Positions 1 to 64,000 of a stretch of 64,000 nt of DNA are shown piece after piece. Within the stretch, counting starts at the first letter, position 1. Each line of letters opens with the position of its first letter. Source of the stretch: a virus (taxonomy: Duplodnaviria; Caudoviricetes); the IMG/VR virus record IMGVR_UViG_2974719393_000001, positions 1 to 64,000 of that record; one strand, given 5' to 3'. The position numbers were made by a program, and so were the translations under genes. The notes under the pieces were generated by a model. It saw only the letters and a list, made by a program, of their open reading frames with translations. It was not told the origin of the DNA and made no database searches.

Positions 1-6
1 GACAAT

Positions 7-888
7 TTGGGTTTCGAAGCAGAGCGTAAGCAAGTTAAGAAAGCTACTGTACCTTATGTATATGGCTCGAAACGTGAACCGATGAACGTCTTCGGCGAAG
101 AACTGTACCAGAAGTTCATTGATGCTTACGCGGCAGTAGTTCCTTGGGCAGAATGGGCGAAGAACACACTAATCAACTGTTGGAACTCACTTGCTCATTA
201 CCATGAGTGGGAGACTCCTGACGGTGGTGTGGCTCACGTTAAGGTTATCCGCAAGGATGACACCAAAGGCTACTTCCAAGGCCGCCAGTACACATACGAG
301 TACAAAAAAGTAGGTGAGAAAGGTAAAGGCGAAGAAGGCACTCGTTCACTAGGTGCCAATGTGACACACAGCTATGATGGCTACGTGTTACGTGAACTTC
401 ACCGTCGCTGTAATTACGACCCACGTCGTATCCGTTATGCACGTGACATCATCAAGGCTTACTTGATTGATGCTACTGCACCGGTACACGCTAACCGTAA
501 TATGAACCGCAAGAAGAAACTATTCCACCTACAGAAAATCTCCAAGCGCTTCAACACAATCTCAGTACGTGCTGCTAACTACATTGATAGCTTCACTGTA
601 CAAGGTTGTGACAAAGACTACTTGAAAGGTCTGTACCAACGTTTGAATCGAATGCTTGAGTATTCACCATTCGAAGTACGCACAATTCATGATGAATTTG
701 CATGCTGTCCAAACCACGTACAACGCATGAAGTCTTACTACAACATTCTGTTGGCAGAAGCGTACCAATCAACATGGCTATTTGATGTGATTCAGGACTT
801 GTCCGGCATCTCATACCATGAATACCAACCTGAAATCGAGCAAGACATTGTTGAAGCTATCTTGAACAACAACTACTCACTCAACTAA
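7..888 (+). CDS. N4-like RNA polymerase II subunit 2 (T7-like RNAP C-terminal half, N4 gp16-like); 5'-truncated by window edge
   Basis: Motif B R-x3-K-x7-YG (RKQVKKATVPYVYGS), 'LGANVTHSYDG' and motif C 'IHDEF' of single-subunit RNAPs; vRNAP present in the same genome. Confidence 0.9.
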   Translation: MGFEAERKQVKKATVPYVYGSKREPMNVFGEELYQKFIDAYAAVVPWAEWAKNTLINCWNSLAHYHEWETPDGGVAHVKVIRKDDTKGYFQGRQYTYEYKKVGEKGKGEEGTRSLGANVTHSYDGYVLRELHRRCNYDPRRIRYARDIIKAYLIDATAPVHANRNMNRKKKLFHLQKISKRFNTISVRAANYIDSFTVQGCDKDYLKGLYQRLNRMLEYSPFEVRTIHDEFACCPNHVQRMKSYYNILLAEAYQSTWLFDVIQDLSGISYHEYQPEIEQDIVEAILNNNYSLN

Positions 889-896
889 GGATTAAT

Positions 897-998
897 ATGA
901 GAAGCCACCAGCAAGTAGGCTTATGCCTTATTGCTATCGGTGCGTTTGTAGACAATGGGCTCCTAATACTATTAGGGCTCATTGTTTTATTTTCGTAG
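897..998 (+). CDS. small hydrophobic/membrane protein (33 aa)
   Basis: AAGGA SD, ATG at 897, hydrophobic MRSHQQVGLCLIAIGAFVDNGLLILLGLIVLFS, TAG overlapping the SD of the next gene. Confidence 0.55.
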   Translation: MRSHQQVGLCLIAIGAFVDNGLLILLGLIVLFS

Positions 999-1007
999 GA
1001 GATAGTT

Positions 1008-1247
1008 ATGGGCGTACGAGCAGAGCTACGACGACAACGCAACTTACGGCTGCGAGGCACTTGGCGCAAGCGCCTGTGCCTCTGGCCTAAGGTAATTTAT
1101 GACCCAGATAAACAAACTAATGTCATTATTTGACCTTTCAACACGTATTGGGAACAATACATCATCGGACACCACGGCTACGACGGTGGATGGTACGCAT
1201 CAACAAGGAAATATGGAAACTATGGAACAGAAACTTGTAATCTTTGA
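1008..1247 (+). pseudogene. small ORF interrupted by one in-frame TGA (1131-1133); pseudogene or readthrough
   Basis: AGGAG SD and ATG at 1008; frame reads ...KQTNVII*PFNTYWEQYIIGHHGYDGGWYAST... to TGA 1245-1247, overlapping the start of the next gene. Confidence 0.45.
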
Positions 1248-1683
1248 CCTCGATAACACACTTCGTGACAACAAAGGCAGCTCACACATGATTCCCTGTA
1301 ATCTAGGACTGTCTATGAATATCGCGGCTAACTGGGCACCTTGGCAGGCTTACGTCAATGAGAACAGTAAGCCAATTGAATACATGTGTGAGTTGTATGC
1401 ATCGATGGTGAGCAACCCGGAGTACTTAGTGTACATTGTCACCTCTTCATCCTTTGGCACACTAGATTGGTTAGACAAGCATCATTTACCTGACCCAGAT
1501 GGTGTTGTAGAGCGTGCTATCACCAATGACAGCACACCTACTGACTACAAAAAGAACTACATTGACATCAATCAAAATATTCATTTATGGGTAGATGATT
1601 GTCCTAAAATTTGTAAGTACGCTCGTGAGAAGGAAATCAAAGTCTTACAAGTGACGCACAACTACTACGAACATCAAAAGTAA
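1213..1683 (+). CDS. HAD-superfamily phosphatase (polynucleotide 3'-phosphatase-like)
   Basis: DxDxT motif 'IFDLDNTL', 'VTS', 'K' and 'VDD' motifs; likely start 1213 or 1222 after AAGGA (ORF track starts at 1099). Confidence 0.8.
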   Translation: METMEQKLVIFDLDNTLRDNKGSSHMIPCNLGLSMNIAANWAPWQAYVNENSKPIEYMCELYASMVSNPEYLVYIVTSSSFGTLDWLDKHHLPDPDGVVERAITNDSTPTDYKKNYIDINQNIHLWVDDCPKICKYAREKEIKVLQVTHNYYEHQK

Positions 1684-1698
1684 TTCTTTGCTAATATT

Positions 1699-1726
1699 TG
1701 GGGAGCCGCTGGCTCCCCTTTATTTT
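1699..1726. terminator. intrinsic terminator hairpin GGGGAGCC-GCT-GGCTCCCC-TTTATTTT
   Basis: GC stem plus T-tract between convergent genes. Confidence 0.7.
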
Positions 1727-2028
1727 GTATAATCCCGTTCTTCATGAGTTTTTAATCTGTGACAATTAGCACATAATGTCTGTAAATTTTCAGGCGCATT
1801 ATTCGTATGTTCGCCATCTTTATGGTCTACATCTAATTGACAGGGGTGCTCAGGAACGAACCCACAACGCTCACAATGGTCTTTGCGATGAACTTGGTAT
1901 TCTTTACCAGTTCTAGGCTTTTTACGCCTACACGAGCGACAGAAGCCTCTGTAATACACACCATTCTTCTTACTCTCACGTTTTTCAGTGAGATTATTAC
2001 AGCCTTCGGTTTTACACACTGGTCGCAT
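1720..2028 (-). CDS. HNH endonuclease with N-terminal Cys (Zn) motif, antisense to neighbours
   Basis: CERCG...LDVDHKDGEHTNN..ENLQTLCANCHRLKT HNH motif; AAGGAG SD. Confidence 0.9.
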   Translation of the reverse strand: MRPVCKTEGCNNLTEKRESKKNGVYYRGFCRSCRRKKPRTGKEYQVHRKDHCERCGFVPEHPCQLDVDHKDGEHTNNAPENLQTLCANCHRLKTHEERDYTK

Positions 2029-2051
2029 ACATTACTCCTTTTGGAAAATTA

Positions 2052-2057
2052 AGTATA
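2052..2057 (-). promoter_or_regulatory. putative sigma70-like -10 (TATACT), late-type promoter for HNH gene
   Basis: TATACTTAATTT shared with the upstream region of the paralogue at 6618-6947; TATACT also at 43093 and 61868 upstream of late genes. Confidence 0.45.
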
Positions 2058-2064
2058 AACTATT

Positions 2065-2094
2065 GGGAGCTAGAAATAGCTCCCCTTATTTTTT
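2065..2094 (+). terminator. hairpin GGGAGCTA-GAAA-TAGCTCCC + T-tract
   Basis: GNRA-capped stem followed by TTATTTTTT. Confidence 0.65.
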
Positions 2095-2107
2095 CAAGGA
2101 GTTACCC

Positions 2108-3343
2108 ATGAAGTACGATATGACCAATCCGTTGTTCCTAGAAGCATGTGAGACACAACGACAAACAGAGATTCTCGAAGCCTATCTAAACAACGACCAA
2201 TCAGCATCGAAAGCGGCAACCATCCTAGGGATTAACCGTCGCAACGTCCAGTTAGCACTTAAACGAATTCGAACCAAAGCAGCCCGCCGTAACGGTGGTC
2301 AGGACATCTCCAAAACAGTACCAGATGGATATATGGTCAAAGGCGTATCAGCCTTAGTAGATGGAGATGGAGTAGAGAAGCTGCGTTGGATTAAGACCCA
2401 AGTTGATTGGGAAAAACATCAACAACTCATCGCAGAAGCTGCAGATGCTTTTGCCGGTACAATGCCCAAATACAAACCTCGTAAAGCTCCAGGCAATACA
2501 GAGACTGATATCATTCCATGGTTTAACATCGGTGACGCACACCTAGGCATGCTGGCTCACAGTATGGAAGTGGGTGAAAACTTTGACCTCAAGATTGCTG
2601 AACGTGAACTTATCACAGCCATGATGACTCTCATGATTCAAGCTGGTAAGCACGAACGCTGTGTTATCCAAGATATGGGAGACTTCACTCACTATGAAAA
2701 CATGTCTGGTACTACTGAACACTCTGGCCACGCGCTTGACTTTGATACTCGCTTCCAGAAGATGGTTGGAGTTTATATTCGCACTATGCGTGCTATTGTG
2801 GAGTTTGCGCTGGATAATTTCGACTACGTCGATGTGATTATTAACCAAGGCAACCACTCCCGTACCAACGATATCTGGATGGCTAAATTCCTGCAAAGCC
2901 ACTACGAGAATGAACCAAGACTGAAGGTACTCGATAATGACTCGGTTTTTATTGGCTACCGCATGGGCAACACCTTTGTAATGTCCCACCATTCCGACAA
3001 ATGCAAACACAACAAGCTAGTGGACGTAATGGCGACTGACTTCCGCGAAGACTTTGGTGAAGCCAAGTACAAGTATATTGATATCGGGCATATCCACCAC
3101 AAATCCATTGCCAAAGAATACGGCGATGTGACTATCGAGTCATTCAACCAACTGGCACCAATGGACAAATACGCCTTTGAAGGTGGTTGGCGTTCTCGCT
3201 CTTGTCTAACGTGCGTGCTTCGCTCGCGTACGTATGGAGAGAAAGGTCGATTGATTATCACTGCTGAAGAAGTCAAAGACCTTCTCAAAAATGTGCCAAA
3301 GGGCACACATGTACAATCATTACGTAAGGCGCACAGAGTATGA
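2108..3343 (+). CDS. calcineurin-like metallophosphoesterase with N-terminal HTH
   Basis: GDAH, GDFTH, GNH, HH, GHIH metal-binding motifs; N-terminal 'ASKAATILGINRRNVQ' HTH; AAGGAG SD before ATG 2108. Confidence 0.8.
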   Translation: MKYDMTNPLFLEACETQRQTEILEAYLNNDQSASKAATILGINRRNVQLALKRIRTKAARRNGGQDISKTVPDGYMVKGVSALVDGDGVEKLRWIKTQVDWEKHQQLIAEAADAFAGTMPKYKPRKAPGNTETDIIPWFNIGDAHLGMLAHSMEVGENFDLKIAERELITAMMTLMIQAGKHERCVIQDMGDFTHYENMSGTTEHSGHALDFDTRFQKMVGVYIRTMRAIVEFALDNFDYVDVIINQGNHSRTNDIWMAKFLQSHYENEPRLKVLDNDSVFIGYRMGNTFVMSHHSDKCKHNKLVDVMATDFREDFGEAKYKYIDIGHIHHKSIAKEYGDVTIESFNQLAPMDKYAFEGGWRSRSCLTCVLRSRTYGEKGRLIITAEEVKDLLKNVPKGTHVQSLRKAHRV

Positions 3344-3702
3344 AACGAGAAGATGCTGCAAAACTAGTCAACGCAAACCTTATCCCAGATGAAGCTGGTG
3401 GTATTAAGTATGATGGCGACAAGCCTCGCTATGAACTGATTCCACCCCATGCACTGGAAGAGATGGTTAAGGTTTTGACCGTTGGAGCGAAGAAATACGA
3501 TGCTGAGAACTGGCGTAAGCTAGATAACCTCGCAAATCGCTACCGTGGAGCCCTCCTACGCCACACAATGGCTATCGCTAAGGGCGAACTATACGATGAC
3601 GAAACCGGCCTTCTACATAGCGCACACGCGATGTGCTGCACTGCATTCCTAACTGAGTACTACAAGCTCAAGGAACTAGGTCAGTGGGAAGGAGATAATT
3701 AG
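3340..3702 (+). CDS. DUF5664 dATP/dGTP diphosphohydrolase-domain protein
   Basis: 'KYDGDKPRYELIP...VLTVGAKKY..ENWRK...ALLRH...D.ETGLLHSAHA' family signature. Confidence 0.85.
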   Translation: MKREDAAKLVNANLIPDEAGGIKYDGDKPRYELIPPHALEEMVKVLTVGAKKYDAENWRKLDNLANRYRGALLRHTMAIAKGELYDDETGLLHSAHAMCCTAFLTEYYKLKELGQWEGDN

Positions 3703-3730
3703 CGGTGCCGTTGGCACCTTTTGTGACCGA

Positions 3731-3934
3731 ATGTTCATTCAGTCGGGAAAATTGTATATGTGGTATGAGATTCTAAAAATCACCCAAGAAGTCATCGATG
3801 TTGATTGCGATGTGCGTTTTGAGGATGGAGCGCTTGAGATAGATTTGAAAATCAAAATTCCAATAGCGAAAGAAATTGAAAACATGTATTGCAATTTAAC
3901 TTCCGTGACTGAACATAACCCAAAGGACCCATAA
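3731..3934 (+). CDS. hypothetical protein
   Basis: ORF in the + strand gene array, followed by a terminator. Confidence 0.5.
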   Translation: MFIQSGKLYMWYEILKITQEVIDVDCDVRFEDGALEIDLKIKIPIAKEIENMYCNLTSVTEHNPKDP

Positions 3935-3950
3935 GGGTCCTTTTATTTTT
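3923..3950 (+). terminator. intrinsic terminator AAGGACCC-ATAA-GGGTCCTT-TTATTTTT
   Basis: 8-bp stem plus T-tract. Confidence 0.7.
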
Positions 3951-3962
3951 AAAGGGGTTCTA

Positions 3963-4400
3963 ATGAAAATACTCTACTTAGTGAAACCAAATGGGACAAT
4001 CATAAGTCTACATAAGAAATGCCCATTAAATAGTAGATTAAACAAATCCGGGTATCGGACTGTTAATGCGTTTAGAACGACCAAACTTATACACAGGCTA
4101 ATAGCACAAGTATTTGTACCAAATCCTATGAATAAACCCTTCGTTAATCACTTAGATGGTAATAAATTAAATTGTGACTACACCAATTTAGTGTGGTGTA
4201 CTCAGCAAGAAAACATCATACATGCATGGAAAACTGGGTTAAGTAAGCCACGTGGTTGTAAGCTATCTGATACTGCAGTACATGACATAAGAACTAAACG
4301 AATTAGTTTAGTGAAATTTGGGAAATTATACCGTGTTTCGCCTAGAGCAGTTGCCCAAGTACAAGAAGGACGCACATATAAGCACGTACCTTTGAAATGA
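3963..4400 (+). CDS. HNH homing endonuclease
   Basis: 'IHRLIAQVFVPNP..KPFVNHLDGNKLNC..TNLVWCTQQENIIHA'; AT-rich relative to flanks. Confidence 0.9.
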   Translation: MKILYLVKPNGTIISLHKKCPLNSRLNKSGYRTVNAFRTTKLIHRLIAQVFVPNPMNKPFVNHLDGNKLNCDYTNLVWCTQQENIIHAWKTGLSKPRGCKLSDTAVHDIRTKRISLVKFGKLYRVSPRAVAQVQEGRTYKHVPLK

Positions 4401-4407
4401 ATAGACT

Positions 4408-4436
4408 AAGGGGGCTTCGGCCCCCTTTCTTTTTTC
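4408..4436 (+). terminator. intrinsic terminator with UUCG tetraloop
   Basis: AAGGGGGC-TTCG-GCCCCCTT-TCTTTTTT. Confidence 0.8.
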
Positions 4437-4459
4437 CTTATCCAACCAAGGAGCAAACC

Positions 4460-4696
4460 ATGAAAACAATAGATTCGGGCTCTTTTAGCCTCGGATTAGT
4501 ATGGGGCATATTATTCACCGGTTTATTAGGGTTGTTTGTATACCTACTCTCGTTGTACTCCCCAGGCGAAGGCAGATATTACTACCCGTGGTATGAAACC
4601 GAGGCAATCTGTGTTCAGACTGAAAAACAAAATTGCAGAACTGAATACAAGGAAGTCTACGTTGCTTATGACAGGAGATACGACTATGGAAAGTGA
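4460..4696 (+). CDS. small membrane protein
   Basis: AAGGAG SD, ATG 4460; TM segment LGLVWGILFTGLLGLFVYLL. Confidence 0.65.
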   Translation: MKTIDSGSFSLGLVWGILFTGLLGLFVYLLSLYSPGEGRYYYPWYETEAICVQTEKQNCRTEYKEVYVAYDRRYDYGK

Positions 4697-4940
4697 TGAC
4701 AAATGTCTCATATGGGTGATAGGTATTATGTGTGCATTCTTCCTATTCCTTTTAACTTTTGACGCAACATTCAAAGCATTGGAGCGTGAACATGACATCC
4801 AACAACAGCGACTGGAAATCAAACAGCGTCAAATGGCTTTACAACATGGTGAGCTCCGCGCCCAAATCAGGCTTCACTGTCTGGAGCGAACTGATATTTC
4901 AGGAGATGCCAAATCTAAGGAGTGCTGGGATGAGTTATAG
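4686..4940 (+). CDS. membrane-anchored coiled-coil protein
   Basis: AGGAG SD, ATG 4686; N-terminal TM then Q/E-rich coiled coil. Confidence 0.6.
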   Translation: MESDDKCLIWVIGIMCAFFLFLLTFDATFKALEREHDIQQQRLEIKQRQMALQHGELRAQIRLHCLERTDISGDAKSKECWDEL

Positions 4941-5328
4941 ACACATGAACTTCGGAGCCAACATCAGTTGGAACAAGAAGGAAATGGTACGTGCTTTAAT
5001 CGAAGAACGTATTCCTCGACGTAGACCCACTAACCGAGAAGAGATTCCTGCTTGCATCAAGTGGAACCAATACGCTCGGTGGATTGAGAAGAGTGACGAC
5101 TATCAAACCATACAGCAATACGTTGACGCACAGACTGCCTTCGATACTCCTGATGAGTGGTTCAAACACTTAGTGCAGCAGCACAAAGAAGACAGCAAAC
5201 GTGGTCGTGTCCGTCAATGGTACGCCGATGGTAATCTCGAAGAAGACAGAACTGACCGTCAGGCACAGGGAGGTTCTCGCAAGAAGGGAGGACGTGTCGG
5301 ATGGCCATCGACGAAAACAATCAAGTAA
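4930..5328 (+). CDS. hypothetical protein
   Basis: AAGGAG SD, ATG 4930, overlap-coupled with neighbours. Confidence 0.6.
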   Translation: MSYRHMNFGANISWNKKEMVRALIEERIPRRRPTNREEIPACIKWNQYARWIEKSDDYQTIQQYVDAQTAFDTPDEWFKHLVQQHKEDSKRGRVRQWYADGNLEEDRTDRQAQGGSRKKGGRVGWPSTKTIK

Positions 5329-5591
5329 TCGATGAATGGTTCGATTTACTGCAGATGTACATGTTCCTGCATGACAATCCACCACTCAACTCAATCCTGT
5401 TCGACAACCTAGTCGAATGGGTACATTCCAACACCAAGTGTGAATACACTATGGCTCACCAAATCGTAGACAATCGCTACTTCCAAGTATATGGGAACAC
5501 AAACGACTACAAGCTGTGTCGTGCTCATATGACTGATGCTGAAGAATTAGCGTACCAAAGATGGAGACATACTGATGACCAATCCAACTGA
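5301..5591 (+). CDS. hypothetical protein
   Basis: GGAGG SD, coupled ORF. Confidence 0.6.
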   Translation: MAIDENNQVIDEWFDLLQMYMFLHDNPPLNSILFDNLVEWVHSNTKCEYTMAHQIVDNRYFQVYGNTNDYKLCRAHMTDAEELAYQRWRHTDDQSN

Positions 5592-6051
5592 TACCGAAAT
5601 GCTTAAAAAGGCTGTGGCAACCATGGACCCTAAGCATGGCGGGATGCACCATCGTGCACAAATGCAAACCAAACCAGGTAAAACCCCATCTATGACGGGT
5701 AAACCTCATGAGCGTGCTGTTTATCATGCGATGCAGTACGCCATCAATCCAATTAAGAAAACTCTGACGGACGAAACATGCAGCAACATGCGCGTCACTG
5801 CTATGTCAGCAGAACCGGAATGCGGTCAAGTGTATAACCACTTCGCCAATGGTCTGACAGACCCACGTATTTGGGTTCAACAAGTACAGGCTCTCCATGT
5901 AATCGAAGCAGAAGTGAGCGTAGACACTATCTTCGACCAGATTGGAATGCCTAAGCCAAGCCGCTTACTAATGCGTGCTGCAGTGTACGTGTACGTCAAG
6001 TCTCTATTCTGGGACTATATGCGCAGCATGAAAGAGTTTAACGATGCCTAA
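5575..6051 (+). CDS. hypothetical protein
   Basis: GGAG SD, coupled ORF. Confidence 0.65.
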   Translation: MTNPTDTEMLKKAVATMDPKHGGMHHRAQMQTKPGKTPSMTGKPHERAVYHAMQYAINPIKKTLTDETCSNMRVTAMSAEPECGQVYNHFANGLTDPRIWVQQVQALHVIEAEVSVDTIFDQIGMPKPSRLLMRAAVYVYVKSLFWDYMRSMKEFNDA

Positions 6052-6271
6052 ACCGTTTGACGCATATGCCCCTGAACACCTTGAACTCTACGAATGGTTC
6101 AAGCACTTCCACCCTCAGTGGTGGAAGGAAGTGGACGCTAAAGACTTGATTGGCATTAAAGTGACTCGCGATAACCTAAGCGAACAATTCCCAGTGAATA
6201 ACATATCCCCAAGTGAATGGAATGATTTATGGAATATCTTGGTTGTTCGCCAATCTGCTGGAATTTATTAG
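6044..6271 (+). CDS. hypothetical protein
   Basis: Coupled ORF ending at a triloop hairpin. Confidence 0.6.
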   Translation: MPKPFDAYAPEHLELYEWFKHFHPQWWKEVDAKDLIGIKVTRDNLSEQFPVNNISPSEWNDLWNILVVRQSAGIY

Positions 6272-6287
6272 CACCGCTTCGCGGTGT
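6271..6287 (+). promoter_or_regulatory. N4 vRNAP-type hairpin (GCACCGC-TTC-GCGGTGT; template strand C-GAA-G triloop)
   Basis: One of six intergenic C-TTC-G triloop hairpins without a U-tract. Confidence 0.5.
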
Positions 6288-6612
6288 GTGGTGGAAAGAC
6301 ATCCTGCATCTTTCCAGCATACTTCCTTGTCTAACGACCTTTGTAGGTATTTTTCTACGCCCCTCACCACTCTTGGGGCTTTTTATTCATGTCTAATCGA
6401 CCTTAGTGGGACGGTTGGATGGTAGGCTCGGCTGCCAAGATTGATGCGCATCCACTAAGGTTGGTTTGCTTTGCTCATGCACATCTATCACCGAGACATA
6501 TTCCGAAGCGTTACTGTAGTGCGATACGTGTAAGGTAGCCACCGAGTGCGCTTCGAAATGTGAATTCATCAACTCTGCCCGGATGATGAAACTATCACGC
6601 TTGTGCCCGCTA
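6288..6612 (+). ncRNA. putative structured non-coding RNA(s)
   Basis: No credible ORF; stems TGGAAAGA/TCTTTCCA, AATCGACCTTAGTGG/CCACTAAGGTTGGTT (15 bp with G.U pairs), CGAAGCG/CGCTTCG, TTCATCA/TGATGAA; terminator GCCCC..GGGGC-TTTTT at about 6359-6385. Confidence 0.45.
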
Positions 6613-6617
6613 ATTTC

Positions 6618-6947
6618 TTAGCGGGTATTTCGCCGCATGTGGTCTTGTTGCTTGAATGTTTTTAACCGATGGCAATTAGCACACAAAGTTTGAAAATTAC
6701 TTGGGTCATTATTCAAGTGATTACCATCCTTATGGTCAACATCAAGTTGACAAGGGTGTTCTGGTACAAAACCGCAGACTTCACAATAATCTTTCTTGTG
6801 AGCTTTGTACGCATCAGCACTCTTACCGTGTTTATTCCGCTTTTTGAGGCACTGTGAACACTTAGAGTGATAACGCATCTCACCTGTTCTTGGGCTTCGA
6901 CCGTGCGGTTTGCATAGGTTGCCGCAAGCACATAAAGGTCTTTCCAT
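6618..6947 (-). CDS. HNH endonuclease, paralogue of 1720-2028, antisense to neighbours
   Basis: CEVCGFVPEHPCQLDVDHKDGNHLNN..SNFQTLCANCHRLKT. Confidence 0.9.
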   Translation of the reverse strand: MERPLCACGNLCKPHGRSPRTGEMRYHSKCSQCLKKRNKHGKSADAYKAHKKDYCEVCGFVPEHPCQLDVDHKDGNHLNNDPSNFQTLCANCHRLKTFKQQDHMRRNTR

Positions 6948-7045
6948 AATTTACTCCTTAAAGAAATTAAGTATAGCTGCCTCGCTCTGCGGGCTCATGT
7001 GAATTTGTTCTGGCAATAACGCCTAATTAAACAGAGGGAACTCAC

Positions 7046-7324
7046 ATGAGTGAAAATCAAGAAGTTAAAGTTGTGCGTCATAAGCACGAATTAGAGCTGG
7101 ACGACAATGTCTTTTACAGCATTGTCTGGTCACTAGTTACTGTTTTTGCAATCACATTAATTCTTGCAATTACGCACTACAACACCCATAGCAGCGAATC
7201 GATTGTAAGCATGACTAACAACGGTACTCCAGCTATGGAAGCTTCATGTGCTATTGAAGGCTACTCAGATAGTAACTGTGTGATTCTCAACACCGGTAAC
7301 GCTATCAAGAAAAATTCTCAGTAA
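7046..7324 (+). CDS. small membrane protein
   Basis: TM segment VFYSIVWSLVTVFAITLILAI; C-terminal Cys pair. Confidence 0.65.
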   Translation: MSENQEVKVVRHKHELELDDNVFYSIVWSLVTVFAITLILAITHYNTHSSESIVSMTNNGTPAMEASCAIEGYSDSNCVILNTGNAIKKNSQ

Positions 7325-7325
7325 A

Positions 7326-7625
7326 GTGCTGGTCAGGAACTAGACGCAACTCTCACGACTACCATCGTGCGTCATATAGTTCCGATTAGTGCCCACCCTG
7401 CCAGTTGGGTGATACAACTACGAAGGTTTGCGTGAGCAGTTTCCTTCCCATGTCCCATCCTGACGTGTCTGTAGTTAATGTATCTAGTAAAACTTGGAAG
7501 CGGATGCCCAGGGAGTTCATGCTACTCTCCCTAGCCAGAAGACAAGCATTTGGGGGGAAACCAACGCCCTGCCGCGAAACGTGGGACCGAGTCCTCTTTC
7601 CTTTTCCTGGGGAGGACTCACCTTT
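7326..7625 (+). ncRNA. putative multi-hairpin structured RNA
   Basis: Long irregular hairpin 7326-7392, CACCC/GGGTG, GATACAACTAC/GTAGTTAATGTATC, GGGAG/CTCCC, GAAA-capped stems, GAGTCCTC/GAGGACTC. Confidence 0.45.
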
Positions 7626-7651
7626 TCTTACTCATTGACTAAGGAGTCAGT

Positions 7652-8092
7652 ATGATTCAGAAGTACGTAAACATTTTGTCTCGAATGGCCGAAAAACCTT
7701 ATATGGTCAGTGAGATTGAAGCTTTGGAGCAATGCACCAAGGCTGAAGTTCATTACGCTGTGGAGCAAGCCAAGAAACAAGGTGTTGCTGTAGGCAAGTT
7801 GGGCAATACTCCGTATATGCACTTCTTCATCCAGCCTGATGAAATTCAAAAGCTACCGCGATGTACCATGCAAGATGATATCCGTGATGTCATTAATGCC
7901 GGTGACGCTTGGACGTACAAAGAACTAGGGGATGCGCTAGACCTCACTCAAATACAAGTACGCCGAGCAGTTGCCACCTTAATTAAGTTAGGTGAGATTG
8001 AAGTAAATATTCGACAAATCAAACCAGACAAAGTATGGTGTACGCAAATCCAGTCAGTTCACGCTGAAGAACCATTGTTTACAGGGGTGTAG
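7652..8092 (+). CDS. putative winged-HTH DNA-binding protein
   Basis: AAGGAG SD; 'WTYKELGDALDLTQIQVRRAVATLIKLGEI' wHTH pattern; stop codon lies inside tRNA-Gln. Confidence 0.65.
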   Translation: MIQKYVNILSRMAEKPYMVSEIEALEQCTKAEVHYAVEQAKKQGVAVGKLGNTPYMHFFIQPDEIQKLPRCTMQDDIRDVINAGDAWTYKELGDALDLTQIQVRRAVATLIKLGEIEVNIRQIKPDKVWCTQIQSVHAEEPLFTGV

Positions 8093-8159
8093 CCAAGTGG
8101 CCTAAGGCACGGGTCTTTGATACCTGCATTCGGAAGTTCGAATCTTCCCACCCCTACCA
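8083..8159 (+). tRNA. tRNA-Gln(TTG)
   Basis: Cloverleaf AGGGGTG/CACCCCT-A-CCA, anticodon loop CTTTGAT, GTTCGAATC T loop. Confidence 0.9.
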
Positions 8160-8164
8160 CTTAT

Positions 8165-8241
8165 CCGTGTATAGCTCAGTCTGGTAGAGTAAGCCGTTTG
8201 GGGCGGCGAGGTCGAGGGTTCAAATCCTTCTGCGCGGACCA
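8165..8241 (+). tRNA. tRNA-Pro(TGG)
   Basis: CCGTGTA/TGCGCGG-A-CCA, anticodon loop TTTGGGG, GTTCAAATC. Confidence 0.9.
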
Positions 8242-8248
8242 TATTTTC

Positions 8249-8327
8249 GGGGGAGTAGCTCCAATTTGGCTAGAGCCACGGATTCCAAACCCGTAGGTTG
8301 GTGGTTCGAATCCATCCTCCCTCTCCA
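8249..8327 (+). tRNA. tRNA-Trp(CCA)
   Basis: GGGGGAG/CTCCCTC-T-CCA, anticodon loop TTCCAAA, GTTCGAATC. Confidence 0.9.
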
Positions 8328-8329
8328 TG

Positions 8330-8464
8330 TCGCAAGTTGTGCAAACTAACTACCCGTAGTAAGCATGACGACTAAAGTCCCCTAAGGATGGGGGCACCTT
8401 CTAACGTACTGTAGTGCCTTACTTCAATTAATGAGGCAAGGAAGGTATCACTACAGTACACCTT
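8330..8464 (+). ncRNA. putative structured RNA between tRNAs
   Basis: Perfect 11-bp inverted repeat GTACTGTAGTG (8406-8416)/CACTACAGTAC (8449-8459), plus CCCC/GGGG and GTCG/CGAC stems. Confidence 0.35.
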
Positions 8465-8497
8465 ATTCAGAGCAACTTGAGTACCGCGTAACTGTAG

Positions 8498-8559
8498 GGC
8501 TCTTGCTGATTAACCGTCTGCTCATACGGTTGGAAGGGTTCAAGTCCCTAGTGAGCGCA
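8498..8559 (+). pseudogene. degenerate tRNA-like element (CAT in loop)
   Basis: AACCGT-CTGCTCAT-ACGGTT arm and T arm AGGGTTCAAGTCCCT; poor D arm and acceptor stem, no CCA. Confidence 0.35.
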
Positions 8560-8564
8560 AATTC

Positions 8565-8657
8565 GGAGAATTGGCTGAGTGGTCGAAGGCAGCTGGTTGC
8601 TAACCAGACGGCTGGCGTTAAGTCGGTCCAAGGGTTCAAATCCCTTATTCTCCTCCA
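8565..8657 (+). tRNA. tRNA-Ser(GCT)
   Basis: GGAGAAT/ATTCTCC-T-CCA, anticodon loop TTGCTAA, long variable arm, GTTCAAATC. Confidence 0.9.
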
Positions 8658-8661
8658 TTTT

Positions 8662-8736
8662 GGGGAACCAAGGAACAGTACACAGCAGACTCTTAGAAAG
8701 TTGTGTATGCGGGTTCAATTCCCGCGTTCTCCACCA
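8662..8736 (+). ncRNA. tmRNA tRNA-like-domain mimic / atypical Ala-accepting tRNA-like RNA
   Basis: GGGGAAC/GTTCTCC-A-CCA with G3.U70; stemless D loop; 8-bp helix TACACAGC/GTTGTGTA with 13-nt loop; T arm GCGGGTTCAATTCCCGC. Confidence 0.6.
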
Positions 8737-8740
8737 AAAA

Positions 8741-8785
8741 TAGGTAAGAGCACTTTATGTTGCTGGTTCGATTCCAGCCGTCCAA
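8741..8785 (+). pseudogene. tRNA remnant (D-loop-like GGTAAGAGCA plus T arm, no anticodon arm)
   Basis: GCTGG-TTCGATT-CCAGC T arm. Confidence 0.35.
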
Positions 8786-8859
8786 TGCGGGCGCGAGGAG
8801 GGCATACTGTGTGAAAGCCAAGTCCTCCCTGTTGACAGGGGAGGGCGGTACTATTCTAT

Positions 8860-8945
8860 GGCCCTGCTGTCTTTTAATGTGATAATTCTTCGTGCTCACA
8901 CGCTGCTGGACTATCGCTGACAGACTCAACTAGGCAGGGCCTCCA
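8860..8945 (+). ncRNA. putative CCA-terminated small RNA
   Basis: 8-bp terminal stem GGCCCTGC/GCAGGGCC followed by TCCA; internal TGTC/GACA. Confidence 0.4.
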
Positions 8946-8967
8946 TTCAATCCAACCGGAGCTAATT

Positions 8968-9153
8968 ATGGCTAATAAGAAATTCTTCTCTACTCAAGTA
9001 CGTGGTACTGAGAAATCAGCTATTGCTGTGTTCTTCAGCAAAGCTAAATCTGCTGGTATTAGTGTTAAACGCTTTAGCATCGTACCGGTGTATCCACTTC
9101 ATCCAAATGCGGAGTCCGGCACGTTCAAAGTAACGGCGCTGGAAGCGTATTAA
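8968..9153 (+). CDS. hypothetical basic protein
   Basis: GGAG SD; stop overlaps the next start. Confidence 0.6.
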   Translation: MANKKFFSTQVRGTEKSAIAVFFSKAKSAGISVKRFSIVPVYPLHPNAESGTFKVTALEAY

Positions 9154-9428
9154 TGCCTGTTTACGTCGTACACGTTACTGTTCACACTGGTGAATACGAA
9201 AAGGTGTATGAAAAACTGGTCGAAGCCGACGATAAAGAACGCGCTGAGTATGATGCTCTCCACGGAGAAACGCATAATACAGATACGGCACCTTCTTTTG
9301 AAGAATGGCAAGCCAAAGATACAAATTGGCAATGGGAAGACGACTGGATGATATACACTGCGTATGTCCATAAGGAACTTGACCCAAATCAAATCAATGC
9401 TATTACAGGTATTGTAACTATCCACTAG
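9153..9428 (+). CDS. hypothetical protein
   Basis: TAATG coupling; acidic protein. Confidence 0.65.
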   Translation: MPVYVVHVTVHTGEYEKVYEKLVEADDKERAEYDALHGETHNTDTAPSFEEWQAKDTNWQWEDDWMIYTAYVHKELDPNQINAITGIVTIH

Positions 9429-9432
9429 TTGT

Positions 9433-9447
9433 CGCACCTTCGGTGCG
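9433..9447 (+). promoter_or_regulatory. vRNAP-type triloop hairpin CGCACC-TTC-GGTGCG
   Basis: Intergenic, followed by TGTGG as at 6271. Confidence 0.5.
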
Positions 9448-9482
9448 TGTGGACGATAATCCAACACATCGAGGAAACGATT

Positions 9483-9719
9483 ATGAACCCACTAAAAGTT
9501 ATTATTATTTTACTTGTTATCACTGCTGTAGCACTTATTGTTGCGCCGGCAGAAGCCTCTCAATCTGACTCAACCGGTCAGTACTGTGAAGCCAAATCCG
9601 AAACCTGCGTTGAACGCGGTGTTACTGGACCAAACGAGCTGACTACCCCAGCTCAAATAGACTGGGAAAACGACCCAGCGTTTAAACACGGTGGCTTGCC
9701 ACCAAAGAATGCCAAGTAG
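9483..9719 (+). CDS. small exported protein
   Basis: GAGG SD; signal peptide MNPLKVIIILLVITAVALIVAPAEA; Cys pair. Confidence 0.65.
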   Translation: MNPLKVIIILLVITAVALIVAPAEASQSDSTGQYCEAKSETCVERGVTGPNELTTPAQIDWENDPAFKHGGLPPKNAK

Positions 9720-9919
9720 TCTCTCGCTGAGCTACTTTGCATGTCGGAAAAATGTTTAACCAAGCTGATACAGTGATGGTTCATTTGTTTACATCCGACT
9801 GCCGTGGTGGAGTTAATCGCCCACATGATTGCGCGGCACACAGACCCCTGCTCAATAGTGCTATGAGCAGTCCAAAAGGCACTATTAGCCCCCGCCTTGG
9901 GAGCGGGGGCTTATTTTTT
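9720..9919 (+). ncRNA. putative ncRNA with H-type pseudoknot, ending in a terminator
   Basis: GTCGGA/TCCGAC stem; CTGCTCA/TGAGCAG with loop ATAGTGC pairing downstream GCACTAT; terminator GCCCCCGC..GCGGGGGC-TTATTTTTT. Confidence 0.45.
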
Positions 9920-9966
9920 GTTCCAACCGGAGAAGTGTTATACCTAAAGATAAATCTGGTACAGCC

Positions 9967-10377
9967 ATGGAAATGGCATCATGCCCTGTGTGTGGGCAAG
10001 AGCACCCAATTGGTGTGTTAATTCACAAACGCCTAAAACCTATTGACAACCAAACCACAGAAATTCGTATGTGCCCAGAGCACCAAGAATTAGCCGACAA
10101 AGGTTATGTGGCATTGGTAGCGGTAGACCCTGAAAAGTCTAAGCCAGAACAAGGTGTGTTCTATCGTACCGGTGAAGTCATGCACATGGCTGACCGTATG
10201 TTCAAAGAACTGTTCCCTGGAATGACGTACCCAGAAGGGTTGCCTGTTTGTCACGTGGAAGAAGAAGTGATTAAACTCATCAATGAAGCGTACGAACGTG
10301 ACATGGGTGAAGAAGTACCAGGTCCTGAAGCCGCCGACAACGTCGTCAACATCAACGACAAGAAAAAATTACACTAA
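9967..10377 (+). CDS. Zn-ribbon hypothetical protein
   Basis: CPVCG...CPEH motifs; followed by a terminator. Confidence 0.7.
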   Translation: MEMASCPVCGQEHPIGVLIHKRLKPIDNQTTEIRMCPEHQELADKGYVALVAVDPEKSKPEQGVFYRTGEVMHMADRMFKELFPGMTYPEGLPVCHVEEEVIKLINEAYERDMGEEVPGPEAADNVVNINDKKKLH

Positions 10378-10382
10378 GATAG

Positions 10383-10410
10383 AAAAGCCCATCAATTAGG
10401 TGGGCTTTTT
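10383..10410. terminator. bidirectional terminator AAAAGCCCA..TGGGCTTTTT
   Basis: Between convergent genes. Confidence 0.7.
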
Positions 10411-10428
10411 ATTTACCGCCTTTGGCGG

Positions 10429-11013
10429 CTAGTCACTTGGTAAATCAAAGTCCCCTTCGTACCACGTAACATACGAAGCAAGTCTCTGTGTATCAGTTGC
10501 ATCCAAACTAGTGATACGCACCAAGAATTTTGTATTAGGTTTATAAATTGTTTCTAAACCAAAAATTTCTTCAGATACAGTAGTAGCAACAGCATTACCT
10601 ACTCCTGAATCACCTAAATAATGGCGTTCTGATGTAAATGGGGTACCATCGGCATTAATGACCATGCCAGTCAAAATCTGTACTTCAGATACAACTTGGT
10701 TCATGCTATTTAAACCACGAATAGCGCCATTAGGTGTACCACCTGTGATGTCAGGTGCTTCAAACACCTCCACTTTCACTCCTAATCCATCATATTGAAA
10801 TGTACGCCCTTTAGTAGCTAAAGGTTTAGAACCCACAGACAGCACATATTCTACAATTCCACTTGCAGGCAAAGCAGGGATATAACTAGAGTAACTAAAC
10901 TGTACCCCGTTTTTGACGTTGGCTTCCGTATAAGACTGTGTAATTACAGCCTTATACCCTCGTCTCATTTCACGAAAAAATGCATAGATTGAATCTTTAG
11001 CAACCCATTTCAT
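10429..11013 (-). CDS. putative virion structural/decoration protein in late orientation
   Basis: AAGGAG SD; beta-rich 194 aa; antisense to the middle region like late genes; function inferred. Confidence 0.6.
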   Translation of the reverse strand: MKWVAKDSIYAFFREMRRGYKAVITQSYTEANVKNGVQFSYSSYIPALPASGIVEYVLSVGSKPLATKGRTFQYDGLGVKVEVFEAPDITGGTPNGAIRGLNSMNQVVSEVQILTGMVINADGTPFTSERHYLGDSGVGNAVATTVSEEIFGLETIYKPNTKFLVRITSLDATDTQRLASYVTWYEGDFDLPSD

Positions 11014-11069
11014 TATAACTCTCCTTATTTAAGTTAACGATTTGTTGCATCACAAGTGTACGTGAATTT

Positions 11070-11084
11070 GGCGACTTCGTCGCC
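11070..11084 (+). promoter_or_regulatory. vRNAP-type triloop hairpin GGCGAC-TTC-GTCGCC
   Basis: Upstream of a + strand operon restarting after an antisense gene. Confidence 0.5.
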
Positions 11085-11115
11085 TGTTCAGAACGTAATC
11101 CAACAGGAGTAAAAG

Positions 11116-11601
11116 ATGACTGACCAAAATCAAAATCCAGACCCAGCTAATACACCAGAAGAACCGAAACCGCTGGTCTTTCAAGACCTTGCTGATGCAG
11201 ATGCTGAATGGGAATACAACCCTCTAGCGTGTCAAGTTCAGATGCAATGGGGTAAGAAAACTTATCCTTTGTGGGTACAAGCTGCGAATCGTGAAGATTT
11301 GGATAAGCTGAACAGTCGTGACCCTCAGTGGTACAGCGATACATTCCGCGTAGCCGTTAGAAATAACGCTTTTGGTATTCCGCCAGGTGCTGTTATTCAG
11401 GTAACACATGCTGGTACAGCCGGCCCATCGGTAGACCGTAAGTGGTTGAAGGCGGTAGCTTATGCTGACCCAAACCAAGACCATAACAAGGTCCTTACTG
11501 ATGTAGACCTAGATGGTGCCTTAGTTAACCAAGTCAAAGGTGAACTACAAGCTAACGATGGTAAGTTAGAAACTGTAGAGTTCCGAAAGGAGTACTTCTA
11601 A
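11116..11601 (+). CDS. hypothetical protein
   Basis: AGGAG SD, 161 aa. Confidence 0.75.
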   Translation: MTDQNQNPDPANTPEEPKPLVFQDLADADAEWEYNPLACQVQMQWGKKTYPLWVQAANREDLDKLNSRDPQWYSDTFRVAVRNNAFGIPPGAVIQVTHAGTAGPSVDRKWLKAVAYADPNQDHNKVLTDVDLDGALVNQVKGELQANDGKLETVEFRKEYF

Positions 11602-11763
11602 TGGAAGACCTATTGGAAACCTATCGTGATATGGCCATCACATCTGGGGAGTTCCGTCAGCGCAATAACCATAAGCACTCGACAACGAACTCCAAAGAAA
11701 ATAATGACGATAGCTACACGCCTAGCGATTGTCACTACGCTTTGGGGAATAACTTCGATTAGG
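11601..11763 (+). CDS. small hypothetical protein (about 53 aa)
   Basis: AAGGAG SD, TAATG coupling, MEDLLETYRDMAITSGEF... Confidence 0.5.
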
Positions 11764-11770
11764 AGTTCCC

Positions 11771-12172
11771 TTGAAAACAGAAGCATTAAAACAGTACGAA
11801 GGTAAGTTGACTGCTTTCCAAGTAAAGCAAGGTCGAACCAAGTCACGAGTAGTCTGTCCTACTGAGATGGGCTGCAAGGAAGGTGATATTGTTTACACCG
11901 AGAAATGCCATGGCATCGCTGACGGTGTAGTGGGTTGGGTGATTCTAGGCAAAGAAATCCCTTTGAATTCTTCTGAAGTACTATCCCGCCAAAACATTCA
12001 AATCATTCTGAATCGTGAAAACATGAGCCAAGCAGACCAATTTCGTGTTTGGGACAACCTCATGGCTGAAGCTAAAACTTGGGCACTTATCAATGGTAAA
12101 GACCCAAACCATGTGCCATTTCTAGGTCCTTACCACCTTCGTCAATATGCCTCACTAACAGGAATCATCTGA
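11771..12172 (+). CDS. hypothetical protein
   Basis: AGGAG SD, TTG start, coupled to the next gene. Confidence 0.65.
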   Translation: MKTEALKQYEGKLTAFQVKQGRTKSRVVCPTEMGCKEGDIVYTEKCHGIADGVVGWVILGKEIPLNSSEVLSRQNIQIILNRENMSQADQFRVWDNLMAEAKTWALINGKDPNHVPFLGPYHLRQYASLTGII

Positions 12173-12681
12173 TGCCTACTAAAAAGACTCGTATCAACAC
12201 CAAGCCACCGTACAACAACAATGCTGACCTAGCGGTCAAGTATATTTGTCAGTGGCATTACGACCGTAATCTCATTGATGAGGCTACTGATGAAAGTCAA
12301 ACGAAGAAGCTATTCGAAGAGTTCATCGAATTGGTGGCGGCAAACATGCCGGACGCGACTCCTAAGGAAATTGCGACGAAAGTGATTAACATGGTTAAGG
12401 AGCTGTATGCAGACAATCGCATTAAGACAGTTCCTGCCGGTCAAGAACTTGCTGCCAAAAAAGATGCACTTGGTGATATGAATGTTGTTATGATTAACAT
12501 TATCGAGCGTAACCAGTGGACATTCTACGAAACACTGATGTGCTCCTATAATGAAATCAAGGACCGTAAGGGCATCGCTCTGAACGGAACATTCATCAAG
12601 GCAGTGGATTTACCAGCTTACAAAGCTGAGATTGAAAACGCTGGCTTTAACTATGACCAAGTCATCGAGGACAATACGTAA
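12172..12681 (+). CDS. MazG-like nucleotide pyrophosphohydrolase
   Basis: 'W..DRNL...Q.KKL.EE..EL' and 'KDALGD..V....YNEIKDRKG....GTFIK' MazG-like motifs with an internal insertion. Confidence 0.8.
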   Translation: MPTKKTRINTKPPYNNNADLAVKYICQWHYDRNLIDEATDESQTKKLFEEFIELVAANMPDATPKEIATKVINMVKELYADNRIKTVPAGQELAAKKDALGDMNVVMINIIERNQWTFYETLMCSYNEIKDRKGIALNGTFIKAVDLPAYKAEIENAGFNYDQVIEDNT

Positions 12682-12843
12682 TGGCTATTGTACAAAAACC
12701 GGACAATCGTCCGAAGGTGCCACGCACGGGTGGTGTACCGGTAGAGCCGAAAGACCCTACTAAGTACAAAGAAAAAGAGAATCGTGCAACTCGATTCAAC
12801 CCGTACGATGACCCGAACGACCCAACAAAAGCTCCCGAATAGG
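12681..12843 (+). CDS. small Pro-rich hypothetical protein
   Basis: GAGG SD, TAATG coupling, ends in a terminator. Confidence 0.5.
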
Positions 12844-12853
12844 GGGCTTTTTT
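12827..12853 (+). terminator. intrinsic terminator AAAAGCTCCC-GAAT-AGGGGGCTTTTTT
   Basis: Stem plus T-tract. Confidence 0.65.
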
Positions 12854-12868
12854 CATTCTGGAGGTTCT

Positions 12869-13084
12869 ATGGACAAAATAGAAAATCTCGAAGAAGGTCT
12901 AAAACTCATAGGGTTGTTGACCCCTGAATCCAGAGAAAAAATTGTAACAGCTTTCAAGCTATTAGAGATTGAAAACCTTCAATTGAAGGCAGAAGTTAAC
13001 ACCCTTAGAGGTAATCTCGAAAAGCTGGAAGACCGAATGGATAGGGTACAACATTACCTCACAAACGCTGGCCAAAAATACTAG
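12869..13084 (+). CDS. coiled-coil hypothetical protein
   Basis: GGAGG SD; heptad pattern. Confidence 0.65.
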   Translation: MDKIENLEEGLKLIGLLTPESREKIVTAFKLLEIENLQLKAEVNTLRGNLEKLEDRMDRVQHYLTNAGQKY

Positions 13085-13097
13085 CCGCTTCGCGGCT
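13083..13097 (+). promoter_or_regulatory. vRNAP-type triloop hairpin AGCCGC-TTC-GCGGCT
   Basis: Intergenic C-TTC-G triloop. Confidence 0.5.
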
Positions 13098-13119
13098 TTG
13101 GGCCGGAGGAACTCTGCCA

Positions 13120-13305
13120 ATGAAAGTAGAAGTTATTAAGGACGGTGAAGTCGTACAGACGTATAACCAGTCCGTTGAGGCGCTCGTGCCCTCTAAGCAC
13201 GACAAAATCACTATTGATGGTACTGAACACACCATCATTGGGCGTAAGATTGAAACGGAAGTAAACCGTTCAAAAGCCCACCACTCCATCAAACTTTTCG
13301 TCTAA
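13120..13305 (+). CDS. hypothetical protein
   Basis: GGAGG SD. Confidence 0.65.
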   Translation: MKVEVIKDGEVVQTYNQSVEALVPSKHDKITIDGTEHTIIGRKIETEVNRSKAHHSIKLFV

Positions 13306-13330
13306 AACCTAAAATCAGAAGGAAGACACC

Positions 13331-14473
13331 ATGCCAGTGAATTCAGAACAAGCACGCGAGTACGTAGAAGACTGTCTAAATGCAGAACTAGTACCGTTCC
13401 TAAAAGGTGCGCCGGGTATCGGTAAATCATCAATCGTTAAAGCGATTGCCCTTGTACGTAACCTATTGGTTATTGACGTTCGTTTGTCACAGGCTGACCC
13501 AACCGACTTGAACGGCTTCCCGTTCGAAAAAGATGGCAAAGCTACATACATTCCGTTTGACACCTTCCCAATCGTGGGTGACAAACTACCAGTGAACACT
13601 GAAATGTTCCTAGAAAAGCGTAATGCTGAAATTGCAGCAGGTACGTTTACCAAGCAAGATATCCAAACCAAAGCCAAGGTCTACACAGACTGGGCTACAA
13701 AAGCGATGGAAAAATGTCGCTATGCTGGTTGGCTTCTATTCTTGGACGAATTCTCCTCAGCACCACCAGCTGTGCAGGCTGCCGCCTACAAGCTGGTGTT
13801 GGACAAGCAAGTTGGTAAACATGACTTGCACCCAGACGTTCATATCGTTGCAGCGGGTAACCGCGTAGAAGATAACGCAATTGCCAATAACATTGGTACA
13901 GCGATGTTGTCACGTGTTATCCACATCGAAATGGAATCAGATGACGAACTATGGCTTGCATGGGCTATCGGTGCCGGCATCTCTCACAAAATCCGTGACT
14001 ACGTTAAGTGGAAAGGTGTACAAGCATTGAACACGTTCAACCCAGAACAGACTGAAGAAACATTCGGCTGTGAACGTACGTGGGAATTTGCCAACAACCT
14101 AATGGAGCAGTGGGGCGATACAGTTCCAGGCAGCAAACTAACACTGCTGCAAGGTACTATCGGTACTGGTCTGGCTCAGGAATTCTACAACTTCCTGAAG
14201 GTCTACAAAAAGATTCCAGACTACGCAGCTATCATTGCTAATCCAAAAGGTACTCCAGTACCGGATGAGCCTGACCGTCGTTTCGCACTAACTGGTGTTA
14301 TCGCTAAAAACATCGAAGCTTCTACAGCTGGTGATGCGATGAAATACATTGGCCGTCTACCTCTTGAATTCCAAGTCATCTGTATGAAGGACATCATGAA
14401 GGTAAACCCAGGTATGTCTACCAACCCAGATGTTGCGGCATGGGTGAAGCAGAACATGAATGCAATGTTCTAA
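13331..14473 (+). CDS. AAA+ ATPase (MoxR-like, N4 gp24-like)
   Basis: Walker A GAPGIGKS, Walker B LFLDE, 'AAGN' sensor, 'AMLSR'. Confidence 0.9.
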   Translation: MPVNSEQAREYVEDCLNAELVPFLKGAPGIGKSSIVKAIALVRNLLVIDVRLSQADPTDLNGFPFEKDGKATYIPFDTFPIVGDKLPVNTEMFLEKRNAEIAAGTFTKQDIQTKAKVYTDWATKAMEKCRYAGWLLFLDEFSSAPPAVQAAAYKLVLDKQVGKHDLHPDVHIVAAGNRVEDNAIANNIGTAMLSRVIHIEMESDDELWLAWAIGAGISHKIRDYVKWKGVQALNTFNPEQTEETFGCERTWEFANNLMEQWGDTVPGSKLTLLQGTIGTGLAQEFYNFLKVYKKIPDYAAIIANPKGTPVPDEPDRRFALTGVIAKNIEASTAGDAMKYIGRLPLEFQVICMKDIMKVNPGMSTNPDVAAWVKQNMNAMF

Positions 14474-14481
14474 GGACTACT

Positions 14482-14940
14482 ATGCGAAAATCCACTATTC
14501 ATGACTATGAGGTGTTTTCCGATGGTACGGTGTATTCACATAACACCAATAAATTTTTAAAACCATTAATCCACTCACAGGGTTACCACATGGTGGATTT
14601 AGCTGGAAAACGTTATTTAGTACATAGGCTGGTTGCACAAAAATTTTTACCCTTGATAGAAGGGAAAGAATACGTTAATCACATTAACGGGAACAAAGCT
14701 GACAATCGAGTTTCAAATTTAGAATGGTGTACGCAAAAAGAAAATATATACCATTCTCATAAAACAGGGTTAGCTGGTAAATCGAAAAACCAACCTAAAC
14801 TACGCAAACTACCTCCTAAAGCAGTGCGGGATATCCGTACAAAAAGACTTTCTCAAAGAAAGTTTGCTGCGCTTTACCAGATAGGTAAACGTACTGTAGC
14901 AATGATTCAGTCGGGTGAAACCTATAAGGATTTGTACTAA
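14482..14940 (+). CDS. HNH homing endonuclease
   Basis: 'VHRLVAQKFLP....EYVNHINGNKADNRVSNLEWCTQKEN'; C-terminus similar to 3963-4400 (DIRTKR.S..KF..LY). Confidence 0.9.
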   Translation: MRKSTIHDYEVFSDGTVYSHNTNKFLKPLIHSQGYHMVDLAGKRYLVHRLVAQKFLPLIEGKEYVNHINGNKADNRVSNLEWCTQKENIYHSHKTGLAGKSKNQPKLRKLPPKAVRDIRTKRLSQRKFAALYQIGKRTVAMIQSGETYKDLY

Positions 14941-16073
14941 TGGTAACGAATTTTAAAGCAGTTGATGGTCTGCTGTCGAAAGCGAAGATTAACCTGATGA
15001 CTCGACCGGACAGTGTATTCATTACTACTGTCCTGTTTTCGCTTAATCCAAAGTGGGATACCACTATTCCGACAGCGGCTACTAACGGTGTTGATTTGAT
15101 TATCAACCCACACTTCTTCGAGCAGCTAGACTTCGCGGAACGCGTATTTGTACTAGCTCACGAAACTTGGCACGTAGTCTTCCAGCACATGGACCGTCAG
15201 ATGGGTCGTGACCCAATCAAGTGGAATTACGCTTGTGACTATGTCATCAATCTGATGCTGAAAGACAACGGTTTCAAAGTCATGCGTGGTGCGCTCATTG
15301 ATGAGCAATACCGCGATATGTCAGCGACTGAAATCTACGACATTCTTCCAGACCCACCGGCAGACCCGGGTGGTACTGGTGCAGACTTGCAAGATGCTCC
15401 TAAGGACATGTCCAAGGAAGACTTCAAGCGCCACGTAGAAGGTATGGTTCAACGTGCTTCAATGGCAGCTGACAAAGCTGGCCAAGCCGGTACAGTTCCA
15501 GGTGATGTACAACGTTGGTTGAACAAGCTAACTCGTACTAAGGTTGACTGGCGTAAAGCTCTGCGAAACTTCTTCACTGCCCTTGCGAAGAAAGACTTTT
15601 CGATGTCTAAACCGAATCGTCGTTATATCAATCAGGGTTTCTTCTTGCCTACTCTGCAAGGTGAAGCCATGGGTGAAATCGCATGTGCGGTGGATACTTC
15701 CGGTTCGGTATCGGACGAAGAGTTCACAGCATTCGTCTCAGAGATGAAAGCCATCAAGGAAATCTACAACCCAGAGAAGATGACCATCATCGACTTTGAT
15801 ACGCAGATTAACACGGTGGAAGAAATCGCTGCAGGCGAAGCCTTTAAGTGTAACTTCCGTGGGTACGGTGGTACTGATATGTGGCCTGTCTTTGAACATT
15901 TCAAGGGTAAGAAGCCACCTAAGTGCCTAATTGTCTTCTCAGACATGTACTGTGATATGTCGATGCCTAAACCACCATTTCCGGTGATTTGGGTTTGTGT
16001 TAACCGTGAAGACTGGAACCATGACTGGGGCAAGGTGATTCACTATGACACAACCGACTTATTCGACCGATAA
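14940..16073 (+). CDS. metallopeptidase/vWA-domain protein (N4 gp25-like)
   Basis: HExxH (HETWH), 'WNYACDYVIN', MIDAS DTSGS, GGTD. Confidence 0.85.
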   Translation: MVTNFKAVDGLLSKAKINLMTRPDSVFITTVLFSLNPKWDTTIPTAATNGVDLIINPHFFEQLDFAERVFVLAHETWHVVFQHMDRQMGRDPIKWNYACDYVINLMLKDNGFKVMRGALIDEQYRDMSATEIYDILPDPPADPGGTGADLQDAPKDMSKEDFKRHVEGMVQRASMAADKAGQAGTVPGDVQRWLNKLTRTKVDWRKALRNFFTALAKKDFSMSKPNRRYINQGFFLPTLQGEAMGEIACAVDTSGSVSDEEFTAFVSEMKAIKEIYNPEKMTIIDFDTQINTVEEIAAGEAFKCNFRGYGGTDMWPVFEHFKGKKPPKCLIVFSDMYCDMSMPKPPFPVIWVCVNREDWNHDWGKVIHYDTTDLFDR

Positions 16074-16308
16074 GTTTATTGCAGAAATTGAGTCTTGGGA
16101 TACCCCCGAGACTCAAGAATGTTTCCCAAAGTCAGAATACTGCCCGTTCGAAAAAGAAGGGGAGGATGGGACATTTATGTGTACCCAATGCCCTTTCTCT
16201 GAACGCAACAGGAAGCAGTTCCTCAATACGCTTAAAACCATCAAGCTACTGGAGCTAGACCATGTCGCTATTCCCGAAACTCCTAAAGCTACTAAAGGGA
16301 GCAAGTAA
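16045..16308 (+). CDS. small Cys-motif hypothetical protein
   Basis: C..CPF motifs. Confidence 0.55.
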   Translation: MTQPTYSTDKFIAEIESWDTPETQECFPKSEYCPFEKEGEDGTFMCTQCPFSERNRKQFLNTLKTIKLLELDHVAIPETPKATKGSK

Positions 16309-16483
16309 CACTGAATTGTGTGGCGCGGTAAACGCGAACTGCGATAACCAGTGTCAGTCTTGCCCATTTGGTTCGGCTAACAACAAAAAGCATATCGACA
16401 ATTCACTCGATATGATTAATCTGGTTATGGGTGAAAGCTTTAACCAGACAGAGGAAATCCCCGATTATGATTCAGACGACTAA
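16262..16483 (+). CDS. small Cys-motif hypothetical protein
   Basis: C-x5-C-x3-CQSCPF. Confidence 0.55.
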   Translation: MSLFPKLLKLLKGASNTELCGAVNANCDNQCQSCPFGSANNKKHIDNSLDMINLVMGESFNQTEEIPDYDSDD

Positions 16484-17717
16484 CCTAACTGCACACCAGC
16501 AGTTGGGTTTAGATGCGTTTGAAGATTTCCTCTTCAACTCCAATGACCGAGAGTTCGTTCTAAGCGGATTCTCGGGCGTTGGTAAAACGCACTTAACATC
16601 CGCAATGATTGTTAGTGTGCAAAAGTATATCAAATCCTGTGAGCTCATCGGCATTGATGCCGATACCACCTACGAGCTTACGGCGACTACAAACCAAGCA
16701 GCAAAAGTACTAAGTGACCGGCTGAAAATGCCAATAGACACAATCTTCTCTGCGCTGAAAGTTAAACTTCGTGAAAATTACCGTACCGGTAAAGAAGACT
16801 TAGATTTCAGTAACTGTAGTATTCATTACGATAAAGTAATTTATTTCATTGATGAGGCTTCATACCTCAGTAACGAAATGATTGGAGCTTTACGTAGCTA
16901 CAGACCCAACAGTAAGTTTGTGTATATAGGCGATAAATTTCAGTTACCACCGGTCGGGTACAATACTGCCCCTGCCTTTGATATTGTGGCTCCACAATAC
17001 CATCTCTCTGACATTATCCGTCAAAACTCCCAAGCACAAAAAGACCTTGTATTATCACTGAAAGATGAAGTAGAACAGAATCGCTTCATGTATAGTATTC
17101 ACAAATTCCATAACGGTAATGAAATCATCATTTGTAATGGCTCAGATTTTCAAGCCCTAATAGATGCTGAATTCTCACGCCCAGATTACGAAGAAGACGA
17201 TGCAAAAATACTTGCTTATCATAATCACACTGTTACTGCCTATTCTCATTACGTTAGAGAGTTGCACGGTAAGCCTGAATTATTTGTCTCGGGCGACACC
17301 GTCATCCTCGGACAGTCATGGGGCAACATCCCCACAGCATTTAAAGCTACAGTAGACTCAATTAGTTCTAAGCCAACCGAATTCTATGGTTTAGAGGCTT
17401 ACTACGTCACTGTTAATGGTGCTGAAGGCGTGTACACTCCTGACTTCGAAGGTCTGAAAGCCTTAAAGAAAGAGTACGCATGGCAGTGTTCAAGACAGTA
17501 CAAGCATTGGGCAGAGTACTTCGAACTGAAGAATTTCTTCGTCGATTTACGTGACCCAAGTTCATCCACTGTGCATAAAGCACAGGGTTCCACACACAAG
17601 ACAATTTTCGTTGACATGCACGACTTAAACGAGTGTAAGTCTCCTAGTCTGTTGCGCCGTTTGCGCTACGTGGGTTTGTCACGTGGAGCAGAGAGAGTAG
17701 TAGCTTATGCGAAATAA
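16467..17717 (+). CDS. SF1B (Dda/RecD-like) DNA helicase
   Basis: GFSGVGKT, DEAS, GDKFQLPPV, 'IIRQ', TVHKAQGST, YVGLSR motifs. Confidence 0.9.
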   Translation: MIQTTNLTAHQQLGLDAFEDFLFNSNDREFVLSGFSGVGKTHLTSAMIVSVQKYIKSCELIGIDADTTYELTATTNQAAKVLSDRLKMPIDTIFSALKVKLRENYRTGKEDLDFSNCSIHYDKVIYFIDEASYLSNEMIGALRSYRPNSKFVYIGDKFQLPPVGYNTAPAFDIVAPQYHLSDIIRQNSQAQKDLVLSLKDEVEQNRFMYSIHKFHNGNEIIICNGSDFQALIDAEFSRPDYEEDDAKILAYHNHTVTAYSHYVRELHGKPELFVSGDTVILGQSWGNIPTAFKATVDSISSKPTEFYGLEAYYVTVNGAEGVYTPDFEGLKALKKEYAWQCSRQYKHWAEYFELKNFFVDLRDPSSSTVHKAQGSTHKTIFVDMHDLNECKSPSLLRRLRYVGLSRGAERVVAYAK

Positions 17718-18204
17718 AGAAATATCGTGGGGATACGCTATTGGAAGTTCCGCTTCCAAATATGAGCGTTGGCAGTATGGCACCCACATGACACTGCGAT
17801 TGCAGAAACTGTTGGTTAAAGCCATGGGGCGCGAATTGAATCGCCCACTGGAACCAGCTTTCCGAACAACCACATTCATGATGAATCCTCACGGTGTTGC
17901 TTTAAAAAGCCATGTTTACCACTTAGAGCCAGAGGAAGAAGCAGCACAGAGAGAGATTATCGAAGCTTACCGCCAAAGCATTGAGCTTGGGCAAAAGTTA
18001 GAAAATTCTCTACGCCGCGTAATGAATGCAGCTGAAACCACCCACGAACAACTGTACGCAATCAATAATCTGTACGGTGACTCAACTGAGGTAGCTGACG
18101 AATGGATTTCCGACGAGTTCAAAGCAATGTGCGACGCCGAGACGTACAGAGATTCTGCGAGAGAGTTAAGGCTGCTAGTAATTCTCCACGGAGGCACTCT
18201 ATGA
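17707..18204 (+). CDS. hypothetical protein
   Basis: Coupled ORF between helicase and polymerase. Confidence 0.65.
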   Translation: MRNKEISWGYAIGSSASKYERWQYGTHMTLRLQKLLVKAMGRELNRPLEPAFRTTTFMMNPHGVALKSHVYHLEPEEEAAQREIIEAYRQSIELGQKLENSLRRVMNAAETTHEQLYAINNLYGDSTEVADEWISDEFKAMCDAETYRDSARELRLLVILHGGTL

Positions 18205-18764
18205 GAACGATTGACCTACACGGTTACAGTTCTCATTCGATAGGTGCATTGTGCGAAATCACATTGCTGGCCCAGTACTACCAACAGGAATTCGGTTGGG
18301 TACTAAATCATGCCCGAGAACAGAAACCAGAGGCTAATGCCTTGTACATTGGCTCCTATGTCCTTCTGCTAAACCCCGCTGAAAATGCATTATATAACGG
18401 TGCTCAATGTGACACCAAAGATGAAACGATGGCCTTCATACTCAATGAAACTCTGCGTCTAAAAGCAGAAGCCAAGGAAGTCAATGCTCTATTCAAATTG
18501 GCCTCACGCACTTGTGAAGAACCACGTTATAGAAAAGTGAGTATGTTCCACTTGATGGGCTTACAGCAAAACATGGGCAGTCCTTTACTGGACAAAGACG
18601 TAGTCAAGGTAATGGAGTTCCAACGTGCGAACCAAAAGACTCTTACCAAGATGAAAGAGGCTTGTGTTCGAGCTCTGCTGCGCGGTATTCAACCACCATT
18701 CGTATTCAACGATGACATGGACTTGTCGGACAATAAGCGTACGTACAAGAGCATCTTCGACTAA
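18201..18764 (+). CDS. hypothetical protein
   Basis: GGAGG SD, ATGA overlap with the upstream stop. Confidence 0.65.
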   Translation: MRTIDLHGYSSHSIGALCEITLLAQYYQQEFGWVLNHAREQKPEANALYIGSYVLLLNPAENALYNGAQCDTKDETMAFILNETLRLKAEAKEVNALFKLASRTCEEPRYRKVSMFHLMGLQQNMGSPLLDKDVVKVMEFQRANQKTLTKMKEACVRALLRGIQPPFVFNDDMDLSDNKRTYKSIFD

Positions 18765-18796
18765 ACTGTAGTTCCACCCACTAACCTGAGGTATCC

Positions 18797-21418
18797 ATGC
18801 GACACTTACTTTTCAAAGAACAGGACTCCTATCAAGTCGCAATCTTGATTAAAGAAGCCGCGTTCAAAAAAGATTTGTTGGTCAAGCATTACGTCAAGCC
18901 GTTGGAAGCCCTAGGTATTAACCGCGATGACATTATTTTCTTCACCCTTGAGTATGACAACCCCAAGAAGGTGAAGGCGTCTACCGCAAAAGCGTACATG
19001 GAAAAACTACTTCCAGTACTCCAACGGTTTGATATTGAACACATTATTTGTTGTGACCCTAATTACTACAAACCATTGTGTAAAAAGACCAATACGGAAA
19101 AAGAGCACGGTTACGTGCAGCCAAGCCAACTGAAAGGATGGGAAGACGTATTCCAAGTCGCTATCTGTCCTAACTTCCAGGGCTTGTTCCGCAATCCAGA
19201 CCTCCAAGCCAAAATGGATATGGACATGCACGCCATGGCCACGTTCATTCAGGGCACATTCGAGGAACTCGGCAAGGACGTAATTCACCTGTATGAATAT
19301 ACAGAGGATTACTTTGAAATCCGCGACCGACTGGAGAAGCTACTCCTAGAACCAAAACTCACCTGTGACGTTGAGGCTTTCTCGTTAAAGCACCCCACAG
19401 CTGGATTGGGCTCGATTGGATTCGCTCGCAATAAACATGAAGGTTGGACAATCGGTGTTGATAAAATCATCAACCGAGCTGCTACATTTGAGGAGCAAGT
19501 TAACTGTCCAATTCGTGCACTACTACGTGATTTCTTCGAACGCTACGAAGGCAAAGTGGTTTACCACAATGCTTCCTTCGATATTAAAATCATTCTGTTC
19601 AACCTATGGATGAAGCACCTGACTGACCAAGAAGGGCTAGTCAAAGGTTTGAACATTATGACCCGCAACTTCGACGACACTAAAGTCATCACGTACTTGG
19701 CAACAAACAGTACTGCTGGTAACCATCTTGGTTTGAAAGACCAGAGCCATGAATACACCGGTAACTACGCTGTCGATGACATCGACGATATTTCTCTTAT
19801 CCCAAAAGAAGAGTTGTATCGTTACAATGCTATTGACTGTATGGCTACTTGGTATGTGCATGAGAAGCATTGGGACACGGTAGTTGAAGATGACCAACTG
19901 GAAATCTACAACGACATCATGATTCCAAGCTTACGTGTCATTATCCAGATGGAATTAACCGGGATGTGCTTAGACATGGCCCGGGTTCAGCGAGCAGTAC
20001 GTTCAGTTGACCGCAACCTACGTTGGTACAACCGTATAGTTGACGCGCATCCTGCGGTTCAGCAGGTAATCACCCTCAAGAAACAGCGACAAATCGAAGA
20101 AGATAATAAGAAACTCAAAACCAAGCAACGCACTTGGGACGAGGTGGACTATATCGGATTCAACTCTGGCTCGACCAAAGATTTGCAAATTCTGTTGCAT
20201 GAGGTGTTGGACTACAAAGTCCATGATAAAACTGCGACCAAACAACCAGCTACCGGTAACAAAACTCTCAAGAAACATATGAGCATGTCCTGTAAGGACG
20301 AATCAGAGCGTAACTTGATGAAAGCGTTAGTTGGTATTGGTGACGCGTCTATCATTCGAAACAACTTCCTTAAAAACTTCTTGGAAGCCACATACTCAGA
20401 AGAAGACGGAGCTTACTACATCTTCGGTAACTTCAATCTGGGTGGTACGGTATCAGGACGATTATCCTCCAGTGGGCCTAATCTCCAAAATATCCCGTCT
20501 AGCGGTACTCCTTATGCCAAGATGATTAAGAAATGTTTCATTGCTCCACCAGGGTTCGTATTTGTAGGTGCCGACTTCGCTTCACTAGAAGACCGAATCT
20601 CAGCACTGACTACACGCGACCCAATGAAACTGAAGGTGTATACCGATGGATATGATGGACATTGCCTCCGAGCTTATCACTATTTCCCAACAGAATATGT
20701 GGGAATACCAGAGACTCCTGCGGCAATCAATGCCACCAAGAGTACTCATAAAAAGTGGCGTCAATTATCGAAGACACCAACGTTTGCCCTTACCTATGGC
20801 GGGACTTACATGGCAATTGTTGAGCAGACAGGGATGCCTGTCGCCGACGCAAAAGCAATTGAAGAGAACTACCATAAGCTCTACTCAGCGAGTGATGCTT
20901 GGGTCGAGGGGCATGTCAAAAAGGCGACTACAACTGGGTATGTTACATGCGCATTTGGACTTCGCGTTAGGACTCCTATACTCGCCAAGACGATACTAGG
21001 TCTGAAGGAAACCCCTTATGAAGCACAGAAGGAAGCCCGCACTGCCGGCAACGCCTTAGGCCAATCATGGGGCCTACTCAACAACCGTGCCGCTATCGAG
21101 CTACAAGAGAAGACTCTCAAGAGCGCGTTCGTACTTGATATTCGCCCTTGTGCTCACATTCATGACGCTCAGTATTTCTATGTGCGCGATGACGTGGCTG
21201 CTGTGGAGTACCTCAATAACAACCTAGGCGATGCAATGGCGTGGCAAAACCACCCATTAATCCAGCATCCAGATGTTCATCTATCTGGTGAGTTGGACTT
21301 GTTCTACCCATCTTGGGCATATGACAAGACGTTACCAAACCATGCTTCTCAGGACCTCATCTTCAAAATTGCAGATGCATCACCTGAAGAGTACAAAAAA
21401 TTAATGAAATCCCTATAG
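18797..21418 (+). CDS. family A DNA polymerase (N4-like)
   Basis: Exo motifs (DVEA, HNASFD, YNAID), 'GRLSSSGPNLQNIP', motif A DFASLEDR, motif B RQLSKTPTFALTYG, motif C HDA. Confidence 0.95.
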   Translation: MRHLLFKEQDSYQVAILIKEAAFKKDLLVKHYVKPLEALGINRDDIIFFTLEYDNPKKVKASTAKAYMEKLLPVLQRFDIEHIICCDPNYYKPLCKKTNTEKEHGYVQPSQLKGWEDVFQVAICPNFQGLFRNPDLQAKMDMDMHAMATFIQGTFEELGKDVIHLYEYTEDYFEIRDRLEKLLLEPKLTCDVEAFSLKHPTAGLGSIGFARNKHEGWTIGVDKIINRAATFEEQVNCPIRALLRDFFERYEGKVVYHNASFDIKIILFNLWMKHLTDQEGLVKGLNIMTRNFDDTKVITYLATNSTAGNHLGLKDQSHEYTGNYAVDDIDDISLIPKEELYRYNAIDCMATWYVHEKHWDTVVEDDQLEIYNDIMIPSLRVIIQMELTGMCLDMARVQRAVRSVDRNLRWYNRIVDAHPAVQQVITLKKQRQIEEDNKKLKTKQRTWDEVDYIGFNSGSTKDLQILLHEVLDYKVHDKTATKQPATGNKTLKKHMSMSCKDESERNLMKALVGIGDASIIRNNFLKNFLEATYSEEDGAYYIFGNFNLGGTVSGRLSSSGPNLQNIPSSGTPYAKMIKKCFIAPPGFVFVGADFASLEDRISALTTRDPMKLKVYTDGYDGHCLRAYHYFPTEYVGIPETPAAINATKSTHKKWRQLSKTPTFALTYGGTYMAIVEQTGMPVADAKAIEENYHKLYSASDAWVEGHVKKATTTGYVTCAFGLRVRTPILAKTILGLKETPYEAQKEARTAGNALGQSWGLLNNRAAIELQEKTLKSAFVLDIRPCAHIHDAQYFYVRDDVAAVEYLNNNLGDAMAWQNHPLIQHPDVHLSGELDLFYPSWAYDKTLPNHASQDLIFKIADASPEEYKKLMKSL

Positions 21419-21425
21419 TCGTGGT

Positions 21426-21440
21426 GGTGGCTTCGCCACC
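21426..21440 (+). promoter_or_regulatory. vRNAP-type triloop hairpin GGTGGC-TTC-GCCACC
   Basis: Intergenic; stem extends via GTCGTGG/CCACGAC. Confidence 0.45.
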
Positions 21441-21469
21441 TCCCACGACCTATTCAACGGAGAGTTATC

Positions 21470-21754
21470 ATGGCAAAGTCACCACTTATTGTTAACGAAA
21501 GCAGCAATCATTCACTTCCTTACCCACGTAACGTTCAAGTCTCTGGTCGTACCTCAGGTGGTGGTAATTACCTGATGCGTGCAGCGGCTTACGCCAAGGA
21601 ACACGACGAGCGCCATGTGTACGTGTGTGTTTCACCGGGTGAAAAGCAAGAAGCAGTTACTGAGGCTATCAAGCAGCAGTACTTGCTGATGAACACTGTC
21701 GGTAAGACAAACTTCACGATTACTATCGTGAAAGAGGATGCTTGCATCATCTAG
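21470..21754 (+). CDS. hypothetical protein
   Basis: GGAG SD. Confidence 0.65.
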   Translation: MAKSPLIVNESSNHSLPYPRNVQVSGRTSGGGNYLMRAAAYAKEHDERHVYVCVSPGEKQEAVTEAIKQQYLLMNTVGKTNFTITIVKEDACII

Positions 21755-21763
21755 GAGTACACC

Positions 21764-22780
21764 ATGCCAAAGGCAAAGTACGAAAACGATTGTGATGCGC
21801 CGCTCAGTGTAGCCGTATGGCTCGCTGACGACGATTACAGCTTCAACCCTGACGAACGTGCATTATCTTGTACGGACCTCTTAAAATCGCATAGACAGCT
21901 TGTATTGCGACAACGCCGATTAGCGGTATTGTCTGCAAATCCACAGATTGCAGTGGAAGCAGTGAAGTTGTCTACTCGCGTCGCGAGCCGCATGGGTCAA
22001 TCAATCCATGCCGGTATTGAGCACACGTGGAACAACAATGCAGCGGAAGCACTCATGAAATTGGGTTACCCGAAGCGTGTTGCTGACAAAGTGGTCATTA
22101 ATCCAGACCCAGATAGTGATTTAGAAGACCTAATCCCTATTTATATGGAAATTCGCAACGAGCGAGAAATTGAAGGTTTTATCATTTCTGGTCAGTTTGA
22201 CTTCTGTATTGAAGGGCGTCTTGAAGATTTTAAATCGACAAGCGTATTCACTTACACGAACCAAACCAATGCTGACAAGTATGTTAAACAGGGCTCGATT
22301 TATCGTTGGTTAAATCCTAAAATTGTGACTGAAGATATTTTCAACATTAACTATATCTTTACTGACTGGTCTAAGAACATGGCACGCGGCGCTAATTACC
22401 CGAGCCAACGTGTAATGGCACAGACATTCAATCTGATGCCAGTAAGCGAGACAGAATCTTGGATTCGTCAGAAGTTGATTACGATTAAAAATCTCGAATC
22501 AGTCCCTGAACCAGAACTACCAGACTGCACTCCAAAAGAACTTTGGCAGAAAGAGCCGAAGTACAAGTACTACTCCGACCCGAACAAAGCTGCGGCTGGC
22601 GGTCGAGCTACCAAAAACTTTGATGACAAAATGTCTGCTCAACTCCATTTATCGGATAAGGGCAAGGGCACTATCATCACTGTTCCCGGTGAAGTAGTAG
22701 CTTGTAAATACTGTGACGAGTTCGATGCGTGTACGCAGAAAGACCGTCTGATTGTAGTTGGTGCATTACGAATGGAGTAA
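21764..22780 (+). CDS. PD-(D/E)XK nuclease (N4 gp42-like)
   Basis: 'ISGQFD...EDFKSTS' catalytic motif, C-terminal CKYC...C. Confidence 0.8.
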   Translation: MPKAKYENDCDAPLSVAVWLADDDYSFNPDERALSCTDLLKSHRQLVLRQRRLAVLSANPQIAVEAVKLSTRVASRMGQSIHAGIEHTWNNNAAEALMKLGYPKRVADKVVINPDPDSDLEDLIPIYMEIRNEREIEGFIISGQFDFCIEGRLEDFKSTSVFTYTNQTNADKYVKQGSIYRWLNPKIVTEDIFNINYIFTDWSKNMARGANYPSQRVMAQTFNLMPVSETESWIRQKLITIKNLESVPEPELPDCTPKELWQKEPKYKYYSDPNKAAAGGRATKNFDDKMSAQLHLSDKGKGTIITVPGEVVACKYCDEFDACTQKDRLIVVGALRME

Positions 22781-22783
22781 ACC

Positions 22784-24946
22784 GTGACAAAACGTTTACC
22801 AACACTAGAAACCATGACATTCAACCCAACGATTGAAGCTGTTGTGGATACACTGTGTGAGCGTACGCAGAATGACAACCGTCAATTCTTCCGTCTCTTG
22901 GTCACCTACAATATGTGTAAGGTGGCCTCGATGATGCGTGCAAGCGTACTCACTCATGACCGTGGTAGCATTCCTGTAAATATGTATGCTATCAACCTCG
23001 CAAGCTCAGGTTTCGGTAAAGGCTACTCAACTAACATCATGGAAGATGAGGTGCTACACCTATTCCGTGAGACTTTCCTTGAGAAGACCTTCGAAATCCT
23101 AGCGGAAAACAACCTCGACATGATTGCTAATCGCCGAGCAGCCCGTAAAGGCACAGCTACGGATGATGAGCGCTTACGTGTCGATAAAGAGTTCGACGCA
23201 TTGGGCCCACTTTTATTCGCATTTGACTCTGGTACTTCACCAGCTGTTAAGCAGATGCGTCAGAAACTTCTGATGGCAAATGTAGGTTCTATGAACTTCG
23301 AGTGTGATGAAATTGGTTCTAACCTGATTAACCAAATCGACGTTATGAATGTGTTCCTTGAACTGTATGACGTAGGTAAGGTCAAGCAGAGGCTAGTGAA
23401 GTTTAGTGCTGAGAACCAGCGTAATGAAGAAATTCACGGGCGCACTCCTTGTAACATGATGTTGTTCGGTACTCCGGCCAAGCTGCTTAACGGCGGTAAG
23501 ACGGAAGAAGAACTAATGTCATTCCTTGAGACTGGTTATGGCCGACGCTGCCTATTCGGTTACTCACGTCACTATGCATTCGACGAGGAGCTTACTCCTG
23601 AAGATGTATACGACATGATGACTAACACAGCATCAAGCCAAACCATTATCAATCTAGCAACACAACTGAAGCAACTAGCTGACCCAATGAACTTTGGCCG
23701 CGAAATTCCTATGGAAAAAGAAGTGGCACTACAGGTCATTGAATACAAGCTAATGTGTGAACGCTACGCGGCTAAGATGCCAGAGCATGAAGAAATTCGT
23801 CGTGCAGAAATGACACACCGATACTTCAAAGCACTTAAAGTTGCTGGTGCTCTAGCATTCATCGAGCAGTCAGACGACATTACCGAAGACCACCTGTACA
23901 ACGCTATTGCACTTGTAGAAGAGTCTGGTAAAGGTCTAAACGCTCTATTAGCTCGTGAACGTCCATACGTGAAACTAGCTCAGTACATTGCTGGCGTTAA
24001 TGGCGAACTAACTCACGCTGACCTAGTAGAAGAACTACCGTTCTACAAAGGCACCAATACTCAGAAGCAGGAAATGCTAACACTGGCTATTGCGTGGGCT
24101 TACAAAAACAACATCGTCATTAAGAAGTCATTTACCGAAGGTATTGAATTCTTGTCTGGTGAGTCCTTGAAGGAAACCAACCTAGACGAAATGATTATGG
24201 CCGCGTCAGATGACATCGCCTATGGCTATGAGAACCAACGAATCAAGTGGGATGAAATTGGTATGGTCGGCGAAAATGCCGGTTACCATTGGATTAACCA
24301 CTGGTCAAAAGACGGACACCGTCATGATGACAAGATGATTCCAGGTTTCAATATGCTTGTACTGGATATCGATAATGACGTGAGTCTTGAGACAGCAATG
24401 TTCTTAATGAAAGACTACACGTACTACATCTATACCACCAAGCGCCACACTGACGACGAGCACCGCTTCCGTATGATTCTGCCAACCAACTTCGAGTTGC
24501 GCCTTGATGCAGAAGATTACAAAGAATTCATGCACAACGTGTATGAATTTCTGCCGTTCAAGTCAGACGAAGCCACTGGCCAACGTGCTCGTAAATGGTT
24601 GACCCATGAAGGGGACACTTACAGCAATGAAGGCCAACTGTTCGACGTAATTCCATTCATTCCTAAAACCACTAAGAACGAAGCACGTCAAGCTGCGAAT
24701 GTTGACCTATCGAACCTGTCCAACTTGGAACGTTGGTTCTGTAACAACACCGGCAAAGGCAATCGCTCTAACCAGCTAGTCAAGTACGCCTTGATGCTAG
24801 TGGATGCGGGTGGTGACGTGGACTACGTGACAGATGCAGTAATCTCGTTGAATGATAAGCTACCGAATAAACTACCGGAAGCTGAAATTCATTCTACAAT
24901 CATGGTCACAGCTAGTAAGGCAATCATTGCCCGAGCTAAGGTGTAG
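22784..24946 (+). CDS. DNA primase (N4 gp43-like)
   Basis: P-loop-like ASSGFGKG, prim-pol 'LDIDND..YTTKRH....HRFR', C-terminal PriCT-like 'GNRSNQL'. Confidence 0.85.
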   Translation: MTKRLPTLETMTFNPTIEAVVDTLCERTQNDNRQFFRLLVTYNMCKVASMMRASVLTHDRGSIPVNMYAINLASSGFGKGYSTNIMEDEVLHLFRETFLEKTFEILAENNLDMIANRRAARKGTATDDERLRVDKEFDALGPLLFAFDSGTSPAVKQMRQKLLMANVGSMNFECDEIGSNLINQIDVMNVFLELYDVGKVKQRLVKFSAENQRNEEIHGRTPCNMMLFGTPAKLLNGGKTEEELMSFLETGYGRRCLFGYSRHYAFDEELTPEDVYDMMTNTASSQTIINLATQLKQLADPMNFGREIPMEKEVALQVIEYKLMCERYAAKMPEHEEIRRAEMTHRYFKALKVAGALAFIEQSDDITEDHLYNAIALVEESGKGLNALLARERPYVKLAQYIAGVNGELTHADLVEELPFYKGTNTQKQEMLTLAIAWAYKNNIVIKKSFTEGIEFLSGESLKETNLDEMIMAASDDIAYGYENQRIKWDEIGMVGENAGYHWINHWSKDGHRHDDKMIPGFNMLVLDIDNDVSLETAMFLMKDYTYYIYTTKRHTDDEHRFRMILPTNFELRLDAEDYKEFMHNVYEFLPFKSDEATGQRARKWLTHEGDTYSNEGQLFDVIPFIPKTTKNEARQAANVDLSNLSNLERWFCNNTGKGNRSNQLVKYALMLVDAGGDVDYVTDAVISLNDKLPNKLPEAEIHSTIMVTASKAIIARAKV

Positions 24947-24949
24947 CCT

Positions 24950-25207
24950 ATGCATTACACATCTGAAGGACCAGGCGGAACCAAAGTCTATTGGATTCAA
25001 CATGGAGCTGTATTCCTAAGTATCACTTACTTAGGGCGTCGTAAGGTTAACGCCTACATCGGTGTATCCACCAAGCTTCCAAAAGGATATTTGCCCACTA
25101 ACAGTGATAACACACCTGCGGTGGTCAAAAGGGCATTCAACAACGCAACCTCAGGACGCACAGAGTTTCCTGTAGGGGGCCTAATTCGAGTACAAGTCAA
25201 TGACTGA
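24950..25207 (+). CDS. hypothetical protein
   Basis: AAGG SD, overlaps the next gene. Confidence 0.55.
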   Translation: MHYTSEGPGGTKVYWIQHGAVFLSITYLGRRKVNAYIGVSTKLPKGYLPTNSDNTPAVVKRAFNNATSGRTEFPVGGLIRVQVND

Positions 25208-25925
25208 TTATGTAAATGACCATCTGGTATTGATTTCAGGCAAATCAGCTACCGGTAAATCAGCTTGTCTGATGGGTTTGGAGAACCCAGAAGGCGTGAT
25301 GTATCTCAACTGTGAGAACAACAAAAAGCTACCATTCCGTTCAAAATTCATGGAACTCACTGTAACTGACCCGTTGCAAGTCTATGAAGCATTCGAAGAA
25401 GCGGAAAGCATGCCTGATGTGCACACCATCGTAGTCGATACAGCGACATATATGATGGATATGTTCGAGTCTATGTACGTTCTAACAGCGGCAGACACTC
25501 GTTCAGCATGGGGCGACTATGCTCAGTTCTGGAAGAAACTGATGCAGAACTATGTGGCTAACTCCACCAAGAATGTTATCTTCTTGGCCCACACTAGTGA
25601 CGTGATGAACGAAACTGACCAAGTGATGGAATCATTTGTGAAGTTCAAAGGTTCAATCATGAACAATGGCGTTGAGTCTTACTTCTCGACTGTAATTTCA
25701 ACCAAGCGCGTACCGTTGAAAGACTTGAAGGAATACGACAACGATATGCTTGATATCACCAAAGAAGATGAAGCGGTGGGATTCAAGTACGTCTTCCAAA
25801 CCAAACTTACGAAGAAAACTACCGGTGAGCGTATTCGTTCGTCACTAGGTATGTGGGACCGTAAGGAAACCTTCATCGACAACAATGCGCAGCACGTAGT
25901 TAACCGTCTGCGTGAATACTATTGA
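25200..25925 (+). CDS. Sak4-like AAA ATPase / ssDNA annealing protein (N4 gp44-like)
   Basis: Walker A GKSATGKS, 'TIVVDT', 'IFLAH'. Confidence 0.8.
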   Translation: MTDYVNDHLVLISGKSATGKSACLMGLENPEGVMYLNCENNKKLPFRSKFMELTVTDPLQVYEAFEEAESMPDVHTIVVDTATYMMDMFESMYVLTAADTRSAWGDYAQFWKKLMQNYVANSTKNVIFLAHTSDVMNETDQVMESFVKFKGSIMNNGVESYFSTVISTKRVPLKDLKEYDNDMLDITKEDEAVGFKYVFQTKLTKKTTGERIRSSLGMWDRKETFIDNNAQHVVNRLREYY

Positions 25926-25933
25926 GGTGATAC

Positions 25934-26410
25934 ATGCAGGAACTAGCTGAAAGTCTCATATATGACCCGTTAACTGGTGAATTTACATGGAAGGTCTCTA
26001 GCCCACGACGCAAAGCAGGTAGTAAAGCTGGTGGTGTAAGTGGTGCTGGTTACGTATACATCGGTTTTCAAAAGAAAGTCTATCTGGCACACCGAGTAGC
26101 GTGGTTCATTATGGAAGGTGAGGTTCCTGATTGTATAGACCACATCGATGGCGACCGTACTAACAACGCATGGAACAATTTACGAAACATTTCTAAAAAA
26201 GAAAATCATCGTAACATGAAACGCAACTCTAAGAATACTACTGGAATCACTGGTGTATTTCCATATGAGCACAATCGTTTCAGAGCTTGTATCACTGTTG
26301 ACGGTAAAAATCTGCACCTTGGGTGTTTCGACACCATAGAGGAAGCCGCAGATGCTCGTAAAAACGCCGAGGTTAAGTATGGGTTTCATACTAACCACGG
26401 TAGAAACTAA
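25934..26410 (+). CDS. HNH endonuclease with C-terminal AP2 domain
   Basis: 'AHRVAW...IDHIDGDRTNNAWNNLR' and 'FRACITVDGKNLHLGCFDTIEEAADAR'. Confidence 0.9.
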   Translation: MQELAESLIYDPLTGEFTWKVSSPRRKAGSKAGGVSGAGYVYIGFQKKVYLAHRVAWFIMEGEVPDCIDHIDGDRTNNAWNNLRNISKKENHRNMKRNSKNTTGITGVFPYEHNRFRACITVDGKNLHLGCFDTIEEAADARKNAEVKYGFHTNHGRN

Positions 26411-26433
26411 TTAGCTAATTAAGAGAAACTATT

Positions 26434-27153
26434 ATGTCATTTCTAAAAAATCTAGGTAAAGACAAAGATATCCAACAAGAAACGGACAGCCTTGGCGGTG
26501 GTGCTAAAGAGTCTGGTCTATACAAGTGTGTTGTAGAAGCAGCATATCTTGGCGTTTCTAAAAACGGCGCGAACAGCATCACTATCGTGGCTAAGTCTGA
26601 AGAAGGTCACCAGTTCCGCGAAACCCTATGGGTAACCAACAAAGAAGGTAAAGAGTTCTACATCTACAACGATGAGAAACGCTTCCTACCAGGTTACAAC
26701 GTAGCGAATGCTATCGCCCTTCTGACTACAGGTTACGAACTAGCTGACCTTGATGACCCAGAAGAACGTACTCTGAACATCTACGACTTCGACGAGAAGA
26801 AAGAGCTACCAACTCAAGTAGACTGTCTAACTCAGCTGCACGGCGAAGAAATCTGGCTTGGTATTCTTAAAGAAATCCAAGACAAAACTAAAGCTAACCC
26901 AGCGACTGGTAAGTACGAGCCAACTGGTGAAACACGTGAAGTGAACGTCATCGACAAAGTGTTCCGTGCTGAATCAGGTCTAACTGTAGCGGAAGCTCGT
27001 CTAGGCCAAGACACTGGTGACTTCATGGACAAATGGGTTAACAAGTGGTCTGGTAAGACTCGCGACAAGTCTAAAGGTGCTGCTGCTGCTGGTAAAGCTG
27101 GTGCTCCAAACCAAAGCGCTGCTAAACCTAAGTCGTCACTATTTAAGAAATAA
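26434..27153 (+). CDS. N4-like single-stranded DNA-binding protein (late transcription activator in N4)
   Basis: 'DSLGGG..ESGLY', 'LPGYN', 'GETREVN.IDKVF'; syntenic with N4 gp45. Confidence 0.85.
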   Translation: MSFLKNLGKDKDIQQETDSLGGGAKESGLYKCVVEAAYLGVSKNGANSITIVAKSEEGHQFRETLWVTNKEGKEFYIYNDEKRFLPGYNVANAIALLTTGYELADLDDPEERTLNIYDFDEKKELPTQVDCLTQLHGEEIWLGILKEIQDKTKANPATGKYEPTGETREVNVIDKVFRAESGLTVAEARLGQDTGDFMDKWVNKWSGKTRDKSKGAAAAGKAGAPNQSAAKPKSSLFKK

Positions 27154-27548
27154 TGGCGGTAACTATTGTGTCACCCTTGCGGGTGGCACAATCCAAATCT
27201 AAAGACTTCATTCTCAACATGAACGTCTATCGTAATGCCCACTACAGAACCCTGCATAGCACAAAGAAGGAATACGAATCGGTGATGGAAAATCAGATTC
27301 GATTCAAAGTTCCCCTTATGACAAAAGTCTCAGTGACATACGTGGTCTACCCACAGACCAGACGTAAGTGTGACCTCATGAATGTGGTCTCAATCCATTC
27401 CAAATATTTCCTTGATACTCTGGTTAAGCTCGGAAAGCTACCTGACGACAGCTACGACCATGTCATTAAAGAGTCCACTGCTTTTGGCGGTGTTGACAAA
27501 GACAACCCCAGAGTGGAAATCATCGTAGAGGACCTATCATGGCTCTAA
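27153..27548 (+). CDS. RusA-like Holliday junction resolvase
   Basis: 'RRKCDLMN....K...DTLV..G.LPDDS....DKDNPRVEI'. Confidence 0.8.
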   Translation: MAVTIVSPLRVAQSKSKDFILNMNVYRNAHYRTLHSTKKEYESVMENQIRFKVPLMTKVSVTYVVYPQTRRKCDLMNVVSIHSKYFLDTLVKLGKLPDDSYDHVIKESTAFGGVDKDNPRVEIIVEDLSWL

Positions 27549-28090
27549 AAGTAAAAGTTAAAAAGACAGTCACTCTTGACATCGATATCGACCAAGTTGG
27601 CCTAGAAAAGCTAGTACGCGACCACATTGCTGCAGAAGACCCGAACATCGTGGTTAAAGCAGTCAAGTTCGTAGCTACTCGTAAACCAGCTGGTGTAGTA
27701 GTAGAAGTTGAAGCGGAGTACCGTGATGACGACGAAGCTGACGACGTTAAAGCTGACGTGTGCAAAGGCTGCGGCGAAGCTGTATGCGAATGTAAGTCCG
27801 ACACAGGCGAAGCGGAAAAGGAAGAAGATGCTCCAGACCCAGAGCCAGAAGCGGAAGAACAGCTGGAGCTAGAAGAGACAGAACCAGAAGCTACTTCGGA
27901 AGAATCTTTTGAAGACAGCGAAATGGATTTGATTGATGAAACTCTAGCGGAGCATGCCGATGAAGAAGACGCAGCAGCCATGGACTTGCCTGACGTTGAC
28001 ACCGACCTACCAGATGGTATGGACGACTTACCTGACGTGGACGCTGAGCCAGCACCAAAGAAACGTAAGTCCTTGTTTAATAAGGACTAG
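27539..28090 (+). CDS. acidic hypothetical protein (N4 gp46-like position)
   Basis: GAGG SD; acidic low-complexity tail ending KSLFNKD. Confidence 0.75.
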   Translation: MALKVKVKKTVTLDIDIDQVGLEKLVRDHIAAEDPNIVVKAVKFVATRKPAGVVVEVEAEYRDDDEADDVKADVCKGCGEAVCECKSDTGEAEKEEDAPDPEPEAEEQLELEETEPEATSEESFEDSEMDLIDETLAEHADEEDAAAMDLPDVDTDLPDGMDDLPDVDAEPAPKKRKSLFNKD

Positions 28091-28093
28091 TGC

Positions 28094-28423
28094 ATGAATG
28101 ATTTTGCTAATAGTACGGCAGGGGCTGCTAAAGTGTAGGGTTCAGTAGATGCAAAAGCTGTACGTGGTACACGTAGCGTAGCCGAGATGATTATTCACTC
28201 GGAAGGCAACCTTGTAGATTTGCGCCGTCATAACGACATGCTTCGTTTTATGATTCGCCAACTCGACGGGTCAGCTGAAGAAGAACAACCATTATGCGGT
28301 GATTCAACAGCATGTGGTTGGAACCCTCGTCTAGACGACGTTACGACGCAGACCAGCCAAGAGTTAGCAACGCAGGCGATGCTTACGCACCGCCTGGCTG
28401 AGCTAATGGGCCTAGAAGTTTAG
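28094..28423 (+). CDS. hypothetical protein; N-terminal extension interrupted by in-frame TAG at 28136-28138
   Basis: AAGGA SD before ATG 28094, in frame with ORF 28187-28423, which has no clear SD. Confidence 0.5.
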
Positions 28424-31400
28424 GTAGCGAAGTCATATACCTGAACAATAGGTAGCGACTCAACACCCATCTCTGCGTACTGGAAGAAGCCCAACTTGTT
28501 CGTAATTGAATTGAACAGGAAGAAGGCATCAAAGTACGTGGAGATGTCAACTCCAGTAAGATTAGTGAGAGCCAAGTATTCGAATACACGACGCGGATTG
28601 CGGATAGTGTTTCGGATGATGACATTCTGAATACGGAAGAAGTATTTGAAGAACCATAGCTGACCCACATCCCCAAGGTACTGTAAGTACTTGTTAGCCG
28701 GTAAGTCATAGTTTACAAATGCGTCTACCACATCATCAATGTCATTGGCTGTCACTTCACCTTTCGTATCAGTGCGGTATTTCAGCGCTGCATAACGAGA
28801 GGAGAAATCACCCAGCTGTGTGAACATGTACAAGCTGCGGTACACCTCAGAATCTTTATTGACTAGTAGAGCGTTAGTCGCGCTACGCGCACCTTTCGGT
28901 AGGCGGTTAGTCAAACCAGACACTTTATTCTGCATCTTGTTCATGTAGCTGAATGGGTTAGTGTCTTCCTCCACATCCTCAACAATCGCTGTTAACAAAC
29001 CATGGTCAATCAAATGACGTGCAGGGTTTTTAGCCAGCTCCTCTTGCAGTTCCACAATGCGAGATTCAATCACCTTCACTTTACGAACGTCCGGTTCAAT
29101 ATCCTTCTCAAACTGTAAACGACGAATCTTAGACTGAGCTTCCTGATAACGACGAGCCTCAGAGATACCCTCAATCTGATACTTGATTGCTGTACGCAAT
29201 GGCATATCTTCTTGAAGAACCAGCTGCACTGTGTTCGAAATCATGTTACCCAGCATTACACGTAGGCCACGGATTACGATAAGGTCCTTGATTGTATGGC
29301 TTACTTCACTCAAGAACTTCTCACCATGCAATACTGCTTGAATCATTGGCTTCTCAAGTCGGTAGTTAATTGTTAACGCACGACCCAACTGAGCAACCCA
29401 CATACTACGGTCATCATCCTCAGTGTGCTTACGCAGAACGTTAGCGATACTCGCCTTACGGTAACCGTAAACCGTATCAAACAACGCAGAGTCTACGAAT
29501 GCAGCCTCGCCCCACACACGACGTAAATCTTGGCGTGCTTCCGGTGGCATCATTCGGTACGCTTCGCGACCTCTTTTCGTTGGTGCATCCTTGCTCACTT
29601 CAATGAAGCGGCTAGTAGTACCACGAACTTTTGCAACATCGTATGCCTCTTTCAGACGTTTATTAATCTCATTATTGAAATTCACAGTACCTTCAGCCTC
29701 TACAGTACGACCAAATGATTGACTTAAAATATCAATGAAATTCGTATCACGCCCTAGGATGTTCTCGCGCTCCGCACGGCTTACTACATACTGGAATCCA
29801 GTTACTGCACCATGTGCATTTAGTACCGGCACAAGATGATTGGTCAGTTGTGTAGACGTGTTAGAGTTCGCGAACATCGCCTCCATTGCCAAACGCTTCT
29901 GTGCTTTAGTCACTTTCGTGTACTTCTGCATAGTAGAGTAATCATCATAACCATTGAATGTAGTACGGCCATCTAGGTTCTTAATACCAGACTGTGCCGC
30001 GTTAATAGTAGAGTACAGACCTTGTTGGTATTCGCCCAAACCACCAGTGCTTGAAGACACTAGGTATAGTTCATCTGGGTTACCATCGTACAAGTCTTTT
30101 TGTACTCGACGCACCAAGCTGTAGTTCGAAGAAGTCAACTTATTTAGGTCGCTCTTTCGTACCATTTTTAGGTCTTTAAATGAGTCATATACCTCGTTAA
30201 AGCCACCTTTCAAAGTAAGGAACTCATTGCCTTCGTAACGATGGTCAATCATGTCCTGTTTGTAAATCGACAGCATTGTCTCAAGCGCAGCGTATGTTTC
30301 TGGTTTCTCCAGTACACGTGCGGCTGCATCTTTGTCTACTTTAGACTGATGCTTGAGAGCAACTAGCGTAGCTAGTTGGTCGATAAGCGGTGTTACTTCC
30401 GATGGGATGTAATCCTGGCTGTTATGGCCAACATGCTGAACCGCAATAGCATGCGCATTCGGTAGAGTGAACTGCTCACTGGCCTGACCAGTAGCAATCA
30501 GTGTACCTAGCGATAGCGCCGAACGGATGTGGAAGTTGCTGTACGTACCAGACTTACCAGCGATTAGGTCTTTCAATACCTCGATGGTTTCATCTAGTTT
30601 CTGCTCATCACGCAATAGCGCCAGTACATCTTGTTGGTCAAGGTGTTCTGATTCCATGATGGCACGTAGGTCTGAATCCAACAGAGTACGAGTAAGGGCC
30701 TTGTTTTGTGCATCTGTCAGGTCTTGCTTGAAGATGTCACGCAGAACCTGTTTCACAGCCTTAGTCTTACCATCACGAGCACCAGCGATAGCACGAGTCT
30801 TACCGATGGATAGACGACGGAACTCTTTGTTACGTTCATTCGTTGGAAGCATCTCTTCAACCATGCGTGGCAACCAAGCCATGATGCCATGAGACAATGA
30901 CAAGTGAAGTTCATTCAGTGAGTCATATTGACCAGAAGTGAATGCACGCTTCACGCCACCACCTACGGTGGTGAACGCTCGCTTGATAGCGCGGGCCACA
31001 GCATTTTGGAAAATACCGGTCATACCTTTCTCGAATGCCTTCTTATACAGACCATAACCGTAATCCAGTTTCTGGAATGCACGCTCAGCTTTACGCTCTA
31101 AACCAGACTTACCAACTTGGTCAGCAACTGCCATGCGTTTAGATAGGCGGTCAACACGGTCTTTGTAATTACGCAAACCTTTTGTACCAGTATAACGGTC
31201 AATGGCAACTTTCTTGAACAGGTCAACACCTGCTTCGATTGCACGAACATCAATGTCTTTCACACCTTTGTTCTTGCCAGGGCGACGATTGTAAGCCTTG
31301 TTTAACGCTTGGCGCATAGTAGGGTTTACACGAGCCAGTGCAATAAACGATGCCAAGTACTCCGAGCGGTTGTACGTATTTTCAATACCAGCGGTAGTAG

Positions 31401-34400
31401 TATCAACTTGCTGCTTAGGTGAACCATGTTGAATGAAGACTGAGTCATATTGAGCTTGACCGTTAGGGCCAAAATCTTCTGGCTTCAAGACCACTTTAGC
31501 GTTCTTGTACAGGTCAGCGATTTCTTTCGCGTACTTGTTATTGTCCGATAGAGCCTCGACCATCATTGCACGGTACAACTGGAACGTGTGTTCTTCGACA
31601 GGCGACATATTGAATGAGCCCTTGAAGTTGTCCACACGAATGTCAGCACCAGCGTCCTTCAACTCATTCAAGCGTTCAGCAGTGTTGGCATGTGAGTTCA
31701 GGAAGTCATACTTCGCATTCTCCATAGCCGGTAAGATTTCACTCACGAACACCTCTTGAACCTGAGCAAAGTCTTTTTGGTTCATAGTAGAGATAGCAGC
31801 CAAGTCCTCGAAAGTCTTAGACGCTTCTTGGTTGTTGATGTTCGCATAGTCCTCTTGGAGTGACTTGCCTTTCTGACCGCGATTCGGTGCCTGAGCCTTA
31901 GGAGCCAATTCAGCAGCTGTAGTGAATAGGAAACTGAAAATTGAGTCTTCTTGGATTCGGTTACCACCTAGAGTCCAACGACGGATTAGTCGGCGAATGA
32001 AGTTCCAGATACGACCAAACAGACCACGAGGGTTGGATTCAGATTTAGCCTGAGCCAACTCAGTCATGATGTGGTAGTTAGTCAGTGCCCATGATAGGAA
32101 TTCGCGGGTATTGATAGAACCGTCTTTACGTACCCAAGGGATATGACGGTTGATACCATCTGTAACTGCACCATCTGGAGTGAAGCGCGTAACTAGGGCC
32201 TGGTTTTTCTCCAGGAACTCTTTAGCTTCTACAGCCAATGCTTCTAGGTCTTCAGCATAACGCTTACTCTTACGACCAGAGTGAACCAATGCAATATCAA
32301 GTGCCGAGTGAACTAGTTCGTGGAACAGAGTTTCTACGTTAGCACCTGCCTTGTCTTGATTTAGGAAGATGGTGTTATCTTTGTAACGGTATGCACCCTT
32401 ATGTTGACCACCAACTTCTTGTTCCATACCAGCATTGTCTACCACGCGGATAACAGGAAGGCTGCCAATTGCCTCGAATGCAGGCAATAGCACTTGGTCA
32501 ATCAGACCTTCCTGTAGGAATGTCGCGTATTCACTGTTCTCTACACCAGCCTGTTTAATCAGGTTTAACAGACGTGTTTTAGTACCACGCTTATTAAAGC
32601 TATGATGGCGATTCCAGTTGCGAGTAACAAATCCAGCCAAAGTAACGCTGTTAGGCAATTTAGCATTAATTTCAGCATCCATCGGGTTGTTGCTTTCCAC
32701 TTTTTCATAATAATCCTTATCAGGGTTTAGTGGATTCAACTCCTCGAATGCGTCTTTAACAGTGCCATCATTAGAGATAACTGTTGTCTTATCGTTAACA
32801 GCACCAAACTGGTCAACGGCCAAGTCTTGGTCGCTAAGTGCAGCGTGCTTGCGAATACCATCGGCGATAACGGTTGCTTCCTCTTGAACCAAGTGGAACA
32901 TTGAGGAGACAAAACCTTCGTCCATACGACGGTCTTCTTTGATGCGCATAGCATCCATTAACTCTTCGTAGTACTTAGGTGTTAACGAGTTAATACCACC
33001 ATCTACTACTGCTGTGTAGTTCTCTAGAATTTTCGAGAATGTGTCATTATTGCGTAGGGATTTCATGTAAGAAGCGTTTGCAGCCTGAGCCAAAACATCC
33101 ATACGTAAGCCGTTTATCAACACACCGTCGAACACTGTCATGAAGCCTTCGTTCAGTTGTTCCATGATTCCAAAAATCGTAGAAGCATCCGCCACCGAAA
33201 TGGTAGAAGCAGCTACACCACCAGCACCTACATCCGTGATTTCCTGTCCAGTTACGAACAGAGGAGCAGTAGCATCACCCGCTTTGAGGGCATACTTACT
33301 GATTTGCTCCTTACCACGTGGTGCAGAATCATAGTTGTATAACGGAATTGCGTCTGACATGTCCTCGGCTGTATGCATGTCCAACTTCAAATTTGGTAGT
33401 TGGTCACCTAGCTCTAAGTAGATTTTTTCCAAATCTTTTACAGGCAATTCTTCAAATCGAGAAATTTCCAATTCAGCACGTCGAGCCTCGATAGCATTCT
33501 CAATGCGTTGGCGAGCAAACACTGCACCAACTGAAGTCATGCGTGAAACCATAGTTGCTTGCGCAACTGCTGACTCATACACACCTTTAATACCATCAAG
33601 TTTTGCGCGACCATAAGAAAAGTCTTCTCGCATATTGTCAGTCAACATAGCTTGAATATCCACAGATAATTCGAAGTTAATCAATTTTTCTGGGGTATCC
33701 ATCTGACTCATTAAGTTATTGTAGACCTTAGTAACTTCTGCTTGCCACTCTCCAGTGGTCTTACGCTCATTACGCTTCTGGCCTTTAGACGATGCTGCAG
33801 CTTGAGCCAGTGTCCATACTAGACGCTCTTGGCCCATGCTTGATGTACCATCAATTACTTTCTGCAGTTCACCATAGAAGTTAGCCATAATCTCACCAAC
33901 CTCTGCACGCAATAGCGATGCGTCACCAGCGTTGTAGAACAGCTTAGTGATAAGAGACTTGGTTTCATTACGGTTAACTTTCAAACCGCCCTTTAGTGAT
34001 ACCAGTTTAGGGTTCATAGCTTTCAGGGTAGTTTGGGCACCTAGAATCAAACGCTCAGCTTCCATACCTTCATCTTTCAGTACTTGACTGGTTTGAGTCA
34101 GGCTTTCCTGTACTGCTTGAGCACCTTCTTCGTATAGACCATCTGCTTTATCTTCATAACGTTCAGCTGCTGTACGTTGGTCTTGTGCCGCGATAGTGAT
34201 ACCGGCACGACGTAGGTAAGCATCAAAATCCATGTCTGCAGTAAGTGACTGTAGGATTGCAGTGATAGGACCATTATTCACACCATCTAGCTCGATAGGC
34301 ATAACCACCTGCATAGAGGTCTGTTCTGCTTCTAGAGCATTACGGTAACGAGCGTACTCACGTAGAGCCAACAGCGTATGCATGTTTTCTTCACTTGCAG

Positions 34401-37400
34401 CGAAATCAACAATCTCATCCATCTGGTCTTCAGATAGCGCATCGCCGTTCTCAAACTTCTGCATCAAACCCACGACCATAGCGTTCTCTTCGACCAGTGC
34501 GTCTAGTTTACTGATAGAGGTCGCTGATGATAGTTTATCGGCAGAGATGCCCATACCTTGAGCCACTGAAACCAAGAACGCTACTTTCTGGCCGGCATCT
34601 GTCATATCGAATGTTTGCTCACCGTGGTGTGCAGCGAAACGATGCATAGCTTTAGATGACTGGTAGTTGAACGTCTGAGAGTCAACGAACTGACGTTGGT
34701 AAGCTGAGTTGAAGAAGTTCGCAAAGAATGGGACATCTGAAACGCTGCCGTAACCAAACTGGTCAGCTTCACCTTGCATGTCAACTAGGAAGTTGTTCCA
34801 ACCGTCTAAGTCTGCTTGGATAGTCTGATTCTTACCTTCACGAGTTAGCGCCACTACTTTGTTAGTGGTGTCTTTATCGTAAGCTTTCCAACCAGCAACA
34901 CGCATAATACGTTGGTCACCAAAAATTTCTTTGATGCGCATGATGCCTTTGTCTAGGAACAATTTCTGTTCAGACTGTTTATCCTGTGCAGCTTTCTGAT
35001 TCTTATTAAGCTTTTTGTGTTGGTAGCCTTTAATCTTACCTTCGTTCTTACGAGGTGTAGACATAGCAGGAACACGTTTAGTGTAATCAGTACCGAACAC
35101 TTTAGAGAAACCAGTAGACGCACCTTTAACATTGTTCAGGTACTGTTCTACTGACATACCGCCAATAGTAGCCTCTGGGTCAATGTAGAAAGTCTCGATG
35201 TAATTACCTTGGGTAGTGTCGTCATAGACTTTATAGCCTTTGCCTTTCCACTCGTACACAATACCGTTGTATGAGATGTACTTACCCATGTTCTTATTAC
35301 CTGGCCATGATTCCACATCCCATGTAGCTTTGAACTTCTGTTTCGCTTGCTGAGCTTTTAGCTTCTCGATAACAGCTTGGTTATCGTACTCAGCGCCAGC
35401 CCATGCCAGTTTATTCACAGATACGCGCTTACCGGTAATGATGCCCATGTCACGTAGCGCATTGAACAGGATATTACCCATTGCAGAAATATGGCGAGGG
35501 CGGGTATTAGCGTGAGCACCACTGAACTTAACACCAGCAATGTTCATTGCGTTGGTGCCGAGTGACTCAACTAGGTTGGCTTTCGTATCACCGATGCCAG
35601 TTTCCATAGCCAGTTGCATTAGCTTGTGAGGAACTTCAGCTTTCGAATCCAAGTTACCAAATGCCTGTACTTGAGATGTAACGATTCGACGCTCAACAGC
35701 AGCGTTGTTCATTACAAAGTCAGTAGCTGCAAGCATGCCGCCTTTAAGCAGGAAGGTAACCATCTGACCTGTGGCGTCAGCAAAGTTTGAAGCATACTCA
35801 GTATTGAACTTCGCATACTCAGGATTCTTCATCTTAGCCATTTGCTTAACAAACTGTGCTTGAATAGGGCCCACGAATGTAGCCTTACCGTGCTCATAGA
35901 TTTTGGCAACCAAGGTAGCCTTATCAGCTGGAAGCTGTTGTTGGATACCACGACCAAAAACTAGTTGACGAGTCAGAGCTGTATCAGAAGCGAAGCTTTC
36001 AACCTTGGCTTCTTCTTTGAACTCGTTCTTCGCACGATATACAGCATCTGCATCTGTTTCATCTGCCAAGAAGTAACGGTCAGACATCGCATCCATTTGC
36101 TCTTGACCAATACCTTTGGTTTTAAGCTGCTTACCGAAGTCTTTATCAGCAATGGCTTGACGAATTAGCTCCAGAGCCTTCGTGTAGTGCTTCTCATCGA
36201 TAGATGAATCCAATGGCTCTACAAGTACACCGTCACGCTCTTTGTACGCGATAGCCTTACCTAGCTCACGGATAGCACGTTTTACACCTGGAGACTGAGT
36301 ACTGTTTGCTGCTCGCGCAACCACATCACCAGATTCTGGGAGGGAAGAAATGTTAAAAACTTCTGAAGATGTAGCTTCAGAGTCTGATGAGCGCAGCGAG
36401 TCAGAGTCTGGAGATACAACGCCAGAATTTTTAACATTTCTTTCCGAGCCCACTAGAACGTTATCTAGTTCTTGCTCAACTGCTTTGGTGTTTGCTGCGT
36501 ACTGAGGTTCAACGGTTCCGTCACTGTCCACTTCGATATCGCTATCCCCGTCAACAGATTCACTAGTCTCATCCTGTACAGCATCAGTGTTATCTGATTC
36601 GATGTCTTCATCTACTTCAGGCTCCGTTACGTAACCACCGATTAAACCATCGATAGTAGCTTGTGCTTGTTCGAAGTTACCACCGTACACTTCCACTGCA
36701 TCATCCAGAATAGATTGCAGTACATCACGGTCAGTAGTCATTTTGTCTAATAGCAAGTCAGTACGCTTGTCACCAGAGGCAAACATAGGTTGGCCATTCA
36801 ATGACTCGTACGGGATGCCGACACCGGCTTCTTCGCTTTCTTCAGTGCGCAGTACTTCAACCGAGCGTCCAAGTTGTTTTGCTTTACGCTGCGCTGTGGT
36901 GAAATCTTTAACTTTTTCGTCGATGTAACCCGAAAAGCGAGCCAACTCCACAAGCTGAATAGAAGCATTAGCTTCATCGCCGGCTTCCATAGCTGAAGCG
37001 ATTTTAGAAATGTAGTAAGCACCGCCGCGCCAATCGCTGTCACCAACGATAATATTGTCAGTAACTTCAGCAGAAGTCTTTGCAGCTTCCTTGATAAGCG
37101 TAAGCGTTTTGACTTGTTCGTCAGTGGCACCTTTTGCCACAGCAGTGTCAATTGCTTTTTGATAGTCGTTTTCATTTAACTCACCATCTTCATCTAGGCT
37201 GATTTGGTACGCCACTTCACCTAGGTACTCATCAACTGATTGTTCTTCTGGTGATTCAGTGAATACAGACTTATCTACCTTCTGACTCTGAATGTCGGCA
37301 CCACGAGTTTGCAGAGAGTTCACTTTCTTCTCTTGCTCACGAATAGCCGCTTCCGGGATACCCGGGGTCTTGCGCATTAAGTCCAGGATGCCCTGTTCTT

Positions 37401-39072
37401 TCTCGATGGTAGACTTAGCTTTCTTAACTTGAGTTTGTTGCTCAGGAGTTACAGGCTTCTTAGTCTGTTGAGCTTTCTTCACAGTCTTGTTTACATCGCG
37501 AACCAAACGTTCTTCAGGTGATAGGGCTAACTGGTCTTTAGCAGACTTAGCAGCATCATTCAGTTTCTCGCCGGCAGACTTAGTAGCTTTAGCTCCTTCT
37601 GCTACAGCGACACCACCACCACCGAATGAACTGCCAGCAATACCACCGATGACTGCAGCTAGTGATGCAGCTGAACCATCAACTTCATTACCTTTAGCTA
37701 CGTCTTCCAATGCAGTTTGGCCAGCTTCGGTCACTGCTTCTGTTACGGTTGATTCAGCAGCACGGCCAGCAATACGAGTAACGGCATTACGCAGATACTT
37801 GTTATTAGTAGCTCCAGCAATGGCAGCTTTAACAGCAGGGTCAACACTCTCTTTGAGTGCACCAGTCCCGCCAACCAATACTTTATCGGCAGCAACTTCG
37901 AGGATACCCGCACCGAGAGACGCAAGCGCCATACGTGCCAAATCATCTTGGCCTGGGAGCTGACCTTCATTTTCTTTCTTGAACTCATTGATTGCTTCCT
38001 TATAGACATCGCCTACATAAGCTGAGTTAGTGATAGCCGCTGTGTACGGGTTGAATGCTGCAGCCATTTGAGGTGCAGTTTCAGTTACCATCTCAAATAC
38101 AGCCTCAGGATTATCCCATGCTGCTTCAATTGAGCCGCCTACGGCACGTAGAGCACCACCAATGGCATCAATCGACCCACTGAGGTACTGTCCATCTGCA
38201 AACGCGTCAGCGCCCTTCTGAGCCTGTTCTAAGCCAGCTTGAGTATTCTCAATGTTCTGACGGTTCAGGTCATCTTTGAAGATAGGGTCGATGTTCGCTT
38301 TCAAATCTTCGAAGTAAGCATCGTTAGCTTCTAGGTCTGCATATTCTTTTTCGATGCCCTCAACGAATTCACGCAGAGGTTTACCATCGTTATTTACACC
38401 AAGTGGCGCGAAGTTAGATTTAACTTCGAATTCACCAAACTGATTGCCAACCGTATTAGGTTTACCGGCACGAGGTGCATTCCATAGAGCGTAAGCATCT
38501 TCTGGAATAGTCATCTCATCTTTGGTCTTCTGTAATGAACCGCGAAGTAGTTCACGTTGGAAAGGGTCAAGGTCAGTACGCTGAGCCATCTCACCAATCT
38601 TTTTATTCAACTCTTCTTGCGCCATCTCATAGGTGCGCACTTCATTCACTGCATTGATTTCATCTTGAGACAGAGACTCAAGACGACCTTTCAATTCCAG
38701 TGTTGATGGTAGGTTGAAGATTTGTTGGCCAACACGAATAGCACCGTTCTGTAGTGAGCCAAGAATATCAGGGCCTTCTGAACGACGGATGTCTTCGTTC
38801 ACTTCAACTGCTTTATCCAGTGAAGAGTTCAAACGATTGAACAAGTCTTGTTCGATTGGAGATAGGTTCTCAGTGATACGACGAGAAGCTTCGGCTGTAC
38901 CTTGAGTAGCACGGACAGAGCCAGCTGCTAATTGAGCCTCTTTAGGTAACGCACCTTTCAGTGATTGAATAGCTTCTGATTCATTGAAGTTCGGTTGAGA
39001 AAAAGAAACGGAGCCATTATCGGCTCCGCTGTCATTTCCTAAACCATTACGGTTCTGGTCGGTCATAATCAA
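28420..39072 (-). CDS. virion-encapsidated RNA polymerase (N4 gp50-like vRNAP)
   Basis: 3550 aa, no Cys seen; 'ELDGVNNGP' motif A, 'RNETKSLITKLFY' motif B, 'VFDG' motif C; hallmark of Schitoviridae. Confidence 0.95.
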   Translation of the reverse strand: MIMTDQNRNGLGNDSGADNGSVSFSQPNFNESEAIQSLKGALPKEAQLAAGSVRATQGTAEASRRITENLSPIEQDLFNRLNSSLDKAVEVNEDIRRSEGPDILGSLQNGAIRVGQQIFNLPSTLELKGRLESLSQDEINAVNEVRTYEMAQEELNKKIGEMAQRTDLDPFQRELLRGSLQKTKDEMTIPEDAYALWNAPRAGKPNTVGNQFGEFEVKSNFAPLGVNNDGKPLREFVEGIEKEYADLEANDAYFEDLKANIDPIFKDDLNRQNIENTQAGLEQAQKGADAFADGQYLSGSIDAIGGALRAVGGSIEAAWDNPEAVFEMVTETAPQMAAAFNPYTAAITNSAYVGDVYKEAINEFKKENEGQLPGQDDLARMALASLGAGILEVAADKVLVGGTGALKESVDPAVKAAIAGATNNKYLRNAVTRIAGRAAESTVTEAVTEAGQTALEDVAKGNEVDGSAASLAAVIGGIAGSSFGGGGVAVAEGAKATKSAGEKLNDAAKSAKDQLALSPEERLVRDVNKTVKKAQQTKKPVTPEQQTQVKKAKSTIEKEQGILDLMRKTPGIPEAAIREQEKKVNSLQTRGADIQSQKVDKSVFTESPEEQSVDEYLGEVAYQISLDEDGELNENDYQKAIDTAVAKGATDEQVKTLTLIKEAAKTSAEVTDNIIVGDSDWRGGAYYISKIASAMEAGDEANASIQLVELARFSGYIDEKVKDFTTAQRKAKQLGRSVEVLRTEESEEAGVGIPYESLNGQPMFASGDKRTDLLLDKMTTDRDVLQSILDDAVEVYGGNFEQAQATIDGLIGGYVTEPEVDEDIESDNTDAVQDETSESVDGDSDIEVDSDGTVEPQYAANTKAVEQELDNVLVGSERNVKNSGVVSPDSDSLRSSDSEATSSEVFNISSLPESGDVVARAANSTQSPGVKRAIRELGKAIAYKERDGVLVEPLDSSIDEKHYTKALELIRQAIADKDFGKQLKTKGIGQEQMDAMSDRYFLADETDADAVYRAKNEFKEEAKVESFASDTALTRQLVFGRGIQQQLPADKATLVAKIYEHGKATFVGPIQAQFVKQMAKMKNPEYAKFNTEYASNFADATGQMVTFLLKGGMLAATDFVMNNAAVERRIVTSQVQAFGNLDSKAEVPHKLMQLAMETGIGDTKANLVESLGTNAMNIAGVKFSGAHANTRPRHISAMGNILFNALRDMGIITGKRVSVNKLAWAGAEYDNQAVIEKLKAQQAKQKFKATWDVESWPGNKNMGKYISYNGIVYEWKGKGYKVYDDTTQGNYIETFYIDPEATIGGMSVEQYLNNVKGASTGFSKVFGTDYTKRVPAMSTPRKNEGKIKGYQHKKLNKNQKAAQDKQSEQKLFLDKGIMRIKEIFGDQRIMRVAGWKAYDKDTTNKVVALTREGKNQTIQADLDGWNNFLVDMQGEADQFGYGSVSDVPFFANFFNSAYQRQFVDSQTFNYQSSKAMHRFAAHHGEQTFDMTDAGQKVAFLVSVAQGMGISADKLSSATSISKLDALVEENAMVVGLMQKFENGDALSEDQMDEIVDFAASEENMHTLLALREYARYRNALEAEQTSMQVVMPIELDGVNNGPITAILQSLTADMDFDAYLRRAGITIAAQDQRTAAERYEDKADGLYEEGAQAVQESLTQTSQVLKDEGMEAERLILGAQTTLKAMNPKLVSLKGGLKVNRNETKSLITKLFYNAGDASLLRAEVGEIMANFYGELQKVIDGTSSMGQERLVWTLAQAAASSKGQKRNERKTTGEWQAEVTKVYNNLMSQMDTPEKLINFELSVDIQAMLTDNMREDFSYGRAKLDGIKGVYESAVAQATMVSRMTSVGAVFARQRIENAIEARRAELEISRFEELPVKDLEKIYLELGDQLPNLKLDMHTAEDMSDAIPLYNYDSAPRGKEQISKYALKAGDATAPLFVTGQEITDVGAGGVAASTISVADASTIFGIMEQLNEGFMTVFDGVLINGLRMDVLAQAANASYMKSLRNNDTFSKILENYTAVVDGGINSLTPKYYEELMDAMRIKEDRRMDEGFVSSMFHLVQEEATVIADGIRKHAALSDQDLAVDQFGAVNDKTTVISNDGTVKDAFEELNPLNPDKDYYEKVESNNPMDAEINAKLPNSVTLAGFVTRNWNRHHSFNKRGTKTRLLNLIKQAGVENSEYATFLQEGLIDQVLLPAFEAIGSLPVIRVVDNAGMEQEVGGQHKGAYRYKDNTIFLNQDKAGANVETLFHELVHSALDIALVHSGRKSKRYAEDLEALAVEAKEFLEKNQALVTRFTPDGAVTDGINRHIPWVRKDGSINTREFLSWALTNYHIMTELAQAKSESNPRGLFGRIWNFIRRLIRRWTLGGNRIQEDSIFSFLFTTAAELAPKAQAPNRGQKGKSLQEDYANINNQEASKTFEDLAAISTMNQKDFAQVQEVFVSEILPAMENAKYDFLNSHANTAERLNELKDAGADIRVDNFKGSFNMSPVEEHTFQLYRAMMVEALSDNNKYAKEIADLYKNAKVVLKPEDFGPNGQAQYDSVFIQHGSPKQQVDTTTAGIENTYNRSEYLASFIALARVNPTMRQALNKAYNRRPGKNKGVKDIDVRAIEAGVDLFKKVAIDRYTGTKGLRNYKDRVDRLSKRMAVADQVGKSGLERKAERAFQKLDYGYGLYKKAFEKGMTGIFQNAVARAIKRAFTTVGGGVKRAFTSGQYDSLNELHLSLSHGIMAWLPRMVEEMLPTNERNKEFRRLSIGKTRAIAGARDGKTKAVKQVLRDIFKQDLTDAQNKALTRTLLDSDLRAIMESEHLDQQDVLALLRDEQKLDETIEVLKDLIAGKSGTYSNFHIRSALSLGTLIATGQASEQFTLPNAHAIAVQHVGHNSQDYIPSEVTPLIDQLATLVALKHQSKVDKDAAARVLEKPETYAALETMLSIYKQDMIDHRYEGNEFLTLKGGFNEVYDSFKDLKMVRKSDLNKLTSSNYSLVRRVQKDLYDGNPDELYLVSSSTGGLGEYQQGLYSTINAAQSGIKNLDGRTTFNGYDDYSTMQKYTKVTKAQKRLAMEAMFANSNTSTQLTNHLVPVLNAHGAVTGFQYVVSRAERENILGRDTNFIDILSQSFGRTVEAEGTVNFNNEINKRLKEAYDVAKVRGTTSRFIEVSKDAPTKRGREAYRMMPPEARQDLRRVWGEAAFVDSALFDTVYGYRKASIANVLRKHTEDDDRSMWVAQLGRALTINYRLEKPMIQAVLHGEKFLSEVSHTIKDLIVIRGLRVMLGNMISNTVQLVLQEDMPLRTAIKYQIEGISEARRYQEAQSKIRRLQFEKDIEPDVRKVKVIESRIVELQEELAKNPARHLIDHGLLTAIVEDVEEDTNPFSYMNKMQNKVSGLTNRLPKGARSATNALLVNKDSEVYRSLYMFTQLGDFSSRYAALKYRTDTKGEVTANDIDDVVDAFVNYDLPANKYLQYLGDVGQLWFFKYFFRIQNVIIRNTIRNPRRVFEYLALTNLTGVDISTYFDAFFLFNSITNKLGFFQYAEMGVESLPIVQVYDFAT

Positions 39073-40337
39073 TATCCTGTCAAATAACCTGGAAGTTTAA
39101 ATTCAGGACGCGCACCAGAAGCTTGTTTTGTCTGTTCAGCCAATTGCTTGTTAAACAGTTTCATCGCTTCCGATTGAACCGGAGTAGCGAGAATCTTTTC
39201 GACCTCGTTATTTCCGGCGACGCGTTGAACATTATTACTGCGAGCTGTTGATAGTAGTTTAGCAATGTTATCTGCTTGTGTCTTGCCCAAGTTTTGTAAA
39301 ACTGAAGCTTGGTTGTCTTTCAACTCGTACCATGCTTCCAATGCCTTACGTGTTTGTTGAGCTTTATCACTATCACCGACGCCAATAGAATCAGCATACT
39401 CATCAATAATTTTCTCATAACCATCACCAAATAAACGGTTAGCGTCTAAATCGATGTCACCAGAAACAAACGGTGTCCAGTCTTCTTCAGAAGCCAAACC
39501 AGCTAGGTAACCTAGCTCTTGTTTAGTTGGCACACGACCAAACTTCTGTACGAAGTAACGGTTCATTTCAGTAGCTTCACCACCAGATGCTTTGTTCAAC
39601 TGTTGTACCAAGCCTTCACTTGTTTCAGTATCACGTTGAAGATTAAGAACAGTAGGTGAAATACCGGCACCAGCTGCAACAGTTTCCAATTGACGTTCAG
39701 AACGTTCACGGAATTGTTGTACTTGTGCTTGGTCATACTGAGTCTGTTCATCTACTACAGCTTGCTGTGAACCAGTCAAACCGTATAAGGCATTATCTAG
39801 TGTTGATGCTTGTTGTAGGAAACCAGCTAAATCACCATCAGCGATGTTTGAATCACGTGCATACTTGACCAAATCTCGGGCAAGTGTGTCAGGGGTTGAG
39901 TTAGCGAGTACAGCGTCCAGACCATCATAAGCGGCCTCCAAGTTTGCGCGGTTAGTGTCATTACGAATGTCATCTTGCACACGACGACCATGCACATATT
40001 GAGCACGACCTTCAGCAGATTTACGTAGTGAGCGTTGTTGTTCGTTAGTGAGTAACTGGTCATCAAGACGAGTCTGTGCACGGTCACCTTCAGCTTTGTT
40101 AAGTAGAAGTTGTTCAGCTGCACGTTCATCACGATTCGTGGCAAGTTGGTTAACAAAGTCTTGTTGCTCTAGTCGGTCATCACGTTCTTGAACGAAACGA
40201 GCGTCTGCAACTGCTTGGTCACCTAAGTCTTGCAAAGCACCGAACGCACGGTCAAAGGTACGAGTAGCACCTTCGAGTGCACGACTAGCACCACCATCTC
40301 CACCAGTACTGACATTACGCCATGTAGGGGTAGCCAT
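39069..40337 (-). CDS. internal virion/ejection protein (N4 gp51-like)
   Basis: N-terminal 'MATPTWRNV'; synteny upstream of vRNAP. Confidence 0.7.
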   Translation of the reverse strand: MATPTWRNVSTGGDGGASRALEGATRTFDRAFGALQDLGDQAVADARFVQERDDRLEQQDFVNQLATNRDERAAEQLLLNKAEGDRAQTRLDDQLLTNEQQRSLRKSAEGRAQYVHGRRVQDDIRNDTNRANLEAAYDGLDAVLANSTPDTLARDLVKYARDSNIADGDLAGFLQQASTLDNALYGLTGSQQAVVDEQTQYDQAQVQQFRERSERQLETVAAGAGISPTVLNLQRDTETSEGLVQQLNKASGGEATEMNRYFVQKFGRVPTKQELGYLAGLASEEDWTPFVSGDIDLDANRLFGDGYEKIIDEYADSIGVGDSDKAQQTRKALEAWYELKDNQASVLQNLGKTQADNIAKLLSTARSNNVQRVAGNNEVEKILATPVQSEAMKLFNKQLAEQTKQASGARPEFKLPGYLTGY

Positions 40338-40338
40338 A

Positions 40339-40590
40339 TTAAATCTCCTCTGACTTAGTACCGTACTGAGACAGTACAGCTAGATAACGCATATACGCTT
40401 GTTCATCCAATTGTGGAATCTTCTCAAGCGCGTCTTTGACAGTCGTTACCTGCAAACCTTCGAACAACATGTTCAAGCCCTGAGGTGTTAACTGGCCTAC
40501 AGCTCCTTCATGCCAACCACGTTGCGCTTCTTGAAACGCTGATGGTTCTGGCACTTCTGCATGTTCATCTGGCATATCGAAAATATTCAT
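40339..40590 (-). CDS. small protein with scaffold-like NxFDMPD motif
   Basis: GAGG SD; MNIFDMPDE. Confidence 0.65.
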   Translation of the reverse strand: MNIFDMPDEHAEVPEPSAFQEAQRGWHEGAVGQLTPQGLNMLFEGLQVTTVKDALEKIPQLDEQAYMRYLAVLSQYGTKSEEI

Positions 40591-40599
40591 ACGAACCTC

Positions 40600-40956
40600 T
40601 TACGCATTTTGTTTAGCGGCAGTGTTCGTTTGATTTGCTTTAGCTGTATCGTACGAATCTTTTTGCATCGCATAGTTCTTATTGAACGCATCCTTTTGGA
40701 ATGCGAACATATCTTGAGCTAAGCCATATTGTTGGAAGCCAAGCCAAGACTGAGCAAGTGCATTGCCCACGCCTGCAACTTGAGTTAAAGCGCCAGCGCC
40801 ATTAGCGCCCCCGAATAGGAACTCCTGCTGCTGTGGGTCTAAACCAAAGATGTTAGACGCAGGAGCCGGCGTAGTCGGTGTAGTAGTTGGGGCCTTGTAA
40901 TATGGGTTACCACCACCAAAGCTACCAGTGAAAAATTCTTGGTCAGTCATAGTCAT
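40600..40956 (-). CDS. virion structural protein (N4 gp52-like)
   Basis: Gly-rich, 'GFQQYGLAQDMFAFQKDAFNKNY'; synteny. Confidence 0.7.
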   Translation of the reverse strand: MTMTDQEFFTGSFGGGNPYYKAPTTTPTTPAPASNIFGLDPQQQEFLFGGANGAGALTQVAGVGNALAQSWLGFQQYGLAQDMFAFQKDAFNKNYAMQKDSYDTAKANQTNTAAKQNA

Positions 40957-40959
40957 CTC

Positions 40960-43059
40960 CTAAACATTAATGTTTACGCCAAGACCCGGTGACAAAGACG
41001 GGAGACTCAGCTTATTGTCTACGTAGTAATTGACGGAATCCAATGTGCCAACCCCTGGGTTACCAGCGTGCACCGTCCGGTAGAGGAACGCACTTGGTGT
41101 TTCAAAATACTGCTCCTGACCGAAGTCAGTAAAAATATCCATCGGGTCTAAGTCTACACCAACTTCGAGCTCATCCCAAAGTTCCTCAAGCTCTGCGGTC
41201 TTCTTAGCAGCTTCATCTTGGAAGCCTTGAATCTCAGCATCTAACTCTTCAAATGCAACTTCCATAGTTGCTTCTGTTAAGTTGTTCGCTGCCATCAATG
41301 CTTCACTTGCAAATGGCAAACCTGACAGTGAGCCGGTGCCCATGACTGAGCCTGCTGCGTAAGCAGCAAAGGCGATGGAGAGGGCAAAGGCGATATTAGG
41401 TGGGAGAATCTCTGCCACCATCTCGAAACCTTTCTTAATGGCAAAGGCTACGACAATATCTGCGAGCACCAGAGTCAGTGTACTTAAACCAGCAACTGCA
41501 CCAGCACCAACAATAGAACTGGTCAAAGCCCCAGGCTGGTAAGTCACGATAGTAATGGCCACTGCAACGATAATGGTAACGAACTGGAAGAAACCAGTCT
41601 GATACCATTTCAACTTCACAACCTCATACGAGTTGAACACAATCTTGATTGCGTCATACATCAACTCGTTACCTTTCTGCAGGCCCATAGACTGAAGAAT
41701 GTTGTTGTTCAGGGGAATGACAAAGTTACCATTCGTCTGGTCACCTTCGCTATCGCGGTAGAATGCATTCTCAAGTGAGGTGTCTACAGTCTTGCCACCA
41801 TACACATGGTTAATGTGCATTAGGCCATACACGCGTACTTCACTATAAGTGTCATCATCAAGCTGACGACGGAAGACAATTTCGTCTGTATTTGCTGACC
41901 AACTATCTGTACCAATAGGGGTGTTGTAGTTTACTTCCCGTTCCATTGGCTCCGCCAATGTACCGGTCAGAACTCGGCGCTCTGTGTACAGGTAGCCAAC
42001 ATCAATATTGTATGCTCCATCCGTGATGTTCACGGTATTCATAGGAGGGGTATTTGAGTACTGAGGGTTAGCAGCTGCAACGCCTGCCCAATTGTCATAA
42101 GCAGATTTAGTAGCAGGGTTAAGAGAATGTAGATACACGAAATAGTCGTGTAGATAGCGCCAGCTATTAGGCAAATCAGTACTGATATCGACACCCATAA
42201 TGATATATGCGTGGTCAATTTCAGACTGGTCGGGATTCTCTTGGATACCAGTAACAACATCATCCAAATCAATGCCAATAATATCCAGTAATTTACGAGT
42301 AGTTGGATAGTCATCATCACCCTCCTCAACATCGTTATTATTCTGGCGAACAATTGCCACCGGGAAGTATGGGCTTTCAAGCGTAACACCCGGTTGTACC
42401 GCCAACTCTGGGTATGTCCCATCAGTAGTGTTATACGACCAATAGCTTACTGCAGAACCAGTCTCACCTTTGCGAATGTACTCCGCATGGTAGAAATACA
42501 CATCTGGCTCGACTCCGACCATAGAAATAGTTTCAGTTACGAATCCAGTACCGCCGGCATTCTTCTCATAGCTGTAACGGAGTAACAAGGTGTCTGAAGC
42601 AGTGATGGTGGCGTCCACGTAGTATACAGGGCCAGATTCACCAACTGGCAAAGTAGGGTACGTTGTAACAGTATCGTCCGATTCATTGTAACCTCGATTA
42701 GCTACCAACCAAGGAATAGCAAAGAAGTTAGCGTCACAGATATCAAGAGTACAAGTGACCAAGGTAATTGAGTATCCGACTTCGGACTCAATAGCATTAG
42801 TAACAGCGATGTTATTAGTTTGGAACACTTCTTTAGTGCCCTGCGGTAAGCCGTGTACATAGGTGTCTCGTCCATAGCGGTAGTACTGACGTGCCTGTAC
42901 ATAAATACCATTGAGGTAGTTACCCACAATATCAGGAGCAATATCACGGGACTTCAAAATAGAAGTCGTAACTGAGCTCTGTACGATGTCAGGCGTTTCT
43001 TCAATCATGCTCATGGTTTGAGCAGATACGTATGTCTTCTTCTTACTAAATAAACCGAT
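40960..43059 (-). CDS. virion structural protein (N4 gp53-like), probable ATC start at 43059
   Basis: 'KLKWYQTGFF' followed by hydrophobic segments; GGAGG SD 8 nt before an in-frame ATC giving (M)GLFSKKKTYVS. Confidence 0.8.
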   Translation of the reverse strand: MGLFSKKKTYVSAQTMSMIEETPDIVQSSVTTSILKSRDIAPDIVGNYLNGIYVQARQYYRYGRDTYVHGLPQGTKEVFQTNNIAVTNAIESEVGYSITLVTCTLDICDANFFAIPWLVANRGYNESDDTVTTYPTLPVGESGPVYYVDATITASDTLLLRYSYEKNAGGTGFVTETISMVGVEPDVYFYHAEYIRKGETGSAVSYWSYNTTDGTYPELAVQPGVTLESPYFPVAIVRQNNNDVEEGDDDYPTTRKLLDIIGIDLDDVVTGIQENPDQSEIDHAYIIMGVDISTDLPNSWRYLHDYFVYLHSLNPATKSAYDNWAGVAAANPQYSNTPPMNTVNITDGAYNIDVGYLYTERRVLTGTLAEPMEREVNYNTPIGTDSWSANTDEIVFRRQLDDDTYSEVRVYGLMHINHVYGGKTVDTSLENAFYRDSEGDQTNGNFVIPLNNNILQSMGLQKGNELMYDAIKIVFNSYEVVKLKWYQTGFFQFVTIIVAVAITIVTYQPGALTSSIVGAGAVAGLSTLTLVLADIVVAFAIKKGFEMVAEILPPNIAFALSIAFAAYAAGSVMGTGSLSGLPFASEALMAANNLTEATMEVAFEELDAEIQGFQDEAAKKTAELEELWDELEVGVDLDPMDIFTDFGQEQYFETPSAFLYRTVHAGNPGVGTLDSVNYYVDNKLSLPSLSPGLGVNINV

Positions 43060-43127
43060 GGGAATACCCTCCGCCCAATAATGGGCTACAATAGTATAAA
43101 TTTTTAATGTACCCCAAAGGAGGTCTT

Positions 43128-43628
43128 ATGACACAGAAAGGTACTTATCGTCAGTGGTTGAATAAAGTTTACGGCCAACAACGCTCTTCGTCAAAAACAC
43201 GCAATCACCTTATGCCTGATTATACCAAAGAAGAATTAGGGCAATGGATAACTGATAACTACGCAAACATATTTATTGATATGTTCGCGGCCTGGGTTGC
43301 TTCCGGCTATGAAAAGAATTTAGTCCCATCCCTTGATAGGTTAGACGATTCCTTGCCTTATTCCCTAGACAACCTGCAACTACTGACTTGGGGAGCCAAC
43401 GAAAACAAATACCGTACTAACAGGGAAAGAAATAAACGCAATCGAACAGTTGTAGCAACTTCATTAATAGATGGTACTGTAGCAGAATACCCATCATCAG
43501 CTTTAGCAGCTGAGGCACTTAGTTTAAGTCAAACTTCAATAAGTCGAGCAGCGCGAGGAGAAAGGAAATCGTATGCTGGATGGCATTGGAAGTTTAAAAA
43601 TACTGAATGGAATTTTGAAAGAAAATAA
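43128..43628 (+). CDS. putative homing endonuclease with C-terminal NUMOD1-like HTH, antisense within the late region
   Basis: 'PSLDRLDDSLPYSLDNLQLLTW..N' nuclease-like motif; 'YPSSALAAEAL.LSQTSISRAARG.RKSYAGWHWKF'. Confidence 0.75.
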   Translation: MTQKGTYRQWLNKVYGQQRSSSKTRNHLMPDYTKEELGQWITDNYANIFIDMFAAWVASGYEKNLVPSLDRLDDSLPYSLDNLQLLTWGANENKYRTNRERNKRNRTVVATSLIDGTVAEYPSSALAAEALSLSQTSISRAARGERKSYAGWHWKFKNTEWNFERK

Positions 43629-43652
43629 GCCCCTACCAAGGGGCTTTTATTT
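43626..43652. terminator. bidirectional terminator AAGCCCCT-ACCA-AGGGGCTTTT
   Basis: Between convergent genes. Confidence 0.7.
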
Positions 43653-43654
43653 AC

Positions 43655-44386
43655 TTATGGTGTCATACCGATACCGTTTTTGGCGTAAGCCAAGACACTA
43701 TCGATGCTCGTGTTGTTGGCCTCACTTGGGACCTCAACTGCATCGTTGGTAGTTCGGGATACAGACCATGTATCAAGCAACATCTTAGACAGTTTCTGTT
43801 CCGCGTCACGTGCGAAGCCATCAATCTGTGCTTGGTATAGCTCTTTCTGTTTACCGATTGAACCAGCCACTGGAAGAGAGTTAACCGTATCAAGGCGTTG
43901 AGCTTGTAGGTTGTATTTCTGTTCCACTGCCACTTCTGTATCAGCATCCAGTTTGAGTGCTTGTTTATCAAGGATGACACCTTGTTTGCCCGCATTCGCT
44001 ACTTGAGCTGTAACCAAGGCAGTATTCTCAGTCTCCGTCAATAAACGTTGATTAAGCAAAGCTGTCTCAGCTTGAGCTTGTGCAGTCTGGGCTTGGATTA
44101 ATGCGATTTGAGCATCCACCAACGCCGTGTCTTTAACAATCTTATCGTTCTGCAATTGTATTTGTGCGATTTGCGCATTCGTCAGTTCCTGTTGCAGTAC
44201 GAATTGTAAAGCAGTCTGCATAGCTTGTTGTGTACCACCGAGGTACACCTTGGCGTAACCGTCACCTGTTAGACGACCTGCGTCGTACTCTTCAACAAGA
44301 TGGGTTTTCATAGAACGCATCAACTCGTCATATAGACCAGCTTCGTCCTTGCCACCGCCAGTTAAATCGGATACCTCGATAGTCAT
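43655..44386 (-). CDS. virion structural protein (N4 gp54-like)
   Basis: 'GLYDELM...HLVEEYDAGRLTG', 'GKQKELYQAQIDGFARDAEQK'. Confidence 0.75.
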   Translation of the reverse strand: MTIEVSDLTGGGKDEAGLYDELMRSMKTHLVEEYDAGRLTGDGYAKVYLGGTQQAMQTALQFVLQQELTNAQIAQIQLQNDKIVKDTALVDAQIALIQAQTAQAQAETALLNQRLLTETENTALVTAQVANAGKQGVILDKQALKLDADTEVAVEQKYNLQAQRLDTVNSLPVAGSIGKQKELYQAQIDGFARDAEQKLSKMLLDTWSVSRTTNDAVEVPSEANNTSIDSVLAYAKNGIGMTP

Positions 44387-44390
44387 AAGC

Positions 44391-45062
44391 TTAGTCCTCT
44401 AGTGAGCCTTTATGTTGCTTCTTAGCCAACGCATCAAGCTCAGCTTGAGTTAGCGGCTCAAGTACTTCAAGAGCAAATTCACGTACCTGACGAGGAGTCT
44501 TAACTTCCACACCATTTACTTTCTTACCCGAGAACGCTTGGAACTCTTTTGCTTTCATCATTAGATAAATGCAGTAAGGTACATGGTAAGCATCGCCAGC
44601 TTCACAGTTGTATGGTACGAACTTCTTAACTGTACCGACCACTCCGTTAACGAAGGAGAACACTTCACCTTTCCATTCTTTCTTCGCTGGGTTGAAACAT
44701 GTGATTTTCACACGAACCAAACGAGTCAAATCTTTACGGATGATGTCCTTGGCGATAGGAGTGTATTCCAGTTGAGTGCGGTTACCGCGTTTAATGGGCA
44801 TCTTCGGCAGCTTAGTCACATCAATCTCACCATTCGGTAGACGAGGGGCTGTCTTGTACGTTAGTTGAGTAGAGGTGTCTACAGCGTCGGATGCTTTAGC
44901 AATATCTTCTTCTTCGATATCAGACTCGGCCAGCTTAGCTTTGATTTTCTTACGGATGGATTCGGCTTTAGCATTAGGTGAGTATGAAATACCCAGACGG
45001 TCAGCTTCAGCACGTGCAGCATTCAAATCAGCTTCAAGAAGTTCTTTATCAATTTCAGACAT
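44391..45062 (-). CDS. conserved N4 gp55-like protein
   Basis: 'LVRVKITCFNPAKKEWKGE...GTVKKFVP...FALEVLEPLT..EL..LA'. Confidence 0.75.
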   Translation of the reverse strand: MSEIDKELLEADLNAARAEADRLGISYSPNAKAESIRKKIKAKLAESDIEEEDIAKASDAVDTSTQLTYKTAPRLPNGEIDVTKLPKMPIKRGNRTQLEYTPIAKDIIRKDLTRLVRVKITCFNPAKKEWKGEVFSFVNGVVGTVKKFVPYNCEAGDAYHVPYCIYLMMKAKEFQAFSGKKVNGVEVKTPRQVREFALEVLEPLTQAELDALAKKQHKGSLED

Positions 45063-45102
45063 GTGAGTTTCCTTTAAATCTTAGGAGGGGTGATACCCTA
45101 TA

Positions 45103-45131
45103 GAAAAAGCCCCACCACTTGGGCAGGGCTT
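45103..45131 (-). terminator. terminator downstream of the major capsid gene
   Basis: Minus strand AAGCCC..GGGGCTTTTT. Confidence 0.65.
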
Positions 45132-45157
45132 GTGGTTTCATAAACCATTATAGACTA

Positions 45158-46360
45158 TTAAATTTCTGCTGGGCTGTAAACCGTAGCAATACGCTCTGGG
45201 CGTAGAACCATGAAGCCGTAGTACCATTTAATAGAACTGAAACCTGATTCGCCGTATGGGTCGAAACGGTCAGCAGTTGCTTCGCCAGGCATCTTAGTAG
45301 TGATTTTGAATTTCACCATAGAGCCAGAAGTTTGGAAGCCGATAGTAGTGAACGACTCAGCACCAACAACAAGCATTGGGAATACGTCGTATGCACCAGC
45401 TGTTGCACGGTAACCACCGTTAGTAACTTCAGGTGCACCAGCACCCGCCCAATGTAGCATTTCAGGAACTTCAACGATACGGAATTCACCGATAGCACCA
45501 ATCTCACCGCGAAGTAGAGTTGTAGCTGCACCGTATTGGTTAACTGGAATGAACGCAGGGTTACCGTGTAGGTCAGTCATCTTCTCTAGCGTAGGACGTA
45601 GAGCAGAACCAACGTACATTACAAAGCCCATACCACGGATAGTTTTAGTATCCACCATACGAGAACCTGTAATAACAGTAGTCTGAGTTGGACAACGGTT
45701 GTCACGTAGAGTGATAGCAAGACGCATTAGGTCTTCGTATGAAATCAGTGTTTCAGCACCAGTTTCACCAGAGATACCAGTCTTAGCAACAACTGAGCCT
45801 GGGTACACTTCAACGCCAGCTGCGTTTAGCAGGTCGATTTGCAGTGCAGCTTCAGTCATCTGAGAAGCACCGATAATCATTTCACGTTGCATGTGACCGA
45901 ATAGGTCAGCCATTGTATCGAAGTCTAGAGACTCTTGAGTGAATTCATCGAAGAAACCGAACTTCTCAAGCGTACCTTCTAGTTGCAAACGCGTAAAACC
46001 AACACGGTTCACACGACCACCAACTTCTGTTAGCGCTGGAAGTTTACCTTGAATAGTACCGATGTCGCGGCTTGAACCATATAGGTTACCATCTGCGATG
46101 GTTACACCAGATGCATCGATACCTTGGTCATTGTCATTTCGGTCGTCTAGTAACGGCATGAAATGGTATTTCTTGATAGTTTTACCGAAGTGTTTCGGCA
46201 TGTTTTTCACAGACGCCATCTGAGTAAAGTATTGGTCACGTGCTGCTTCAACAAGCGCCTTTTTCCAATATAGGTGCGGTTGTAGCTGCTCAGCGCCAGT
46301 ACCAAGGTTAGAGTGGTCTGAGCCGTTATTATAACGGATTTGGTCAGTAGTATTTGACAT
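45158..46360 (-). CDS. major capsid protein (N4 gp56-like)
   Basis: 'MPKHFGKTIK', 'NLYGSSRDIG', 'LTEVGGRVNRVGFTR', 'DPYGESGFSSIKWYYG'. Confidence 0.95.
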   Translation of the reverse strand: MSNTTDQIRYNNGSDHSNLGTGAEQLQPHLYWKKALVEAARDQYFTQMASVKNMPKHFGKTIKKYHFMPLLDDRNDNDQGIDASGVTIADGNLYGSSRDIGTIQGKLPALTEVGGRVNRVGFTRLQLEGTLEKFGFFDEFTQESLDFDTMADLFGHMQREMIIGASQMTEAALQIDLLNAAGVEVYPGSVVAKTGISGETGAETLISYEDLMRLAITLRDNRCPTQTTVITGSRMVDTKTIRGMGFVMYVGSALRPTLEKMTDLHGNPAFIPVNQYGAATTLLRGEIGAIGEFRIVEVPEMLHWAGAGAPEVTNGGYRATAGAYDVFPMLVVGAESFTTIGFQTSGSMVKFKITTKMPGEATADRFDPYGESGFSSIKWYYGFMVLRPERIATVYSPAEI

Positions 46361-46370
46361 GAGTCATTCC

Positions 46371-47534
46371 TTAGTAGATTGAGTTACCAAACTGTTTCTC
46401 GAAGTCTTCATCCGATAAATCGAATGGGTTCACTTCGGGTTCTTTCACAGGCTTCTTAGCCTTAGTTGCAGCAGCCGCCTTACGTTGGCTCTTGCGCTGT
46501 TCGTTTGCCTTCTTCTTAACCGGCTCAACTACTTTTTCAGGTTCCTGGGTTTGAGAATTCTCTTGGGTCTGAGAACCAAACTTACCAGCTGCCATCAAAT
46601 CGTTGCCGACTTTGAAGTAAGCATCCAAATCTGAAAGACCGGTCAATTGACCGAGTGCATCTTGTCGCGCCATTTCGTCTGCAATTTGCTGATAAACGCC
46701 ATTACCCATGTGTTCATTCAGTTTGAGAATCATTGACGGATTTTGCACAAGTTTGCCTTTACTCGACTCATCCCATTCTTTACCAACCAGATTCATAGTT
46801 GCTTCGTATGTATCCGTCTCCCGTACTTGAGCCAATACATCATCGAGGGCTAGTTCTGCGTCAGTAACCTTATGCTTGGTCGTAGGTGCATACTTAGGGT
46901 CTTCATCGCTTTCTAAGCTATCAAGGTCAATACCTTTATCTTTGATAAGCTTTTTGAGAGCGTCTGGATTGCCATTCTGCAAATCAATTAAATAACTTAC
47001 TGTATCTTCATCCAGTAGTTCGTTATTTTCTAGCATTTTAGCCACTTTAAACGCAGGTTTCAAGGCAGCCATCTTTTTATTGTAGTTGGCACCCTTCTGC
47101 ATTAGCGTACGAGCTTCATCGACAGACTCAACTTTAATCATCTTGCCGTTAGCTTTGAATGGTTCGAATAGAGCTTCTAGGTCTTTATTCGTTACTTCTG
47201 TTTCGGAGGTTTCTGACTCGTCATCGTCTGTGTCTTCGTCTGACTCTCCATCTGAATCTGACTCATCGGCTTCTCCGTCTGTGTCGTCATCATCTTCGTC
47301 AGTTTCATCGTCACTATGCTCTGAGCCAGTCTCTTCTTCTTCATTGTGTCCTTCAACACTTGAATCAGAATCTTCCTCGCTTCCTGTGTCGGAAAGAACA
47401 GTTTCATCGGCTTCACCTTCTTCTGTCTGTGATTCTTCGACAGCAGCTAGGGCCTGTGCTTCAAGAGCATCCGACTGACTGATGAACTCGTCATCAGGCA
47501 TGTCGAAGAAATTGGTTTCTTGATTATCGTTCAT
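46371..47534 (-). CDS. N4 gp57-like scaffolding protein (often annotated tape measure)
   Basis: Acidic N-terminus, 'PFKANGK', 'LMQKGANYNKKM'; between portal and MCP. Confidence 0.75.
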   Translation of the reverse strand: MNDNQETNFFDMPDDEFISQSDALEAQALAAVEESQTEEGEADETVLSDTGSEEDSDSSVEGHNEEEETGSEHSDDETDEDDDDTDGEADESDSDGESDEDTDDDESETSETEVTNKDLEALFEPFKANGKMIKVESVDEARTLMQKGANYNKKMAALKPAFKVAKMLENNELLDEDTVSYLIDLQNGNPDALKKLIKDKGIDLDSLESDEDPKYAPTTKHKVTDAELALDDVLAQVRETDTYEATMNLVGKEWDESSKGKLVQNPSMILKLNEHMGNGVYQQIADEMARQDALGQLTGLSDLDAYFKVGNDLMAAGKFGSQTQENSQTQEPEKVVEPVKKKANEQRKSQRKAAAATKAKKPVKEPEVNPFDLSDEDFEKQFGNSIY

Positions 47535-47537
47535 GGA

Positions 47538-47903
47538 TTAGCCCTCCAGCTCATCGTACTGGTCATCAGACATAGACTCTAGTTCTACGATAGCCTGTTC
47601 ACATTGGCGAACACGTTCGTCAGCTGCAGTAGCCATTTGACGTAGAGAAGCTAGGTAAGCATTAAATGCCGATGCACCGGTAAGTGCTTTTTGGATGGAT
47701 TGTTGAACCAAATCGTGTTGACAGTCCGGGCGAGCAATCATTGAAGTTTGTTCTAGGACGTGGTCTTTCAAGAAACCTTCAAGTACGATTTTCTTGAAAT
47801 CGCGGTTACGTTCGAGACGGTCTAGTACATCATTCATTGCTTGAGCTTGTTTTGCATCTTCAAGTTGCGCACGGATTGCTTCAAGTTGTTGAGTACGAGT
47901 CAT
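47538..47903 (-). CDS. conserved coiled-coil protein (N4 gp58-like)
   Basis: 'LDRLERNRDFKKIVLEGF'. Confidence 0.7.
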   Translation of the reverse strand: MTRTQQLEAIRAQLEDAKQAQAMNDVLDRLERNRDFKKIVLEGFLKDHVLEQTSMIARPDCQHDLVQQSIQKALTGASAFNAYLASLRQMATAADERVRQCEQAIVELESMSDDQYDELEG

Positions 47904-47924
47904 ATCTATTCTCCGAAAAGCGGC

Positions 47925-50075
47925 TTATTCGCCGCTTGATTTGTTTGTATTTGATTCAGGTTTTTGAGGAGCCAGTGCTGCCTCTACTACCTTCATTTGA
48001 GTGTTGGCTTGTGCCTGAGCTTGGATTTCAGCCATCTTACGCTCATGGTTCACGCCGCGTTCTTCTTCCACAAACTCCAAGTGCTTGTTGTCTGTGTCTG
48101 CATTAAGGTTAGCCGCTTTAGCTTGAGATTCAACCGCTTTCGCGCCATCAAGCTGTGTTTGACCACCTAGTCGTGCGATTTCTGCCTGAAGCTTCATAAT
48201 TTCCATCTGAGTTTTCTGCATCTCAAGTTGTACACTTGGGTCAGGTTCAGGCTGGAATTCTTCGATACGTTTAGCCAGTGCAGGCATCTGACGTAGTCGA
48301 GCGATGTCGGCGAGAATAACTTGTGACATAGGTAATGGCAAGCTGTTGCCCATAGTCTGTAGCATAAATGCCAACTCAGAAGCTTTCTGGTTATCAGCTT
48401 CAGCTGTGGATACTGTTAGACGTAAGTCGAAGTTACCCGCTAAATCGTCACGACGGATAGGAACGAATTCCTCAGCAGTGACACGAATCACTTCTTCTTC
48501 ATCAAGGAACATAGAGTTCATTGCGATAATCTTACGACCTACTTGAACCAAACCAGTAGCCAAACGACGAAGGATACCTAGTTCGCGTTTAGATGCCGCA
48601 TCCAAAGCTCCTCGTACTGCAGTGGCTGTGTCACCAAGTGCTGCACCACTAATACCAGAGGAAAATGCTTTAACGCCTGTAAGAGATTCAGCGTCTTGAT
48701 TCTGCATGTCGAGCATGTATTGTGCAGAGCCAGGAATCTCAGGATAAGTGTGGTCAATAACAGCAATTCGAGGGTCAATAGTAGGGTTAAATTCATAGTC
48801 TTCACCATTCTTATATTTACGGCGGTTCACAGGGTCTAGAGCATCTTGACGCATACCTTTTTGGCCAGCGGCAGAACGTCCCATCATGTCAATCATCCCG
48901 CGAGTAACCGCACCAATGATGTCTTGATTTTCTTTAAGAAGCGCACCATCTGATTCGCCATAAGTAGACTTACGAACAGGCAAATACTGAACGACAGTGA
49001 ATGGCAATTTACCATCTGGATAAGGGCTACGCTCCATGCGAATAATAGTATCGCCGACCCAAGTGGCCACGAAAGGCTCAACAGTGCCATCGCCATCAAG
49101 GTCCCAAAAACCCCAATACTCATATGCGACAAACTTCTTGCGCGGCTTATCACTAAAATTGAAAGCGGTATCACCATCAACATGGTGGTCAGGAGCAGAA
49201 ATAGGGTCATTCGTTCCATCTTGTACGTCCAACTTATCGAGGTTGAAATAGCGGTCAGGATACTGTTCCAGCTCAGACAAAGATGTTTCAAATGAGTAGA
49301 TAGCAAATTGCGCTTTATCCACATCACCATCACAGGTTGGGTCAAGCATGAAGTTATGGTAATCCACTACTTCAACTGTAGGGTGGTTAGCTGTCACACG
49401 TTCTTCGGTTACTTCTTTCTTGCCCACACGTTTAGCGATATAGGCAATAATGCCACCGTTATCTAGGGTGTATTCGACAGAACGTTTCAGGTCTTCAGGC
49501 AGCGCCATGAACTCTGCTGGCGCAGAGTTCTTGAGCGCCATGCCTTGAGTAATCATTGCAACAGCAGCAGGGTCAGTAGCTTGAACGTACTCGTATGTGT
49601 CAACCATATGAGTAACCATCTGCTCTTTGTATTCCCAGCCGGTACGAACGATGACAGTACCTTCATCAACAGCGGTACGTACGTAGTCATCGATGAACTT
49701 CTGTTTGTTAATCTTGGTAGAGAATTGGTAGTTCAGAACCAACTGATTCTGATATGCCGCATCTTTGTCTTCCGCAGTCACAGGCTCAACATTATATAAG
49801 TCGTACGTACTAAGTAAAGGCTCCGATAAGGAGCCATAACGCCATTCAGCTTGCTTACGAATTAACTTAGGTTGTACCTGAGAACGACCACGAATGAACT
49901 TCTTCTTCGCCGAACCAGTGATGTTCATGTTATCAAGATAACCATCAATCTTAGAGATGGCATCATCACGGTCAGGCTTAGCCAAGAGGTAATCATTCTT
50001 TAGCTCCTGCAATGAGGGAGCATTTTCAAAGTCATGCTTACTCTCTGTAACATCATTCATGTTTTCGTCTTCCAT
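47925..50075 (-). CDS. portal protein (N4 gp59-like)
   Basis: 'RSQVQPKLIRKQAEWRY..LSEP', 'AESLTGVKAFSSGI', 'ALDAASKRELGILRRL'. Confidence 0.92.
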   Translation of the reverse strand: MEDENMNDVTESKHDFENAPSLQELKNDYLLAKPDRDDAISKIDGYLDNMNITGSAKKKFIRGRSQVQPKLIRKQAEWRYGSLSEPLLSTYDLYNVEPVTAEDKDAAYQNQLVLNYQFSTKINKQKFIDDYVRTAVDEGTVIVRTGWEYKEQMVTHMVDTYEYVQATDPAAVAMITQGMALKNSAPAEFMALPEDLKRSVEYTLDNGGIIAYIAKRVGKKEVTEERVTANHPTVEVVDYHNFMLDPTCDGDVDKAQFAIYSFETSLSELEQYPDRYFNLDKLDVQDGTNDPISAPDHHVDGDTAFNFSDKPRKKFVAYEYWGFWDLDGDGTVEPFVATWVGDTIIRMERSPYPDGKLPFTVVQYLPVRKSTYGESDGALLKENQDIIGAVTRGMIDMMGRSAAGQKGMRQDALDPVNRRKYKNGEDYEFNPTIDPRIAVIDHTYPEIPGSAQYMLDMQNQDAESLTGVKAFSSGISGAALGDTATAVRGALDAASKRELGILRRLATGLVQVGRKIIAMNSMFLDEEEVIRVTAEEFVPIRRDDLAGNFDLRLTVSTAEADNQKASELAFMLQTMGNSLPLPMSQVILADIARLRQMPALAKRIEEFQPEPDPSVQLEMQKTQMEIMKLQAEIARLGGQTQLDGAKAVESQAKAANLNADTDNKHLEFVEEERGVNHERKMAEIQAQAQANTQMKVVEAALAPQKPESNTNKSSGE

Positions 50076-50090
50076 CTTGATAACTCCAGG

Positions 50091-50480
50091 TTAGCGACGT
50101 AATTGGATGTGAGGCCAGTCTTGGATGGATTCCCAAAGACCACCGAATTCGATTTCAACACCTTCAATAATAGCTGCTGTAATAAATGCTTGTACTACCT
50201 TACGAAAGTATTTCTGATTCCACGTAAGTTTACCACCAACCCAGACAGTAATGTCTAGTGCTTCGGCCTCGCCTTTGGCGTTTGGTAAATGGCGTGAATT
50301 CATAGTCCAAGACTTGCCTTCCGCTACTAGCTGCTTTTGGCGTTCTACAGTGCGCAGGGTTTCGCCAATACCGAAGTCGTATTTTGTGAGCGTTAGCGCA
50401 CGTTTGGCGACACGCTGTAGACGTTCGTCACAATCTGCTAGTCGAGTTAATGATTTTTGGCTAAATTTAAAATTACTCAT
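50091..50480 (-). CDS. endolysin, M15-family (L-Ala-D-Glu) peptidase
   Basis: 'LRTVERQKQLVAEGKSWTMNSRH...ALDI...FGG.W....DWPHIQL'. Confidence 0.88.
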   Translation of the reverse strand: MSNFKFSQKSLTRLADCDERLQRVAKRALTLTKYDFGIGETLRTVERQKQLVAEGKSWTMNSRHLPNAKGEAEALDITVWVGGKLTWNQKYFRKVVQAFITAAIIEGVEIEFGGLWESIQDWPHIQLRR

Positions 50481-50528
50481 GATGTTCTCCTTCTAGGAAA
50501 TATCCCAATCATAGCACGGAACTCTTCT

Positions 50529-51200
50529 ATGAAAACAAAACAACTCCAGACAACACCTACGCATCAGGCTTATCAGCTTGCTCTGCATTCTCGTGAGTTA
50601 TACCCAACAATTGCATACGGCTCAGCTGGTACTGGTAAAACATACGGTGCTTTAAAAGCGGGCATTAAGATGCTTCAGGATAAGCAGATTAAACGTATCA
50701 TTGTTACTCGCCCTAACGTTTCATTCGCTCAAACCAATGGTTTCTTACCAGGTACTGAGCGCGAAAAAATGGAACCGTGGGTACGTCCGATTCTTCAAAA
50801 CCTCGGAAAGTTAGGAGTTAATTCAGGTACAGTCGAATCATGGGAAAATAACGGTACGTTATTGTTCTACCCGCTTGAGTTCGTTCAAGGTATGTCATTT
50901 GACGATGCACTCATCATTGTCGATGAATGTCAGAACATGACTTTTGACCAGTTGAAAGTATTCCTGACTCGTACCGGTTTTAATGCTCGTGTCGTACTAG
51001 CCGGCGACATTGCACAAATCTCTCCTAAGTTTGGTAACTCTGGTTTAGCCAAGTTACTCCATATGGTTGAAGTAATGGGCATCCCTTGTCAAACAATCGG
51101 TTTTGGTCGCGAAGACATCGTTCGTTCAGAGCAATGTAAGATGTGGATTGAAGCTTTCGAAGATTATGAAGCTGGGCTCTACCCAGATAAAGAAGAGTAA
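50529..51200 (+). CDS. phoH: PhoH-family ATPase
   Basis: GSAGTGKT, 'IIVTRP', 'GFLPG', 'IVDECQN', 'GDIAQ', 'DIVRS'. Confidence 0.92.
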   Translation: MKTKQLQTTPTHQAYQLALHSRELYPTIAYGSAGTGKTYGALKAGIKMLQDKQIKRIIVTRPNVSFAQTNGFLPGTEREKMEPWVRPILQNLGKLGVNSGTVESWENNGTLLFYPLEFVQGMSFDDALIIVDECQNMTFDQLKVFLTRTGFNARVVLAGDIAQISPKFGNSGLAKLLHMVEVMGIPCQTIGFGREDIVRSEQCKMWIEAFEDYEAGLYPDKEE

Positions 51201-51203
51201 AGA

Positions 51204-51229
51204 AAGGGGCCATTTGGCCCCTTATTTTT
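51204..51229. terminator. bidirectional terminator AAGGGGCC-ATTT-GGCCCCTT
   Basis: Between convergent genes. Confidence 0.7.
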
Positions 51230-51515
51230 ATGCTGTCGGAATAGGATAACTATCAATAATAAACTGAATAGTCCCATCACTAGCGCCTGCCGGCATACGT
51301 ACTGTGCCTACCTCATTCCATTGGTCATCCGAAAACAACTCAATAGAATAATCACCCTCACCAAGAGTGAAGCTGTAAGCCCCACCCGCAGCAAGAGTAA
51401 TCGTAGCCTCAGCTGTAGCCAACACATCACCCGAGCCTTTTAAGCATTTGATGCGAACCTTGGAAGCCAAGGCTGTACCAATCGGGTTTGTTAAGTTACC
51501 TGAGATATTAGCCAT
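51228..51515 (-). CDS. stand-alone tail-fibre N-terminal domain protein
   Basis: 'ISGNLTNPIG...GAYSFTLGEGDYSIEL' resembles the N-terminus of the adjacent fibre ('VLGVLQTPMS...GNYDFNLAFGTHELYV'). Confidence 0.65.
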   Translation of the reverse strand: MANISGNLTNPIGTALASKVRIKCLKGSGDVLATAEATITLAAGGAYSFTLGEGDYSIELFSDDQWNEVGTVRMPAGASDGTIQFIIDSYPIPTA

Positions 51516-51524
51516 GGGGCCTCC

Positions 51525-54302
51525 TTAACATAAGTCATTACCATTACGAAATAAAATCGCAGAAATAGTATTATTTGAATAAGGGGATGCTATACACATA
51601 CCACCATTTGCTGCACCATTCAAATCATCTAAATGCCCATAAATATTTATACTTCCTGTGGTGTTTGCGGGTATATTTATTGCAACTTGATGAATACCAG
51701 TAACCACGCATTGGTGTGTATTACCGCTTTGGGAACATGCCCAAATTTTAGCAGTATTAACAGCAGTGAATTGTGTACTAGTCGTCACCAGTTTAGCTGA
51801 TGCTTGGGTTGGGTTTCCCGCTTCACCTGTACTTGTAGCCCACACACTAATTAAGGCACTTAATTGAAGGGTGCGTGGATATGGCATAGAGCCGGATACA
51901 CAAATCACTGCAAATAACGGCGTATTCCCCGTGGAGCCGGATTTTACTTGAGTTGTTGCAGCCTTATTCAAACCAGATGTAACATCCCCAATAATACACT
52001 GAGCATATATGGAACCACAAAAACAACCTGTGGCAGCACTGATAGTGCCACGTACAATAGCATTGTTGAACTCAGCATTACCACTACAATCAATTGCCCA
52101 ACCAGTTGAACCAACAACGTAGTTACCGGATTTGATTTGAATTTGACTTTGACAAGGGTAAATGCGGTTTTCTGTCCAAGCACAAGCAGCAGTACCTTCG
52201 TTTACTGCACAAGTTTTTGCTGCGTCACCGCAAGATATACCACAGTTGCAGGCACTCACAGCTTTATTACATGCATTGGTTTCAGCTGTTAATGCGCGGT
52301 CGTACGACTTGCCCATTAGTTCTTGAACGGAAGGGGCGTTACCCATCTCCCATAATCCTGGTTTGTAGAAATACTGTATAGGGCCATTAACATCAGCAGA
52401 GTAATACCAAAAAACCCGTTGGGTAACGTTAGTAACAGTACCACTAGGTGGCATAACCCAATCTACACCAGATGCTACTTTAGTGCCTGTGTCGGGGTCA
52501 TAAACACCGGTAACACCTGTTTCTCCGGCAGTATACCCACGAGCATGCACTACACCAACGAGCAGATACCACTTATTTAATTGAGGCAAATCCCCAGACC
52601 AAAAGTAAGGGTTATCTGACGTTTGTGTACCATCTGCACTGTTCATACCCACATATCTAGTAGTACCAAAAAATATTTGCCCATCTAATGTGGTTTGACA
52701 CGCCCAAACAGCATGTAAGTAAGACTTGCTCACTGAGAAGTTTTGCGTAGCGCAGTACGTCCAACCCCCATCAGGAGTGTCTGCAGTATTACTATTTGTT
52801 TTGGTACGCCAAACTAAGCCACCTTGTCCAAAAGGACCACCAGAAGTTGTACTCACATAGTTTTCATCGGAGTCTCCGTTTCTAATGAAAGTATTACAAG
52901 CATTATTATCAGAATCCCCTCGATACCCTACAACCCATAAGTTTGTATTAAGTAAGTTAGATACTGCACTGTCTGCAGTTAACTGGGCATTAGTGATTTC
53001 AGGCGGTACTGCACTAGCATCACAAAAAACCAAGCAAGTAGTATTAATACACCCAGTAATATAAGCATTTGAAGCAATAAGCGCACCGTTATCTGTTACA
53101 CGAAAAGGAGCCGTCGGAATTCCTGTAGAATTGCGAGCATCCCAGTAACCTGCCCAAAATCGATAACCTTTATTTAGGTTAGAGGTTTCAGACCCAGAAT
53201 CATCCCCATTCATCCCTGCTGTTGTTATACCGGTTCCAGCTTTAATGGTTGTATTTGAAACTAACTTATCTCCTGTCAAACAACGAATATATGCTGCATC
53301 CATATATACACAATTACCAACTACTTGGAATGGGTAGCTTTGAGTGTTTGGATTACCGTTATGCATGATAATTTTGTCAGCTTGCATCAAGATACAGGAT
53401 TCTTGTACCGCAGCTTCCGTACAAGCAGTGGCCACGAGAGCAATACTTGCACACGCATCACCTGCTTGAGTAACAATTTCATAACCAGCTTGTTGTAAAC
53501 CCTGGCCATTATCAATTACGTTCATACAGGTATAGACTGCAGCATCACAGGCTTGAACCATATTCACCAAGTTCGAACACACAATGCCTGCACAAGTGTC
53601 AGAATATGCTTCCGCAGTCTGAAGTACTTGGGCATCTCCAGCATCCATGTCAGTACATAGACAGGCAATCGCAATATCATTCGAAGTAGTGTACGCAGTT
53701 AGCGTAGAGCAGATGTCTACTAACGCTGTATTTAATGAAGTGGTACAGCAAGTAATCTCCGCACCAGTCGCATCAGCATAAGCTTGACTTTCTAAGAGAA
53801 CAGCCGCGTCACCGGCCACAATAGTGTCGGTTAACTCAGCAGAACAAGCCTGTAATCGGTCATTGGTATAGGTAGTCATCGCGGTACACACACCAGTGTC
53901 ACCTTGTACTACCTGTTGTGATAGTTGAACAATACAAGTGTCCCATGCAGTTTCGAGCGCTGAAATACAGCCGCCAAAGTCATCACGGATACACTGTTCA
54001 TTTTGATTCGGTAACGGAGTTGTGTAATACAACAGTTCCGAAATTGTATATGACGAGTCAGTCAGAGAATCGTTGGCTACCGTTGTACCGATATGCTCGA
54101 ATGTATCTGTGAACATCACATATAGTTCATGAGTACCGAACGCGAGATTAAAGTCATAATTACCTTGGTTGTCGGTAAAATAAATGGCCTCGGAAGTCGT
54201 TAAGACATTACCGAAGCCACTTGAGGTTACAACTTTAATCGGGACGTTCTGTACCACTTGACTCATAGGTGTCTGCAAGACACCCAAAACTCGAATGGAC
54301 AT
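51525..54302 (-). CDS. Cys-rich tail fibre / host specificity protein
   Basis: Tail-fibre N domain, coiled coil, J-like 'PFQVVGN.VYMDAAYI' and 'GWAID.SGNAEFNNAIVRGTI' segments; about 41 Cys. Confidence 0.8.
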   Translation of the reverse strand: MSIRVLGVLQTPMSQVVQNVPIKVVTSSGFGNVLTTSEAIYFTDNQGNYDFNLAFGTHELYVMFTDTFEHIGTTVANDSLTDSSYTISELLYYTTPLPNQNEQCIRDDFGGCISALETAWDTCIVQLSQQVVQGDTGVCTAMTTYTNDRLQACSAELTDTIVAGDAAVLLESQAYADATGAEITCCTTSLNTALVDICSTLTAYTTSNDIAIACLCTDMDAGDAQVLQTAEAYSDTCAGIVCSNLVNMVQACDAAVYTCMNVIDNGQGLQQAGYEIVTQAGDACASIALVATACTEAAVQESCILMQADKIIMHNGNPNTQSYPFQVVGNCVYMDAAYIRCLTGDKLVSNTTIKAGTGITTAGMNGDDSGSETSNLNKGYRFWAGYWDARNSTGIPTAPFRVTDNGALIASNAYITGCINTTCLVFCDASAVPPEITNAQLTADSAVSNLLNTNLWVVGYRGDSDNNACNTFIRNGDSDENYVSTTSGGPFGQGGLVWRTKTNSNTADTPDGGWTYCATQNFSVSKSYLHAVWACQTTLDGQIFFGTTRYVGMNSADGTQTSDNPYFWSGDLPQLNKWYLLVGVVHARGYTAGETGVTGVYDPDTGTKVASGVDWVMPPSGTVTNVTQRVFWYYSADVNGPIQYFYKPGLWEMGNAPSVQELMGKSYDRALTAETNACNKAVSACNCGISCGDAAKTCAVNEGTAACAWTENRIYPCQSQIQIKSGNYVVGSTGWAIDCSGNAEFNNAIVRGTISAATGCFCGSIYAQCIIGDVTSGLNKAATTQVKSGSTGNTPLFAVICVSGSMPYPRTLQLSALISVWATSTGEAGNPTQASAKLVTTSTQFTAVNTAKIWACSQSGNTHQCVVTGIHQVAINIPANTTGSINIYGHLDDLNGAANGGMCIASPYSNNTISAILFRNGNDLC

Positions 54303-54311
54303 GAAACCCCC

Positions 54312-55046
54312 TTATAGGCGTGGATTAACACGCATGCCTTCAAAGCCTTTACGAGTAATAGTACTTAATTTCTTGTAATACTTCACGCCGGATGTAGACG
54401 CTAGGTATGCCACTTGCGGCTTACCCATTGCTGCCGCAATGTGTAGCGCCGCCGTGTCACAAGAAACAACCATATCTGCGATTTGGACGTAACGGATAAA
54501 TACCGGTTCTGCGATTTCTTTAATCTGTTGACACACTTCCGTGTCGAAACCAAAGTCAACATCTGTACCTAGAATAAAGATTGCGTATTCCTTGTGGTAT
54601 TTTTCAACCACTTCCAACACTTCCTTACGTGTCATGGAACGGGAGTCTGCTTCTCCACCTGAGCCATGAGGCTGTAACATAAGGATTGGTCGGTCCGAGT
54701 GTATAGACGCAGGAATGTGTCGTAAGTCGGGGCTGTACGGTAGGTTATCGCCTTTAGGTACGGTCAGACCTAGTTCCGTTAGAAATGCTTCGACGAGGTT
54801 GAGCTTTCCAGCGCGGTAGTCCAGATTCCAGTATGGTTCCGGTTTTACAACTTCAAAGCCTTCAAGCTTATCTTGTAAATTCGGAGTACCAAGGGCAAGG
54901 ACATTTAAACCAGAGCCTGTATAGGCGAATTCCCAACCACCGGTTAGGACAATCAATTCATGCTTCTTGTTCAACTCTTTTAACGCAGGGATAGCGCAGA
55001 GTACCCGGCCTAAGCCACCGTCAATAATCACAGCTAGTTTTTTCAT
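54312..55046 (-). CDS. GT-B glycosyltransferase, GT9/ADP-heptosyltransferase-like
   Basis: 'IDGGLGRVLCAIPALKEL', 'ILMLQPHGS', 'ADMVVSCDTAALHIAAAMGKPQVA'; start ATG 55046. Confidence 0.8.
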   Translation of the reverse strand: MKKLAVIIDGGLGRVLCAIPALKELNKKHELIVLTGGWEFAYTGSGLNVLALGTPNLQDKLEGFEVVKPEPYWNLDYRAGKLNLVEAFLTELGLTVPKGDNLPYSPDLRHIPASIHSDRPILMLQPHGSGGEADSRSMTRKEVLEVVEKYHKEYAIFILGTDVDFGFDTEVCQQIKEIAEPVFIRYVQIADMVVSCDTAALHIAAAMGKPQVAYLASTSGVKYYKKLSTITRKGFEGMRVNPRL

Positions 55047-55047
55047 A

Positions 55048-55266
55048 TCAGTCTCGTGTACGTTGTAATTGTTGTTGTTCGACATATGCGCGGATATACG
55101 CAACGTCATTTGCCATTAATTCTAGCTTATCTACACGGTCATCCAAGTCATTAATTGACTGAGAGTTGACAGCTGTCTCGGTATGGGTAGTAAAAATACC
55201 GATTCCGCCTGCAGTTAATAAGCCAGCCAGAGCAGTAGTTACAATGGTACTTACTGGTAGGTTCAT
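55048..55266 (-). CDS. small membrane-anchored coiled-coil protein (lysis-associated?)
   Basis: N-terminal TM plus coiled coil; coupled to the holin-like gene. Confidence 0.55.
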   Translation of the reverse strand: MNLPVSTIVTTALAGLLTAGGIGIFTTHTETAVNSQSINDLDDRVDKLELMANDVAYIRAYVEQQQLQRTRD

Positions 55267-55754
55267 GGTTTTTCGCCTCGTCGTTTCTGTTCATCAGCAC
55301 CCAACCAGAAAGCAATAGCCGTCGAACCGAAACCAATTAAGGCACCGATAAGCATATTGACCATATCGCGATTTCCATCAGGGATGGTAACAGTGAACAA
55401 GGCTAATAATGCTGCTGTGAGCAACGCCATAATGCCACCGGTAAGAAGTGCGGGAACGTTTGATTGAGTATTCATCTGCATAGTTCGTGCACTTTGCTTA
55501 TCTGCTAAACGTAGCTCAAGCTCGCGCACTGTCATGCTATGAATCTCTTCTTTGTGGTTCAGCTCAATCTCCTTCAAGCGCACAAGCGCATCCGGGTCAT
55601 TTTTGATAGCCGCAGCCACGTCTTCTGGATTCGGGTTGGCCCCGAACACGCTTGCAATAAGTGTCCCAGCTGCTGTACCTACTGGACCACCTAAAAGGCC
55701 ACCCAACACAGGGGCAGCCGATGCAACAGTTTTACCTAAGTCTTTCCAATCCAT
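55263..55754 (-). CDS. holin-like protein
   Basis: 'MDWKDLGKTVASAAPVLGGLLGGP', 'DKQSAR.MQ', two C-terminal TMs ending 'FWLG'. Confidence 0.7.
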   Translation of the reverse strand: MDWKDLGKTVASAAPVLGGLLGGPVGTAAGTLIASVFGANPNPEDVAAAIKNDPDALVRLKEIELNHKEEIHSMTVRELELRLADKQSARTMQMNTQSNVPALLTGGIMALLTAALLALFTVTIPDGNRDMVNMLIGALIGFGSTAIAFWLGADEQKRRGEKP

Positions 55755-55756
55755 GG

Positions 55757-56143
55757 TTACCCCCAGAGATTAGCAAGTTGCTTAATCCACACAGTAGTGA
55801 GGATAGCACGGTATTTGAAAGTAAACTGATGTTCCATTTTGTGACGGGACACCCATTTACGATAAATATTGTCAATGCACATACCTTTATGCTCCAGAAC
55901 CATGTGAGGTTCCCAAGTAGATTTGACTCGAACGTAGTGGAATTTTATCTGACGAGTCAGAATCATCCAATACAGTTTTAGCCAACTACCTTCAGCAATA
56001 AGCCAGTATGCAATCCACAGGGAATAGTCCTCGCAGTCACCATTGAGATGTCCCTTTGCGTCAGGTTCCATAAGGGTCCAACGGTCTGTATGCCTATCAG
56101 ATTTGTAATGGAATCGACTGTTTAAATAATTCAAATTTTTCAT
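55757..56143 (-). CDS. transglutaminase-like cysteine proteinase domain protein
   Basis: 'F.YKSD...D.W', 'GDCEDY', 'HMVL', 'IDN' (Cys-His-Asp triad). Confidence 0.7.
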   Translation of the reverse strand: MKNLNYLNSRFHYKSDRHTDRWTLMEPDAKGHLNGDCEDYSLWIAYWLIAEGSWLKLYWMILTRQIKFHYVRVKSTWEPHMVLEHKGMCIDNIYRKWVSRHKMEHQFTFKYRAILTTVWIKQLANLWG

Positions 56144-56248
56144 TACAACTCACCTTCGATAATATTTCGATATAATCTATAGCTCTGTAATAGCAATCCA
56201 ATATATAAACGTACCTAAACTACACAAAATACTAGTACTTTAAATTAA

Positions 56249-58789
56249 TTACGCCAGATTTGGTAAAGCCCTCCAGTGAGAATAAGTTGTCTTTGCATTT
56301 ACAGGTATAAAACGACCTGCTGGAACAGGTGTTGTAATTGTCAAGTCATTGCCTGATTTGGATGTCAACTGTGTCCAATGCCATGTACCGTTATCCATCT
56401 CAAAACCACATATACTACCAAACCCGGTTCCTAACCACCCTCCTGGATTGGTTACTATAACTACAGAATCCCCTGCGTTTGCTTGCGCACTTACAATAGA
56501 GGTGTCCTCATCAAAGAGACAAATATACCCAATAGGGACTCCTATAGCTGGAGTAGGGTCATCCCAACGGGAACCTGCATTAAAGTAGCCTTGGTCTGGT
56601 AAAGTATCTCTGAAAATCCTCTCTCTGTAGCGTTCAGGGGATGAAACTTCTCGCTCAAGGATAGCATGGTCTGTTACTGCAAAGATGCCGGGCGTTTCGC
56701 TTTCTAATGCGTAATCATTGGTATTACCTTTGAATTCATTACCTTGAATAATACCATTTTTCTGAGTGATAGTAGTAGATAATCCAAACGTACAGCCTGA
56801 GATTGTGTTACCTCTGACACTACAACGAGAACCTCGTATACGTATGCCCTGCTCTGTTATTACACCTGAAACAAAATCAGGTTCTGTTAACGCACTCGGG
56901 TTCGTTATTGGCGTGTACGTCCTGATTACGTTACCGTTAAGAGAGGTATCTTCTGCTGAGCACGTAATACCATACGGAGCACAGTTTAAAAGCAGATTAT
57001 TAGCACAAATATTATCAGAATTAGCCACCGTAAAACTAGGGGTATTTGTTGAGCTTAGAATTATACCTCCACGATTAGTTGCATTAATTACTGTATTACC
57101 TGTAATATTGCAAGCCCCGTGATAGATTGCTTGAATACCCCATGATACGTTTTTTACTAGGTTATTAGCAATCACCCCATGGCCGTCATAATTGCCTTCA
57201 CCCCAAGCAATACCACCACAATTTGCAGCGTTTGAAATTACATCTCCGTATACCGTATTACTAGTGATAATACAGTGACCTGTTGCTTGAATAGCCAAAG
57301 AATTGATATCTCCATTGCAACCAGAAACAATATTACCGGAGATGATACTTTGGTAACAACGCCCATTGAAGTTAATACCCGTATATTTACAATCATGGAC
57401 TTGATTATTAACAACTTTAAAGTACCCATCGCCACTTTCCGCGCAAATACCAATCATGCTCATATCATACACTTGGTTATCATGGACATTCACATTAATA
57501 ACATTTCTAAAAAGAATACCACGACCTTTAGCTAAGCCGAAATTCTGATAGACACCTGTACCTTGTATTACAATGCCATATACTTCAAAATTACGAAGTT
57601 CTGTACCTACAGCGGGTGTTGCAATACTCTCCTGGCTAGAGAAGTGCAACGGAATATGTGCATTAGCTTCTGTCTTAATTATACTTTTATACCCATCTCC
57701 GGAAATTGTCACATTGTTCCCATGAACCCACAGACAGGCTTTATTTTCATCTTGTGTTGTGACTTTGTAGTACACATCCGCAGAGGGTATGTACACTCGA
57801 CCGCCACCTTGTGCTATTACAAAATCAATGGCTGCTTGAATAGCAGCAGTATCATCTACAATGCCATCTCCTACAGCCCCAAAATCTTTTATATTCACAA
57901 AATCTGCAAAGTGATTAGCCAAAGTTCTAGCTGTAAGTCTGTCCGTCGGTGTAACCAAAGAATTAGAGGCAACAATGGCTCCCCAATCATTACCATCCCA
58001 ATACCTTAATTCACCTTGATTACCACCAAAATCCTGCCAATAAGTAGCACCAATTTGTAACGGCTGCCCTGTGTTATCAAGTAAAGGAGGAGAAGTTTTA
58101 GCACCGAGATATTTACTTTCAAAATTTGTGAGTACGACATCAGCCGCTGAAGCTGATAAAGCTGAAGAGTCAGCAAAAGCGGAAGCAGAGGCCGCACTCG
58201 TACTGGCATTCGTTTCAGATGTACCTGCAGCAGCTTCACTTGCAGCCGCAGCAAGTTCTGAATTACCAGCATTAATCTCTGACAAAGCAGCAGCCGTTTC
58301 ACTGTTTGCAGCATTATTCGCAGAGGTATTAGCGTTAGCTTCGGAGGTTGATGCATTTGACTCGGAGGTCGCGGCATTTGCTTCCGATGTAGCAGCAGCA
58401 ACTTGAGAAGCTTGAGCCGCATCACGTGCATCTTGTGAATCACTCATTGCAGTAAGAGCGGAGTCACGGGCATCCTGTGCTTGTTGTGCTGCCTGCACTA
58501 CAGTATCGGCATCCGACACAACCCATACACCAGGGTCAGCATCGTAGTACTGCAAGTTGCCGTCAGTTTCATTTAGGTAAAAGTTACCGGCTACAAGAGG
58601 TGCGCCATCACGACCTTCAGTTGGGGCATTTTCAAATGCACCCAAGTAAAGGTTCATAACGTCTACACCACCAGCGGCAGCAATAACTTCTTCGATATTC
58701 TCAGCGACTAGTTCCACCGCATCATATGCAGTGTTATCGAACTTCTCGACTGGAGTCGTATTATTGTGGCTCTGTGGTACGCGAGGCAT
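56249..58789 (-). CDS. tailspike with right-handed beta-helix (pectate-lyase-like) depolymerase domain
   Basis: Ala/Ser-rich heptad linker, 'VNIKDFGAVGDGIVDDTAAIQAAI', repeated I.GN.I/V beta-helix rungs; SD before ATG 58789. Confidence 0.88.
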   Translation of the reverse strand: MPRVPQSHNNTTPVEKFDNTAYDAVELVAENIEEVIAAAGGVDVMNLYLGAFENAPTEGRDGAPLVAGNFYLNETDGNLQYYDADPGVWVVSDADTVVQAAQQAQDARDSALTAMSDSQDARDAAQASQVAAATSEANAATSESNASTSEANANTSANNAANSETAAALSEINAGNSELAAAASEAAAGTSETNASTSAASASAFADSSALSASAADVVLTNFESKYLGAKTSPPLLDNTGQPLQIGATYWQDFGGNQGELRYWDGNDWGAIVASNSLVTPTDRLTARTLANHFADFVNIKDFGAVGDGIVDDTAAIQAAIDFVIAQGGGRVYIPSADVYYKVTTQDENKACLWVHGNNVTISGDGYKSIIKTEANAHIPLHFSSQESIATPAVGTELRNFEVYGIVIQGTGVYQNFGLAKGRGILFRNVINVNVHDNQVYDMSMIGICAESGDGYFKVVNNQVHDCKYTGINFNGRCYQSIISGNIVSGCNGDINSLAIQATGHCIITSNTVYGDVISNAANCGGIAWGEGNYDGHGVIANNLVKNVSWGIQAIYHGACNITGNTVINATNRGGIILSSTNTPSFTVANSDNICANNLLLNCAPYGITCSAEDTSLNGNVIRTYTPITNPSALTEPDFVSGVITEQGIRIRGSRCSVRGNTISGCTFGLSTTITQKNGIIQGNEFKGNTNDYALESETPGIFAVTDHAILEREVSSPERYRERIFRDTLPDQGYFNAGSRWDDPTPAIGVPIGYICLFDEDTSIVSAQANAGDSVVIVTNPGGWLGTGFGSICGFEMDNGTWHWTQLTSKSGNDLTITTPVPAGRFIPVNAKTTYSHWRALPNLA
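58150..58500 (-). repeat. imperfect 7-aa (A-A-x-S-E-x-N) coding repeats in the tailspike linker
   Basis: AATSEAN-AATSESN-ASTSEAN-ANTSANN-AANSETA... Confidence 0.6.
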
Positions 58790-58800
58790 GAGTAGTCTCC

Positions 58801-59499
58801 TTAAACCCAACCATTAGAATGGAACGCATTGTTCGCTTCTGGTGAAATATTATTGACCGTAATGTATTTTTGTAGGAACAACAACTGTTCCTCATACATC
58901 ATCTTTTGGTTCATCGAAATAGCCTGAGCTTCTGCACTTTGGTTTGGCATGTATGCACGCCATGTAACGTAACAAAGCAAAGCAGATAGCGCCACCTCAG
59001 GTAACTCCAATTCAACTGACGACGGGTCAGACACATCACTAAGTTTAGGGTGGTCAGCACGGTACTGCACAAATGTGCTATTACCTGTTACTGGTGTCGG
59101 AATCTGTACGCTCAGTGGAGTCGGAGTGTAGTAAGAATTTGACGCACTATTGTCATTTATTGGAACCAAACAGCCTGCTTCATCATAGAAAGCTGTGATG
59201 GCCAAAATGTCATCAGTGAATTCATTACCATCATCGTCATCGATATACTTCTGCTCAGTGGATTCCGTGTTTGAGTACGCGTGCTTCGAGTTCAAGTAGT
59301 AAATAACTGTACCGTCATCTTGGTCAAGAATCAGTTCACTATCCTTGAGTGGGAATCGGGTGTAAATATCACGCAGACCAAGCTGCGTGAAGTTAGCAAA
59401 TTTTTGATAGGAATCAGTTTTAATCATTCCATTAACTACGTCACCGGTATTTGCCAGTGGGCCTAAAGCCAAGTAGTTAAATACATCCAGTAAAGTCAT
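58801..59499 (-). CDS. virion structural/adaptor protein (N4 gp67-like)
   Basis: 'LGLRDIYTRFPLK', 'VQYRADH', C-terminal 'F.SNGWV'; downstream of terminase. Confidence 0.75.
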   Translation of the reverse strand: MTLLDVFNYLALGPLANTGDVVNGMIKTDSYQKFANFTQLGLRDIYTRFPLKDSELILDQDDGTVIYYLNSKHAYSNTESTEQKYIDDDDGNEFTDDILAITAFYDEAGCLVPINDNSASNSYYTPTPLSVQIPTPVTGNSTFVQYRADHPKLSDVSDPSSVELELPEVALSALLCYVTWRAYMPNQSAEAQAISMNQKMMYEEQLLFLQKYITVNNISPEANNAFHSNGWV

Positions 59500-59508
59500 G
59501 ATGTCCCC

Positions 59509-61131
59509 TTAAACAATATATGAGTCGGTGCCGTATGTGTCATCGTCGTCTTCATCCATACCCCAATATTTAGTATCAGCATCGTGATAATGTTTGGGTA
59601 GGGCTTGGCCCGCAGGTTTCCAAGCACGCATTACAGATAGCATTGAAATTGTATCAGCAAAATCGTCATGCTTCGACTTGAAACCATCACGCGCTACAAG
59701 ACTAAGTTCTTCGTAGGCTTCCAACATCGGCTTCGAATCGCGCATCTGTTCAGGGAAGTGAATCATCTTCTGCTTGAACCAAGGCACTACTGTATTGAAT
59801 CGTACGAATTTCTGTACGTTCGGGCGTACACCTGGTTTACCACCGTTAGAATCAGACGCTAGGTTGAACAAGATATTGCGGTGACGCATCTCTTTCTGTA
59901 GCAATGAGATGAAACCACCTTGTTGACCTGACACCTCGATACCAACTTCTTTGGGGTCCCACTTCTGCACTAGACGGAATAGGTGTTCAAAGTTTTGGTC
60001 CATGGTGCAGCGCTCACAGATACCATCTACCCAGAACCAATGACCATTAGAGTCGTAGGCCCAGACGGAAATCACAGAGTAGTCGGCAGACATTTTCTCT
60101 GATGTCGCAAAGTCGGTAGTAATGTAGTAGTGGTAGTACTGCTTGTTCTTGACGATATCGTCTCGGTTGTACCACATGATGTCATCTTCGCCGATGAGAC
60201 GTTCCTCATCCGACATGATTCGCAGCATCAATTCTTGGTTAAACGTATCTGGTCGTCCGTTCGCCATAGCGAAGTCATATTGCTCTTTGATGAACGCATA
60301 TGTGAAACGGTCTGGCCAAGAACCACGGAAATCAGCCTCGTCACATGGGTATTGTTCACAAACAGGGTAGACGTTCACCCACCAACCACCAGATTCCACC
60401 GCTTTGTACAGTGGGTCTTTAGCGTTAAACGGAGTGCCTGACCAAATAACCTTTTTACGGCTAGGTGCCAGTGCGTGTTCTACCGCTTTATAAATGGTTG
60501 CCTCGACGTTCTCAATAACTGTTGGTGATTTAGCGTCTTCATCCGACAAAAGGTCATCGAGTACGGCCAACACTGGACGAGTACCCATCTCTTTCGCACC
60601 ACGAACACCGGTCTTCGCACCATATCCTTTGATTACGGTCTTAACACCGTCGATATTAGTGAATTCCCAGCGAACATCTGTGAATCGTACGCCTTTACGT
60701 GGAAGGTACTTCTGAAGGAAGTCCGAGTTTTCCCAACGGTACTCCAAGTTCTTACGCATGTTCTTCACACCATTCTCAATGGAGTCAGATACGTACAGAG
60801 CTAGTGGAACTTTACCGAATCCTGGGAGTTCTCCGTACACAGCGATGTACAAGAACAGGTATTCACCTAGAAGTGTGGTCTTTGCCATACCACGGTGACA
60901 CAGGTTGATGGTCTTCGAGCGCATACCGGCTACGTTATCCAGCATCTTGTAGTGAACTACTGGAGTTAAGTTCTCTTCACCTTCAGTACCGTTAACCAGT
61001 TTGATGAAGTTCACGAATTCTAAGGCGAATGCACTAGGGACATAGGTCGGGTCTACCGAATAGTCCACGGAGTTGAGCCATTCAACTACCGTCTTTTTAG
61101 GTGGTTTCTCAATAACGACGTTATTCATCAT
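59509..61131 (-). CDS. terL: terminase large subunit
   Basis: 'HRGMAKTT' Walker A, 'LDDL' Walker B, 'SGTP', 'TTDFA', 'HDDFAD'. Confidence 0.93.
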   Translation of the reverse strand: MMNNVVIEKPPKKTVVEWLNSVDYSVDPTYVPSAFALEFVNFIKLVNGTEGEENLTPVVHYKMLDNVAGMRSKTINLCHRGMAKTTLLGEYLFLYIAVYGELPGFGKVPLALYVSDSIENGVKNMRKNLEYRWENSDFLQKYLPRKGVRFTDVRWEFTNIDGVKTVIKGYGAKTGVRGAKEMGTRPVLAVLDDLLSDEDAKSPTVIENVEATIYKAVEHALAPSRKKVIWSGTPFNAKDPLYKAVESGGWWVNVYPVCEQYPCDEADFRGSWPDRFTYAFIKEQYDFAMANGRPDTFNQELMLRIMSDEERLIGEDDIMWYNRDDIVKNKQYYHYYITTDFATSEKMSADYSVISVWAYDSNGHWFWVDGICERCTMDQNFEHLFRLVQKWDPKEVGIEVSGQQGGFISLLQKEMRHRNILFNLASDSNGGKPGVRPNVQKFVRFNTVVPWFKQKMIHFPEQMRDSKPMLEAYEELSLVARDGFKSKHDDFADTISMLSVMRAWKPAGQALPKHYHDADTKYWGMDEDDDDTYGTDSYIV

Positions 61132-61828
61132 CTACGTCCTCGATTTCGCCTTCGATAATAGGCGTGTGGGCTACCTGCTGCGCAGTCATCCCACCGCCAG
61201 CAATGATTTGTTGTTGTAGTTCGGCCATCTTGCGCATTGTTTCACGCAGTTCACCAACATGGCTGGAGTTCTCGTTAACATTGATGTCAACTTGCAGCTT
61301 GGCATTTTCTTCTTCAGGTGGCTTAGTGTGTGTAAGTACTGAGTTCGCCGCGTCAGAACGTACCTTCTCAGAGGTAGCAGTCATCATAATCTCAGCTTGT
61401 ACGTTCAGAGCTTTCTGACGGATGTCCATATTCTGGACATAGAAGCTGATGGACACTTTTTTGATGACTTCTTCCACGCACTTACTGTTGGCGAAAGCCG
61501 ACACATAACGTGAAATCTCTTTATCCGACTTACCTTGAGCCAACCAGTCTTGGTATTTGTCAGGGAATGTCTTGATAAAGCTTGAAATATTGGTTTCGCC
61601 CATTGATTTGAACGTAGCGTACTTACAAGCATTGATGTACTGCTCGAAGGTGTAGCGACCTTGCTTAATTACGTCACTCGAACTAATCAATGTGTCACGG
61701 ACAAAGCTGGCCGTATCAGGGTCATTAATTAGTGCGTTGACGTCGTCAACGTATTGTTGGTCGATTAACTTCTGCACAGACTTCGGAGCAATACTTTGAA
61801 GCATTTCAACGGATAATTCGTTTTTCAT
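61121..61828 (-). CDS. N4 gp69-like protein (putative terminase small subunit)
   Basis: 'SEKVRSDAANSVLTHTKPPE'; directly upstream of terL. Confidence 0.7.
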   Translation of the reverse strand: MKNELSVEMLQSIAPKSVQKLIDQQYVDDVNALINDPDTASFVRDTLISSSDVIKQGRYTFEQYINACKYATFKSMGETNISSFIKTFPDKYQDWLAQGKSDKEISRYVSAFANSKCVEEVIKKVSISFYVQNMDIRQKALNVQAEIMMTATSEKVRSDAANSVLTHTKPPEEENAKLQVDINVNENSSHVGELRETMRKMAELQQQIIAGGGMTAQQVAHTPIIEGEIEDVDDE

Positions 61829-61867
61829 GAGAGTCTCTCTGTAGGGATTGTGTAGTAAACATATCAT

Positions 61868-61873
61868 AGTATA
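61868..61873 (-). promoter_or_regulatory. putative late sigma70-like -10 (TATACT)
   Basis: Head of the late operon; same hexamer at 43093, 6970 and 2052. Confidence 0.45.
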
Positions 61874-61889
61874 ACCCGCTTCGCGGGTT
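61873..61889 (+). promoter_or_regulatory. vRNAP-type triloop hairpin AACCCGC-TTC-GCGGGTT followed by CTTTG
   Basis: 7-bp stem, template GAA loop, at the strand-switch point; best match to the N4 early promoter layout. Confidence 0.6.
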
Positions 61890-62052
61890 CTTTGCGGTTT
61901 TTCCGAACTTTCGGGAGTGACACCTCGATAATTTCCGAATAGTCAGAAGAACAATTGCCTGATACCCTAATCCACCCCGCCAGGGGTGGTATTAGGGTTA
62001 TTCCATTCCACTAGTAAGGTGGATATTTATCCATGACTGTGAGTATTTCCAC

Positions 62053-62568
62053 ATGATTAAACCTACTGTTACTTATGTCATTGATGGTACTGAATACACA
62101 CAATTTACTGTCAATGACGAGTTTACTCCTTTCGCTATATCTCGTAATGGTACGATTATTAATCTTGAAACAAATCGAATTCGTAAAAGCTTCTTACACC
62201 GTAAACTAAGTTATTTAGTTTTTGACGTTAAATGTTATGGGATAACAAAACAGCTATATGTTCACCGTATAGTTTGTGCAGTTTACCATTACCAATCTAA
62301 TCAAAATTTATACGTAGACCACATTGATGGGGACAAGTTAAATAACTACTGGTTAAACGTACAGTGGGCTTCTGCTGCCCAGAATACGCAAAAATACTTT
62401 GGTACGTTGAACAAAGAGATTTGTCTTATTGCACCTGACGGCACAAAACATGTAACTACCAATTTGTATCAATTTTGTAAACAACACGGTTTGACCCCGT
62501 CACGTATGAGTGATGTAAAGAACGGCAAGTTTAAACAACATAAAGGTTGGCAAGTCCAACAGGAGTAA
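62053..62568 (+). CDS. HNH homing endonuclease
   Basis: 'VHRIVC...VDHIDGDKLNNYWLNVQW.SAAQN' plus C-terminal 'NLYQFCKQHGL...GKFKQHKGW' DNA-binding module. Confidence 0.88.
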   Translation: MIKPTVTYVIDGTEYTQFTVNDEFTPFAISRNGTIINLETNRIRKSFLHRKLSYLVFDVKCYGITKQLYVHRIVCAVYHYQSNQNLYVDHIDGDKLNNYWLNVQWASAAQNTQKYFGTLNKEICLIAPDGTKHVTTNLYQFCKQHGLTPSRMSDVKNGKFKQHKGWQVQQE

Positions 62569-62574
62569 AGATTA

Positions 62575-62856
62575 ATGTCACGCGCTATTAATACGCATGA
62601 ACCTCGTACAGCTAAGATGGAAGTTTCATTGGTTTCAGAATTGTTAATCAAGTTCTACGGCAATAAGTCTCACGTAGCTGAACATTTGAAACTTCAACGC
62701 ACCACCTTGAACAAGTACTTAAACGAGTACGGTGACATCATGATGATGAAGTTCGGTGACCAGTGGGTTCCATTGACTCAGCTGTCTCGTCGTCACAACG
62801 AACCAAAGGTAGATATCCAAGAGGTTATCGATGCCATTAATAAAGTCCGACTATAA
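62575..62856 (+). CDS. HTH protein
   Basis: AGGAG SD; 'GNKSHVAEHLKLQRTTLNKYL' Fis-type HTH. Confidence 0.7.
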   Translation: MSRAINTHEPRTAKMEVSLVSELLIKFYGNKSHVAEHLKLQRTTLNKYLNEYGDIMMMKFGDQWVPLTQLSRRHNEPKVDIQEVIDAINKVRL

Positions 62857-63217
62857 GTTTCGTATCCTGTTCAAATACGAACATGGGTACAACTACCTAA
62901 TGGAAGACAAAGCCTATTTAATTTTTGGTGTCATCAAATACCAAGGCGTCAAGTTATTTATGCGTCGTCCAAAGGAAATTCGCATCGACCCTAACTACCC
63001 AATTAGTGTGGATGAGGAGGCTAGAGACTTATTCAAGCAAATGTCTTTCGCTTGTCATCCACGCGGTACGGTAGCATACGGGATTGATAAAAAGGACCTA
63101 GCCAAAGTTTTAATCAATATGCCCGGGTGGGCTACCGGAAATGGTAACCAGTTCCGCCCACAACGTATGAAATGGGAGTCAGAGCATGGCTGGAGAAAAT
63201 TCGATTCAACAACATAA
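62831..63217 (+). CDS. hypothetical protein
   Basis: GAGG SD, coupled ORF. Confidence 0.6.
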   Translation: MPLIKSDYKFRILFKYEHGYNYLMEDKAYLIFGVIKYQGVKLFMRRPKEIRIDPNYPISVDEEARDLFKQMSFACHPRGTVAYGIDKKDLAKVLINMPGWATGNGNQFRPQRMKWESEHGWRKFDSTT

Positions 63218-63395
63218 TCAGCACCCAGAATTAGACGATGTGTGGAAGAAGTACAATGAAGCCCCTGATGCTTGGCTTCGAGCTCGTATGGAAAATGGTT
63301 TTAATCTACCACCCACGGCTACGCAAAAACGTATGGATATGCTTAAAACAATTTTGACTCTTCGTACGATTGGGGTATTGAAAGCACCCACTTGA
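63186..63395 (+). CDS. hypothetical protein
   Basis: GGAG SD. Confidence 0.55.
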   Translation: MAGENSIQQHNQHPELDDVWKKYNEAPDAWLRARMENGFNLPPTATQKRMDMLKTILTLRTIGVLKAPT

Positions 63396-63454
63396 AAGTT
63401 CCAAGCCCAATACGGAATTGGGATAATCCGTCCAGATTATGAGGCAAATTCTTC

Positions 63455-63814
63455 ATGAAAAAACCAATCTTAGTCCTAGCTAATGGGACTGTTATTGATA
63501 CCCCAGAATATGTGTGCAAAGACTCAATCAATTCATCCTACGTGTCTTTTCGCTGGATTACATGTGACGGGGTTCAAGTCATTCAAGACCGAGAATACGG
63601 TTGCAAAAATTTAAGCATGCCTGAGCTGAAGCGTCGTAAAGAAGACCTCGAAGAAGCTATGGAGTTCCATAAAAACAAGGTAGACCAACAGCACCGTGCA
63701 GAACTTTTACTAATCCGCTACGACCAATGTCTGCAACATATGGCATTACGTCTTATCGGTATCCGACATGAGGGCACACCAAGTGAAAACCTCAAACACA
63801 CGTTCAGGGGTTAG
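63455..63814 (+). CDS. hypothetical protein
   Basis: GAGG SD. Confidence 0.6.
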   Translation: MKKPILVLANGTVIDTPEYVCKDSINSSYVSFRWITCDGVQVIQDREYGCKNLSMPELKRRKEDLEEAMEFHKNKVDQQHRAELLLIRYDQCLQHMALRLIGIRHEGTPSENLKHTFRG

Positions 63815-64000
63815 TGTTGCTAGTAATGGTTATTTTGTTACACGCATCTTAAATTACTACCCCGGACTGACGGTCGAGGACTACAACAAAATCATGGACC
63901 TCGAATATGACAACCGTCAGCACCTTCAAGGCATAGCCAATGCCCTAGGATTTACATTCCACACTTGCCCAACGGTAGTAGTGAAGGAATATTATTTGGA
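63783..64000 (+). CDS. hypothetical protein, 3'-truncated by window edge
   Basis: GAGG SD, GTG start, open frame (MKTSNTRSGVSVASNGYFVTRILNYYPG...) to the window end. Confidence 0.45.
   Translation, partial: MKTSNTRSGVSVASNGYFVTRILNYYPGLTVEDYNKIMDLEYDNRQHLQGIANALGFTFHTCPTVVVKEYYL

What the first reader, a model, noticed from the sequence alone, without database searches (positions are those of the whole stretch)
51525..55046. Glycosyltransferase directly upstream of a hyper-cysteinylated tail fibre: candidate phage S-glycosylation system
Seen: a GT9/heptosyltransferase-like gene ends 9 nt before the tail-fibre start. By manual count the fibre has about 41 Cys in 925 aa (about 4.4%). None fall in the first ~100-aa anchor domain, and almost all are isolated rather than in CxxC metal motifs. 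They recur every 4-14 residues through the coiled-coil segments (e.g. ETNACNKAVSACNCGISCGDAAKTCAVNEGTAAC). In J-like motifs they occupy positions that, from recall, are usually polar S/T/K/N (GWAIDCSGNAEF, AATGCFCGSIYAQCIIGD, GNCVYMDAAYIRC). Known: GT-B heptosyltransferases (AAH/TibC) hyper-glycosylate adhesins encoded next to them; Cys S-glycosylation occurs in glycocins; phage virions assemble in the reducing cytoplasm, where many disulfides are unlikely. Inference: the GT decorates surface Cys of the fibre, possibly using host ADP-heptose, forming a glycan coat for stability, shielding or host range.
Basis: partly seen in the sequence, partly recalled or inferred. Interest (0 to 1): 0.88.

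Follow-up and report, generated by a model that had tools for sequence, protein, structure and literature searches.

The report
Phage glycosyltransferase paired with cysteine-studded fibre
A sea-water Vibrio-type phage makes a small heptose-transferase-like enzyme together with a tail fibre that is abnormally rich in cysteine, a pairing that recurs in many unrelated phages, so the enzyme probably sugar-coats the fibre, possibly through a sugar-to-sulfur bond that has never been shown on a virus.

Summary
On the minus strand a 244-aa GT9-like gene (54312-55046) ends 9 nt before a 925-aa fibre gene (51525-54302). The fibre has 41 Cys (4.43%), against 0.79% in 41 other ORFs of this complete 78-kb N4-like phage.

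The enzyme model is confident and is closest to WaaC, WaaF and TibC. It keeps the donor-site motif, but its family has Arg where WaaC appears to have Asp13.

The pairing is not local chance:
- The same enzyme family lies beside very Cys-rich fibre-like proteins of at least four folds in Vibrio N4-like phages, Aeromonas phage HJ05, cyanomyophages and 90 of 140 IMG/VR loci.
- Fibre homologues in phages without the enzyme are Cys-poor (0.1-1.2%).
- Positions that are Cys here are mostly polar in those homologues.

About one sixth of assessable enzyme loci have no Cys-rich neighbour. No experiment bears on the chemistry.

Best reading: the enzyme decorates the phage's own fibre, most likely with heptose on Cys thiols (about 0.4 for the S-link).

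This scan noted the same pairing before on other DNA. I found no paper describing it. Cultured relatives (Vibrio phages K479 and D497, Aeromonas HJ05) make it directly testable.

The parts
54312..55046 (-). GT9-fold (heptosyltransferase-like) glycosyltransferase, 244 aa. The open frame extends upstream to an ATG at 55109, but that extension is not shared by homologues.
   Evidence: Pfam PF01075 scores 25.2 bits against a cut-off of 22. phrog_8954 matches at E 5.9e-22. The AF2 model has pLDDT 89.6. Foldseek top hits are WaaC, WaaF and TibC at E 4e-9 to 4e-7. Thirteen close homologues start at MKKLAV or an equivalent.
54303..54311 (-). 9-nt spacer (gggggtttc) between the GT stop codon TAA and the fibre ATG; Shine-Dalgarno-like.
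   Evidence: Read directly from the sequence. No promoter-like or terminator-like site lies in the spacer.
51525..54302 (-). Tail fibre, 925 aa, 41 Cys. It has a Cys-free N-terminal anchor (residues 1-103, phage_tail_N-like), a Cys-rich shaft with a Phage_Tail_Tip domain, a Cys-poor insert at about 452-672, and a Cys-rich J-like C-terminal part.
   Evidence: Cys counts. Pfam PF09327 scores 47 bits over residues 271-350. Matches to phrog_496, phrog_2636 and phrog_2589, all tail or tail-fibre families. Alignment A6.
51228..51515 (-). 95-aa ORF directly after the fibre; resembles the fibre's own N-terminal domain. It is the last gene of the operon.
   Evidence: PF08400 matches at E 9.5e-4, below its cut-off. 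phrog_2636 matches at E 1.3e-7. A 94-102-aa ORF sits at the same place in GT-less relatives L181, L182 and phage 1.224.A.
51204..51223 (.). G+C-rich hairpin with T-runs on both strands, between the fibre operon and the convergent PhoH gene; a likely bidirectional terminator.
   Evidence: Consensus scan: 8 pairs, 6 of them G-C, found on both strands.

Best explanation
The 244-aa protein is a phage-specific, shortened GT-B enzyme of the heptosyltransferase (GT9) type. It is transcribed and translated together with the tail fibre late in infection. It modifies the phage's own fibre in the cytoplasm before or during assembly. The most likely chemistry is transfer of heptose from the host's ADP-heptose pool onto the thiols of the many exposed cysteines. 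That would give S-linked sugars, a glycan coat that also caps reactive thiols.

Shown: the gene pairing, the fold, the donor-site motif, and the link between enzyme presence and Cys-rich fibres. Inferred: that the fibre is the acceptor, that the sugar is heptose, and that Cys is the attachment atom.
For: 1. Operon. The GT stop and fibre start are 9 nt apart with an SD-like run and no terminator-like site between them.
2. Fold. The model is confident (pLDDT 89.6). Best PDB matches are WaaC, WaaF and the protein heptosyltransferase TibC. The donor motif D197-S-x-x-x-H202 aligns with WaaF and WaaC 'D(S/T)GxxH'; the match is significant for WaaF at E 1.4e-4.
3. Sugar. In S-CAM1, P-SSM2 and S-SSM7 the homologue is followed by a carbamoyltransferase. 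Genes annotated as heptose-7-P kinase/adenylyltransferase and phosphoheptose isomerase lie nearby.
4. Recurrent pairing. A hyper-Cys protein lies within 1-4 genes of the GT in HJ05 (23/559), S-CAM1 (36/311, 31/278, 25/299), P-SSM2 (36/356, 36/355) and S-SSM7 (29/261, 28/264, 30/262). In 140 IMG/VR loci with distinct GTs, ORFs with at least 6% Cys make up 20-46% of genes at positions -1 to -4. At downstream positions +1 to +8 they make up 1-3%. 90 of 140 loci have an ORF with at least 4% Cys within 4 genes.
5. Partners of different folds: Phage_Tail_Tip (here), Gly_rich_2, RCC1 and Lcl_C.
6. Reverse test in 50,697 phage records. Cys-rich cyanophage proteins hit 21, 11 and 8 records. All belong to phages that carry the GT; one record is a second contig of a GT-bearing single-cell virus.
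7. Same fibre family without the GT is Cys-poor: D63 2/1122, 1.004.O 9/1018, 2.044.O 1/686, the N4-like 1.224.A 7/575, L181 1/870, L182 1/753. The GT profile was absent from the 5 whole records searched (L182's was not searched) and present in 5 of 5 controls. Nine close homologues have 4.4-7.3% Cys and four distant ones 0.1-0.8%.
8. The Cys do not look structural. There is no CxxC. Residues aligned to them in three Cys-poor homologues are polar in 55 of 84 cells and Cys in 1. Single unpaired gains and losses separate the window from an 83%-identical fibre, for example C139 to R and C284 to S.
9. The family has Arg14 (at least 90% of 58 sequences) where a weak alignment places WaaC Gly12-Asp13. 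TibC's equivalent base is Asp110 (PMC4358343, passages). This is compatible with a different nucleophile.
Against: - No biochemical or mass-spectrometric data exist for any member.
- Known S-glycosyltransferases of glycocins are, from recall, GT2/GT-A enzymes, not GT9.
- 21 of 126 assessable GT loci have no ORF with at least 4% Cys within about 8 kb. The clades nearest the window's clade are mostly of that kind.
- A core of Cys is invariant among the six aligned Cys-rich fibres. Overall, window Cys are kept in 113 of 170 cells (66%) against 54% identity, so some may be structural.
- 22 of 84 aligned cells in Cys-poor homologues are hydrophobic or Ala.
- The cyanophage partners (8-12% Cys, CCC runs) could be disulfide- or metal-rich knots.
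- No sequon was found around the Cys.
- The Asp-to-Arg alignment is not statistically significant.
- All Cys-rich members of this fibre family are close relatives, so the within-family contrast is probably one event.
- The many IMG/VR loci share synteny and are not independent.
Confidence: 0.4

Rival explanations
1. The enzyme glycosylates the fibre, but on Ser, Thr or another oxygen or nitrogen atom, as TibC does on TibA. The cysteines serve another purpose in the same proteins, such as disulfides formed after release into oxic sea water, or metal binding.
For: TibC, a protein O-heptosyltransferase, is among the best fold matches. The fibre is also rich in Ser and Thr. A core of Cys is invariant among Cys-rich homologues. 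Disulfide networks in phage tails are documented (titles and abstracts of PMC10811340 and PMC13576161 in the listing).
Against: This reading does not explain why Cys-richness tracks the enzyme across partners of four folds and is absent from GT-less homologues. The family lacks the Asp base used by O-heptosyltransferases, on a weak alignment. Single unpaired Cys gains and losses occur between close relatives.
Confidence: 0.2
2. The enzyme acts on the host envelope (LPS core or another glycan) during infection, for example to block superinfection or to stop released virions from binding debris. It merely sits in the variable fibre module.
For: The best fold matches are the LPS heptosyltransferases WaaC and WaaF. 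The P-SSM2 gene clusters that contain the cyanophage homologue were interpreted as LPS genes altering the host surface (PMC1079782, passages).
Against: The enzyme is in a late structural operon of a lytic N4-like phage, 9 nt from the fibre start. It lacks WaaC's Asp13 on a weak alignment. This reading gives no reason for the link with Cys-rich neighbours. From recall, marine picocyanobacterial LPS lacks heptose, so a WaaC-type acceptor would be missing there.
Confidence: 0.12
3. There is no functional link. Cys-rich fibres are an adaptation of some marine phages (oxidative cross-linking, metal capture), and the GT gene travels with them by shared ancestry of a gene block.
For: Many of the 140 loci share synteny and belong to a few clades. 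21 of 126 assessable GT loci lack a Cys-rich neighbour. The within-family contrast for this fibre is probably a single event.
Against: The pairing holds across podo- and myoviruses, different gene orders (GT before the fibre here; after it in HJ05 and cyanophages) and non-homologous partner folds. In 6 GT-less loci, 0 of 40 ORFs reach 4% Cys.
Confidence: 0.13
4. The GT-like protein is a non-catalytic assembly factor or chaperone for Cys-rich fibres.
For: It is shorter than WaaC (244 against about 320 aa) and lacks the usual catalytic Asp, on a weak alignment.
Against: The donor-site residues D197, S198, H202 and T218 are conserved in at least 90% of 58 diverse sequences. Cyanophage versions are clustered with nucleotide-heptose synthesis and carbamoyltransferase genes.
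Confidence: 0.05

Closest known systems
Bacterial autotransporter heptosyltransferases TibC and AAH with their adhesins TibA and AIDA-I (BAHT family; PDB 4RAP, 4RB4)
   Same: GT-B heptosyltransferase-type catalytic fold (Foldseek E 1.4e-7, TMq 0.67). The enzyme is encoded next to an elongated adhesin-like protein that would be modified at many sites. ADP-heptose is the likely donor.
   Different: 244 aa against about 400 aa. It has no N-terminal beta-barrel, no beta-hairpin thumb and no four-Cys iron finger; the GT has only 3 Cys in the long ORF. TibC's base Asp110 has no counterpart, and the family has Arg14 instead. The proposed acceptor atom is S, not O. It is a phage virion protein, not a secreted bacterial adhesin.
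LPS heptosyltransferases WaaC (HepI) and WaaF (HepII), CAZy GT9, Pfam PF01075
   Same: Best structural matches (E 4e-9 to 2e-8). Shared donor motif D(S/T)GxxH and the following GxT(S/D). Pfam hit above the cut-off.
   Different: The Pfam match covers only 36 residues. The protein is about 80 residues shorter. Arg stands where WaaC has Asp13, on a weak alignment. Invariant GGxGR and PEPY motifs are specific to the phage family. The gene context is a fibre gene, not an LPS core operon.
Glycocin S-glycosyltransferases (SunS, ThuS, PalS and relatives)
   Same: The only well-documented bacterial enzymes that put a sugar on a Cys sulfur (abstracts of PMC6405829 and PMC12457901 in the listing). This is the chemistry proposed here.
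   Different: From recall they are GT2/GT-A enzymes that use UDP-hexoses on one or two Cys of small secreted peptides. Here the enzyme is a GT-B/GT9 fold, the substrate would be a large virion protein with tens of Cys, and the sugar would be heptose. No sequence or fold relation was found.
Mycobacteriophage virion glycosylation (Freeman et al. 2023, Cell Host Microbe)
   Same: Phage-encoded glycosyltransferases decorate the phage's own virion proteins.
   Different: I saw this only as a reference entry inside PMC12801897; details are recalled. It concerns O-linked glycans on capsid and tail-tube proteins of actinophages, made by other GT families, with no link to cysteine.
'LPS biosynthesis' gene clusters of cyanomyophage P-SSM2 (Sullivan et al. 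2005)
   Same: They contain a homologue of this enzyme (26% identity, E 6e-16) beside heptose-pathway genes.
   Different: The published reading is host LPS alteration (PMC1079782, passages). That paper's text does not contain the word cysteine (0 occurrences). The adjacent proteins with 10% Cys point to a phage protein as the acceptor.

Membership tests
CAZy GT9 / Pfam PF01075 heptosyltransferases | Two-lobed GT-B fold of the WaaC/WaaF type | tested here: met
   AF2 pLDDT 89.6. The Foldseek top 10 are all WaaC, WaaF or TibC chains.
CAZy GT9 / Pfam PF01075 heptosyltransferases | Sequence match to the family profile above the curated cut-off | tested here: met
   25.2 bits against 22, but only profile positions 179-214 of 247. 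The same result came from the whole-genome search.
CAZy GT9 / Pfam PF01075 heptosyltransferases | C-lobe donor motif D(S/T)GxxH | tested here: met
   D197, S198 and H202 are conserved in at least 90% of 58 sequences. They align to WaaF 'NDSGLMH' and WaaC 'VDTGLSH'.
CAZy GT9 / Pfam PF01075 heptosyltransferases | N-lobe catalytic Asp (WaaC Asp13; its role is recalled) | tested here: not met
   The family has G13-R14 where WaaC has G12-D13. The HMMER alignment of that segment is below significance, so the residue correspondence is provisional.
CAZy GT9 / Pfam PF01075 heptosyltransferases | ADP-heptose as donor | not testable with these tools
   Indirect only: the cyanophage homologues are clustered with genes annotated as heptose-7-P kinase/adenylyltransferase and phosphoheptose isomerase.
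BAHT family (TibC/AAH) | N-terminal beta-barrel, beta-hairpin thumb and four-Cys iron finger; dodecamer | tested here: not met
   244 aa with 3 Cys in the long ORF. The model has only the two Rossmann-like lobes. Features of TibC are taken from PMC4358343 passages. Oligomeric state was not tested.
BAHT family (TibC/AAH) | Catalytic base Asp110 | tested here: not met
   No conserved Asp in the N-lobe loop; Arg14 instead.
BAHT family (TibC/AAH) | Enzyme gene adjacent to the gene of its adhesin substrate | tested here: met
   9-nt spacing to the fibre gene. That the fibre is the substrate is inferred.
Glycocin S-glycosyltransferases | GT-A (GT2) fold | tested here: not met
   The fold is GT-B. 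That SunS-type enzymes are GT2 is recalled.
Phage J-like / tail-tip fibre proteins (Pfam PF09327) | Profile match above the cut-off | tested here: met
   47.1 bits against 22, residues 271-350. Tail-fibre PHROGs 496, 2636 and 2589 also match.
N4-like phages (Schitoviridae) | Giant virion RNA polymerase gene and N4-type structural genes | tested here: met
   The 3550-aa ORF matches phrog_2206 'virion RNA polymerase' at 956 bits. Portal, major head and terminase families also match. The fibre homologue in phage 1.224.A belongs to a record classified as Schitoviridae.

The most novel reading that the evidence does not exclude
A widespread phage system in which a GT9-fold enzyme, with Arg in place of the usual Asp base, puts heptose on the sulfur of dozens of cysteines of the phage's own receptor-binding proteins. 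This would be the first S-glycosylated virion, the first GT-B S-glycosyltransferase and the first sequon-free hyper-S-glycosylation. In that case cysteine has been recruited as a glycan attachment residue across fibres of unrelated folds. In cyanophages the sugar would be made by the phage and further carbamoylated.
Probability: 0.35. Interest if true: 0.9.

Novelty: new variant of a known kind. Interest (0 to 1): 0.78.

Why it matters
Protein S-glycosylation is known from only a handful of small bacterial peptides. Glycosylation of phage virions is known from a few actinophages.

If this pairing is what it seems, a large group of marine and freshwater phages chemically coat their host-recognition proteins. 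That includes abundant cyanophages and N4-like Vibrio phages from oyster farms. A coat of this kind would affect host range, virion stability, resistance to proteases and oxidation, and what receptor-binding predictions from sequence can mean.

It would also reassign the long-standing 'LPS genes' of cyanophages such as P-SSM2 to virion decoration. It would supply a new enzyme type for making hydrolysis-resistant S-linked glycoproteins.

This window adds a simple two-gene version that depends on host ADP-heptose. It sits in a phage group with cultured members, so the question can be settled with standard mass spectrometry.

Tried and rejected
- Megablast of the region against 50,697 phage records found nothing.
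- AlphaFold on the full fibre as a monomer, with a 9-sequence alignment, gave mean pLDDT 33.3. I could therefore make no statement on exposure, pairing or coiled coils, and I ran no fold search on it.
- A locus scan with the 58-sequence GT alignment was not possible because it had no conserved stretch. Three sub-alignments were used instead.
- A scan with the close GT alignment found only one IMG/VR locus. A scan with the fibre alignment found only three.
- Scans of genome contigs with the nearest GT subgroup gave only partial donor-motif matches in Desulfobacterota-type and archaeal assemblies, not family members. The metagenome scan gave mostly contigs too short for context, except L193.
- A search for a sequence motif around the Cys found no sequon. 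It showed only depletion of Pro, Glu, Lys and Arg and some hydrophobic neighbours.
- tblastn with the HJ05 Cys-rich protein found only itself, so no second within-family contrast was possible.
- Alternative genetic code as the source of the Cys: considered and rejected. Cys are ordinary TGT/TGC codons (34 and 7), and the frame has clear homologues.
- Metal-finger reading: rejected as a general explanation because there is no CxxC.
- Complex prediction was not used, because an enzyme-substrate pair is outside what that test can judge.
- Literature searches for the pairing found no paper describing it. The library holds open-access papers and bioRxiv only.


Full report
**What is in the window.** The window is 64 kb of a 78,071-bp virus record rated complete. 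It is an N4-like phage. A 3550-aa ORF matches the virion RNA polymerase family phrog_2206 at 956 bits, and portal, major head protein and large terminase are of the matching families.

The finding lies in the late structural block on the minus strand. The gene order is: terminase, a 232-aa virion protein, an 853-aa beta-helix tailspike, three small genes, the GT-like gene, the fibre, a 95-aa ORF, and then a hairpin terminator facing a convergent PhoH gene.

**Check of the observation.**
- Fibre ORF: 51525-54302 (-), 925 aa, 41 Cys (4.43%). The first Cys is at residue 104. There is no CxxC, three CxC and one CC.
- Background: the 41 other ORFs I tabulated hold 127 Cys in 16,166 residues (0.79%). 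The binomial tail is 2.8e-18.
- Contrast within the virion: the RNA polymerase has 0 of 3550, the portal 1 of 716 and the major head protein 1 of 400. The fibre is the only one of 49 ORFs of at least 120 aa with 4% Cys or more.
- GT frame: open from 55109, but all 13 close homologues begin at the Met of MKKLAV, which is 55046.
- Junction: the GT stop TAA is followed by gggggtttc and then the fibre ATG.
- The quoted peptides are all there.
- The one descriptive claim I could not verify is that the Cys lie in coiled coils. The AlphaFold monomer of the fibre failed (mean pLDDT 33.3).

**The enzyme.**
- Sequence: Pfam gives only a short GT9 match (25.2 bits, cut-off 22, 36 residues). PHROGs gives phrog_8954 of unknown function.
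- Fold: a model built on 13 sequences is confident (pLDDT 89.6, pTM 0.87). Its best PDB matches are WaaC, WaaF and TibC (E 4e-9 to 4e-7). Other GT-B enzymes follow only from rank 23.
- Family size: a full HMMER search of 1.84 billion representatives found 476 relatives at E up to 0.001, mostly 280-330 aa.
- Conserved residues: in 58 diverse members G10, G11, G13, P71, Y72 and H202 are invariant. R14, P69, E70, Q125, P126, R136, D197, S198 and T218 are kept in at least 90%.
- Donor site: the profile aligns D197...H202 with the donor-site motif of WaaF (E 1.4e-4) and WaaC.
- Catalytic base: the N-terminal GRVxxxxPAL aligns with WaaC G12-D13-VLHTLPAL, but that segment alone is not significant. 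If the correspondence holds, the Asp that I recall as WaaC's catalytic base is Arg in the whole phage family. Its TibC equivalent is Asp110 (PMC4358343, passages).
- TibC-specific features are absent: the beta-barrel, the thumb and the four-Cys iron finger.

So this is a GT9-fold enzyme, but not a member of the TibC/AAH family and not a typical WaaC/WaaF.

**Does the enzyme go with cysteine-rich neighbours elsewhere?** tblastn against 50,697 phage records found the enzyme in 53 records:
- 29 N4-like Vibrio phages from sea water and oysters (55% identity);
- Aeromonas phage HJ05 (35%);
- 23 cyanomyophage or marine single-cell virus records (21-30%).

In every context I opened, a very Cys-rich protein lies within one to four genes:

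| Phage | Neighbouring protein(s), Cys / length |
|---|---|
| K479 and D497 | fibre homologues, 39/1643 and 41/1756, Cys clustered in the shaft |
| HJ05 | 23/559, directly upstream, among proteins with 0-1 Cys |
| S-CAM1 | 36/311, 31/278, 25/299 |
| P-SSM2 | 36/356, 36/355 |
| S-SSM7 | 29/261, 28/264, 30/262 |

In the three cyanophages the enzyme gene is followed by a carbamoyltransferase. Genes annotated as heptose-7-phosphate kinase/adenylyltransferase and phosphoheptose isomerase lie nearby. This supports heptose as the sugar. It also fits a phage that must bring its own donor pathway, whereas a Vibrio host makes ADP-heptose for its LPS (recalled).

Three sub-alignments of the family retrieved IMG/VR loci. 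After removing loci with identical GT sequences, 140 remained. My own ORF calls are crude (longest non-overlapping ORFs).
- ORFs of at least 120 aa with at least 6% Cys make up 19.5%, 32%, 46% and 21% of genes at positions -1 to -4 upstream of the GT. At positions +1 to +8 downstream they make up 1-3%.
- 90 of 140 loci have an ORF with at least 4% Cys within four genes.
- The 50 without include loci cut near the GT, loci where the Cys-rich genes lie further upstream, and real subgroups with none in about 8 kb.
- On a FastTree of 147 GT sequences, 105 are Cys-positive, 21 Cys-negative and 21 not assessable, with 14 changes of state. The clades nearest the window's clade are mostly Cys-negative.
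- The Cys-rich neighbours fall into 27 BLAST clusters. One has 150 members.
- Their Pfam domains differ. The large family is Gly_rich_2 (24.9 bits for the S-SSM7 protein; weak in HJ05). One is RCC1 repeats and another Lcl_C. The fibre here is Phage_Tail_Tip.
- One 674-aa protein has 69 Cys.

**Reverse test.** The S-SSM7, S-CAM1 and P-SSM2 Cys-rich proteins hit 21, 11 and 8 phage records. All are records, or second contigs of a single-cell virus, of phages that carry the enzyme (against 13). P-SSM4, which lacks the P-SSM2 sugar clusters according to PMC1079782 (passages), is not among the hits. These are only about four or five cyanophage lineages.

- Close homologues: nine in the 5.8-billion-protein collection have 4.4-7.3% Cys and none in their first 100 residues. 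Four distant ones have 0.1-0.8%.
- An IMG/VR contig whose GT is 95% identical has a 760-aa fibre with 58 Cys (7.6%). It includes repeats of the type ACxCGINCGNxAK.
- A metagenome contig shows the same GT-then-fibre order, with 28 Cys in the 540 residues present.
- Homologous fibres in phages without the enzyme are Cys-poor: D63 2/1122, 1.004.O 9/1018, 2.044.O 1/686, the N4-like phage 1.224.A 7/575, the complete N4-like contig behind L181 1/870 with the same synteny, and L182 1/753.
- The family profile found nothing in the five whole records searched for five of these six homologues (L182's record was not searched). It matched five of five positive controls.
- In the six GT-less loci, 0 of 40 ORFs reach 4% Cys.
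- Caveat: all Cys-rich fibres of this family are close relatives and probably form one group. I did not build a fibre tree. This contrast therefore probably counts as one evolutionary event.

**What kind of cysteines are they?**
- In three Cys-poor homologues the residues aligned to the window's Cys are polar in 55 of 84 cells, hydrophobic or Ala in 22, Gly or Pro in 6, and Cys in 1.
- Among five Cys-rich homologues the window's Cys are kept in 113 of 170 cells (66%) against 54% overall identity. Eleven positions are invariant. Some Cys may therefore be structural, but most turn over.
- Against the 83%-identical fibre there are single, unpaired changes, such as C139 to R and C284 to S, plus new Cys in the relative. 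Obligate disulfide pairs would not behave so.
- No sequon emerged around the Cys.

**Reading.** The gene pairing, fold, donor motif, heptose-pathway context and the repeated link with Cys-rich receptor-binding-type proteins of unrelated folds make it likely (about 0.6) that the enzyme acts on these proteins.

Three things point to sulfur as the attachment atom: the shared property of the partners is cysteine, GT-less homologues do without it, and the family may have swapped the Asp base for Arg. Nothing here tests that chemistry, and I put the S-link at about 0.35-0.4. The rivals are given separately with their odds.

**Relation to earlier notes and to print.** This scan had already noted the same pairing on other DNA at least eight times, in T4-like phages of SAR11 and cyanobacteria, jumbo phages and a prophage. 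One note also pointed out Arg in place of the catalytic Asp. None of those notes concerns a sequence like this GT.

My literature searches found no paper on the pairing. The only published reading of the cyanophage homologues' clusters is host LPS alteration.

What this window adds:
- the minimal two-gene form without sugar-synthesis genes;
- the GT-before-fibre order;
- a clean GT-less comparison inside one fibre family;
- cultured relatives in which the question can be settled.

Noticed in passing
window 28420-50075 (-): The virion proteins other than the fibre and tailspike are almost free of cysteine. The virion RNA polymerase has 0/3550, the 422-aa protein 0, the 387-aa protein 0, the major head protein 1/400 and the portal 1/716. 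The tailspike (56249-58810) has 15/853.
   Followed up: partly
window 51228-51515 (-): The 95-aa ORF after the fibre resembles the fibre's own N-terminal anchor domain (phage_tail_N; phrog_2636). A 94-102-aa ORF sits at the same place in GT-less relatives (L181, L182; in 1.224.A it is annotated as a carboxypeptidase-like regulatory domain). Its role is unknown.
   Followed up: partly
window 55757-56143 (-): A 128-aa ORF two genes upstream of the GT has a weak, below-cut-off match to transglutaminase-like cysteine proteinase BTLCP (PF06035, E 0.027). It is also present in L007. An earlier scan note mentions a small cysteine protease beside such GTs.
   Followed up: partly
window fibre residues about 452-672 (about 52287-52949): A stretch of about 220 residues is absent from all aligned relatives (alignment A6). 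It holds only 3 of the 41 Cys, as if a recently acquired Cys-poor domain had been inserted into a Cys-rich fibre.
   Followed up: no
L007:8745-11027: The fibre of the closest IMG/VR relative has 58 Cys in 760 aa. It carries about five tandem units of roughly 18 residues of the type ASTACxCGINCGNxAK.
   Followed up: partly
L004, L005, L006 (S-CAM1, P-SSM2, S-SSM7): In cyanomyophages the GT homologue (370-415 aa, with a C-terminal extension that the Vibrio form lacks) is followed by a carbamoyltransferase. Nearby are ADP-heptose pathway genes and a small cupin annotated as 'cysteine dioxygenase'. Two or three paralogous proteins with 8-12% Cys of the Gly_rich_2 type lie just upstream.
   Followed up: partly
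L119:4110-6134: An IMG/VR ORF of 674 aa has 69 Cys (10.2%) and no Pfam match. It lies about 1 kb upstream of a GT family member.
   Followed up: no
L089-L110, L106-L108, L109/L112/L113, L130/L142, L144/L148: GT subgroups with no Cys-rich ORF within about 8 kb. Several are followed by a conserved ORF of about 330 aa. Their acceptor may differ.
   Followed up: no
window 51204-51223: A perfect 8-bp G+C-rich hairpin flanked by T-rich runs on both strands, between the convergent fibre operon and PhoH; a likely bidirectional terminator.
   Followed up: no
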